Part shown: in pieces, positions 1-44,777 of the stretch
How the letters are laid out: each line of letters starts with the position of its first letter
How positions within the stretch are numbered: position 1 is the first letter of the stretch
IMG/VR virus record: IMGVR_UViG_3300032247_000728
Coordinates: 1 to 44,777 of that record
Direction: 5' to 3' (one strand)
DNA length: 44,777 bases
From: a virus
Taxonomy: Duplodnaviria > Caudoviricetes
The notes under the pieces: generated by a model
Databases searched by the model: none
Told to the model about the DNA's origin: nothing
What the model saw: the letters and a program-made list of their open reading frames with translations, nothing else
Program-made: the position numbers and the translations under genes

Positions 1-123
1 AAACGACGATGTCGCCTTCTTTCGTGACTTTTGCCCACAGCAGGAACCAGTTTCTGGCTCCAGCAGGGTCGCACGAAAAGAATATAGTACCTTCTTTCGG
101 GATGTTTTCGTTTTTGATGATGT
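1..123. repeat. Terminal direct repeat, copy 1 (assembly circularisation overlap)
   Basis: Base-for-base identical to 44655-44777; falls inside the terL coding sequence. Confidence 0.97.
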
Positions 124-1078
124 GTGCTTCGCTAAACATTGGGAATTGTGACCCGACGAGTGCTTGTGCCCATCCGTATGCTCTGATTTTCTTTTCATAG
201 TCTGTTTTTGATTCAAGTTGCTTGACCATTTGGTCAAAAGGTGAATATACATTAAATTTTGAGTGAAACCAAATCACTCCACCAGTTCTATTTCTGGCAT
301 TTGCTGTATATGGCATATGCCCCTTTGGGCACCCAGGTACATGGATAATATTTTGAGGAAGTATGTCGGCTTTTTTAGTTTTTGTGATAGCACATCCACT
401 AATATACTCTTTTACTACCTGCGAAAATCCATTGATTGGAGTAAATGTAACTAATAACTTACCTCTTCGTGTCAATATGCGATAACGCAAGGTTTGCACC
501 CAGTCAAGTGGTACTAATTCGTCGCACCAAATAAAATCTGGCTCTCCACCTTCAATAACTACCTTATCTTGTGAGTAGTTCATGAAAATACATTGACTTC
601 CATTAGGCAAAACAAAAGAATTGTTAGAAAACCCGTTTTTTAGAGAGTATTGTATGTTTGTTATTCTGCCTTTTTTTGTATTTTTAAGTTCTGCAGGGAT
701 ATATTTCCACAAAACATTCTGTTGCATCTGAATTGATGACATAGATGTTGTGTGAATGCACCAAACAATGGCTCCCGGCTTATTGACTAATGTAAATATT
801 GCTCGCTTGGCTGCATATTCTGTTTTACCTGCACGGTTTCCACCAAGAATTAGCAGTTCATCTTTATCTTTTAAAATTTCGTCAGCATCTTTCCAATGGA
901 ATGGCTCGTATCCGTGACGATACGGGTCTTCTTTTTCTGCTTTTATTTTATCTTCACGCAATTGAATCAATTCTGTAACCTGTTCGACACCTTTTTCTTT
1001 AATTAAATTACGTAATTGTTCTTCCGTTGGCTTTATCAACAACGGATGGTCGCTCATTTTTTGTAATATTTCGTTCAT
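1..1078 (-). CDS. terL: Terminase large subunit, N-terminal part (continues across the circular junction into 44654..44116; 538 aa in total)
   Basis: Not in the ORF track. My translation from ATG at 1078 gives MNEILQKMSDHP..., Walker A GGNRAGKT, Walker B FIWCDE and the coupling motif TFTP; 1078+539 nt = 539 codons in frame. Confidence 0.93.
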   Translation of the reverse strand, partial: MNEILQKMSDHPLLIKPTEEQLRNLIKEKGVEQVTELIQLREDKIKAEKEDPYRHGYEPFHWKDADEILKDKDELLILGGNRAGKTEYAAKRAIFTLVNKPGAIVWCIHTTSMSSIQMQQNVLWKYIPAELKNTKKGRITNIQYSLKNGFSNNSFVLPNGSQCIFMNYSQDKVVIEGGEPDFIWCDELVPLDWVQTLRYRILTRRGKLLVTFTPINGFSQVVKEYISGCAITKTKKADILPQNIIHVPGCPKGHMPYTANARNRTGGVIWFHSKFNVYSPFDQMVKQLESKTDYEKKIRAYGWAQALVGSQFPMFSEAHIIKNENIPKEGTIFFSCDPAGARNWFLLWAKVTKEGDIVV

Positions 1079-2148
1079 CAATAAATTTGTTCTCCCGTAT
1101 AAGTTGGGTCAAATCCTGATCTCATTAATGCTTTTGCTTTATCATATTCAATTTCGTTTCTTGTTCTTACATCTATATTACCTTCACTGTCTCCAGTAAG
1201 CTCACCACCTTGTAAAGTTCTTCCAGCCATTCCAAGCTCTCCTGCAGCACCAACAAGACCAAGTAAAAAACTACCTGCTTTTCCAAGTGCACCAATTTTA
1301 GGTCCCATTCCTCTATATTTATTTGGTACAAGCCCAATTGGTATTTTGGTTTCTGGGTTTGGAATAAATTCTCCTGCAGTAAGACCCCTTCTTTGCATTT
1401 CTCTACCCCAAATAGTTAATCCGTCATAAACATTACCGGTTAATCTTTTTACACCAGCTTGCATTTCAGGTGAATCTGCAATTTTTAATCTATCTAATAA
1501 TGGCTTGATTTGTGCCTCTGTTGCACCATATTTTCTTAAGTTTGCAATTTGTGCCTCCATGTCTAATTTTTGAATTTCAGCGACTGAAAGTTGTCCTGCA
1601 CCACCCTCAATTAACGATGCTAAATTATGCATTCCAGGGTCTTCACTTCTGATTGATGCTATTGCTTTTTGTCTTGCAGTCAATCCTTCAACATTTTCTT
1701 CAATTCTTTTAATACGGTCAATCTGTTCTTTTGTAATTCCAGAATAATCATCTAATCTAAATTGTGCTCTTTGTTGACTTGGGGTAAGAGGGGATAACGG
1801 GTCTACTTCCGGGTATTGGTATTTTAGTCTTCTTTGAATCCAGTAATTAGGGTCTTGTTCTGAAATCATTCTTGCATGAACATCAACTTGAGAGTATGGT
1901 GGAAACCCGGCTTCAACACCACCTTGAAGTGCCGCCGTGTTATCATATTTTAACGCTGCGTCATAAACACCCCTTCCTCCGTGACCAATTCTATAAGCAG
2001 GGTCTAAAAATCTTGAACTAAATTTTTTTTCTTCTCCTGGCCATAGATTAGCGTCGTAGTGGTCAACTGCTCTTTTTGCATTTAATATTCTTGCATCAAG
2101 CCATGCGTTGAATTGAACATTAGCATCTATTTGGTCATATTGTCCCAT
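1078..2148 (-). CDS. Hypothetical protein, paralog of 2151..3227; possible virion-internal or ejected protein
   Basis: 356-aa ORF; Gly-rich hydrophobic C-terminal helix GSFLLGLVGAAGELGMAG; TGATG overlap with the terL start. Confidence 0.8.
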   Translation of the reverse strand: MGQYDQIDANVQFNAWLDARILNAKRAVDHYDANLWPGEEKKFSSRFLDPAYRIGHGGRGVYDAALKYDNTAALQGGVEAGFPPYSQVDVHARMISEQDPNYWIQRRLKYQYPEVDPLSPLTPSQQRAQFRLDDYSGITKEQIDRIKRIEENVEGLTARQKAIASIRSEDPGMHNLASLIEGGAGQLSVAEIQKLDMEAQIANLRKYGATEAQIKPLLDRLKIADSPEMQAGVKRLTGNVYDGLTIWGREMQRRGLTAGEFIPNPETKIPIGLVPNKYRGMGPKIGALGKAGSFLLGLVGAAGELGMAGRTLQGGELTGDSEGNIDVRTRNEIEYDKAKALMRSGFDPTYTGEQIY

Positions 2149-2150
2149 AA

Positions 2151-3227
2151 TTATATTGAAATGCTCCCATCTTCATTCATTATTACTCCTTCTTGAAATA
2201 ACTTTTTCATTCTTTCATCTGGTGAAGGACCAAGTTCACTTGGTAAATAAACATCAACTTGTCCGTCTTTTTCTTCCAGACGTCCTCCCATAAGAGCTCT
2301 TGAAGCCATTCCAATTTCTCCTGCAAAACCAGCAAGACCAAGAAGAAATCCACCAACATTAGGAAATTTTGGTGGTGTTCTTGGTGGAGTTCCTGGTGTA
2401 AATCTTTCTGCTGTTAAACCATGTTTTCTTGTTACTTTACCCCATTGGTCAAGTAAATCTATTGTTGTTTGTCTTCTTTGTTTCATTACATCTGGATCTG
2501 GAATAAAAAGTGACTGGTTTGAATCTACTCCATATATTCTTACAAATTTTTCTGGTGTCAGACCTTTTGCGTCAAGTGAATCTCCTAGGCCTGGATTTTC
2601 TTTAATATATCTCTTAAGGTTTGCTAAATAAATTGAATTTCGTTCATCTCCCCAATTTGCAATTGCACCCAATCTTTGTTGCCCTCCAAGCAGTTCTAAT
2701 CTAGATGCTAGTTGGTGTGCACTTGCATTTTCCATTCTAAACTCTTGAATTGCTTTTTGTCTTTCAATAAATGCATATGCTTCTTGAGACATTCTTGCTT
2801 TATGGTTTAAGTCTGAATCTGATGTTGCAGGAAATGATTGAGCGTCTGTGTAATGAAGTTGTCTAATTTGTTCTGGTGTCATGTCCCTATACAGTTCCAT
2901 CGCCCTTAACCATTGTTGATGCCTAAGTTCAGGTTCTTGGTCTGGTGATAAATTTATATATTTAGGAACTTGGCTTTTTCTAAAAAATTTCATCATTGTT
3001 GGGTCAACATTTGCTTCACCGCTTGATGAAAGTCCTCCATTATTTCCATTTGGTCCCCAATGAATATATCTTTTTGGTGCACCAGATAATGTATCTAGTT
3101 CAATATCAAATGATGGTGGGTGCAACAGCCCCATTTTATCTTGCTGTGGAGCAAAATGTTTAGCGGTGTTAATACCGGATTGTTCAAATCCGATTAACTG
3201 CATTTCTGGGTCGTCAAATAATCCCAT
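2151..3227 (-). CDS. Hypothetical protein, paralog of 1078..2148
   Basis: Long ORF with likely ATG at 3227 (MGLFDD); shares RQKAI, WG...GLTA.F.P and FLLGL.G.AGE.GMA.R.L.GG blocks with its neighbour. Confidence 0.8.
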   Translation of the reverse strand: MGLFDDPEMQLIGFEQSGINTAKHFAPQQDKMGLLHPPSFDIELDTLSGAPKRYIHWGPNGNNGGLSSSGEANVDPTMMKFFRKSQVPKYINLSPDQEPELRHQQWLRAMELYRDMTPEQIRQLHYTDAQSFPATSDSDLNHKARMSQEAYAFIERQKAIQEFRMENASAHQLASRLELLGGQQRLGAIANWGDERNSIYLANLKRYIKENPGLGDSLDAKGLTPEKFVRIYGVDSNQSLFIPDPDVMKQRRQTTIDLLDQWGKVTRKHGLTAERFTPGTPPRTPPKFPNVGGFLLGLAGFAGEIGMASRALMGGRLEEKDGQVDVYLPSELGPSPDERMKKLFQEGVIMNEDGSISI

Positions 3228-3229
3228 AA

Positions 3230-3337
3230 TTATAGCCAAGTACTGGAGTCGTCTCCATTAACATAATATTCGTCGCCCGTTTCATCATCTTCATCAACAG
3301 GGTAGTCGACGGAAATAAATTTCTTGGGGACGAACAT
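3230..3337 (-). CDS. Small acidic peptide, 35 aa (MFVPKKFISVDYPVDEDDETGDEYYVNGDDSSTWL)
   Basis: Translated by hand; fills the gap between flanking genes with 2-nt spacers on each side. Confidence 0.6.
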   Translation of the reverse strand: MFVPKKFISVDYPVDEDDETGDEYYVNGDDSSTWL

Positions 3338-3339
3338 GA

Positions 3340-3531
3340 TCACATTCCGCCACCCAATGGATTGCCTTTATAATTTTGTCCAGGTGCTGGTCCGCTTGGA
3401 TTTGCTTGTTCCATCATTTGTTGAAACATTGCTAATTTTTGCATAGCAGCTTGTTTAGCAGGTTTAATTGAACCTTTTTTAGACATTTTATTGGATTTAA
3501 ATTTCTTTTTCATTCGATTGCCTTTATACAC
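3340..3531 (-). CDS. Small Lys/Met-rich basic protein
   Basis: ORF track; tightly packed in the operon; start may be the ATG at 3513. Confidence 0.6.
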   Translation of the reverse strand: MYKGNRMKKKFKSNKMSKKGSIKPAKQAAMQKLAMFQQMMEQANPSGPAPGQNYKGNPLGGGM

Positions 3532-3533
3532 AA

Positions 3534-3833
3534 CTAATGTCGATTGTCAACAATTTCCTTCGCTCCTCTTGCTGACATTTTCGCTGAAGATGTTAGCAAC
3601 GATTTGATTTTGACAGTTGAGGTGTCGTTCGAAAATACAAAAACAGCTCCTTTTTCTCCGGGAATCTTCAAATATAGCACCCCATCAATGCCATAATGCT
3701 TTACGACATCGGAAAAATGTAAAAATGCTGCCTCAACCTGCTCGCAAGTGTGTGCCCATTTAGCACTTTCAAGTTTTTTCTTACGCATGAATCTTTCCTC
3801 GTCCGTCAGTTTTAAAAATTGACACCCATCCAT
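3534..3833 (-). CDS. Hypothetical protein
   Basis: ORF track; true start is probably the ATG at 3788 (MRKKK), overlapping the end of the upstream gene. Confidence 0.6.
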   Translation of the reverse strand: MDGCQFLKLTDEERFMRKKKLESAKWAHTCEQVEAAFLHFSDVVKHYGIDGVLYLKIPGEKGAVFVFSNDTSTVKIKSLLTSSAKMSARGAKEIVDNRH

Positions 3834-4200
3834 CCTTTTTTAATACCACAGGGATTACAGAATTCTTTCTAAGGTTCGTAGAATCCTTAACTTTGACAAT
3901 TTGCAACGAATTCCAGCCCTCAATATTGCAAGCCACAATTCTTTTATTGACAAATTTCTGCTGAACCATCGCAGTTAACTTTTTTTCCTCAAATTCTTCT
4001 TGCTTTTTCAAATCTTTATACCCCATAAGGCGGTCATACCCTGACTTAGTCCACCAAACTGCCTTACGACCGGCTTTAGACTCAACTAAAACCCAATCCT
4101 CGTTTTCTTTGAAGTCTCCAGATGCTCGCATTTTAATTAATCTCGCTTTGGTGTACACATCATCAGCAGAAATTAAGTCATTTTCTTTTATAAAACTCAT
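3781..4200 (-). CDS. Hypothetical protein, first gene of the late operon
   Basis: ORF 3781..4296; ATG at 4200 (MSFIKEN) preferred because the GTG at 4296 lies inside the origin-like repeat. Confidence 0.65.
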   Translation of the reverse strand: MSFIKENDLISADDVYTKARLIKMRASGDFKENEDWVLVESKAGRKAVWWTKSGYDRLMGYKDLKKQEEFEEKKLTAMVQQKFVNKRIVACNIEGWNSLQIVKVKDSTNLRKNSVIPVVLKKDGWVSIFKTDGRGKIHA

Positions 4201-4274
4201 AGATGTACACCATACACAACTGCCACGCTCAGTCAATAAGAATATACCCCCATCAGAAATCTGTTGCCACCCTT

Positions 4275-4375
4275 TACTATAACCTATTATTATCACCTAT
4301 TACTATATGTGCCAGAAAACTGGCGGGGGGGGCGCCAGAAAACTGGCGGGGTACCCTCTAAAAACTAGCGGGGGT
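4275..4375 (-). promoter_or_regulatory. Inverted second copy of the iteron plus AT-rich origin-like cassette
   Basis: GCCAGAAAACTGGCG at 4311, CGCCAGAAAACTGGCG at 4333, a degenerate copy at about 4355-4370; the adjacent AT-rich tract, reverse-complemented, resembles 12831-12856. Confidence 0.75.
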
Positions 4376-4532
4376 ATGTCCTTTTTGTAAAAAAATTTTC
4401 CATGTGTGAATCCACCCGATCCTGGACCGGGAATCGTTAGTCGTTCCCCCCCCACCCCCCTGCTTTTCTGTTACGATCACGTTACAGGAGTGTTACAATG
4501 AGCTTTTTTACACTTCTTTTACAATTTTAGGG

Positions 4533-4560
4533 TTGAGAAAAGGCAAAGGTCTGATTTACT
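4533..4560 (+). promoter_or_regulatory. Putative sigma70-type early promoter
   Basis: TTGAGA-16-TTTACT with TG extension and a T-rich upstream tract; shares GGTCTGA with the 8333-8360 promoter. Confidence 0.45.
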
Positions 4561-4703
4561 TATAAACATAGGGTTTGACCCCTGCTCTTTGAAGTCTAAT
4601 AAATCTCACGACCTTCCCCTCTAACCTAACCAATGGGGAAACCAGTGAAAAGTCAGCCAACGCTGATTTAGACCGAAAAAGTAAGATCCAACCCTATATC
4701 CGT

Positions 4704-5036
4704 ATGACCGATAAAGAAAAGAAAGCCCAAGCCCTCGCAGACCTGCTCGCCCAAGCGTCTGCCCTCGTAATCCCCGAAGTCAACCAAACCGCAATCCAAG
4801 CAGTCGAGCCAGTCCTCGACTTGGGTGGTGCTGTTGCCTTCCCTCTGTGCGTAAAGAAGAATTGTGGCACAGTCGGTTACGCAATTGTGTCAGTCGCTGA
4901 CTTTCGCTCGAAAGTCCAGTCCGCTGGCATTATTGTGTGGGTCGGTGACAAGACTCGTGAGCAAGTCGAGGCGGAAGTCGAGAAGTACGGGGCAGTCGTA
5001 CCTGCCTCTGATACTCGAACCGCCAAGCAAGAGTAA
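4704..5036 (+). CDS. Hypothetical protein, isolated high-GC gene
   Basis: 110-aa ORF with its own putative promoter and downstream hairpin; codon usage differs from neighbours. Confidence 0.75.
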   Translation: MTDKEKKAQALADLLAQASALVIPEVNQTAIQAVEPVLDLGGAVAFPLCVKKNCGTVGYAIVSVADFRSKVQSAGIIVWVGDKTREQVEAEVEKYGAVVPASDTRTAKQE

Positions 5037-5053
5037 GTAACCAGTCAGTCGCC

Positions 5054-5085
5054 AAGCCACTCTCCGAGGAATCGGGGGGTGGCTT
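5054..5085 (+). terminator. Stem-loop, probable terminator
   Basis: AAGCCACTCTCCGA-GGAA-TCGGGGGGTGGCTT; G-U pairs work on the + strand; U tail is weak. Confidence 0.6.
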
Positions 5086-5095
5086 CTTGCGTCCG

Positions 5096-5125
5096 TGATA
5101 GTGACCAACTTGTTGGTCACTATCA
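5096..5125. repeat. Perfect 14-bp inverted repeat
   Basis: TGATAGTGACCAAC-TT-GTTGGTCACTATCA. Confidence 0.9.
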
Positions 5126-5409
5126 TTCCTTTCTTTATGCGTTTGCTCGAAATGGGGTCAATCGCAGACTAATCGCACTAAAAGCCCCGGAAGTAATCGC
5201 AGATTGCTACCAATTCACAGCATACACACATACCCCACACCCAACGAGGATGCTCTTTTTAATCGTTTCCTCGTTTCCTGTGTTTGATCTCATTTCACGT
5301 TTCCTCAATAAATACGCATACATTGTAAACCTGGATCGCAAGGATTCCGGAACTACACCTTTTGCATTATTACTTTTTTAATTTGATTCCTTACGGAATG
5401 AGTATGCAC

Positions 5410-5446
5410 AAAAAAAACCCCCACAAGTTATGCACCTGTGGGAGTT
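5410..5446 (-). terminator. Rho-independent terminator after the glutamine amidotransferase gene
   Basis: Minus strand AACTCCCACA...TGTGGGGGTT, ending in a run of 8 T. Confidence 0.8.
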
Positions 5447-5475
5447 GTATAGTTAGCTCGTTATGCGAGTTTACA

Positions 5476-6564
5476 TCAGTATGGATTTACTCCTTTATCC
5501 TTGTACGGACGCACTTTCTTCTTTGCGTTGCGTTTGTAGTTTTCTGCCATTTCACGTTTGTGAGTTTCGTATGCTATGGATTCAGCGGAGGGAACAGACA
5601 ATGGGAGTTGACCCTGTTTAGGAGTTTCCTGTGCCTTGCTCGCTTCCTTCGAATAGTAGTCATAATCGTAATCGTCCCAAGCTCGTGACTGGTACTTTTC
5701 TGTGTATCCTGTCGCACCTGCTGATCCGAGACTTCCATACACAGATGCTTGGCTTATATACGGAGATGTCGCAGAAAACTCTGGGAAGATGGTTGATGTG
5801 ATTTCACCATTGTGGAGGAATGTATGCATACACCATTCTTCGAGCATAAGAGGTTCGGTGTATACGGCATTTTTCAAGTTATAGAAGCCATTTATCAAGT
5901 CTGCGAGTTTCGAACAATGTGTCGAATCTGTGCATACGATGAATGTTCCTAATGCTTTGATATATGTGATATACAAGGGTGCTTTGTTGTCTCGCAATAC
6001 GAACAATTCTCGGTTCGGGTTGAAACCTACGATTGCTGCGTATCCACTTATATTGTCTTTGAATGATTGCTCGCCATTCAAGTACATAAAGCAATTAAGC
6101 AAATGCTCGGAATCGCAGGTTGTTTGTAATGGGAGATTTTCACCTTTCCAAGCGACAACACCATTGTGTGCAATCCACCATTCTTTGTCATCTATGTTTC
6201 CTCGGAATGGGTGAGTGTTAGCAATAACTTTGTCACAAGTTGCGGTGCGTCCGTGAGCAATAAATGAACCTTTTATTGAACCTTTGCTCGGAAACTCGCC
6301 ATAAGAGTCAAAGTCGACTCCTTGCTTAATTTTGGTTTTAAGCATACTCGGAAGTAGCTCACGAGATGCTTTCATCGTTCCCATACCTTTGACAGAATCG
6401 GGAGATAAAAAGCGTTCGGAGTAAACTCCGCCTTGGTGATTTAGAGCATACCCGAAACCATCTTTTTGAGAGAGTCCGAGTAACTCTGCGGATTTAGCGA
6501 CAAGTTGCGATGCTTGTGCGGTATTTTTAAGAGTTAAACCTGTAATAGCAATTAACTTACACAT
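5476..6564 (-). CDS. Class II (Ntn) glutamine amidotransferase
   Basis: N-terminal MC nucleophile; DGFG, HGRTAT, NTHPF, AHNGVV and CDSE motifs. Confidence 0.92.
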   Translation of the reverse strand: MCKLIAITGLTLKNTAQASQLVAKSAELLGLSQKDGFGYALNHQGGVYSERFLSPDSVKGMGTMKASRELLPSMLKTKIKQGVDFDSYGEFPSKGSIKGSFIAHGRTATCDKVIANTHPFRGNIDDKEWWIAHNGVVAWKGENLPLQTTCDSEHLLNCFMYLNGEQSFKDNISGYAAIVGFNPNRELFVLRDNKAPLYITYIKALGTFIVCTDSTHCSKLADLINGFYNLKNAVYTEPLMLEEWCMHTFLHNGEITSTIFPEFSATSPYISQASVYGSLGSAGATGYTEKYQSRAWDDYDYDYYSKEASKAQETPKQGQLPLSVPSAESIAYETHKREMAENYKRNAKKKVRPYKDKGVNPY

Positions 6565-6603
6565 AATGTTTTAGTAGATAAGAAGTTTATAAGGAAGATT
6601 GTA

Positions 6604-6630
6604 GCACGAGCGGTGTTGATCCGCTCGTGC
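6604..6630. other. Intergenic hairpin between amidoligase and amidotransferase
   Basis: GCACGAGCGG-TGTTGAT-CCGCTCGTGC, perfect 10-bp stem with no U tail. Confidence 0.75.
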
Positions 6631-6639
6631 CACGAGTAA

Positions 6640-8208
6640 TTATTCAACCCCTCCATCTATACCATTTAACAGATACTCCCACTTGGAGATTCCTATGATG
6701 TCACCTTTTCCGTTGACTTCATAGGATTTATGGAACTTACGGATACGTCCGAAAATCCAAACCTTGATATACGAAGGACAATCCGATTGCATAAAATCAT
6801 CGAAAGTCTCGATGCTTGCACCCGGAGAAGCCATATATTGCAAGAACTCTGTCCATAACTTCAACTTGTAGAAGTTGAGCGTTGCCATACCTACTCGTAC
6901 TTCTATCGTTCCGAAGCGACGGAAGGGAAGAGTGTTTACAGCGGTATACTTGTTATTGGTGTGTTCACGGAATACTCCGCAATACTGATTATAAGCACGA
7001 TTGTGATGCAAGGTTCGGTGTGCCCAGTCTTTTAGAGCATTACGAATCTTACCAGCAATACGAGATGCCTGTTGTTGAGTCTTTCCACGCATATCTATGT
7101 GAACGTGATTTCCACAAGAACTATTAACACGAGCACCCGCATCAGTCATATATTTCAGACAATCCTGCAAATCCTTCCAATCGGAAGGACTATTAGGATT
7201 CATAAAATAGTTTAACTCTTGATAACGTGCTAAACTCTCAGAATCGTTTTGTGCGTTTATCGAGCCGTCTCCTTTGAATGTTAAGAATCGGGCAGAAGGA
7301 AACTCGTCCTCGTCCCAATTCGTAATTTTCGAAGATTTCTCGGCAATAAACTCTAGCTCGATTCCGAGACAACTACCAGACGGACGAAACTTATTTGCTA
7401 TGGCAACTTCTGTTGGAGTGAAGTTAGCAAACCAGTTAAGAGGAGAAACACCCGAAACACTTACTTTCTCTAATGCTACGTTTACACGCTCTTTGAGTGT
7501 AAGAGTATTGGGGTTGTTCTGCATAATCTCCAATCGGGACGCTTCTCGTCGAGACTTAATTACGTGTAAACACGTGATCGCACATAACACAGATTCCGAG
7601 TAGAAGTCGTTTAAGCGATAAATCGCAGAAGTGTCCTTAAACTTCAAAACACGTGTTACTTCGCTTTCACTCATTAAGTGCCAGCGAGAGAAGTTAATTT
7701 CCTTTAATACTTCGACTTCTTGTGAATCAAAGTCTTTCGACTTTACTTGGCTTACATCGTTAAAAAGTTTAACGACAAAGTGGAAGTAAGAAGGAGACGA
7801 GTGATGCAAGTATTCGAGATTCAATGCAATCCAAGTTAACAGAGACATACTACCATCGGTAGTTTTGTGGTTTAACTTGGATCGGGAGTATACACGTAAG
7901 TTAGAGCATACTTCGAGTGCTTTCAAGCGGTGTATAAACTCGCGAACAGACAAACCTCGTTGAGTGCGGTGTGTGTTGTATGCTCGTGAACCTTGTAAGG
8001 CACAATTAAGGAGTTTGATATTCTTTCGAGTTTCTTCTGGTAAAGAATTAAACCAAGAAACACGAGTTTCGATGTCAGCCCCTCGCAAGCCGAAATATAT
8101 GTTTGCCTCCGATACAAACGTTAATTGTTTACGAGCAATCTTCTCACTCGTAGACAAGAGCAAAGCGTTAGCAAGCTCACCAGTTAATAATAGTAGTTTT
8201 TTATTCAT
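6640..8208 (-). CDS. Putative amidoligase (COOH-NH2 ligase, Amidoligase_2-like) with long N-terminal extension
   Basis: GIELEF, DGS, SCGNHVHID, KYTAVN and TIEVR motifs in the C-terminal half; adjacent to a class II amidotransferase as expected for this family. Confidence 0.88.
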   Translation of the reverse strand: MNKKLLLLTGELANALLLSTSEKIARKQLTFVSEANIYFGLRGADIETRVSWFNSLPEETRKNIKLLNCALQGSRAYNTHRTQRGLSVREFIHRLKALEVCSNLRVYSRSKLNHKTTDGSMSLLTWIALNLEYLHHSSPSYFHFVVKLFNDVSQVKSKDFDSQEVEVLKEINFSRWHLMSESEVTRVLKFKDTSAIYRLNDFYSESVLCAITCLHVIKSRREASRLEIMQNNPNTLTLKERVNVALEKVSVSGVSPLNWFANFTPTEVAIANKFRPSGSCLGIELEFIAEKSSKITNWDEDEFPSARFLTFKGDGSINAQNDSESLARYQELNYFMNPNSPSDWKDLQDCLKYMTDAGARVNSSCGNHVHIDMRGKTQQQASRIAGKIRNALKDWAHRTLHHNRAYNQYCGVFREHTNNKYTAVNTLPFRRFGTIEVRVGMATLNFYKLKLWTEFLQYMASPGASIETFDDFMQSDCPSYIKVWIFGRIRKFHKSYEVNGKGDIIGISKWEYLLNGIDGGVE

Positions 8209-8332
8209 ACTTGTGTTGTTAGTTTAGGTATTACTCACTCGTTTTGCAGTTTGCATAGCATACTCGCCTGGCAAGTTTCCTTGCTTGGATCGTACGCTTT
8301 CAATGTGTGCATTACTTGCTTTCACGAGAAGG

Positions 8333-8360
8333 ACTATATCAGACCACAGAAAAGATACAA
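8333..8360 (-). promoter_or_regulatory. Putative sigma70 promoter for the amidoligase operon
   Basis: TTGTAT-16-TATAGT with extended -10 (TGa). Confidence 0.6.
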
Positions 8361-8428
8361 TACTAATCTTTACGAGTTTCAACGCATACTCGTAAACTTT
8401 TTTATTATTTTTGCTTCCGGTTGTAGGT

Positions 8429-8564
8429 AAACCTGGATTGCAAGTTTGCTTGTATTAAAAGGAAACCTGGATCGTAAGCATACTTGTGTTAATAGGAAAC
8501 CTGGATCGGTAGTTTGCTTGTGTTACAATGAAACCTGGATCGGTAGTTTAATCGTGGCACAAGT
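8429..8564 (+). repeat. Tandem array of four 34-bp units with core AAACCTGGATYG
   Basis: Units start at 8429, 8463, 8497 and 8531. Confidence 0.9.
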
Positions 8565-8713
8565 AATCTTACAACGTAAGATTCTGGCAGCTCCCGGCAA
8601 AACTAACAATCCGAGAACCTGGTGAAAAAACAAAAAGCTCCGCCGGTTTTTTATCTACTATCATGCATTTCACTATCATTGCATTTCATTTTTGTTTGTC
8701 TTTCAATTGATTT

Positions 8714-9025
8714 TTATTTGCTGTGTTTTACGAATGGTGCAATATTTGCATCAAGATGTTGATATTGGAATGGGCGTTCCTCGGCAACTACAACTGTGTC
8801 GTAATTGTTGTTATCGTCATCATAAAACTTACAATCATATACTTTTTTTGAATATGATTTAACATTTTCAAGAATTTCTGGCATATTGATTTCGTAATAT
8901 AAGTCTGAGCAGTCTTTGTCAGCAAACATATAGATTGGATGACAAGACAAAGCAGACATATGGCATTTTGTTGGGTCAGACTTGTCTTTAGCAAGTTTGT
9001 ATATTGTTAGGTAGTTGATTTTCAT
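8714..9025 (-). CDS. Hypothetical protein
   Basis: 103-aa ORF with ATGA overlap to the upstream gene. Confidence 0.7.
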   Translation of the reverse strand: MKINYLTIYKLAKDKSDPTKCHMSALSCHPIYMFADKDCSDLYYEINMPEILENVKSYSKKVYDCKFYDDDNNNYDTVVVAEERPFQYQHLDANIAPFVKHSK

Positions 9026-9540
9026 TTTTGGTTTTTGTGTATTTGGTTAAAAACTGTTTTTCCGTTTGTGTATAATGCATCGAATGAGTCCCATAACTCC
9101 ATTTCGTTTTCCGAAGATATCTCGAAGTACAAGTTGCTGTAAATCATAGATATGTTAATTAACCATTGGATTGGTGCACTCGATCGTGTCATGAATTTAT
9201 ATATAACACGATTGTCGTTTTGTTCTTCTATTACAGGATTTACTACATCCCATAATACACCCCATTCCATTAAAGTAAACTCGTACAAGCTTTTATAACC
9301 ACATAATTGCTCGTTTTGTGTATATGTTTTCTCATCTGTCTTATAGAACGAGTCTACAAGGCAATCTGGAACCTCATATATAGAGTTTAATGTTAATGGT
9401 TTTTTGTAGTCTATGTCTTCTACATCGCCTACAAATAGACTAAGTTCGTGCATTTGCTCTTTATCGCCTTTTACTTTAGTATACACAGACAAGGTAGTAT
9501 ATACCCAGTCTGAGTTATTGGTACCACTTTGTGTAGTCAT
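9022..9540 (-). CDS. YubB/DUF1281-like ferredoxin-fold protein
   Basis: EWGVLWD...FMTRSSAPIQWL...YSNLYF resembles the WGTKW...FxTAWxPP pattern of this phage family. Confidence 0.6.
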   Translation of the reverse strand: MTTQSGTNNSDWVYTTLSVYTKVKGDKEQMHELSLFVGDVEDIDYKKPLTLNSIYEVPDCLVDSFYKTDEKTYTQNEQLCGYKSLYEFTLMEWGVLWDVVNPVIEEQNDNRVIYKFMTRSSAPIQWLINISMIYSNLYFEISSENEMELWDSFDALYTNGKTVFNQIHKNQK

Positions 9541-9715
9541 AGTATGTGTTTGTTGCTGATTGTTGTGCTAATGATGTTCGTGCAAGGAAAGCAAGTGCTT
9601 CCTTTTTACGTTTTTCTGTAGGGACTTCACCGTCAAAATATTTGTCGATGAGTTCCTTGTGTTCCTGCAATAAAGATTCAGTTAATGAATCTTCTGGTAG
9701 TTCTTCTGGCTTCAT
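9515..9715 (-). CDS. Hypothetical protein
   Basis: 66-aa ORF downstream of two promoters, with an AC-rich leader. Confidence 0.65.
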   Translation of the reverse strand: MKPEELPEDSLTESLLQEHKELIDKYFDGEVPTEKRKKEALAFLARTSLAQQSATNTYYDYTKWYQ

Positions 9716-9743
9716 TTGTGTATTTGTGTTGGTTTATATAAAC

Positions 9744-9803
9744 AGATGTGGCTAACTTAATGTTACTTGCGTTGTGTTGCAACACGCACCACAAACCACA
9801 TCT
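9744..9803 (-). ncRNA. Candidate structured leader or small RNA
   Basis: AGATGTGG/CCACATCT closing stem around TAAC/GTTA and GTGTTGCAACAC hairpins. Confidence 0.35.
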
Positions 9804-9833
9804 ATTATGATACTATTGACGCTAATCTGTCAA
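9804..9833 (-). promoter_or_regulatory. Putative sigma70 promoter
   Basis: TTGACA-18-CATAAT; the -35 is overlapped by the inverted repeat ATCTGT-CA-ACAGAT. Confidence 0.55.
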
Positions 9834-9843
9834 CAGATATAGA

Positions 9844-9872
9844 AATATACTAATTATTATAAATGTTGTCAA
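9844..9872 (-). promoter_or_regulatory. Putative sigma70 promoter
   Basis: TTGACA-17-TATATT. Confidence 0.7.
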
Positions 9873-9877
9873 ATAAA

Positions 9878-10294
9878 TTAGTTAATATTACGTAAAATAT
9901 GTTGAACGAGTTGCTGACGATATGTGTAGTCGGATTCCATAGCACCTCGAAACTGGCTTACAATTTCGTCTACGGCATCTGAATCTTTGTGACGAATCGT
10001 AACAATCTGAACAAATGCTTTACGCTGTAATTCATATGCAGTAACAACTTTTGAGCGTGTTGTTAATTGCGTTAAATCGTGTGAACGACGTAAATTTGGT
10101 TCACGAGCAGCACGAAGATAAGTTTGAATCACAGAAAGTGGTGATTCGCATGTATACTTGAAATCTTCATCAGACTTGAACAATGAAGCAAATCGTGATG
10201 CCTCACGGCTGGTCAACTGCTTTTCTTTAGCAAAAAGAAATGCGAGTTGTTGTTTGATTTCGTCAGTTATTTTTTTTGTTTTTTGGTTTTCCAT
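9878..10294 (-). CDS. Hypothetical protein
   Basis: 138-aa ORF in the leftward operon. Confidence 0.7.
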   Translation of the reverse strand: MENQKTKKITDEIKQQLAFLFAKEKQLTSREASRFASLFKSDEDFKYTCESPLSVIQTYLRAAREPNLRRSHDLTQLTTRSKVVTAYELQRKAFVQIVTIRHKDSDAVDEIVSQFRGAMESDYTYRQQLVQHILRNIN

Positions 10295-10751
10295 TTTTGT
10301 TGTTTTTATTGGTTTTATTGGTGTTTTTTGCTGATTTTGTAACTATAACAGTTTCTTCGTATAAGTCAATACCTTTTTGTGATAAAATTTCTTTAATTCG
10401 TTTTTGGTGAACTTTTTCAATTTCTTCAGTTAAAATATTATTTTCGCGTAGCATTTGGCATCCCTGCTCAAATAACTCAGCGAACTGAATATAACTTTTT
10501 GAAAGCGAGAAAACGGTAAGTATTCCGTATTGTGGTAGGTTTGATGTTAGGTCACCAGAATGAATTAACTGAAGAATTCGCCAAGCGTCAACCTTATTTA
10601 TTGTTTTATTTGAAATTAGTGTAAGAAGTGAAATCGGGTCTTCTTCCGTTAATACTTCTGTATCAAAAACAATTTCCTCAAGTTGATTGTGAAGGTTTTT
10701 GTTATTGTTTTGGTTGTTTTGGTTATTGTTCATGTTATTGTTTTTGTTCAA
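10263..10751 (-). CDS. Hypothetical protein with Asn/Lys-rich low-complexity ends
   Basis: 162-aa ORF overlapping both neighbours. Confidence 0.7.
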   Translation of the reverse strand: MNKNNNMNNNQNNQNNNKNLHNQLEEIVFDTEVLTEEDPISLLTLISNKTINKVDAWRILQLIHSGDLTSNLPQYGILTVFSLSKSYIQFAELFEQGCQMLRENNILTEEIEKVHQKRIKEILSQKGIDLYEETVIVTKSAKNTNKTNKNNKNGKPKNKKNN

Positions 10752-11196
10752 TATCTATAGTTATATCATTTTCTTTTTTTTCGTCAAGAGAAAAATGTTT
10801 ATTTAATTCATCCTGTGTAATTGTTAGTCTTGTTGAAACAGTAACAGTAGGAACATCCTGCATGTCCCTAACCTTGTCTATTGCTATTGCTATGCTCATA
10901 GGTATTTGACCAATAGGCATATTATCAATTTCCTCGTTTAAACGTAAAGCTCCTTTTCTAACAAAATTAGCAAGCAGAGTAGAAACTTCTTTTTTCCATG
11001 ATCCTAATTCGAGCTTTCCTTCTTGTTCCATGTTTTGTCTAATTGCAACTACAGTTTCTTTTCTTACTTTGCATAATTTAGCAGTTTCCTGGCATGACTT
11101 ACCATCTATGATTAAGTTCTCGATGATGTCTTTCTTAACTGCTGGAAGACTTTTAAGTGGATTGTTTAGACTTTCATTATTTGCTTGATATTCCAT
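10735..11196 (-). CDS. Helix-turn-helix protein, candidate terminase small subunit
   Basis: GKSCQETAKLCKVRKETV HTH followed by a helical region and AIAIDK...PT; ATG at 11196 preferred. Confidence 0.55.
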   Translation of the reverse strand: MEYQANNESLNNPLKSLPAVKKDIIENLIIDGKSCQETAKLCKVRKETVVAIRQNMEQEGKLELGSWKKEVSTLLANFVRKGALRLNEEIDNMPIGQIPMSIAIAIDKVRDMQDVPTVTVSTRLTITQDELNKHFSLDEKKENDITIDIEQKQ

Positions 11197-11212
11197 AAAT
11201 TTAGTATTTAAT

Positions 11213-11650
11213 ATGAATATGAATGTAATAATGCTAAATGTCAATATAATTCCAACAAAAACTACACACCAGTCAGCTTTACGTATTTTAAAAGGAAAAA
11301 GTGGTAAAATGTTTGTTGGTAAATACCAGAAAACTGAGTTTCGTGCTTGGATCGAGGAATTTAAACTTAAGATTAGATCAAGTAAACCATTTGCTCCATT
11401 AGAAGGACCAATTGACGTAGAAATAGAATTTTACTTTCCATATAATAAGTCAGCATCAGAGAAACTACGTAAAACAGAGTCTTGGAAGATTACTCGCCCG
11501 GATTTAGATAATATGGAGAAAACTATATTTGATTGTTTAACATCAGAAGGGTTTATTCAAGATGATTCACTTATATGCAAGAAATTGAGCATAAAGAAAT
11601 ACTCTGAAAAGCCAAGAATTTTTATTAAAATATCTAAAATTACTGGTTGA
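11213..11650 (+). CDS. rusA: RusA-family Holliday junction resolvase
   Basis: RPDLDNMEKTIFDCL...IQDD catalytic motif. Confidence 0.92.
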   Translation: MNMNVIMLNVNIIPTKTTHQSALRILKGKSGKMFVGKYQKTEFRAWIEEFKLKIRSSKPFAPLEGPIDVEIEFYFPYNKSASEKLRKTESWKITRPDLDNMEKTIFDCLTSEGFIQDDSLICKKLSIKKYSEKPRIFIKISKITG

Positions 11651-11674
11651 CAAAACTTTGGTTATGGTGTTTGT

Positions 11675-12481
11675 TTGCTTATTATGTACCCAACGAATAC
11701 AATACTAGAAAATATTAGCGATGAAGAATACTCAAAGATTGACGCTATAAACTATTCATCATTGAAGAAGTTTATGGTCAGTCCAAAGCACTATAAATAC
11801 TCAACAGAAGACCAAGCATTAGATACTAAAGAGGCATTTAATGTCGGTCGTGCAATTCACCACCTTGCATTAAAGAAAGAAACATTTTCTGATAACTGGG
11901 TTGTTTCCCCTGTTTGCGATAAACGCACAAAAGACGGAAAACAAATCTGGGAAGATTTTGTGAAGTCTTCTGCCGGGAAAAGTATTCTCCTTCCAGACGA
12001 ATTTGAAACTGTTACTAATTGTGGTGCTGCTTTGCTTAACAATGATTATTTTAAATACTTTTTTGGTAATGGAAAAGTATACACAGAGTGCGTGATCGTA
12101 ACAGAATACGCCGGTGTTAAGATTAAAGGTCGATTAGATGCTTTTAACGTAACTACTAATACAGTTATGGACATTAAATCATTTAATAAGCCACCAGAAG
12201 TAGACGAAGTTGTACGTGAAATATTTAATCGTCGATATAACTACCAAGCTTTTCTTTACAAAATTCTTGGTAAATCTGTAACACAAGACTTGCCAAAATT
12301 TGAGTGGTGTTTTATTGAGAAGAAAAGCCCTAATTCTATTGGTTGGTTTGAGTATTCTGACCGATTAGTTTCTGACCAGTCAGTTCAAAACATTGAAGAA
12401 GCATTATGTCGATTTGAGAACGCAAAGAAAAATGATATTTGGACTGGACTTCCTCACGAAAATACTCCATATGTATTGTAA
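11675..12481 (+). CDS. RecE/exonuclease VIII-like PD-(D/E)XK nuclease (DUF3799-like)
   Basis: SSLKK...SP, GRAIH, DKRTKDGK, KGRLD, DIKS and YNYQAFLY motifs. Confidence 0.88.
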   Translation: MLIMYPTNTILENISDEEYSKIDAINYSSLKKFMVSPKHYKYSTEDQALDTKEAFNVGRAIHHLALKKETFSDNWVVSPVCDKRTKDGKQIWEDFVKSSAGKSILLPDEFETVTNCGAALLNNDYFKYFFGNGKVYTECVIVTEYAGVKIKGRLDAFNVTTNTVMDIKSFNKPPEVDEVVREIFNRRYNYQAFLYKILGKSVTQDLPKFEWCFIEKKSPNSIGWFEYSDRLVSDQSVQNIEEALCRFENAKKNDIWTGLPHENTPYVL

Positions 12482-13140
12482 TGAGCAATAATCAATTTTC
12501 TGGTGTATTCATTCCTCGTGAAGTTTTATTAGACGAAGACATTTCTGCGTCTGGTAAAATCATATTCGCAATTATCCAGTCGTTAGACAACGACAAGGGT
12601 TGCTTTGCGTCTAATGAATACATCGGAAAAATGCTTGGTCTTTCTGATTCAGCAGTTCGTTGTTCAATAGCAGACCTTGAACGTAAAAAATATTTAATTC
12701 GCTCGATTGACGAAAATGGAAATCGAACGATTACTACTTGCACGACGGCTTCTCTTTGTGGAGATGACCGCCAGAAAACTGGCACCACCCCGCCAGAAAA
12801 CAAGCGTACCCCCCGCCAGAAAACTGGCGTATATAGTAATAAGGATAATAATAGTAATAATATACAGGGTTACTTATTACCACCAATTCCTCACGATGAT
12901 GAATTTGCAAACACTTGGGGTACTTGGGTTCAATATCGAAAAGAACGTAAAAAGCCATTGACAAATCAAACCGTTAAACTACAATTGGAATTTCTAACAA
13001 AACTAACAAAACATGACGCAACCGATTCAATCCTCAAATCTATTCAAAACGGATGGCTTGGGCTATTTGCTCCAGTCAGCAAAGGAAATCCCTATTCATC
13101 CAAAAAGTTACTCACCGAAGATGACCACGGGACTTTTTAA
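12481..13140 (+). CDS. Replication initiator (N-terminal winged HTH, lambda O-like organisation)
   Basis: CFASNEY HTH, central linker encoded by iterons, C-terminal WVQYRKE...SIQNGWLGLF; followed by a DnaC-like gene; ATG at 12481 overlaps the upstream TAA. Confidence 0.88.
   Translation: MSNNQFSGVFIPREVLLDEDISASGKIIFAIIQSLDNDKGCFASNEYIGKMLGLSDSAVRCSIADLERKKYLIRSIDENGNRTITTCTTASLCGDDRQKTGTTPPENKRTPRQKTGVYSNKDNNSNNIQGYLLPPIPHDDEFANTWGTWVQYRKERKKPLTNQTVKLQLEFLTKLTKHDATDSILKSIQNGWLGLFAPVSKGNPYSSKKLLTEDDHGTF
12769..12866 (+). promoter_or_regulatory. Probable replication origin inside the initiator gene
   Basis: CGCCAGAAAACTGGC at 12769, CGCCAGAAAACAAGCG at 12791, CGCCAGAAAACTGGCG at 12814 (spacing 22 and 23 bp), then an AT-rich tract. 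Confidence 0.8.
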
Positions 13141-13786
13141 GTGTGATTGTGGTGGTCTTCGCTACCCAATGACCGATGGTAAGAAAATCATCTGGAATGA
13201 CCTGTATTGCCCTGATTGTGAGAGCAAGTATGATGACCCACGATTCCGTGACTTAAAATGGGCTATAGAGGCAATTGGAGTACCTCCAGAGTATAAGGGT
13301 ACTATAATTGAAAAGATTCCTTGTCCCAAAATGCGTGATGTTGCTTCTAAATGGAGTAACTGGAAAACACGATCATTACTTTTACATGGAACAACTCGTC
13401 TTGGTAAGACACGAGCAGCTTGGGAGGTTTACAAGCGTTGGTGGACTACACATTACAAGAAGCAAACATATATTACAATGCGTCACTTTGAAAAGAACAT
13501 TGAGGAGGGTTTCGAGAACTTTGACCACAATAAGCGTGTGCAGTCTTTGATAAATGTTCCATTCCTTTTTATTGACGATCTTGGGAAAGAGAAGACAACG
13601 CAGCGTGTAGCGTGTGACTTGTTTGCCGTGATAGACGAGCGTACTATTAACCACCGTCCAACCATTATTACAACTAATCACAATTCTTCGAATCTGCTTG
13701 ACAAGTTTGAGGACAAAGAATTGGGTAACGCATTACTTGGTCGACTTACAGACTATTTCGACAAAGTTGGTGCAACATCAAAATAA
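13121..13786 (+). CDS. DnaC/IstB-like AAA+ ATPase (helicase loader)
   Basis: Walker A GTTRLGKT, Walker B FIDDLG, sensor TTN, N-terminal CxC...CxxC; ATG at 13121 preferred over 13013. Confidence 0.9.
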   Translation: MTTGLFKCDCGGLRYPMTDGKKIIWNDLYCPDCESKYDDPRFRDLKWAIEAIGVPPEYKGTIIEKIPCPKMRDVASKWSNWKTRSLLLHGTTRLGKTRAAWEVYKRWWTTHYKKQTYITMRHFEKNIEEGFENFDHNKRVQSLINVPFLFIDDLGKEKTTQRVACDLFAVIDERTINHRPTIITTNHNSSNLLDKFEDKELGNALLGRLTDYFDKVGATSK

Positions 13787-13799
13787 TTAAAAAAAACAC

Positions 13800-13827
13800 T
13801 TGACTATGAAATACATTCCATTAGAGT
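13800..13827 (+). promoter_or_regulatory. Putative sigma70 promoter upstream of erf
   Basis: TTGACT-16-TAGAGT with an A-rich upstream tract. Confidence 0.45.
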
Positions 13828-13850
13828 CCATAACTTCATCACCAATATAT

Positions 13851-14633
13851 ATGAACAACGATATCAATACAAATAACGATAATAGCTCCTATTATAAAAA
13901 TCGTGCATTACTGCACACAGCATTAGTTAAGGCAGTTGCCGAGACTCAAGATGTTGTAGCAGATAGCACAAATCCATTCCACAAAAATAAATATGCGTCA
14001 TTAAACGCACACCTGTCTGTGGTAAAACCAATCTTTGCTAAATACGGATTGGCTGTGATTCAATTCCCATCAAGCAATGATAAGTCAATTGGTGTAACCA
14101 CAACAATTATTCACGAGTGCGGTTCGCAACTTATGGATTCAATTCACATTCCTGTGTCTGATTCAATTACTGGTCAGCAAGCCGGGGCAATTATCTCTTA
14201 TTTACGTCGTTACGCATTAGCATCCGTTGCTGGTATTGCTACTGAAGATGATGATGCTGAGATTGATCGTGTAGCACGTAATCCACAATACTCTGCTAGT
14301 TCAAAGCCAAAGTCCGTCGAGACTCATACTCGTGTTAGCAATGATTTGCCGTTAGGCAGCGAATCATTGGGAACTGTAAACTTTGAACTAGTGGTTCCTT
14401 TCGGAGATGCAAAGGGAAGTAAACTAAATGAACTTCCATTAAAGAATGATGACCGCACTAAAAAGTGTGCAGATTTAAGTTATTGGGCTAAAGTTTGGGT
14501 TCCTAAACCATTTGGAACATCAACAAAAATTAGTAAACGAGACTTAGATTTCAAATCATCAGCAGAAGCATTATATGCAATTAAGAATGCTGAAGCACAA
14601 CCAACACAAACTGACGACGAAATTCCGTTCTAA
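13851..14633 (+). CDS. erf: ERF-family single-strand annealing protein
   Basis: NPFHKNKYASL and GAIISYLRRYAL...EDDDA; SSB-like acidic tail DDEIPF. Confidence 0.9.
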   Translation: MNNDINTNNDNSSYYKNRALLHTALVKAVAETQDVVADSTNPFHKNKYASLNAHLSVVKPIFAKYGLAVIQFPSSNDKSIGVTTTIIHECGSQLMDSIHIPVSDSITGQQAGAIISYLRRYALASVAGIATEDDDAEIDRVARNPQYSASSKPKSVETHTRVSNDLPLGSESLGTVNFELVVPFGDAKGSKLNELPLKNDDRTKKCADLSYWAKVWVPKPFGTSTKISKRDLDFKSSAEALYAIKNAEAQPTQTDDEIPF

Positions 14634-14642
14634 CCATATTTT

Positions 14643-14714
14643 AGTTTTGTAGTTCAATGGATAGAACACCCGCCTTCTAAGCGGGGAATCTTGGTTCAAT
14701 TCCAAGCAAAACTA
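14643..14714 (+). tRNA. tRNA-Arg (anticodon UCU), no encoded CCA
   Basis: Acceptor AGTTTTG/CAAAACT, D arm GTTC/GAAC, anticodon arm CCCGC-CTTCTAA-GCGGG, T arm CTTGG-TTCAATT-CCAAG. Confidence 0.92.
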
Positions 14715-14734
14715 AAAATATTCTAACAACAAAA

Positions 14735-14953
14735 ATGAAGTGCAACCATATCGAAAAGTTTAATCCTCGTGAAAACGACGGATGGAAACTAATTGTAACA
14801 TACAAAAGCGGTATTGAAGCAAACTTCGTAGGTTATACCTGCGATTTTTGTCCAAAGTGCGGAGAACGCATACACCCAGACATGTCAAAGATGTTAAAAA
14901 ACTTTGATTCACCAGAAATTGAGGCATATGAAAATGGCGAAGAACCAAACTAA
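14735..14953 (+). CDS. Small zinc-ribbon protein
   Basis: CNH and FCPKCG motifs. Confidence 0.65.
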   Translation: MKCNHIEKFNPRENDGWKLIVTYKSGIEANFVGYTCDFCPKCGERIHPDMSKMLKNFDSPEIEAYENGEEPN

Positions 14954-15200
14954 TTCTCACAAATCTGCTGCGATGCTTCTTTGTATGTCGGTTGAAGAAC
15001 TTGACAAACTTTTACAAATCCAAAAAGATTATAAAATGATGGAACATGATCAAGAAATCCGCCGAAATATATATGAATCAAATCTTGCTGATTTAGAAGC
15101 ATTGCTTGAGGCAGGAGAAAAAATGTATCAATTACTAAAAACCATTAACAATGAAAAAACTCAAGAAGCGTGTGAACATTGGCGAAACTGCCGATTATAA
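14933..15200 (+). CDS. Hypothetical coiled-coil protein
   Basis: ORF 14904..15200; ATG near 14933 (MAKNQ) preferred. Confidence 0.55.
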
Positions 15201-15405
15201 ATCTATGAAAGAACCAATCAACGAAAAAGACCTAATCAAGTCACTTGCTCAAGCGTGTAAATCATTTGCATTTATATTGCCAGAGCCAAATCAAGACCCA
15301 AATATGTGCAAAACGAATACTGAGTTATATCGTATTCAACATAAACTTGCTAAACAAGTTTGGGCTGATACACTTAAACAACTCAACAAATACGAAAAAC
15401 AATGA
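15151..15405 (+). CDS. Hypothetical protein
   Basis: ORF track; ATGA overlap with the next gene; start may be 15204. Confidence 0.6.
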   Translation: MKKLKKRVNIGETADYKSMKEPINEKDLIKSLAQACKSFAFILPEPNQDPNMCKTNTELYRIQHKLAKQVWADTLKQLNKYEKQ

Positions 15406-16091
15406 AGTATATTAACAAATGGAAAAAGTTTATGGCTGTTGGATGTTCTCATGGCAATCATGCAGATCCAGTAGCATTACAAAAGGTATTAGACTTTAAA
15501 AAAGAGTTTAAACCGGACCAAGTTATTCATTTAGGAGACTTTACTGATATGTCCGCATTTATGAGTAGTGCAAATGGAAATGGTGAGCCAGTCGCACCAG
15601 ACCTTGACGGAGGAATAGAGTTTTTAAAGCGACTAGAGCCAACTGTTGTTCTTTGTGGTAATCATGAAGCACGATTATGGCGAGATCGTTTAAGTCACAA
15701 TGCACTACGAGTACAAGCAGCAGAGTCCGTGATAGACGAGATTGAAAAGTGCTGTTTTGAGTTAGGTGCAAAACTTATTCAATATGATGGAGTATGGCAG
15801 GTTCATAAACTTGGAAACTTTACGTTCACACACGGAACAATATATAACGAAAACTCTTGTCGAGATATGGCTGAGACATACGGGAACGTAATCTTTGCTC
15901 ATACACATAAGGTTAGCCAGCAATATGGTCGTCGTATTGACAACCCTATTGGAATAAGCGTAGGAACATTAACCCGAAAGGGTGCCATGGAATATGCAAA
16001 TACTCGTCGTTCTACGCTTGCATGGTCCCAGGGACTCGTATATGGTGAATACATTGATAAAGAACTTAAACCAACAATCAAATTCCTATGA
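15402..16091 (+). CDS. Calcineurin-like metallophosphoesterase
   Basis: GCSHG, HLGDFTD, GNHE, THG and AHTH motifs. Confidence 0.9.
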   Translation: MKYINKWKKFMAVGCSHGNHADPVALQKVLDFKKEFKPDQVIHLGDFTDMSAFMSSANGNGEPVAPDLDGGIEFLKRLEPTVVLCGNHEARLWRDRLSHNALRVQAAESVIDEIEKCCFELGAKLIQYDGVWQVHKLGNFTFTHGTIYNENSCRDMAETYGNVIFAHTHKVSQQYGRRIDNPIGISVGTLTRKGAMEYANTRRSTLAWSQGLVYGEYIDKELKPTIKFL

Positions 16092-16327
16092 AATCACAAG
16101 CACAACAACTATTAGAAAAGCTCCACAACATTACTATGAATGGTGGAGAAGAAGTAGAAAAAGGTTACCACGACGTACCATTCTATGCAAAAGAATGGAA
16201 CATGAGCATTCGCCAAGCACGATACAAACTTACAAGTGCTGTACAACATGGACTGGCAACTAAAAAGCAGTTCCGTCTTAATTGTGGCGGATACATGAAA
16301 AGCATAAATCATTATGCCAAAACTTAA
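16088..16327 (+). CDS. Small protein, possible winged HTH
   Basis: 79-aa ORF coupled to both neighbours; YAKEWNMSIRQARYKL. Confidence 0.6.
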   Translation: MKSQAQQLLEKLHNITMNGGEEVEKGYHDVPFYAKEWNMSIRQARYKLTSAVQHGLATKKQFRLNCGGYMKSINHYAKT

Positions 16328-17519
16328 ATACTTGTCTGTATGTAGTGGGATTGAAGCGGCTTCTGTTGCAAAACCAGAAGAATGGGAACCTATTGGTTTC
16401 TCCGAAATTGACCCATTTCCATCAGCAGTATTAAACCACCATTTCCCAAATATAAAAAACTATGGAGACATCACAGAATACAAACAATGGCAACTTTCGG
16501 AAGGTTCCGCCGATTTACTTATCGGAGGAACTCCTTGTCAATCTTTTTCAGTTGCTGGTCTTAGAGGGGGAATTGAAGACCCAAGAGGAAATCTTGCTCT
16601 CACATTTCTCGGATTGGCTGATACAATTAAACCCAAATATATTATATGGGAAAATGTGCCCGGAGTATTATCCTCAAACGGAGGAAGAGACTTCGGTTCC
16701 TTTATCGGGGCATTGGCAAAATTCGGGTATGGGTTCGCTTGGCGGATTCTTGACGCTCAAAACTTCGGAGTCCCACAAAGACGCAGAAGATTGTATTTGT
16801 GTGCTGTCCGAGGTTCTGGAGGATGGAGAACTGCCTCAGAAATACTATTTGAGCGAGAAAGCATGCTTGGGAATACTAAAAAGATCGGAGAGAAGGGGCA
16901 AAACACTACCACCGCTTCTGAAAGCGGCATTACTACAGAATTGCAATTCTTCGACAACCAATCTTTAGGAGAGTATGCCCAAAACAATGTAGCTTCTACT
17001 TGCAAAGCAAGAGACTACAAAGACGCAACAGACTTGGTTGTTAAACCTATTGCATTTAAGGTAAGAGGAGGTGGCAACTACTCAGGAACAAAAGGTGGTG
17101 AAATAAAGCCAAATGAAACTGGTGGAACTGGTTATCTTGGCTGTGAAGATAAGACATTTACCATAGCTTCTGTTCAGGATCAATATGTAGCAATACCATT
17201 TAGAAAGTCCAAGCGAGCACAGTCAGAAACAGATTATGAGTCTTGGATAAATGCAAACGAAAGCAATACATTGAACGTGTTTGACCAGGGAGAGACAAGA
17301 ACAACACACGCTATTGTAGAATCACAATTTAATGTTAGAAGATTAACACCAAAGGAAACAGAAAGACTTCAAGGATTTCCAGACAATTGGACGCAAATAC
17401 CATGGCGATCTAAACCAGCAGAATTCTGTCCAGATAGTTTGCGTTTTAAGGCAGTAGGAAACTCTATGGCTGTTCCAGTTGTCAGATGGATCTTTAACCG
17501 AATTAACCAAAAATTATGA
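16314..17519 (+). CDS. C5 cytosine DNA methyltransferase
   Basis: SVCSGIEA (I), GGTPCQSFS (IV), WENV (VI), QRRRR (VIII), RRLTPKETERLQGFP (IX), GNS (X). Confidence 0.95.
   Translation: MPKLKYLSVCSGIEAASVAKPEEWEPIGFSEIDPFPSAVLNHHFPNIKNYGDITEYKQWQLSEGSADLLIGGTPCQSFSVAGLRGGIEDPRGNLALTFLGLADTIKPKYIIWENVPGVLSSNGGRDFGSFIGALAKFGYGFAWRILDAQNFGVPQRRRRLYLCAVRGSGGWRTASEILFERESMLGNTKKIGEKGQNTTTASESGITTELQFFDNQSLGEYAQNNVASTCKARDYKDATDLVVKPIAFKVRGGGNYSGTKGGEIKPNETGGTGYLGCEDKTFTIASVQDQYVAIPFRKSKRAQSETDYESWINANESNTLNVFDQGETRTTHAIVESQFNVRRLTPKETERLQGFPDNWTQIPWRSKPAEFCPDSLRFKAVGNSMAVPVVRWIFNRINQKL
16462..16968 (+). CDS. Overprinted alternative-frame ORF resembling the M.EcoHK31I beta polypeptide
   Basis: 168 codons open in another frame inside the methyltransferase; LSEVLE...KYYLSEKACLGILKRSERRGKTLP. 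Confidence 0.7.
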   Translation: METSQNTNNGNFRKVPPIYLSEELLVNLFQLLVLEGELKTQEEILLSHFSDWLIQLNPNILYGKMCPEYYPQTEEETSVPLSGHWQNSGMGSLGGFLTLKTSESHKDAEDCICVLSEVLEDGELPQKYYLSEKACLGILKRSERRGKTLPPLLKAALLQNCNSSTTNL

Positions 17520-17728
17520 TTTATGAATTCCGCAATCCGATGCCTGTTAATACTCCTCTTGGTGGGGGTATGCTTATATATGTCCGTGATGGTGGTGCTT
17601 TCTGTAACGACACTTTCGCAGTCGTACTTATTAGCAATGGTGAACTACGTCATTTCGACAGTACACAGTTTACTTTTTTAGAAAACCCAACACATAATAT
17701 TAAAAATGAAAAAAATTACTGGAAATGA
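17516..17728 (+). CDS. Hypothetical phage protein
   Basis: 70-aa ORF with ATGA overlap. Confidence 0.7.
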   Translation: MIYEFRNPMPVNTPLGGGMLIYVRDGGAFCNDTFAVVLISNGELRHFDSTQFTFLENPTHNIKNEKNYWK

Positions 17729-18023
17729 TTTTGGCTGGACCGGTGCTTTACTTGAAATTGAAAAACTTAAAGAACAAGTAGAACAACTTCAAAATGAAAA
17801 TCAGGCACTAAAGTACGAGTACTGCATAACAAAAGAACGTTATGGAAAGACCAAAGGCATAGTTTACGAGTGCTGGAAGCAGGGTATGACATGCCCAGAA
17901 ATAGTCAAAAAATACAAAATTGGTCGAGGTTCAATTCGTAGTGCTTGTAAGTCTCTTGGTATTAAACTCAAGACTACTTACGAGAAATTAGAAGAAAATC
18001 GTCTTAGTAACCTGCGTTACTAG
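17706..18023 (+). CDS. Coiled-coil plus HTH protein
   Basis: GMTCPEIVKKYKIGRGSIRSA HTH-like segment. Confidence 0.65.
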   Translation: MKKITGNDFGWTGALLEIEKLKEQVEQLQNENQALKYEYCITKERYGKTKGIVYECWKQGMTCPEIVKKYKIGRGSIRSACKSLGIKLKTTYEKLEENRLSNLRY

Positions 18024-18116
18024 TAATTACTAAGACTATCTAAGTTGACCCCAACTGGACACGACATGAGCACAACGAACCATAAACGCATCAACTTAGA
18101 ATAAAGTATTTATAGA

Positions 18117-18515
18117 TTACTCTTTGTTTTTGTCCAGTAAATAGTCCTGTGTCTTGCGATAGACTACGTATAATATATCTAAAAGTAGTAAAACAAGGAA
18201 TGTTCCAATTACCCAATTAAACCAAGAAGTATGCACAATTAGGTTGATTTGGCTGATTCCTATTCCAATCCCAATTGTTGATATTGAGGTCAACTTAGAA
18301 ATTCCCAAATAACCACCAACAAGAAGTGAAATTACCCCGGTTGCTACAACACCAGCAGATACCCACTCCCAGAACGCTATATTGTTTGCAACAATTTGTT
18401 GTTCAATATTATCTACTGAACATGAATCAAGCTCATCAAATGCTGGAACATCAGGCGTAACAGATACACAAGAGCATAATAATCCAATTGTAATAATTAA
18501 AAATAAGTATTTCAT
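18117..18515 (-). CDS. Lipoprotein with C-terminal transmembrane helices, candidate spanin-like protein
   Basis: Signal peptide with lipobox-like LLCSC; about three hydrophobic segments; last gene of the lysis cluster. Confidence 0.55.
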   Translation of the reverse strand: MKYLFLIITIGLLCSCVSVTPDVPAFDELDSCSVDNIEQQIVANNIAFWEWVSAGVVATGVISLLVGGYLGISKLTSISTIGIGIGISQINLIVHTSWFNWVIGTFLVLLLLDILYVVYRKTQDYLLDKNKE

Positions 18516-19720
18516 GAGATTTTATTTGCCTTAGCTTTTGCTGCAGCTTCTGCTTTTGCCTTTGCTTCTGCTTTGGCTTTTTCATCGGCAATACGCTTTT
18601 CTTCAATAGCCCAACCTTTCTCATCTTCATAATATGCATTTAGGTATTCTCTGCCATTTTCCCTGTTCCATCCTTTTTTGCTACCAAGACCCTTATTATG
18701 CGATACCAGAATGTCTTCTTTTTCCATTGGTTTACCAAACATTGCTTGGAATCTTCTTCCATTGTCATTTGAAATTAAATAATAAGCCATAGTATTTATT
18801 TCCTTATCTTTTAAATCTTCTAATGTTAAATTAGTTTTCCACTCTGTATTAAGAAAATCAAGATTAGTCTCATTTATTTGTAACCATCCAACATCTTTTG
18901 TTTTATTTTTATTTCTAACATTAACTGCGTCTGGTTTATTTCTTGATTCGTGCCAAGCAAGTTGGTTAACAAACTTATCTTGACCATATTTGGGTACAAC
19001 AATTGGAACATTTTTTTCTTCTCTAAGAGATTTTTTAGGTGGAGGTGTAGGTGTGGCAGTTTGTGCAATTGGTGCAAGCAAACTCATTTCGGGTTCTTTA
19101 TTTTCGCTATTTTGTGAATCAATAGTTGCACCATTACTTTCATTTAACATGTTCCAAACTTCCATATTCCTCCACATTGGGTTAAAATTTGGTGTGGTCA
19201 AACCCTTTTCAATTTTAGATGTATCGACTTTACCATCCCAAGTGTAAACTGGTCCATCTCCCCCATTAAAACGCAGCCAATTTGCAATTTGTTCATCGGT
19301 TGCTGGTTCGTAAAGTTCTCCGCTATGGTCGCCAAATTCATCTCTGTATATATGACGACGCATTATTTGATTGGTAGTTGGGTATTCTTTTTTCATCGTA
19401 TCTCTATGCCATTTTGCTAATCTTTTAGTTTCTGCATCCCAGTTTTCCAATGCGTAATCATTAAAAGGGTTATATGAATATAAATCAGTATTTTTTATTA
19501 ACCCTCTTGATTTAGGATTCAACTGCTTTAATAATTCTTCAGCGTTTTTGTCGTTTTGTGCATCAATAGTTGCCTTATTAATTGGGTCACCAAATGCACC
19601 ATACGGATTCCACCATTGATATTCAGGTTTATCTGCCATTGGATTGTCCTCCAGTAAATAAATCATTCCAGCCAGCCAGAGCGTCAGCCCAGCCAGTATT
19701 AGGGTCAGTTTGTGGTGCAT
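18512..19720 (-). CDS. Lytic transglycosylase (SLT/lysozyme-like) domain protein with N-terminal hydrophobic segment
   Basis: AWHES catalytic Glu motif, DVGWLQIN and SHNKG; N-terminal LTLILAGLTLWLAGMIYLL. Confidence 0.8.
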   Translation of the reverse strand: MHHKLTLILAGLTLWLAGMIYLLEDNPMADKPEYQWWNPYGAFGDPINKATIDAQNDKNAEELLKQLNPKSRGLIKNTDLYSYNPFNDYALENWDAETKRLAKWHRDTMKKEYPTTNQIMRRHIYRDEFGDHSGELYEPATDEQIANWLRFNGGDGPVYTWDGKVDTSKIEKGLTTPNFNPMWRNMEVWNMLNESNGATIDSQNSENKEPEMSLLAPIAQTATPTPPPKKSLREEKNVPIVVPKYGQDKFVNQLAWHESRNKPDAVNVRNKNKTKDVGWLQINETNLDFLNTEWKTNLTLEDLKDKEINTMAYYLISNDNGRRFQAMFGKPMEKEDILVSHNKGLGSKKGWNRENGREYLNAYYEDEKGWAIEEKRIADEKAKAEAKAKAEAAAKAKANKIS

Positions 19721-19723
19721 TGT

Positions 19724-20029
19724 TCATAGTTTTATGATTTTTGCTAAAATTTTTTTTCTTAATATTTCAAATAACTCTGGTGCAATAGCTCCAGACATTG
19801 AATAGAACATGCTCTTATATATTAAGTTAATTTCAAGTCCATATAACGCAAAATAACATATTACACCAACAATTGCCCCGGCAAGAATTTTTCTAAACCA
19901 TACAAAAAACGCATATTTTTCGTTTGTAAGTATAAGTCTTGCAAACATACCCATACCGCCAAGAATTGCAATAATCCAACCGCCTTTCTTGAAATCTTCA
20001 ATAAGTAAGGACATGTCATTATTTTCCAT
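19724..20029 (-). CDS. Putative holin
   Basis: 101 aa, three hydrophobic segments, basic C-terminus, next to the transglycosylase. Confidence 0.7.
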   Translation of the reverse strand: MENNDMSLLIEDFKKGGWIIAILGGMGMFARLILTNEKYAFFVWFRKILAGAIVGVICYFALYGLEINLIYKSMFYSMSGAIAPELFEILRKKILAKIIKL

Positions 20030-23000
20030 TTCTTGGTAGTTTCTGAGGAACCCTTCTTTCCTTCGGCTCTGTTATAGCATTTTTAATAACTGCACCTTGT
20101 TTAATAAGTTCATCTTCTTTATCTTTTTCATCCTTAGCAGCCAAATCTTGTGCTTCAGACATAGACTTTGCATATCCAATTAAATGACCTCTTGGTGTAT
20201 ATACTACAAATGTAGAGTTTCCAGCAGACTCACCAGTAAGATGTTTTCTAACGTCAACAGCATCATTCACACTTGATCTTAATTTACTTGCATCTACTTT
20301 TCCTTTTCTTACAACCTTTGTAATGCCAATGGCAATTTCCCTTGCTGCAAGCAATTCTGGATTATGTTTAATTAAGTCAAATCTTGGAATTGTTACTTCA
20401 TGACCAATAAATCTTGGTTTCTTTGTATACATTAACTGCTGTATAATATGACCTCCAGCGGAAACCCAAATGTTTGTATTAGCAGACTCTGTAACACCAT
20501 ATATCTCACCTCTAAGTTCTGAAAGTCTTCTTGCAATTGCTTCTCCGCTATCTACTTTAATTGGAAGAGGAGTATTTTTTACCTTTTCAGCATATTTGCT
20601 TTGTAATGTTTTAAGGTTCTTTGTCCATTCTAAAAGATCATTTAAACTCTCTCGTGCATGTGCTTCTGTATTATCACCAAATGTATTGGTATGTAATTCA
20701 CTTGCTAATGCTTGTGCATATTGATTACTTGCATAATTAAATGCCTCAACAGTTTCATAGTCTTCTGGCTTTGGCTTTTGTAATTTTGGAAGTTTTCCTT
20801 CCGGTTTTCCAATGTTTTGATCATCAATAACTTGTTGGGCAGCTCTTGCTTCTGCCTCATCTTTGTTAATATCTTTATAAATCTCTTCATGCATCTTTTG
20901 CAGGTCCCAATGATGTTTTCCAACAAAGTCTTCAATCCATGAAATTGTTGCATTTCCGTGTGTTCCACTTGCAACATCTGGCTTTACTTCATCAAAGTCC
21001 TTTTCAATGACATCATCTCCAAGCTCTTTTCTCATTAATCCAATAACATCATTTGCATATTTGTGACCAACAGAGAGAGCCAACTTTCTTTTGAAGTCAT
21101 AGTAAACAGGGTTATTTCTTGCAAAAAGGGTCTTTACGGGCTTTTTTCCTGAACTTACGAGTGTCCAGTCGGCTAAACCCTTTCCGTCGATTAGCTCCTG
21201 GGTAATACCTTCAATTCTGCTTCTTTCAATTGCATAATTTAATTTATTACCTTCTTCAACATTTAGAACCGCTGCAACAAGGTTATTAACATTTACCTTA
21301 TTGGTTGGATCATAATCAATCTTGATATTATCCTCAACAACAGCACCAGTTGCTCTGTGAACAAGGTTCCAAGAACCAGATGTCTTTCCTCCGCCAACTC
21401 TTATTAGTGCATATTTTCCATCTGCAGTTACAAATGTATTTCTTACACCAGTAGTTGTTTCCGTTCCAAGTGGATAAAAACCATAATCATCAAGTGCTTT
21501 TTCAATGATGTTAGAGTTTTTACCTCTTAGTGCATTTTCATTTGCATATTTTTCTGCAAACGCTGTTCCTTCTTCAAATGACTTGATTTTTGAAGAAAAT
21601 GTGTGAGAAATTAAATTACCTTGATTGTCATAAACCATGTATATGTCTTTATTTACATCTTTTCCTCCTTCTCTAACGGTTCTAATTGCTTTAACAACTT
21701 GCATTCCAGTAGGTCCATGTGTCAACCCTCCACTAACAGTAAGATTAACATTTCCCTTTCTTTCAAAACCTTGAATGGTTTGTTCCATTGCTGATATTTG
21801 AGGGAAGTTTGAATTATTTAAGGAAGTTGGACTCCATGGGCTTTGACCAGAATAGTTAATGTCTCCAAGACCCCATGTATATGCAGTCCATGGTGTTTTT
21901 GATCTTCCTTGACCATCTGCATATGGAACTACCTTACTCATAATTCTGTCTGTTCTAACTCTTGTAAACATCATATTTGATGACCACATAGGTGCAGCAC
22001 CAATTTTATTTGGACTAATTTGCAATTCTGCAAGTGCTCTATCTCCGTTAATTAACTTAAAGTCTTTATCTCTAAGCTCATCAAGTCTTTCTGCTTCTTT
22101 AGTTGTTAATGGAACTCCAGATTCCTTTTTATCAAGTAATGCTGTATATTCAAAGAAGTTCTTAGATGGAAATCCAATAGTTCTGTTAATAATATCAGCC
22201 ATATGCATGGCAACACGAGGATTGCCACCTGCCTTTGGAAGAAGAATTTCCCAAGAGCGTGGAGGAAGTTCGTGCTTTTTACTTGAAGATACTGGAGAAC
22301 CAGAAGTAGAATAGTTCATTAAAACCATATCTACGCACTCAGCAAAGTTCTTTTCTGAACCAAATACATTTCCAATTTTTTCTGAATTCCAATATTTCTT
22401 GCCATTCTTGTCAACAAGAAGACCTTTCGTGGCTGCTCTAATTCTGCCAATTCTTTGTTCTTCATCTAACATCCACATATACATTGATGCTTGCTTTTCT
22501 GGCAACTTTGAGCCATCCCATGCAGTTTGATTTTCCTCAATATATGGCATAATTGGAGTCATAACTCTAAGTCTTTCTTTTGTCACTTTTTGTTGCTTTG
22601 TTGAAGTTGGACTTAATTGTTCCTCATCTCCTTGATATAAAAATGCAAACATTTGCGTAAATCCTGGGTTTGCAGCTTCTGGATCAAAATGATTATTGTC
22701 TGCAATAGCAGTTAAGAATTTTGTAATTGCTTCAACTTCATCCATACTTCCTGCTTCTAATGTATTTGTTCTTTCATTTAAGAAATCAATAACTTTTCTA
22801 AGTTGTCTTTTGTTTGGAGTTCCAATTACAACTTTAGAGTCTTTGCCTAAAAGTGCAGAATCAAGTTTCATACCAAAATAGTTGTCTGGTGTAACACCAT
22901 CAAGACCATCTGGATTTCCATCAATGATTCTTCCAAATAATTCATTTATAGGTCCTCTATCTTTGAAAATTAAATCAGCAATTGGACCCTTAAAATTACC

Positions 23001-26000
23001 AGTCCATTTTCCATCTTTACCAATTTCAAGCCAATGTCTTCTTCCGGTTGCATATGCCCATGCTATTCTTCCATTCATTGAACCTGCATCAGACTTATCA
23101 ATATTATTAAAAACTGATACATAGTCTTGAATTGCATCAACATTTGGTTTATTTACAACATTTCTTGTAACATTAATCATTGAATCAATAATTGCTTTAA
23201 ATCTTGGATCAATGTCTACCATTTTACCTGTTTGAAAATCATACATTTGTGCAGTATTCCAGAATCTTTGTGGGTCTGTTGAAAGATTTCCGCGAGGCAT
23301 TAATCCCATGTCATACAATCTTCTTTGTCTATCTGCCTTAAACATTAAATCAAATACACCACCAACACCAAATGTCTTTGTCAGGTTATAATAACCTGCT
23401 ATTGAGTCTCCAATTGTTGCCTGTTGTCCCGGTGAAAGTCTATTTAATTCTGCAAGATTTGTTTGAATTTCTACACCAGTTTTGTGTCTAATCCATTCAT
23501 TAAGAGTCAATGAACCAAACACAAATTTGCTAAATATTTCGGCTCTTCCTTTCCCGGCTTGAATTGGGCTCATTTCAACGCTTCCTCTAAATGAACTACC
23601 AAACTGTTCTGTTCTTCCTTGGTGTGGATCAAGTTCCTGCATTCTTCCTTTGTATATTGCAGCAACAATTTCCATTATAACAGGTTGTAAGTGTCTAAAG
23701 TCAGAACGATTTGCATCAAATATTTTTTTGCCAATTTCATATCTTGCTTTATATAAACTTGCTTCATGTGGGTCCATGTTTTTTGTGTAAGCATCCACAA
23801 ATGAATCAATATCTTCAATGCTAACTAATGGCTCTTGAGTCATTATATATTCATTATTTTCATTTAATTTCCAGTCTCCAAACAATGCCTTATTAATTTC
23901 TGGCATTACTTGCTTCATTGATTCAGAGTAAAATAATGCGTGATTTAATTCTTCAAATGCATTTCCAATGTCATAATTACTGCTAATAATTACTTTTGAC
24001 TCTCCGTTGCTTTCAATAATATGAACACCACCACCCCACGATTGAACAGATTCTCCAGTTGCGGTATTAACTGCAGCTTCTCCATCTCTAAATGGATGAA
24101 TTTTACCTTTAGATGTTAAATCATTTTTTTCACTTTCAAGTAATAGTAATTGTTGTGTTATTCCATCAATAACTTTATTTCTTGAAATTCTAGCAGCTCT
24201 AATGTCTTGATATTTCTTTGTAAGAATGTCTACCTTTTTAATGGTCATTTCATTATTTGTCATTGTTGCTATTGGCTTACCATTATACATGACATTTCCA
24301 TTTTCATCTACAGAAAGATTTTCTGCCTTGAGCCCGGCACCTTCAAGTTGACTTCTTACTGCTTGTTCGTATTGGTGTAAATCTCTATTCGTTTCATCCA
24401 ATAAAAGATTTTTCTTTGCACTCAATAATTCTGCTTCTTCAGAAATCTTTCCTAATCTAATTCCTGAATTAATTGATTCATTTGAACCATCAACTAATCT
24501 TTCAGCATAGTTTTTTGCCTCTTCTCCAGTTATTCCTTTTTCATCTGCTTCCTTTAAAAATGCAGTTCTAAGTTCAGACTGAATTTGTGGGTCAAGATGT
24601 TGTGTAGATTTGATTATATGCATTAATCCACTTGCTACACCATCATCTCTTATTTCAACATTTGTTGTTTTAAGCAAATATAGCAAAGATGATACAGATC
24701 TAGCAAAATATTGGTCGCCAACTTCAGGAAGTCTAGATGCACCCAATTCATCTGCTTTTTTTCTTTCTTTTACAAGCATTTGAAGTATGTTTTTTTGTTG
24801 AACTTCATCCACTTGAATTAATCTTGAGTGAATTTCATAAAGGTCACGATTTGTTCTTTCTTGCATTATTGATCTTCTTGATATTCCACCTAGTACATTT
24901 TCTGCACTAGCATTTAAACCATGAAAGAAAAATGAACCGCCAAGACCAGTACCAGATTGAGATGTTCCAAGCAATCCAATTGCTTCATTAATTGATCCAC
25001 TTATAAATGTATTTGAACCAAATTTTCCAACTGTTAATAAGCCAGCAGCACCTACAGAGTGTAAATACTTTGACCATTTCATTTTTTCATTTAACTTTCT
25101 TGATTCTTCTGCTATTCTTGAAAGTTCTGCATCTGCATTAACATATGCACCCTTTGTTCTTAAGTCTGCTTCATTAAGATTTAATTTTTCATAAGGAAGA
25201 CCAGCAGCTTTTAATCTTTCTACTTCCTGAATTTTTGCCTCAACTCCAACAATATCTGCTCTTTCTTTTGCAAGTTGTCTTAATTGTTTATTATAATCAT
25301 GGTACATTCCAAGAAATGTACTTCCATACATGCTTATTCTTCCATCTGCATTAACGAAATCAGATGTATATTCGGCAATATCTACTCCAGATGCAACCGT
25401 TCTAAGAATACCTGGAAGTATTTTTGCATACCACAATGTTTTTGAACTTCCATTTTGAGATGCTTCAGATGCAAGACTTGTAATATATGTATTATTTTTA
25501 TCTTTTAATGCAGAACCAGCAGTTGCTAAACTTTCTCCATTTGGAAGATTTTCACTAATATTTCTATCGTATTTATCAGCCAATCCTCTTAATCCCTTTG
25601 ATGCCCAATTAAGCCCTTTTGAAACTGGACGACCAATTCCATATGTTAATTCAATTGGAAGAGTATTTGCTCTTTTAAAACCAGCAATATCAGTTGTGTC
25701 AATTTTTTGCCAAGCAATTCCAACTTCCTTTTTAGCATTTTCAACTCTTTTAGCCCATGCTGAAACATCAGATGTTATAGGAACTTTTGAATTTTTTGGT
25801 AAAAAACTAACATCAGAATAAGGAACTTTACCATCTTTAACTCTTTGATATATATTATAATCAGGAACATTATCCCAGTTAACTTTTGGGTCTGACTTTT
25901 TTAACATTTCACGAGCAAGATTTAATGTTTCAATTGTATTGGCAGAATAATTAAACTCTCCAGATCTTGATTTTCTTACAAGATTATATGTTTTTCTTCT

Positions 26001-27896
26001 CAAACTTTCTACATCTTTTGCTCTGCTATTAACACCATTAAATATTTCATCAAGTGTTGATTGTGGAAATTCAATTAATTTATTAGGGTCTTTAACGCTA
26101 GGAATTTTTGTTTTCTTTTTGCATATTTCTTCTAATATTTGAGCATCTGTTAATGGTTTCCCGGCAGCTTTTTCAAGTGCAGATTTTGCAGCACTCCATT
26201 GTAATCTTGCTTCGCCAGATATGCTATCTGCTACATTAAAAGTACTAAGTGTTTTTCTTTGAAGTTCTGCAATCTTTTCAATTGCTAAAACTCTTCTTTG
26301 CGTATCTACGCTATTCCAGTATTTGTCAAAAATACCAACACTTCTTGAAAGACCCTTTGAGATTCTATATGCAGTTCCAAGACCTCTAAATGGGTCAACA
26401 ACCATTGATTCTGATTCATGAAATCTTGAGTCTATATATTGATCACCAAACCAACCATTTTGAAATTTGTCATTTATGCTTTTATGTACAAATACAGCAT
26501 TATTAAATCTATTCATTTGAGCTGCAGTTGAAAGAAAATCTTCTCTTTCTTTGTCATTTGCAAACTTTTTTCCATTTAAAAGTCTTTCTTTTTCACCATT
26601 AAAATTTGACCAAATACTGTTTATTTGAGAGCCGGGAAATCTGGATAACCATGCATTTGGGTCTTCTGGGTGAAGAAAGCCAACAAATGCATATCCTGCA
26701 GATAAATAAGATGATAATGTGGTTGTAATTGCTGTTACACCCCATATATCAGTAGAAAAAGCATCATCTGCATTAAGTTCATCATGTGCTGCTGCTATTT
26801 TTGCAACAATTTGTGGTATTTTTCTATTGACTACTGTTGGGTCTACTGAATCAAAATCATGGTTTGTTAATTCAACTGATGTTTTTGAACGCTTTAATAA
26901 ATCCATTTTTGAGTCAAGATTTATTTGATCTTCTGTATTATTAGATTTTTCTAAATTTTTCAATTCATTTAAAAGATTTAAATAATTTTGCTTCTTTTCA
27001 AGTTTAACTCCTGTTGGATTTACGTAGTCACCTTGCCAATCTATTTGGGAATCAACTAGTGAGTTTATATTTGCAATAACTGTTTTTTGAAGTGCACCAG
27101 CAAGTGCCATAACAGTCATACCAGCACCTTTTAACAAATCACCAGATTTTTCATCTAAATGTTTTCTGTATTCATTAAATTGCTTAACATCTTCTGGATT
27201 ACTTGGGTCTAACTGTTTTCCAGTAAGTCTCATCTTTTCAGGCAAAGCAGCAATATCTGCATACTTTTCTGGAACATCACCAATTAAATCATTTCTTAAA
27301 AACTCATACGGATTTGTTTGATATGCGGTTGAGTATTCATTTCCAGAATGTTTTCTCCAAAAGTCAAACTCTTGCTTACTTCTAATAACACCATTAAGTT
27401 TTAATGCCTCACCAAGTGCAATTTGGTCGTTTATTAACCATGGGGAAGATTTAAGTATTTCTTTTGTTTTTGGATTATTCTTATAAATTTCAGCATACAA
27501 GTCTGCTCTTTCCTGGGCTTGTAATATTCCAGAAAAAACATCGCTTGTATTATTTCCAAATGAACTTAACCAATCTGCATATGGATGAATATTTGGAGGT
27601 TGAGCATATTGGTTTGCACGTAATTTTGATTCAACTGCTTTTTTTGCATTTATTGCACCGTCTACAAGATTTACAAGTCCAAGTCCTTCTGTTGTTGAAT
27701 TAATTTTTTGCCATGTATCATTAAAAGCTTGTGTTCCAACAACAGTTTTATCAGATGGTGCATATGGGTCGGCACCAGATAATGGATTAAATTCCTGAGA
27801 CGGACTTACAAGTTCTGTTTTATCTGATTCTGCCTTAATAACAGACTGCGATAATCCATTTGTTTGTGTATCTGTTCCTGGTGTTCTTAGTGCCAT
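20019..27896 (-). CDS. Very large internal virion or ejection protein (2625 aa)
   Basis: Size and position after the tail genes in a podovirus-like layout; degenerate zincin-like EELNHA. Confidence 0.7.
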   Translation of the reverse strand: MALRTPGTDTQTNGLSQSVIKAESDKTELVSPSQEFNPLSGADPYAPSDKTVVGTQAFNDTWQKINSTTEGLGLVNLVDGAINAKKAVESKLRANQYAQPPNIHPYADWLSSFGNNTSDVFSGILQAQERADLYAEIYKNNPKTKEILKSSPWLINDQIALGEALKLNGVIRSKQEFDFWRKHSGNEYSTAYQTNPYEFLRNDLIGDVPEKYADIAALPEKMRLTGKQLDPSNPEDVKQFNEYRKHLDEKSGDLLKGAGMTVMALAGALQKTVIANINSLVDSQIDWQGDYVNPTGVKLEKKQNYLNLLNELKNLEKSNNTEDQINLDSKMDLLKRSKTSVELTNHDFDSVDPTVVNRKIPQIVAKIAAAHDELNADDAFSTDIWGVTAITTTLSSYLSAGYAFVGFLHPEDPNAWLSRFPGSQINSIWSNFNGEKERLLNGKKFANDKEREDFLSTAAQMNRFNNAVFVHKSINDKFQNGWFGDQYIDSRFHESESMVVDPFRGLGTAYRISKGLSRSVGIFDKYWNSVDTQRRVLAIEKIAELQRKTLSTFNVADSISGEARLQWSAAKSALEKAAGKPLTDAQILEEICKKKTKIPSVKDPNKLIEFPQSTLDEIFNGVNSRAKDVESLRRKTYNLVRKSRSGEFNYSANTIETLNLAREMLKKSDPKVNWDNVPDYNIYQRVKDGKVPYSDVSFLPKNSKVPITSDVSAWAKRVENAKKEVGIAWQKIDTTDIAGFKRANTLPIELTYGIGRPVSKGLNWASKGLRGLADKYDRNISENLPNGESLATAGSALKDKNNTYITSLASEASQNGSSKTLWYAKILPGILRTVASGVDIAEYTSDFVNADGRISMYGSTFLGMYHDYNKQLRQLAKERADIVGVEAKIQEVERLKAAGLPYEKLNLNEADLRTKGAYVNADAELSRIAEESRKLNEKMKWSKYLHSVGAAGLLTVGKFGSNTFISGSINEAIGLLGTSQSGTGLGGSFFFHGLNASAENVLGGISRRSIMQERTNRDLYEIHSRLIQVDEVQQKNILQMLVKERKKADELGASRLPEVGDQYFARSVSSLLYLLKTTNVEIRDDGVASGLMHIIKSTQHLDPQIQSELRTAFLKEADEKGITGEEAKNYAERLVDGSNESINSGIRLGKISEEAELLSAKKNLLLDETNRDLHQYEQAVRSQLEGAGLKAENLSVDENGNVMYNGKPIATMTNNEMTIKKVDILTKKYQDIRAARISRNKVIDGITQQLLLLESEKNDLTSKGKIHPFRDGEAAVNTATGESVQSWGGGVHIIESNGESKVIISSNYDIGNAFEELNHALFYSESMKQVMPEINKALFGDWKLNENNEYIMTQEPLVSIEDIDSFVDAYTKNMDPHEASLYKARYEIGKKIFDANRSDFRHLQPVIMEIVAAIYKGRMQELDPHQGRTEQFGSSFRGSVEMSPIQAGKGRAEIFSKFVFGSLTLNEWIRHKTGVEIQTNLAELNRLSPGQQATIGDSIAGYYNLTKTFGVGGVFDLMFKADRQRRLYDMGLMPRGNLSTDPQRFWNTAQMYDFQTGKMVDIDPRFKAIIDSMINVTRNVVNKPNVDAIQDYVSVFNNIDKSDAGSMNGRIAWAYATGRRHWLEIGKDGKWTGNFKGPIADLIFKDRGPINELFGRIIDGNPDGLDGVTPDNYFGMKLDSALLGKDSKVVIGTPNKRQLRKVIDFLNERTNTLEAGSMDEVEAITKFLTAIADNNHFDPEAANPGFTQMFAFLYQGDEEQLSPTSTKQQKVTKERLRVMTPIMPYIEENQTAWDGSKLPEKQASMYMWMLDEEQRIGRIRAATKGLLVDKNGKKYWNSEKIGNVFGSEKNFAECVDMVLMNYSTSGSPVSSSKKHELPPRSWEILLPKAGGNPRVAMHMADIINRTIGFPSKNFFEYTALLDKKESGVPLTTKEAERLDELRDKDFKLINGDRALAELQISPNKIGAAPMWSSNMMFTRVRTDRIMSKVVPYADGQGRSKTPWTAYTWGLGDINYSGQSPWSPTSLNNSNFPQISAMEQTIQGFERKGNVNLTVSGGLTHGPTGMQVVKAIRTVREGGKDVNKDIYMVYDNQGNLISHTFSSKIKSFEEGTAFAEKYANENALRGKNSNIIEKALDDYGFYPLGTETTTGVRNTFVTADGKYALIRVGGGKTSGSWNLVHRATGAVVEDNIKIDYDPTNKVNVNNLVAAVLNVEEGNKLNYAIERSRIEGITQELIDGKGLADWTLVSSGKKPVKTLFARNNPVYYDFKRKLALSVGHKYANDVIGLMRKELGDDVIEKDFDEVKPDVASGTHGNATISWIEDFVGKHHWDLQKMHEEIYKDINKDEAEARAAQQVIDDQNIGKPEGKLPKLQKPKPEDYETVEAFNYASNQYAQALASELHTNTFGDNTEAHARESLNDLLEWTKNLKTLQSKYAEKVKNTPLPIKVDSGEAIARRLSELRGEIYGVTESANTNIWVSAGGHIIQQLMYTKKPRFIGHEVTIPRFDLIKHNPELLAAREIAIGITKVVRKGKVDASKLRSSVNDAVDVRKHLTGESAGNSTFVVYTPRGHLIGYAKSMSEAQDLAAKDEKDKEDELIKQGAVIKNAITEPKERRVPQKLPRNGK

Positions 27897-27904
27897 GTTA
27901 TAAA

Positions 27905-30514
27905 TTATTCAGACGGAAGCTCCTTGCCCATTGCCTTAGTGAATGCTTTATTAATTGCTTCAGATGCTTCTTTCTTTGCAGATTCATTAGACGATCTGTC
28001 TTGATATACATTTAGACTTTTTTCGTATATTTGTCTGAGTCCTTCAATTTCTTCTTGTGTCATATTTCTTCCAACAACGTCTTTTAACTCTTTATTGTAC
28101 ATATTTACAGTATCTGCACCCATTACAAGACCGTTATTTTTCATTTTAATGTTATGTGTTACGGCTAACATAAGACCGATATTTTTCCATCTTAATACAT
28201 CTCTTGCTGTAAGTCTTCCAAGTTTAGATGGATCAGGAATACAGTCTTGCAACATTTCTTGTTCAAAGTTTGATGGATTACCACCACCAACTTTTTCTGT
28301 TCTTACTGCAGCAATAATATTGCTTCTATATTCTGTTAATGAATTAACTTCATGATCTGTAAGTTTTCTCCACGCAGAACCAACCCAACTTTCTTTATCT
28401 AAAGATCTTGTAAATTCAGTAAGTTTTCTTGTTGGAAGAATTGCTCTTGAAAAGTTTTCATCAGCAGCATCAACATTTTCAATTTGTTTGTCTGTTAATC
28501 CATACATAAGAATAGATGATGCCATATCAGGATCACCTCTTTTAATTGACTCTAGAAGCAACTCTCTATTACTAAGTTTTGAATTTATAAGTTTTCCGGT
28601 TTTATTTCCATTTCCATCATACTCTGGAACTTGAATTGAAACCCTTGATGTTTTTGTTAGTGCTGGATTTAAATATCCAAAATGTGCTTCTCTTGATTCA
28701 GGTGTCAACCCGGGGAATCCACGTGATTGACTTACTGCAACTTTTCTTAATTCAGCAACCTTTCCTCTAGTTGCAAGTGTTGCATTAACTGATTCTTGTT
28801 CAGATTTATATGCTGAAATTTGAGATGACCAAAGTTGTTCTTTTTGCTTATTAACTTCTCTTTGGTTATTAACTACTGAAAGTTTTGAATTTAATCCAGT
28901 AAGCTGTCTAGTTAAATCTGTATTTTCTGCAATAAGTTTCTTTGTTGCAGTACTTCCTGGATCAGACTGAATAATTTTGCTATTAGTTTCCATTCTTTTT
29001 GTTATTTTTTCTATTCTTCCTTCGATGTCTGCACTATTTACTTCTGTAATTGTTGGTCTATTTTTTACCGCTTCAGAAATTTTATCTGATATTTGTTGAG
29101 ACTTTAAGTTAACATCATTTATATTTGATGGTGCAAATACAGTAGAATCAGTAACAGCACCCCTTCCTCCTGCAAGAAACTCCATTGGACTTAATCCATA
29201 TTTATCTTGAAACTGCAATCCAACAGAGTCAGAAACAGAATCAACTTTTCCGGTTTTATGTGAAGATTGAATTAGATTAACAACTTTAAGTGCTTTTGCA
29301 ATTTCTGGAATTTGAACTAAATTTTCATTATGACCAACAAGTGTTGCTGCATTTACTTGATCTTCATCATCTACCTTTACATTAACATTTTTTAAAATAC
29401 CAGAATTTAACATCCATGCAGCCATTTCCATTTGTCTGTTTAAAGAAATTGTGTTTTGGTCTTTCACCTCTGGGTTAATAGAAGCTTGATACCAATTTTG
29501 TTTAGGATTATAAACAATTGATGAATTAATTGTTGTTTGATTTGTTCCTGGCTGACCTCTTACAAATCCATGATTTACATGATTATCTACACCATCATCT
29601 AACTCTGACGGAAGCCCAACATTCTCAGAAACTGGATACATTAAATCACCAGGATTTCCTGTTTGTGGTTGGGCATTTGAAACATTTGGCTCTTGAGTTA
29701 AACCATCCCATAGTGATACAGGACCGGTATTATCAGACTGGTTTTTTTTAGTCTGTTTTTCTATAGCAATTTCTTGTTGATAATAGTTTTGAAGTAGTTG
29801 TGGATTTGTACTTCCAGATGATTGAAAACGTGCTTTTGCTCTGTTATAAGCATTATTTGACATTATTTCTTTTTGTCTATCTTCATTTTGCTTTGCTTTT
29901 CTTTGAGACTCAAGAGCTGCTTGTTCTGGGTTTACTTGTTTCGGTGAATCATTACCAATATTTAGTAAATTTAAATATCTTTTTCCAAGTGAATCAATTT
30001 GTCTATTAAATTCAGAACTTTGACTTTTTAGTAAATTTAATTGATCTGGTTTAAGTTTCTTTTTAGGGTCTGTTTCATCGTTATCATCTGAAATTTGTCT
30101 ATCTATATCAGATCTTTGTCCTTTAAGAACATCTAATGCACCAGTAATAGATTCACCCTGAAACTTTTGAATTTCGAGTGCAGATTTTCTTTTTTCTGTT
30201 TCTGTTTTTATTGCTTGATCTCTTAACTGTAATGCAATTTTTCCCGACTCGTTTTGCTCCTTTTTAGCAGCAACATCAAGTTTTGCATAGTCAAGATTTC
30301 TGTTTGCTACATTTTCTGATCTTGTTGCAGCCATTTTTTGCAACTCAAGTGAACGTTGATTTGCTTGATTTTCTTGTTCTGCTCTTAATCTTGCAGCAGT
30401 TGCAAATGATTCTAAATATCCAGCAGGAAGAACTGGTACTTGCTCTTGGGTATATCTAGCAAATAAATTCTGAGTTCTTGGGTCTGGTGCAGAAAAGATT
30501 GGTTCTTGTGGCAT
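27905..30514 (-). CDS. Putative internal virion or ejection protein, coiled-coil rich
   Basis: 869 aa, Q/E/K-rich helices, middle of three consecutive genes of increasing size. Confidence 0.65.
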   Translation of the reverse strand: MPQEPIFSAPDPRTQNLFARYTQEQVPVLPAGYLESFATAARLRAEQENQANQRSLELQKMAATRSENVANRNLDYAKLDVAAKKEQNESGKIALQLRDQAIKTETEKRKSALEIQKFQGESITGALDVLKGQRSDIDRQISDDNDETDPKKKLKPDQLNLLKSQSSEFNRQIDSLGKRYLNLLNIGNDSPKQVNPEQAALESQRKAKQNEDRQKEIMSNNAYNRAKARFQSSGSTNPQLLQNYYQQEIAIEKQTKKNQSDNTGPVSLWDGLTQEPNVSNAQPQTGNPGDLMYPVSENVGLPSELDDGVDNHVNHGFVRGQPGTNQTTINSSIVYNPKQNWYQASINPEVKDQNTISLNRQMEMAAWMLNSGILKNVNVKVDDEDQVNAATLVGHNENLVQIPEIAKALKVVNLIQSSHKTGKVDSVSDSVGLQFQDKYGLSPMEFLAGGRGAVTDSTVFAPSNINDVNLKSQQISDKISEAVKNRPTITEVNSADIEGRIEKITKRMETNSKIIQSDPGSTATKKLIAENTDLTRQLTGLNSKLSVVNNQREVNKQKEQLWSSQISAYKSEQESVNATLATRGKVAELRKVAVSQSRGFPGLTPESREAHFGYLNPALTKTSRVSIQVPEYDGNGNKTGKLINSKLSNRELLLESIKRGDPDMASSILMYGLTDKQIENVDAADENFSRAILPTRKLTEFTRSLDKESWVGSAWRKLTDHEVNSLTEYRSNIIAAVRTEKVGGGNPSNFEQEMLQDCIPDPSKLGRLTARDVLRWKNIGLMLAVTHNIKMKNNGLVMGADTVNMYNKELKDVVGRNMTQEEIEGLRQIYEKSLNVYQDRSSNESAKKEASEAINKAFTKAMGKELPSE

Positions 30515-30517
30515 AGT

Positions 30518-31576
30518 TTAAAGTGCGTTATAAGACGCAAGTCCAAGCATTGGATTACCGTTAATATATTTATTATTAAAGTTATTTGAACTTGATCCAC
30601 CACCCCTAGACCAAGACCCGATATTACCATTGCTCCACATTGGAGCCGCAGATGGATGCCATGCATTTGGACCATATTGCCAATTTAATGCTTCATATGC
30701 ATAGTCTTGTTGCATTTGTGAATTTCTTAAGTTAGCAAAGTATTGTGACTCTGGAGATAACATTGAAGGTGCAAGTGCACCCATTGCTTGATTAGCCATT
30801 TGTAATTGACCATATAGACCTGCTTGTTGTGAAGATTGAAGATTTGAATTATAAATAGCATTAGCACCCATTTCTTGAAGTTTCTGAGAATTTCCATAAG
30901 CAACATTTGCCTGTGCTTGTCTTTCTTTAAGTCTTGCTTGACCAATATTATAACTATTAAGAACTTCTAAATCAGAACCTTGTCTGCTAAAATTAACACC
31001 TCGTGCTTCAGCAGCAGCCCGTGCATTTTGTTGGGCATATTGAGTGTCTTCTGCACTTAGCGACGAACCCATGCGTAAACCATTTAATGCCTGTTTATTA
31101 ATTTGGTCGTACATACTACGACCACCAGCATCCATAGCATTATACTGGGCACCAATAGCACCTTTCATAAGGTTGCCCTGCATGCCAAGCATTTGATTGG
31201 AGTATTGACTTTGGAAGTTATTTACATTTCCAAGCATTCCCAATTGAAGACCAAGTAAACCTTTTACCTGACTTTCATACTTATCAATAAAGTTTCCTTG
31301 AAGTTTACCCATTAGACCGGCTTCAATATCAGATGCTTGTCCAAGATTATTTGCTTGAACACCAAGAACACCAGATGTTAAATCGCCATATTGTTGAAGA
31401 CCTGCATTAATATCATATCCCGGTTTTGGGATTGAAGGAATACCATTTGATTTTGATTGTGGAGGTGTGAAACCTCCAAAAACTTGAGGAGTTTGTTGAG
31501 TTGGTAGTGGACCAATTTGGGGACTTCCAACCGTTCTATTATTAAAAGGTTGCAATGTCTGAGGATACAAAGGCAT
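30518..31576 (-). CDS. Putative ejection or pilot protein
   Basis: 352 aa, Q/G/A/N-rich, no Cys; follows the tail fibres. Confidence 0.6.
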   Translation of the reverse strand: MPLYPQTLQPFNNRTVGSPQIGPLPTQQTPQVFGGFTPPQSKSNGIPSIPKPGYDINAGLQQYGDLTSGVLGVQANNLGQASDIEAGLMGKLQGNFIDKYESQVKGLLGLQLGMLGNVNNFQSQYSNQMLGMQGNLMKGAIGAQYNAMDAGGRSMYDQINKQALNGLRMGSSLSAEDTQYAQQNARAAAEARGVNFSRQGSDLEVLNSYNIGQARLKERQAQANVAYGNSQKLQEMGANAIYNSNLQSSQQAGLYGQLQMANQAMGALAPSMLSPESQYFANLRNSQMQQDYAYEALNWQYGPNAWHPSAAPMWSNGNIGSWSRGGGSSSNNFNNKYINGNPMLGLASYNAL

Positions 31577-31606
31577 GGTGTTTATATAGTTATAATGTTA
31601 CAAATG

Positions 31607-32605
31607 TCAATATCCAATTGCGGTTACGTATACATCCCCGGTATATGAACCATTAGCGTTGGTAATCTTTGCCTTTTTCTTGCTGATTGGAGCACCACCA
31701 ATTTCAGTAAAACTGGTTGCATAATTGTTTGAAATTTGAACATCATTTCTAGCTCTGCTTGCTGTTACGGATACCATTTTAACAGGATACTCAAGTTGGA
31801 ACTCAACTTCAAGCGAACTTTGATTTGTAAATGTTAATTTTGACCATTGAATCAAGAATCCAGTAGAATTGTCCTTAAAGTAGCCAGTATTCTCGTTCAT
31901 TGCTGGAACAGAGATAACATTTGGGTTTGATCCAGTCTTTTGCTTAACCGCAAGCGTATTTGCTACACCACTTGTATTCATAGCACTTGTCTGAATTGTT
32001 CCATCACTATACTTAATGCCACCAGACCCAATGCTCAATGAGGCAATTGCGTCAGGTTCTACACCGATACCAACATGACCAGCATTTGACACTTTAAAGT
32101 TAGAATTTACATTTAATGCAAGACCAGTTCCAGTTTGAGTAATGTCAAGTGCTGGAGTATTTGCAGATACAGTAATTGTCTGTTTGGCTGTGAATAAGTT
32201 TTGAGCTACATCTGAAATAGATGAGTATTGATTGCCATCTTCTCCTACCCAACTTAACTTATCTGCTTTGATGTATAAATCGCCTGATTCTGGGCTAGAA
32301 GGGTTGGTGTCAGTACCAATGTTTAAACCCGCCTTAGTTGCCCTTGCAGGGGCATAAATCTTACCACTTGTACCTGTTAATGCTTTTGTGAATAACGCAG
32401 TAACATTTGTCTTTTTAAGTGCATCCTCGCTTGCATCATACACAATTGTAAGGTCATTATCTCCGTCAATAGATGCAGATGATAGTGAAGTTTGGTCTGA
32501 AATAATCCCTGGAAGGATTACCGTGTTGTTAACAATATTGTTAAGTCTTTCGGCGGTTAACTGTTCGCCTATTTTGAAGACCTCTGGTGATTGTAATTGT
32601 GACAT
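31607..32605 (-). CDS. Tail fibre with gp53-like C-terminal domain
   Basis: GHVGIG, SDGTIQT, GFLIQW and terminal AIGY motifs. Confidence 0.8.
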   Translation of the reverse strand: MSQLQSPEVFKIGEQLTAERLNNIVNNTVILPGIISDQTSLSSASIDGDNDLTIVYDASEDALKKTNVTALFTKALTGTSGKIYAPARATKAGLNIGTDTNPSSPESGDLYIKADKLSWVGEDGNQYSSISDVAQNLFTAKQTITVSANTPALDITQTGTGLALNVNSNFKVSNAGHVGIGVEPDAIASLSIGSGGIKYSDGTIQTSAMNTSGVANTLAVKQKTGSNPNVISVPAMNENTGYFKDNSTGFLIQWSKLTFTNQSSLEVEFQLEYPVKMVSVTASRARNDVQISNNYATSFTEIGGAPISKKKAKITNANGSYTGDVYVTAIGY

Positions 32606-32608
32606 AAA

Positions 32609-34225
32609 TTAGTATCCGTATGCGTGTATTAGTACTCCGCCCCTGAAATATCCGTGTGGTGCGTTTGATCTAAAGTCAAGTTGACTATTAGAAAGAATAA
32701 CTGTATTAAGGTCACCCTCATTGTCAATGTCAATATCTGCATTCCATTGACCATATAGGGCTGGTTTAATTTCCTCTGGAACTTTTACATATATCATTAT
32801 AAATATAGATTGTGCTGGAAGTCCAAGGTAATATTGTGGAATTTCAATTATTTGGTAATATGAAGCGTCTGGAGTAGAGAATTGACCTGATGTTGACACA
32901 TTATTACGCTCTGGAACTACGGTTACACCAAAGCAAGCATTAGGGAATGCAGTAGGTAGTTTGTATCTATATATCTTATTATAAATTGGGCTTTCTGGAG
33001 TACCTATATTTTGCGGTGGGTCTATTACACTACCAGATCCAAGAAGTATCCATTGCTGGATAAAGCCAGTAGAGTTATCTCTAAATACCCAACTTTTCTC
33101 AGGAATGCTGTATGTGTTTGTTGCACCATGTACATCTCCTTTTACCAGCGTACTAACGGTTGATTGATATGCTGAAAACTCATATAATTCATAACCTTTG
33201 TAATATGTTATTGGATTTGTTTCACAAGCACCGGGTCCATCATTTTCACAGCCAGGGTAACCTTGCCAATAATCGTGTTCTGTCTGTGTTGATTGTATTA
33301 AATTAACTGTTTCAGGTTTAATTTTCCAAGTTTTGTTACCCGCATTTGTAAATGGAGGAAATGCATCAAGTATGTTTACATCATTTCCTAATGGGTAAGT
33401 AACAGTTGCATTTTCATATGGTATAAAGTCACCATTTCCCCAATCAAGTTTAATTCTAAATGTTTGTGTAGTTTGACTTTCTGAGTTTGGGTCAGTCCAG
33501 TTATAATATGTATTCTGGTTAACTGTTGAACTATCTTCAATAAGGTTATTTGGAAGACCAGTACCATTATTACCAGAAACAGTCTGAATGGTTCCATCAC
33601 TAAATTTAATTCCATCTCCAATTGAAAGTCTTGCACTTGTTGATGGTGTTATTCCAATTCCGGCATTTCCAGACCAAAGAATGATAAAACTATTAGACTT
33701 ATCTTCTCCTTGGTTATTTACTCCAAATGCAATATAGTTTCCACCAGTTGAGTTTACTGCTGTTAAAGATGATGGTGTTGGATTTTTAATTACTACTGGG
33801 TTTTTAAAGTAATTCTCTCCAGTATCAAGTATTGGTAAAAGCTTGTTATCGCTAGCAACAAATAGTAAATTATCGTTTGAAATTATTAAGTCTCCTGGTT
33901 CTGTTACAATGTCTCCAGTAACTTCATCCGAGTTAATGTTAATGCCAGCCATAACCGATGTTGAAGGTGCATAGATTTTACCCCTGAATTTATTGGTTAA
34001 ACACGCATCTACAATGTCAGATGATGTGGCGTTTTTAAGATTACCTGCACTTGCGTCGTAAATTAAAACAAGGTCATTAAGAATATCTAAATCTGCATTA
34101 TCAAGCGTATCTTTTCCAGACACAAAACTCTTATCTAAAACCGCTTGGTTTATAAATGAATTTAGTTTCTGCACAGTTGCTTGTGCATTACTTTCAAATT
34201 GAACTGGTGTAGTGAAGTCACTCAT
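32609..34225 (-). CDS. Tail fibre with gp53-like C-terminal domain, paralog of 31607..32605
   Basis: GNAGIG, SDGTIQT, GFIQQW, PTAFPNAC and terminal AYGY motifs. Confidence 0.8.
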   Translation of the reverse strand: MSDFTTPVQFESNAQATVQKLNSFINQAVLDKSFVSGKDTLDNADLDILNDLVLIYDASAGNLKNATSSDIVDACLTNKFRGKIYAPSTSVMAGININSDEVTGDIVTEPGDLIISNDNLLFVASDNKLLPILDTGENYFKNPVVIKNPTPSSLTAVNSTGGNYIAFGVNNQGEDKSNSFIILWSGNAGIGITPSTSARLSIGDGIKFSDGTIQTVSGNNGTGLPNNLIEDSSTVNQNTYYNWTDPNSESQTTQTFRIKLDWGNGDFIPYENATVTYPLGNDVNILDAFPPFTNAGNKTWKIKPETVNLIQSTQTEHDYWQGYPGCENDGPGACETNPITYYKGYELYEFSAYQSTVSTLVKGDVHGATNTYSIPEKSWVFRDNSTGFIQQWILLGSGSVIDPPQNIGTPESPIYNKIYRYKLPTAFPNACFGVTVVPERNNVSTSGQFSTPDASYYQIIEIPQYYLGLPAQSIFIMIYVKVPEEIKPALYGQWNADIDIDNEGDLNTVILSNSQLDFRSNAPHGYFRGGVLIHAYGY

Positions 34226-35928
34226 TATCGTTTTGTGTGTGTAGATTCTCCGTGCTTGATTGCCTTGAGATACACATTGCGTATTTCAGGGGTGTTGTTG
34301 GTTGCCTCAAACTTAACCTTAACAGAGTTAGCAAGTTTCTTAACCGGGAATCTAAACAGCACATCGTTTGTCTTTTCTGCTTTGTGTGTAAATCCGCTAG
34401 TCTCAGAATCTGGGTTTGTGCAAATGAGACTAATCTTAAGTTCGTCGTCGGTTTTCATATAGCAGTCTGATTGTACATTAGATATACGCTTTTGGTCTGT
34501 TGAGTTAAATAGATATCCTCTTGTTATAAGTTCTCCTGCAATTTGTTGATATCCAGGACCTCCATATGAAATTAACATCTCTGACTCGTCTCCAAGTGTT
34601 GCAGAGTTTCCATTATAGTTAAAAAATGGTGTACCAACAATAATGTCTTTGGTGCTGTCAAACTCTCCTTCTTCGAGCAACAGCAAGCCAAGATTTTCAT
34701 CAACGGCAAATAGTCTATTCTTATTGTTATATTCAAATACAAAGAAGCTCTTAATATTATAGTCATCTGGGTACTTATCAACAGACTCCCATTTTTTTGT
34801 AATAAAGTTAAATACGATTACATTATTGTTATATGTATTTTCAGTTCCATCTTCATTATTTAATGGTAATGCTAAATAATATCTGTTATTCCAGTAAACA
34901 GCGGCTGATTTATGAGCATTATTGATGTTTATTCTTTGTATAATATCGTCGATTTCAGATGATAGTGGTTTAGATATAGTAACTAAACGCATTCCTTCTG
35001 GGGTATTCATTGTACCTTTACCGTTTGCAACACCACTTGGGTCTAGAATATACAAACCGTTGGTTGATAAAAAGAATACGCTTCCACCTGCTTGGACAAT
35101 AGATCCCGGTGCAATACACCCAATATCTGTTGCCATTGACTTAATATAAGAGTTGTCGTCTTTGGGCTCTCCACCAGCCGCTACAGCACCGATGCCAACA
35201 GATGCGTAGTGAATTGATCGTGAGCTAAAAATAAGGAATTCATTTAGTTGCCATGGAGTAATTGCAACAATTTTGTCACCATTACCGCTATTGATTGTAA
35301 ACTGGTCAAGCGAAGACCATGCATTATCTTGTAGGTAATACGATACTGCTATAGACTGTTCGGAGTCCTGTACAATATGTCTATTACCAAAGTATAAACC
35401 CTGTATTGAGTTTGGGTAATTTTCGTGATGTTCAAAGTCTGGAATGCTTAGTTCAACATCATTAATGCCAAATCTTAATGTATACTTATATAGACCAAGA
35501 TTGATATAAATATAATTATTTCCTTGATACATTCTAACATCTGTGCTTTCGTCAACGGTTACACCAACCCATGGCATTAAATCACCTAAAGTTTGAGATT
35601 CTGGCTCATATTTATAAACACCAGAAACTGTTGCAAAAACAAAGTATTTTTGACTTGCATATTCAAATACACAAGAACCGAGAATCTTTAAATCATTTTC
35701 TCTTATATCTCCAGTATCAAGAATCAACGCACCTTTTCTTAAAACAGCAGTACCTTTTTCTAATCTCATGTTCTGAGATTTTGAAACCATTGAAGGTCTT
35801 AAACTGATTGGGTTATCCCTAGAATTTAAACCAATGAAAGACTGATCGCCATCAAGTATGTAGTTTGACTTGTTAGAAGTCTGCTGTACTTGAAGTGATT
35901 CGGGGTCTTGCTGTTGGTCTGATTCCAT
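34225..35928 (-). CDS. Tail nozzle or stabilisation protein (tubular protein B / P22 gp10-like)
   Basis: 567 aa, beta-rich; FIGLNS, IGCIAPGSI and VFFLSTNGLY patterns; position. Confidence 0.75.
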   Translation of the reverse strand: MESDQQQDPESLQVQQTSNKSNYILDGDQSFIGLNSRDNPISLRPSMVSKSQNMRLEKGTAVLRKGALILDTGDIRENDLKILGSCVFEYASQKYFVFATVSGVYKYEPESQTLGDLMPWVGVTVDESTDVRMYQGNNYIYINLGLYKYTLRFGINDVELSIPDFEHHENYPNSIQGLYFGNRHIVQDSEQSIAVSYYLQDNAWSSLDQFTINSGNGDKIVAITPWQLNEFLIFSSRSIHYASVGIGAVAAGGEPKDDNSYIKSMATDIGCIAPGSIVQAGGSVFFLSTNGLYILDPSGVANGKGTMNTPEGMRLVTISKPLSSEIDDIIQRININNAHKSAAVYWNNRYYLALPLNNEDGTENTYNNNVIVFNFITKKWESVDKYPDDYNIKSFFVFEYNNKNRLFAVDENLGLLLLEEGEFDSTKDIIVGTPFFNYNGNSATLGDESEMLISYGGPGYQQIAGELITRGYLFNSTDQKRISNVQSDCYMKTDDELKISLICTNPDSETSGFTHKAEKTNDVLFRFPVKKLANSVKVKFEATNNTPEIRNVYLKAIKHGESTHTKR

Positions 35929-36050
35929 TATTTCTTGTCAAAGAACTTTTTGGCTTCTTCTTCCTTTTTAGAAATTTTGGCTACATTATTATGGTAAAAC
36001 AAAATACCAGTAATGGTTCCAAGTGTAAATGTGATAAGTAAGATAATCAT
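35928..36050 (-). CDS. Small single-pass membrane protein, 40 aa
   Basis: Hand translation MIILLITFTLGTITGILFYHNNVAKISKKEEEAKKFFDKK; TAATG overlap with the next gene. Confidence 0.65.
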   Translation of the reverse strand: MIILLITFTLGTITGILFYHNNVAKISKKEEEAKKFFDKK

Positions 36051-36066
36051 TTTGTTTTTTAAAGGA

Positions 36067-36135
36067 GGGGAGGCACGCTAGAATTGCACTAGCCCTTAGG
36101 GATATTATCCTTTGTCAGTCGCTTGACGCCGACCC
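36067..36135 (-). ncRNA. tRNA-like cloverleaf element (degenerate tRNA or other structured RNA)
   Basis: Closing stem GGGTCGGC/GCCTCCCC, arms GTCA/TGAC and GGAT/ATCC, T-like arm GCTAG-TGCAATT-CTAGC. Confidence 0.5.
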
Positions 36136-36141
36136 ATAAAT

Positions 36142-37689
36142 TTATAGTCCATTTCCGTAAATATTGTATCCCCTGTTACGGAGGTTTATTACAGATGTTG
36201 GAGTTGATGTAAATACTGGCATATTAGTACCAGTAAAATTAAATACTTTAGATATATTATTATAACTACCATCTTCATTTAGTGCATCAACTGCATCTAA
36301 AATATTTGTTATATTTGCTTCTCCAGCAAGGTAGTCATCACTAAAATCATTTCCTTGAAGATTAAGGTATTTAATTCCTGCATTGATAGGAATAAAAGTT
36401 ATATCAGAATAATCCAAGCCACAGTTTGCAAAGTTAATAGAAATTAAATTAGGAAAAGAACCACTCATTGATGCTTCAAAATCATATATAGCACTTTCAG
36501 ATAAATCTACTGCAACTATTGATGAAGGAAGTGAAAAAGTATAAACTCCTCTTCCCCTTGCATAAAGTGATTCCAAGTGAGTAAATGAAGCGTAATTTGT
36601 ATCTGGTAGTGATGCTGGAACATTATATCCAATCCTTAACCATCTTAAGTATGGAAATGTAGTAGCGTTAATAAAACTTAAATCATCTACCGCTACATTG
36701 TCTATTCCAAGTGTTACTGTCCAATTATTATACCAAGTTGATGGAATAGCACCTGCAAGGTTTAGGTATGTTAAAAACAATGTATTTTCTTGACCTCTCA
36801 TAACAAAGTTAGAAACCATATCTAAAAAATTTGTTGTTGAAAATGTAAGATTATTTAAATTTAAATATGTTACTTTTGTACTTCCATCTAAGTTAATGTT
36901 TTCGATTGTTCCAGTTCCACCAATTTTAACATTACTAAGATTTGGCATATTAGTTAATGCAATAGTTCTTACATTTGGACATCCTTTGATATGAAAATTT
37001 TCTAAACCAAAACCATCTAATGTATAATTTTTTACACCATAATCATCACCATCATATTGTTCAAAGTCTCTAAACTGTTTACTTGAACTATAAACAGTTC
37101 CAGCATCTGTTTCTGCTAATGCTATTTGGTGTGGAAATGTTTTTGTATTTTCAAGTCTTGAGTTTGTTACAATCTGATTTTTAAATACAGGAATTTGTGC
37201 TGCAGTAGTCTGAATAGTTCCATCACCAAATCGTAAATGAGCAGTAGTTAATTCTGCCCATTTTCCATCTATATCACCAACTTCTACACCACCATTGTAT
37301 AAAGCACCATATGCATTTGATTGTCCTGCACCAATATTTGCATCTGTTCTTGTAACATACATCTCTGTTGTTTCATAATGACCAGCACTTCCAGCACCAG
37401 TATCAATAATTAAATTACTCTCAATATTAATTGGCTGAACTGTACCATACTCATTGATTGCTTTTAAATAACCTGCTTGCCAGTTAAGTTCATAACCAAC
37501 CGCACAATTAAGCGAGACACCATTGTATCCACCACGACCAGAGTCAAATGAACCTTTAGAAATGTTCTGAATGCCTACTTCGTCAAAACGAATAGCACCA
37601 GACATAATACCACCAGTTCTTAATAATGCCAATGGGTCTGTTTCTACAGTTATACCGCCACCGCCGGGATTAGAGATTTCTATTCCCAT
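36142..37689 (-). CDS. Fibre or receptor-binding protein with C-terminal leucine-rich repeats
   Basis: ETDP and FGDGTIQTTA fibre motifs; LxxLxLxxN-like repeats such as VTYLNLNN, LRWLRIGYN, LISINFANC and IKYLNLQGN. Confidence 0.7.
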   Translation of the reverse strand: MGIEISNPGGGGITVETDPLALLRTGGIMSGAIRFDEVGIQNISKGSFDSGRGGYNGVSLNCAVGYELNWQAGYLKAINEYGTVQPINIESNLIIDTGAGSAGHYETTEMYVTRTDANIGAGQSNAYGALYNGGVEVGDIDGKWAELTTAHLRFGDGTIQTTAAQIPVFKNQIVTNSRLENTKTFPHQIALAETDAGTVYSSSKQFRDFEQYDGDDYGVKNYTLDGFGLENFHIKGCPNVRTIALTNMPNLSNVKIGGTGTIENINLDGSTKVTYLNLNNLTFSTTNFLDMVSNFVMRGQENTLFLTYLNLAGAIPSTWYNNWTVTLGIDNVAVDDLSFINATTFPYLRWLRIGYNVPASLPDTNYASFTHLESLYARGRGVYTFSLPSSIVAVDLSESAIYDFEASMSGSFPNLISINFANCGLDYSDITFIPINAGIKYLNLQGNDFSDDYLAGEANITNILDAVDALNEDGSYNNISKVFNFTGTNMPVFTSTPTSVINLRNRGYNIYGNGL

Positions 37690-37982
37690 TACACTACAGA
37701 GTATGCTACATGGATAACGGTACCTGCATCAGAATATGCTCGTACCACTCCGTTGTAATTATCAATAGAAATGCTCGATTGGGCTAAAAGGTTTAAACCT
37801 TGTGTTCCGTCTGTATTTAATACAATGTTTGCAGTATTGGCACCTTTGTTTTGTAGAATTACAACAATACGCTTTTCGGGAATTGTAGGGTAGTCTAAGA
37901 TTGTAATATAATCATCAGAGACTGCTACATCTGCATGAATGAATTTTCTTAGGAATGGACTGGATACTTTGATATGTGACAT
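37689..37982 (-). CDS. Small beta-rich virion protein
   Basis: 97 aa with an ILQNKG motif, between adaptor and fibre. Confidence 0.6.
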   Translation of the reverse strand: MSHIKVSSPFLRKFIHADVAVSDDYITILDYPTIPEKRIVVILQNKGANTANIVLNTDGTQGLNLLAQSSISIDNYNGVVRAYSDAGTVIHVAYSVV

Positions 37983-37986
37983 TGGA

Positions 37987-38838
37987 TTAGTATGGATTTA
38001 TAAATTTTAGGCGGGGTTGCTGACCTTGCTGGACAGTAAGCTTCTGAATCTCAAAGTCAAGTAATTTAATTGCCTGTGACTCAAATGCAAAACCTTCCTG
38101 ACTCATTTGCTCAGACATTGCCCAATCAGAGTGAATTGCTTTAACAAGATAATGCAAAAAGAATGCAGGAATTGCAACTTTCTCCCATGCATCGTCTGCT
38201 GCCGGGATATTATTGTTATTCACATTGGGTTCTGATGTAGTTGCCTTGATGCATTTCCAGAAATTACCGAGTTTACCACCATAGGCGGTACCGCTTGTCT
38301 TTGAAAAGTAACTATTGGCTTTATAAGCCCAATATACCACTTGACCTGGCACATATGAGGACCCAACGGTATAAATGTCACCAATCAGGTCTGGTGCTGG
38401 CTTTTTGTATGTAATATATAGTTCTTTAGCATCAGATGCGTCTACAAAAATGCGTCTAACGGTTTTAAGCACATTTCCAGATACAACCTCTTCGTATGTG
38501 TCAAAACTAAAGCCAATCTCTTTGACTTTTCCTTTTGAGCGAGGATCCTGTATTGTAACTTGCATGATAGTGCCAATATCCACCTTAAATGTTCCTTCTG
38601 AGTTTGTGATAATACCATCGTCTGGAATTACAATGTAATGCATTGTATCCACATTAACAACTGGAAACTTTGTAATTCTAATCAGGTCCGGGAATGCATC
38701 GTACTCCCAGCCGTACTTTAGACGCTTATCTGCGAAGTCTCTGATTTGGTTAAAACTCTCTTCTGTTAGGAAAGTCTTATCCATCCCAATAGCTTGAATA
38801 GCTTGGGATAATATAGTTTCGAAATCGACGGTTCTCAT
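37987..38838 (-). CDS. Head-tail adaptor (tubular protein A-like) with carbohydrate-binding-like insertion
   Basis: Position after the capsid; helical termini; YVPGQVVYW...FWKCI...WEKV insert. Confidence 0.65.
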   Translation of the reverse strand: MRTVDFETILSQAIQAIGMDKTFLTEESFNQIRDFADKRLKYGWEYDAFPDLIRITKFPVVNVDTMHYIVIPDDGIITNSEGTFKVDIGTIMQVTIQDPRSKGKVKEIGFSFDTYEEVVSGNVLKTVRRIFVDASDAKELYITYKKPAPDLIGDIYTVGSSYVPGQVVYWAYKANSYFSKTSGTAYGGKLGNFWKCIKATTSEPNVNNNNIPAADDAWEKVAIPAFFLHYLVKAIHSDWAMSEQMSQEGFAFESQAIKLLDFEIQKLTVQQGQQPRLKFINPY

Positions 38839-39206
38839 TTTACAATAAAGCCATTAGCGTCAAAGATGCCCTTTGCACCTCCGACCATAGTTCTTTTAAC
38901 TCTGTTATGAACAGCAACCTCTGGGTTGTGTTTCAAAAAATCTTGCATAAATTCTTTATCCTCCCAGCATTCGTAGCCGAGACGAGTTCCCCAATAATGA
39001 AATGCAGCAGGGGGGATTCTTGCTACAAGTTGACCTATGCCTTCAATTGATGATGCGGCATTAGCGTGACCATACGCTGCTAATTGCTTAGCTTGTTTCT
39101 TTGCTTCAACTTCTTGAAGTCTCCAACCATTGAGGAGTTCCTCCTGAACCTGCTTTCGCAGGTCAGAAGGAATCACATCAGCCAAATCTTGGATTAAATC
39201 TGGCAC
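38835..39206 (-). CDS. Hypothetical protein downstream of the capsid gene
   Basis: 123-aa ORF with GTG start. Confidence 0.7.
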   Translation of the reverse strand: MPDLIQDLADVIPSDLRKQVQEELLNGWRLQEVEAKKQAKQLAAYGHANAASSIEGIGQLVARIPPAAFHYWGTRLGYECWEDKEFMQDFLKHNPEVAVHNRVKRTMVGGAKGIFDANGFIVK

Positions 39207-39215
39207 CGCTTAGTA

Positions 39216-40292
39216 TTACTCAGCAGTTAGGTCAAACTTACCGAAGCCAAGAGGATTGTGTACGCACAAACCTGCAACTGCTTCAATCATTCTTGCTGGA
39301 CCACCACCGTAATCAGGCAGATTGGTTACTTCGGCAATATTGCCACCATAACGGATTTCTACGAGATCGAATGGAATTACATATCCAACAGTATGGTTCT
39401 TAAGGAACAATGATGGGTGTAAGCGAAGTGCACCGAAATCTCCTTCGAATACATCAATAGATGCTGTATAAGTAGCATCTGCTGCGTCTCTTTGGAATTG
39501 GCGAACTGCTACAGTCGTGTCGGATGTACCAGTAGAACGAGTGGTGTAGGTTAAGTTGGTAAACGCTCTCTTGAGGATAGGTCCGAGGAGTGCGTCGTAA
39601 GACTTGAATTGACCAGTTTGTTTATAGATAGAAGTCAGAACATTCTGGACTGTGGTTTCGTCAAGGTCATTAACTGAACCAGTAGCAATCGAAGAAGAGG
39701 TTGCATCATTCGCATCATAAGGAAGACAGAACTCATCAGGAACGATGGTTGTGTTTTCATTCGTGTCTTTATCTGCAGCTTTTACGAGCCACTTGTCAAG
39801 ACCACGGGTCTTATAAGGAACTAAAGAACCACTTACAGTTTTTTCTGCTTGTGACGAGTTGGCTGAACAGAAAGTTTTTTCCATGTCACGCTTGAGCATC
39901 GTCATACCCTTAGCAACATTGTTCGCAAGTTCGTCTTTAACGCCGGCGATGTTGGTTACTGAGGATTGGGTTAATTTGGAAACGCGGACGCTTCTACGGA
40001 AGATTTGGATGTACGCAGCGAGTTCATTTCTGTACTGGCGAGCATCGGTCTTGACGTAGTTTTCATAGTCGCCAGATGTTACATCTGTGCCATCTACTAC
40101 ACCGTCGGTTTTAGGATCAGGAAGTGCGTCAACTTGCCAGCGGAACAAAGTTTGCTGTGGTTGGGCACCCTTTCTCGCCATTGACGAGAAAGGAGTATCT
40201 TTAGCATCAACTAAAGAGATGAGGTTTGCAATTTCCTCACGGCGACCAAGTTTATTTGATTGCGAGAGGGTTCTTTCGGTTAACATAGCCAT
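39216..40292 (-). CDS. Major capsid protein (DUF5309/SU10-like)
   Basis: REEIANLISLVDAKDTPF, WQVDAL, QIFRRSVRVS, LKRDME, TRGL and GDFG motifs. Confidence 0.9.
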   Translation of the reverse strand: MAMLTERTLSQSNKLGRREEIANLISLVDAKDTPFSSMARKGAQPQQTLFRWQVDALPDPKTDGVVDGTDVTSGDYENYVKTDARQYRNELAAYIQIFRRSVRVSKLTQSSVTNIAGVKDELANNVAKGMTMLKRDMEKTFCSANSSQAEKTVSGSLVPYKTRGLDKWLVKAADKDTNENTTIVPDEFCLPYDANDATSSSIATGSVNDLDETTVQNVLTSIYKQTGQFKSYDALLGPILKRAFTNLTYTTRSTGTSDTTVAVRQFQRDAADATYTASIDVFEGDFGALRLHPSLFLKNHTVGYVIPFDLVEIRYGGNIAEVTNLPDYGGGPARMIEAVAGLCVHNPLGFGKFDLTAE

Positions 40293-40315
40293 ATTATTTT
40301 ATAGGGTATTAGGGG

Positions 40316-41326
40316 TTATAGGAATTTTGATACTATTGACTTTAGATCTTCTCGTGAACCAGTTTTCGCATATCTGGATTGAGCACCCCTTGCAGTAACA
40401 TCACTTCTGCTGGTTTGAGTGCTCGAAACAATTGGCTTGACCGACATTGATGGTACAGACTTTGATGGTGCTGTCTTCTTAATTGAAGAAGCATTTCTTT
40501 GTAAGTATCCTCTAATGTAATCACCTACAAACAATTCATAATCTGGGAATTTCCTAAAATCAGGAAAGTTCTTTAAAACTTGAGTATATAATTTATATTC
40601 TTGTGAATCTTTATTCTTTAACCATGGATATGTTTCAATTGCGATTGGTTTCCATTGATTACGAGACTTGATGAAATCTAATTGCTTTGGAATATGTAAT
40701 TCCATTGCTTTCATACAGTTTAGTTTCATAGTTCTGACGGTATTAGCATCAAAGTATGTTTCACCAACACTGAATCCATCAGGATTTGCTTCACATTGAT
40801 ATCTTAATTCTCTTGCTTGTTCATACTCTTTTTTAAGAGCATCTACGGTGTCTAAATCTGAAAAAGGATTATCGGGAGTTGGGGCTACTGATGTACCTTT
40901 GTTTTCCAGTTCTTGTACCTTAGATTTGAATGTTTCAAGTTCTGCTTCTAATGCTTCTGCTCGCTCTTCAGCGGACTTACGCAAAGAAGTTAACTTGTCG
41001 ATTCGTTTTTGAACGCCAGTTAAGTTTTGTTCGGGGCTTTCGCCTTCTGTTTCTTGAGAAAGAACATTTTCGCCATCCTCCGCCTTGGGGTCAGTTTCTG
41101 GATTTTCTTCAACTCCGTCGAGTTGCTCTACTTCTCCTTCTTCCGCCTTGTCTTCCGTTTGGGCTTCTTCATCGTTGACTTCTGAAGGTGATGAATTACC
41201 TTCGTCTTGCTCGTCGGAGAACAAGACATCTCGCAATTGGTTTGCAAGACTATTTTCATTAAGAATTCCGAGGTTCTGTTCCGTGGGATTTAAAGATTCT
41301 CCACTATCATCTGGGTTGTTTGTCAT
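40316..41326 (-). CDS. Capsid scaffolding protein
   Basis: Very acidic N-terminus, GVQKRIDKLT coiled coil, immediately upstream of the capsid gene. Confidence 0.85.
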   Translation of the reverse strand: MTNNPDDSGESLNPTEQNLGILNENSLANQLRDVLFSDEQDEGNSSPSEVNDEEAQTEDKAEEGEVEQLDGVEENPETDPKAEDGENVLSQETEGESPEQNLTGVQKRIDKLTSLRKSAEERAEALEAELETFKSKVQELENKGTSVAPTPDNPFSDLDTVDALKKEYEQARELRYQCEANPDGFSVGETYFDANTVRTMKLNCMKAMELHIPKQLDFIKSRNQWKPIAIETYPWLKNKDSQEYKLYTQVLKNFPDFRKFPDYELFVGDYIRGYLQRNASSIKKTAPSKSVPSMSVKPIVSSTQTSRSDVTARGAQSRYAKTGSREDLKSIVSKFL

Positions 41327-41360
41327 ACTTCAGCGTTTAAAGTTCGCAGAAACTAAAATC

Positions 41361-41388
41361 AATGTACTACAGTCTTTAATTTTGTCAA
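41361..41388 (-). promoter_or_regulatory. Putative sigma70 promoter for scaffold and capsid
   Basis: TTGACA-16-TACATT. Confidence 0.55.
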
Positions 41389-41392
41389 GCAA

Positions 41393-41623
41393 TTAGTGCT
41401 TGGCTCGATTGTAATGTACAGAAGTGATTGCAAGATTCTTATATGTGCTTCTCATTGGATTGCCATCTTTGTGGTCAATGTCCTTACCAGCAATCTTCTT
41501 TTTGCCATATTTCTTTTTCATCATCAATCGTGCATGATTTCGTGAAGAACGATGTTTAATTTGCTCAGGTTTACCTTGGTATTCCCGATATTCTTTTTTG
41601 TAGTCTCTTGGTGCGTCAGCCAT
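41393..41623 (-). CDS. Small HNH endonuclease-like protein
   Basis: RDYKKEY...DIDHKDGN...NL...NR. Confidence 0.85.
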   Translation of the reverse strand: MADAPRDYKKEYREYQGKPEQIKHRSSRNHARLMMKKKYGKKKIAGKDIDHKDGNPMRSTYKNLAITSVHYNRAKH

Positions 41624-41625
41624 AA

Positions 41626-41868
41626 TTATTTTCTTCCTTTAAGGTGTAATGCTTCAGAACGAGTACTTTCAAGTAACTCCTTGATATATGCAATTCCATC
41701 AGCTCGCCCGGCCTGGTGTGGTCGCTTATCCTCATTAATGTTTTGATTAATTGCAATATCAACCTCATTTTTATATGCTTGTTCAATGATAAATAGCACA
41801 CCATCCCATAGGTCTGATTGTTCAAATGTTAATGAATTTAACAGTTTAATTTTGTTGTCTTGTTCCAT
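41626..41868 (-). CDS. Small helical protein after the portal gene
   Basis: 80-aa ORF in the usual post-portal position. Confidence 0.7.
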   Translation of the reverse strand: MEQDNKIKLLNSLTFEQSDLWDGVLFIIEQAYKNEVDIAINQNINEDKRPHQAGRADGIAYIKELLESTRSEALHLKGRK

Positions 41869-41871
41869 AAG

Positions 41872-44085
41872 TTATTGTTGTGGAGGAACTTGTGATTGAT
41901 CTTGTGGTTGACCCTGCGGAAGCAACTGGTTTGCTACTGCTTGATCTGGCTGTGGTTGTTCTCCTTGTTTTGCCATTTCAGTAAACTTGTCTCCTACAGG
42001 GGATACCCCAGTTCTACCAATTTCCTTGTTCTTTTCCTGGGAAATAGACATTTGGAGGTTCTTTTGGTAGTTAGATAACAGTTGTTGGAATACACCATCT
42101 GACTTAACCTGTTCTTGTGCTTTTGGATTCTTTTGTAAGATTTCCTGTAATGCACTCATCTTAACACCAGCAGCAGGGTCGTTCTGTGTATATTGTGCTT
42201 CAAGACCCAACATCATTAACGCAAGGTCATTTTGGACATCCTTATACTGCTTTTGACTTGCTGTTGCTTGGTCTGTAAGGATTTCAGCAGCAGTTTCAGG
42301 TGCAATAGCATTAACAAGAATTCTAATAAGTTTATTTCTGTCAATAAGACCACTTGAGTCCATTGGAAGAACGAACTGATTGATTGTCTTAAGTTTTTCT
42401 AAAACGAAATCTGTATCGTGTTCACGAACATCAAACTTAATAGAGAAGTCATACATTTTATGAATTTCTTCTGGTGTTGCTTTAATTTCAATTTCAGTAA
42501 CTCTTTGAATTTCTTCAGGTAAAAGATACTGCAAGCACAAGGAGAACATTTGACGGTACACTTGACTCCACGACATAAAGTAATTATTTACTAAATGCTG
42601 TTGAGTCATCTGCGTGTGTACAGGCAGAATGTTCGCATGGTATAAACCAAGCATAGATGCAATCTTTAATTCAACCCTATCCATTAGAGCAAACGCAGTT
42701 GCTGGGGTGCCTGTTGGACTGGGGAGATATGCATAGTCATCTGGACCGTTAACAGGTAATAACTGTCCCGGACCGATCCTTTGCTGTGCAGCAAGTCTTC
42801 GCTTATACATAATAGGAGGCATAACTTCTAATGCAGTTCTATCTCTAGTTGCATCGTGCTGTGCTTTTAACTCCTCTTGGTCTGTATATAATAATTCAGG
42901 GATTCCACGAGACTCAACAATTGAGCGTCGTAATCTTTCTCTTCTGAATTCAATGAACGGATATTCTCCGTGTGCGTAATCTAAAATTTCGTGCTTGCCG
43001 TAAACATCGTTAGATACTAATGGGCAAAACACCGTGTAGTAGATTGAAGTGAATCCGCCTTTATCAATCTGTTTAGCGTAAGAGTAAACGATTTCGATTA
43101 GGTTATTTGCTTTCTCAACTGCGTTTGGAACAGTATTGATAAGCGGAATTAATGTACTGTCTTGTAAATATCCTGCTTTTCCTGCTGTATTACAAGCTTC
43201 TTCAATAAAGTCTTTATCCCAACCTTCTGTTTCTCCAATTGAACGTAACTGAATTTCAGTCATAAATGTTCTTTTGAAGATTACTCGTGCGTCTTGAAGA
43301 TCAACAGTTTCAGGTGGGAAAGCAATTTCGTCAAATGGTTTAAGTGCTGCCACAACCGGTGCATTTTTATGAATATATGGTTGTTCATAATCAGCAGTTC
43401 CTTTTTCGCTTAAATCTTTACAAATACGTTTTGCTTCATCTTTTTCGCAACCAAGTGATTGCTGAATAATCATTACCACAAAGTCATTATCTGGAGATGT
43501 TTGTAGAAGTTGAACTGCTTGCATAAGCAATCCATTGCCTTGTGATGCAGCGTTTGAAATATCTTCAATTGTAATTGTATCATTTCTTTTTGCTATTCTT
43601 CTTTCCCAACCTACATGAACAGCAGACCAACCAAACTGCAATGTGTACTGAGCCCAAAGTTCTGCTTCACGCTCAAGGTCAGCACGGATTTTGTTTTTAA
43701 CAATCCACTCCATTAGTGTTTGTGAAGCTGCTGCTTGCTCTGCGTCATCTACTTCAACTCCATTTACTTTAATATTTGCTTTCTGCCAAGATGTAATCAG
43801 TAAGGTTACAAGTTGGTTGATTGTTGTATCAATTAAACGAGTTCTAACGTCAGATGCACCTTCAAATGGAAATGGTTCAAATCCTAAGTGTTCTTCATGT
43901 TTTTTGCCATCATCTGACTGACCTTCCCATCTGCACATACGCTGATCGTCAGATGTTGTAAGACGAGACATATTACCACCATAGAAAAGACTTCTATGTA
44001 GTTCGTCATATAAATATTGAATATTTGGCTTATGTGATGAAAAGGCGAGCTTATCATGACCCTGACCCCAGATTTGTTCGGACAT
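41872..44085 (-). CDS. Portal protein
   Basis: 737 aa directly after terL; PFEGASD and SRGIPE motifs; Gln-rich C-terminus. Confidence 0.88.
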   Translation of the reverse strand: MSEQIWGQGHDKLAFSSHKPNIQYLYDELHRSLFYGGNMSRLTTSDDQRMCRWEGQSDDGKKHEEHLGFEPFPFEGASDVRTRLIDTTINQLVTLLITSWQKANIKVNGVEVDDAEQAAASQTLMEWIVKNKIRADLEREAELWAQYTLQFGWSAVHVGWERRIAKRNDTITIEDISNAASQGNGLLMQAVQLLQTSPDNDFVVMIIQQSLGCEKDEAKRICKDLSEKGTADYEQPYIHKNAPVVAALKPFDEIAFPPETVDLQDARVIFKRTFMTEIQLRSIGETEGWDKDFIEEACNTAGKAGYLQDSTLIPLINTVPNAVEKANNLIEIVYSYAKQIDKGGFTSIYYTVFCPLVSNDVYGKHEILDYAHGEYPFIEFRRERLRRSIVESRGIPELLYTDQEELKAQHDATRDRTALEVMPPIMYKRRLAAQQRIGPGQLLPVNGPDDYAYLPSPTGTPATAFALMDRVELKIASMLGLYHANILPVHTQMTQQHLVNNYFMSWSQVYRQMFSLCLQYLLPEEIQRVTEIEIKATPEEIHKMYDFSIKFDVREHDTDFVLEKLKTINQFVLPMDSSGLIDRNKLIRILVNAIAPETAAEILTDQATASQKQYKDVQNDLALMMLGLEAQYTQNDPAAGVKMSALQEILQKNPKAQEQVKSDGVFQQLLSNYQKNLQMSISQEKNKEIGRTGVSPVGDKFTEMAKQGEQPQPDQAVANQLLPQGQPQDQSQVPPQQ

Positions 44086-44115
44086 AGTTTTTACTTAGTT
44101 AATTTTTTAAAATAG

Positions 44116-44777
44116 TCAATAAGAACCTCCGCCAATTGGTTTGTAAGAATTTTCGTCTTCATAAGATGGATTCATTACGGCAACATATCTCAATGCATCA
44201 ATCGGGTCTTTTGAGGCACCCTTGTCGCCATCTCCACCTGTCCACTCACGCATTGAGTAAATCAAGTTTTGACATTTCTCGGATATATACAATTTTGGTT
44301 TATTCACAATTGAGATTGGTTCAGACTGGTTGTAATATAGCCAGTCATTAATTATTGCAATTCCTTGGTCAATCTTAATGCCAGATGAAGGTGTAAAAGT
44401 CATTGGATTCTTCCCTGAGTCAAGCAGCTCAATTAAACTTGTTCCACCTTCGTTTGTAATAAGTTGTGAAGCACCAGCACGAGGGTCAATATAACGCTCG
44501 GTTACATCTTCACCAGCTTCAAGTTCCAGTATCAGTTCTTTGTATTCTTCAATGCCCCGCCCCGCACCAGACCTTTGAGCAGGTCCTTCACGACCGTCAA
44601 CTTTCGAATCAGGTAACGCCCACTCGCCGTAAGAGTCGTCTGGAAACTCCCGATAAACGACGATGTCGCCTTCTTTCGTGACTTTTGCCCACAGCAGGAA
44701 CCAGTTTCTGGCTCCAGCAGGGTCGCACGAAAAGAATATAGTACCTTCTTTCGGGATGTTTTCGTTTTTGATGATGT
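44116..44777 (-). CDS. terL: Terminase large subunit, C-terminal nuclease part (joins 1..1078)
   Basis: CDPAG, VYRE, YIDP, CQNLI and KDPIDALRY; the frame is open from the window end to the TGA at 44116. Confidence 0.92.
   Translation of the reverse strand, partial: IIKNENIPKEGTIFFSCDPAGARNWFLLWAKVTKEGDIVVYREFPDDSYGEWALPDSKVDGREGPAQRSGAGRGIEEYKELILELEAGEDVTERYIDPRAGASQLITNEGGTSLIELLDSGKNPMTFTPSSGIKIDQGIAIINDWLYYNQSEPISIVNKPKLYISEKCQNLIYSMREWTGGDGDKGASKDPIDALRYVAVMNPSYEDENSYKPIGGGSY
44655..44777. repeat. Terminal direct repeat, copy 2
   Basis: Identical to 1-123. Confidence 0.97.

Follow-up and report, generated by a model that had tools for sequence, protein, structure and literature searches.

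A second copy of the phage's own replication origin at the head of the terL operon, probably bound by its initiator, in a family of tailed phages

Why does a phage with origin-like repeats inside its replication initiator gene carry a second, inverted copy of them in front of its terL operon? The question arises from a virus of the Caudoviricetes (IMG/VR record IMGVR_UViG_3300032247_000728), whose whole analysed stretch of 44,777 nucleotides, hereafter the window, is a complete circular phage of 44.7-kb with a 123-nt terminal overlap. A plus-strand block encodes, in order, a RusA Holliday-junction resolvase (11213..11650), an exonuclease VIII-like nuclease (11675..12481), the replication initiator Rep, an O-like/DnaD-like winged-helix protein (12481..13140; phrog_678, E 8e-19, and HTH_36), a DnaC-like helicase loader (13013..13786 as the longest ORF, the true start probably being later), and an Erf single-strand annealing protein (13800..14633). 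The long minus-strand operon, which runs in the direction of morphogenesis, begins at ATG 4200 with a gene for 139 aa (3781..4200) and continues through the terminase large subunit gene terL (start 1078; N-terminal part at 2..1078, continuing over the circular join) into scaffold and capsid genes, a gene content that points to a late operon. No phage-encoded helicase was detected in the gene annotation of the window, and an Rfam scan of 3800-9000 returned no match at gathering score (single match of 24 bits against a cut-off of 61). GC skew was rejected as an origin indicator, as it tracks gene direction and is uninformative on origins. A host search in GTDB gave five partial N-terminal matches only, and sequencing runs with small parts of the region are, where labelled, from freshwater or a lake.

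The first of the two sites, site A, lies inside rep on the plus strand, and comprises three iterons (12769..12829; at 12769, 12791, and 12814) followed by an AT tract (12830..12869). Stability was estimated with a nearest-neighbour proxy over 35-bp windows ranked within each genome, and only 0.01% of windows are less stable than this tract. Rep is predicted to fold into an N-terminal winged helix, a low-confidence linker, which is encoded by the origin iterons, and a helical C-terminal domain; Foldseek with the Rep model returned only weak winged-helix matches, none at E 0.001 or better. With iterons inside the gene of an O-like winged-helix initiator and a helicase loader gene after it, this phage has the arrangement of a lambdoid O-type module, and repeats with an AT tract inside the initiator gene are also found in SPP1. 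The recognition helix of Rep varies with half-site type across the family, and a Rep dimer presumably binds each palindrome.

The iteron is a 16-bp palindrome (CGCCAG, a 4-bp A/T core, and CTGGCG) with five matches of at most two mismatches in the window (0.25 expected; maximum of 2 in 100 shuffles), three in rep at the positions given above and two, at 4310 and 4333, in site B. As a whole, site B (4273-4370) is an inverted copy of site A (12769-12869), and no inverted repeat in the window is longer than the one they form (55 nt, 75%). When the origin segment of rep was compared with its own genome by blastn, site B was recovered at 77% over 69 nt (E 7e-9), while two other rep segments used as controls gave E 0.084. 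Iteron 1 (4310..4325) is palindromic with one mismatch to the consensus and adjoins an AT tract (4273..4309), purine-rich on the minus strand, which is the predicted unwinding element and is surpassed in instability by just 0.28% of the genome's 35-bp windows. Iteron 2 (4333..4348), 23 bp from iteron 1, is a perfect palindrome, iteron 3 (4355..4370) is degenerate, and beyond the AT tract, 59 bp away from iteron 1, there is a degenerate fourth iteron (4251..4266) that stays under the score cut-off in the window. An earlier note on this DNA had described three palindromes in rep and three again at site B, the third degenerate, and this was borne out (7/12 arm bases are kept in the third). Its reading of the orientations was also correct, in that the C-runs and AT tract are reversed at B and the A4 core, which reads identically on the plus strand, is not, as was its placing of the conservation at the DNA level, the rep-equivalent frame of B running into stops (TAT AGT AAT AGG TGA TAA). 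Site B is taken as non-coding because the overlapping 171-aa GTG ORF probably starts at ATG 4200, from which its homologue in relative G001 aligns.

Relatives were collected with an alignment of 47 Rep sequences, which led to 308 related stretches in the viral collection, and the best 80 of the 308 were used. TerL was looked for in fifty of these records and detected in 35. Forty-eight relatives were pieced together from their own stretches, with G012 and G049 omitted, and G019 (88-kb) is about half covered. Thirteen fragments without TerL are uncounted and G009 and G022 contain no relevant gap; the informative genomes number 34 including the window, or 38 with four more found via TerL (G051, G052, G055, and G056). 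Near-identical rows (G043/G045 and G044/G046) are within these counts. The automatic iteron picker mis-centred on G010, G026, G030, G038, G040, G041, G044, and G046; the rows for G023-G027 rest on inspection plus the own-iteron matrix, and those for G026 and G038 on blastn or inspection.

Site B is present in 17 of the 34 genomes, the window included, and blastn finds no second copy in the four TerL-found genomes. B is thus carried by 17 of 38 informative genomes and absent from the other 21, which weakens the earlier interpretation. Where present, B always occupies the same gap, which separates a conserved landmark from the first minus-strand gene, at a distance of 137-254 nt from that landmark. 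Ten of the carriers have CGCCAG-type iterons (clade I); the other seven, with GGAAAT/TTCC-type iterons and Reps 32-35% identical to that of the window, make up clade II. Three changes in B are needed on the TerL tree and two on a quick Rep tree (G009 and G022 scored as non-carriers), and either one gain with losses or two gains fit. B is an optional accessory: about half of the family does without it, and non-carriers retain the same recombination genes, with exonuclease, Erf, and resolvase present in the 17 mapped non-carriers and in the four TerL-found ones. A pattern scan for further A/B pairs found no new genome with both, and no DNA resembling B was found in cultured phages; Cruim01, with the closest cultured Rep (33%), has no second copy in 49.7 of its 55.7 kb.

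An association of B with RusA was considered and rejected, as RusA-bearing G013, G015, G021, and G048 lack B and, in the clade devoid of RusA, the slot holds what is by its motif a probable endonuclease VII-type gene. This slot, ~0.85-1.7 kb before rep, is presumably occupied by an endonuclease VII-like gene in G018, G019, G022, G023, and G025-G027, and likewise in G031, G032, G038, G039, G043, G045, and G050. Several B-less genomes have a cluster of 7-10 tRNA genes on the minus strand between terL and the landmark (L070 767-1483; L090 1498-2240; L059 1202-2384). The window has further features of its own. Two similar orphan genes on the minus strand (1078-2148 and 2151-3239; 356 and 362 aa) have a common 60-bp repeat and are inserted just before terL, with a detectable relative only in G001. 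The accessory arm between sites A and B includes genes for a glutamine amidotransferase and an amidoligase (5476-8208, minus strand), a pair retained across clade I. Upstream of the amidoligase gene, a non-coding gap holds four head-to-tail 34-bp units (8429-8564), possibly tandem promoters or a protein-binding array, whose 10-bp core is absent from all 48 relatives searched.

For each genome, a scoring matrix was made from its own rep iterons. With these matrices B is the top non-rep array in 16/17 carriers (scores 30-60; next best at most 17); the remaining carrier, G010, has a mis-centred matrix and its B was recovered by blastn. The own-matrix scan of TerL-bearing non-carriers gave nothing above 16. 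Cross-scoring is block-diagonal: clade-I matrices score 15-64 on clade-I B sites and at most 5 on clade-II B sites, and clade-II matrices score 11-52 on clade-II B sites and at most 13 on those of clade I. Co-variation of B with each genome's own rep iteron, proposed earlier as the decisive observation, is therefore found by blastn, own-matrix scanning, and cross-scoring alike, and the match holds over ~30% Rep identity. A second origin-type site, bound by the initiator, is the best reading of B on these sequence comparisons.

In 17/17 carriers the AT tract of B ranks among the 0.39% of windows with the lowest stability. The best window of the same gap reaches 0.28% in 17/17 carriers and 4/17 non-carriers, and the promoter gaps of non-carriers are AT-rich too (best windows 0.02-3.0%). 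Conserved in B are the three iterons at 22-23 bp, the exact iteron/AT junction, the purine strand bias, and the phasing. The direction of the 4-bp core differs from genome to genome, so the flipped core in the window carries no fixed meaning. Relative to A, B is inverted in 14/17 carriers and direct in 3/17 (G005, G006, and G007); the suggestion that the AT tract faces the late genes does not hold as a general feature, as the cassette is flipped in these three. At 58-62 bp, on the opposite side of the tract, a fourth iteron scores above cut-off in 5/10 clade-I B sites (clear in G001, G002, G005, G006, and G007, which include all three flipped sites) and in 0/10 clade-I genomes at site A. That the flipped copies all have the fourth iteron suggests a complex that is symmetric or indifferent to orientation. 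A Futcher-type inversion between the two sites was considered and set aside on reasoning, since the crossover would split rep and direct copies exist.

The earlier note regarded this arrangement as an undescribed system, which cannot be maintained because SPP1 has an equal layout. According to PMC6316719 and PMC3485210, SPP1 has oriL within gene 38 and an intergenic oriR ~13 kb off, both consisting of direct repeats with an AT unwinding element and both bound by gp38/G38P, and oriR is proposed or believed to be a fork block that triggers the switch to concatemers via G44P, G34.1P, and G35P. SPP1 replication is treated further in PMC5737612, PMC5615212, and PMC3561973. As a control, the same self-search with SPP1 gene 38 as query returned oriR (4878-4948, direct; 83% over 71 nt, E 1e-13). 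Both phages have an origin in the initiator gene and a non-coding second copy of the same organisation, intergenic and kilobases off on the late side (~13 kb in SPP1; 8.5 kb here); both encode an exonuclease, an annealing protein, and a RusA-family resolvase (here also in non-carriers), and both initiators match phrog_428, 345, and 186. They differ in that the oriR of SPP1, a direct copy, is found between genes 7 and 8 at 4.9 kb past pac, whereas B stands in front of the terL operon and is inverted in 14/17 carriers. The palindromic 16-bp iterons of this family, spaced 22-23 bp, have no sequence relation to the SPP1 repeats; the loader of the window resembles DnaC, and its annotation showed no phage helicase. 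The fourth iteron, the flips, and the junction tracking described below are seen here and are unmentioned in the passages on SPP1 that were consulted. By hhalign Rep and G38P have no direct profile match (0.14%), and they would fall into one broad winged-helix initiator class without being orthologues. B is like oriR in layout, then, but probably outside any SPP1-orthologous module.

Other comparisons are less close. In the SPP1 relatives Ray17 and SplendidRed (MH752385, MN013088), the oriL probe matches two places, the second probably being their own oriR; Bacillus phage Page also has two places that match the SPP1 probe, and no second copy of its own. In lambda, too, iterons (four, as annotated) and an AT tract lie within the O gene, whose product matches phrog_678 as Rep does, but lambda has no second copy (self-search best E 0.13), so the window, with its second copy, departs from the single origin of the lambdoid arrangement. 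In plasmid control arrays such as P1 incA, a second array of initiator sites could titrate the initiator or pair with the origin; such arrays serve copy control and are not known to have an unwinding tract, whereas B retains its AT tract. T7 phi-OR is a secondary origin near a packaging end, promoter-driven and not known to involve iterons or an O-type initiator, and B would be like it in lying at a genome end. In a literature search, with most subscription papers beyond reach, SPP1 was the sole iteron-type twin-origin phage found, and nothing was found on the second site of this family. The twin-origin layout is thus already known and B adds another case of it; further points added by this family are the flips in 3/17 carriers, the fourth iteron in 5/10 clade-I B sites, and a B junction that tracks the genome's own A.

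By analogy with SPP1, we consider it probable that B is bound by Rep and melted, and acts, like oriR, late in replication as an extra site of initiation or restart or as a fork barrier that aids the switch from circle to concatemer. A Rep dimer would bind each palindrome of B, and forks from A would reach the Rep-loaded B after ~36 kb, where B would either load helicase itself or stall the fork; a stalled fork would be restarted through recombination by the resolvase, the exonuclease, and Erf. Firing is assumed here to go through the AT-tract side, as in other such origins; a fork that leaves an inverted B by its AT tract would then travel in the direction of late transcription, and the 36-kb arc would be spared a head-on fork. 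Since non-carriers keep the exonuclease, Erf, and resolvase, B cannot be essential to the switch, and the variable orientation (14 inverted, 3 direct) disfavours a strictly polar trap or a strictly late-facing origin.

The surroundings of B bear on two alternatives. A sigma70-like promoter of the minus-strand terL operon (4209..4236; TTGACT, 16 nt, TATGGT) is predicted from its consensus match, and relatives have a similar -35. The predicted -10 lies 8 nt before ATG 4200 and leaves no space for a Shine-Dalgarno site, as also in G001, which suggests that an mRNA from this promoter would be leaderless. In every carrier B borders directly on the promoter: in the window the fourth iteron is ~15 bp from the -35, the clade II AT tract runs directly into TTGACA, and the first iteron of G006 is ~20 nt from the start codon. 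B could accordingly be a Rep operator or sink that represses or times the terL-operon promoter, or titrates Rep, without melting, and palindromic sites would function in either orientation. We consider this unlikely, as a plain operator would not need a phased, strand-biased, low-stability AT tract with a conserved junction, which favours an origin-type site; non-carriers have the same promoter without B, and the promoter spacing differs widely between inverted and direct carriers.

On its other side B is flanked by the landmark (4382..4460), a T-run/A-run, ~50 nt, and a C-run, which is family-wide with or without B, is present in all 34 informative genomes, and may be pac or a terminus. The distance of 137-254 nt in every carrier would suit a site that couples replication to packaging, with Rep opening or ending the DNA by pac or the terminus for terminase, or priming the copying of terminal repeats. 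In a related clade (L280, L282, and L283) the landmark lies inside the 3' end of the gene for an HTH protein, some members of which match terminase small subunit families weakly (7/52 match phrog_2538, best E 0.003). Such coupling is less probable still than an operator: the landmark is only a candidate pac, contig ends examined by eye at the inspected loci did not cluster on it, 17 genomes have it without B, and SPP1 oriR lies 4.9 kb from pac. The HTH protein (10735-11199, minus strand, in the window) has a tblastn match in 45/48 relatives, the contigs of the other three ending before it; in most of them its gene and the resolvase gene point away from each other, at a large distance from terL, and the protein is a candidate TerS displaced from pac.

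The relation between A and B within single genomes was examined at the junction, defined as the 20 nt that start at the last iteron arm and extend into the AT tract, by comparing own A/B pairs with permuted pairs. For clade I the own pairs score 179 against a permuted mean of 153 (0/20,000 permutations; p 3e-4 with sisters collapsed to 8), and for clade II p is 0.004 (0.033 collapsed to 5). This excess is not expected had A and B split once and then evolved separately, and it suggests sequence exchange between them; short-tract conversion, perhaps by Erf, or co-selection is possible. G004 and G010 have an altered tract start common to both sites, and they differ from each other by one synonymous iteron base in A and B alike, their Reps differing at 3 residues; the shared base points weakly to copying. 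G001 likewise has a TGTCTG half-site at both A and B. The genome's own A is best or tied for the B junction in only 6/10 (clade I) and 4/7 (clade II) carriers, and the window is an exception, its B junction being nearer to the A of G005 than to its own.

Such signs of copying, and the absence of B from more than half of the family, would also fit a non-functional origin duplicate whose similarity is maintained through occasional recombination. We regard this as very improbable: the position is fixed in two clades whose TerL proteins are ~60% apart; the iterons, their spacing, and the AT tract persist where cores and flanks have diverged; copying from A cannot account for the fourth iteron, which is found at B only; and G048, with a different iteron type, has no leftover array. 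That B is an assembly artefact is hardly credible, for although the sequence is metagenome-assembled and rich in G/C-runs, and the G046 contig ends within B, B is only 77% identical to A, recurs in 16 separately assembled relatives, and is covered by contig X1 (2500-8500, without difference, possibly the source) and contig X3 (2965-4864, ~88%).

Beyond the preferred reading of B as a melted Rep site resembling oriR, a bolder version can be offered only tentatively, in which Rep pairs A and B in one melted complex, Erf copies short tracts between them, and B, held by a fourth iteron and placed beside pac, breaks an arriving fork and so provides the first end for concatemers and packaging. If true, this would be a self-synchronising switch from replication to packaging that goes beyond the SPP1 model, with a spare origin updated when the coding origin drifts. 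The role of SPP1 oriR is itself worded as a proposal in PMC6316719 and PMC3485210. The present family is a natural comparison, with 17 genomes that have B and 21 that do not, both orientations, several iteron codes, and fine-scale tracking between A and B. If B is a meltable Rep site, the family would extend the twin-origin design to a different initiator and iteron type, and would supply synthesizable pairs of Rep and site for tests of binding, melting, and fork block.
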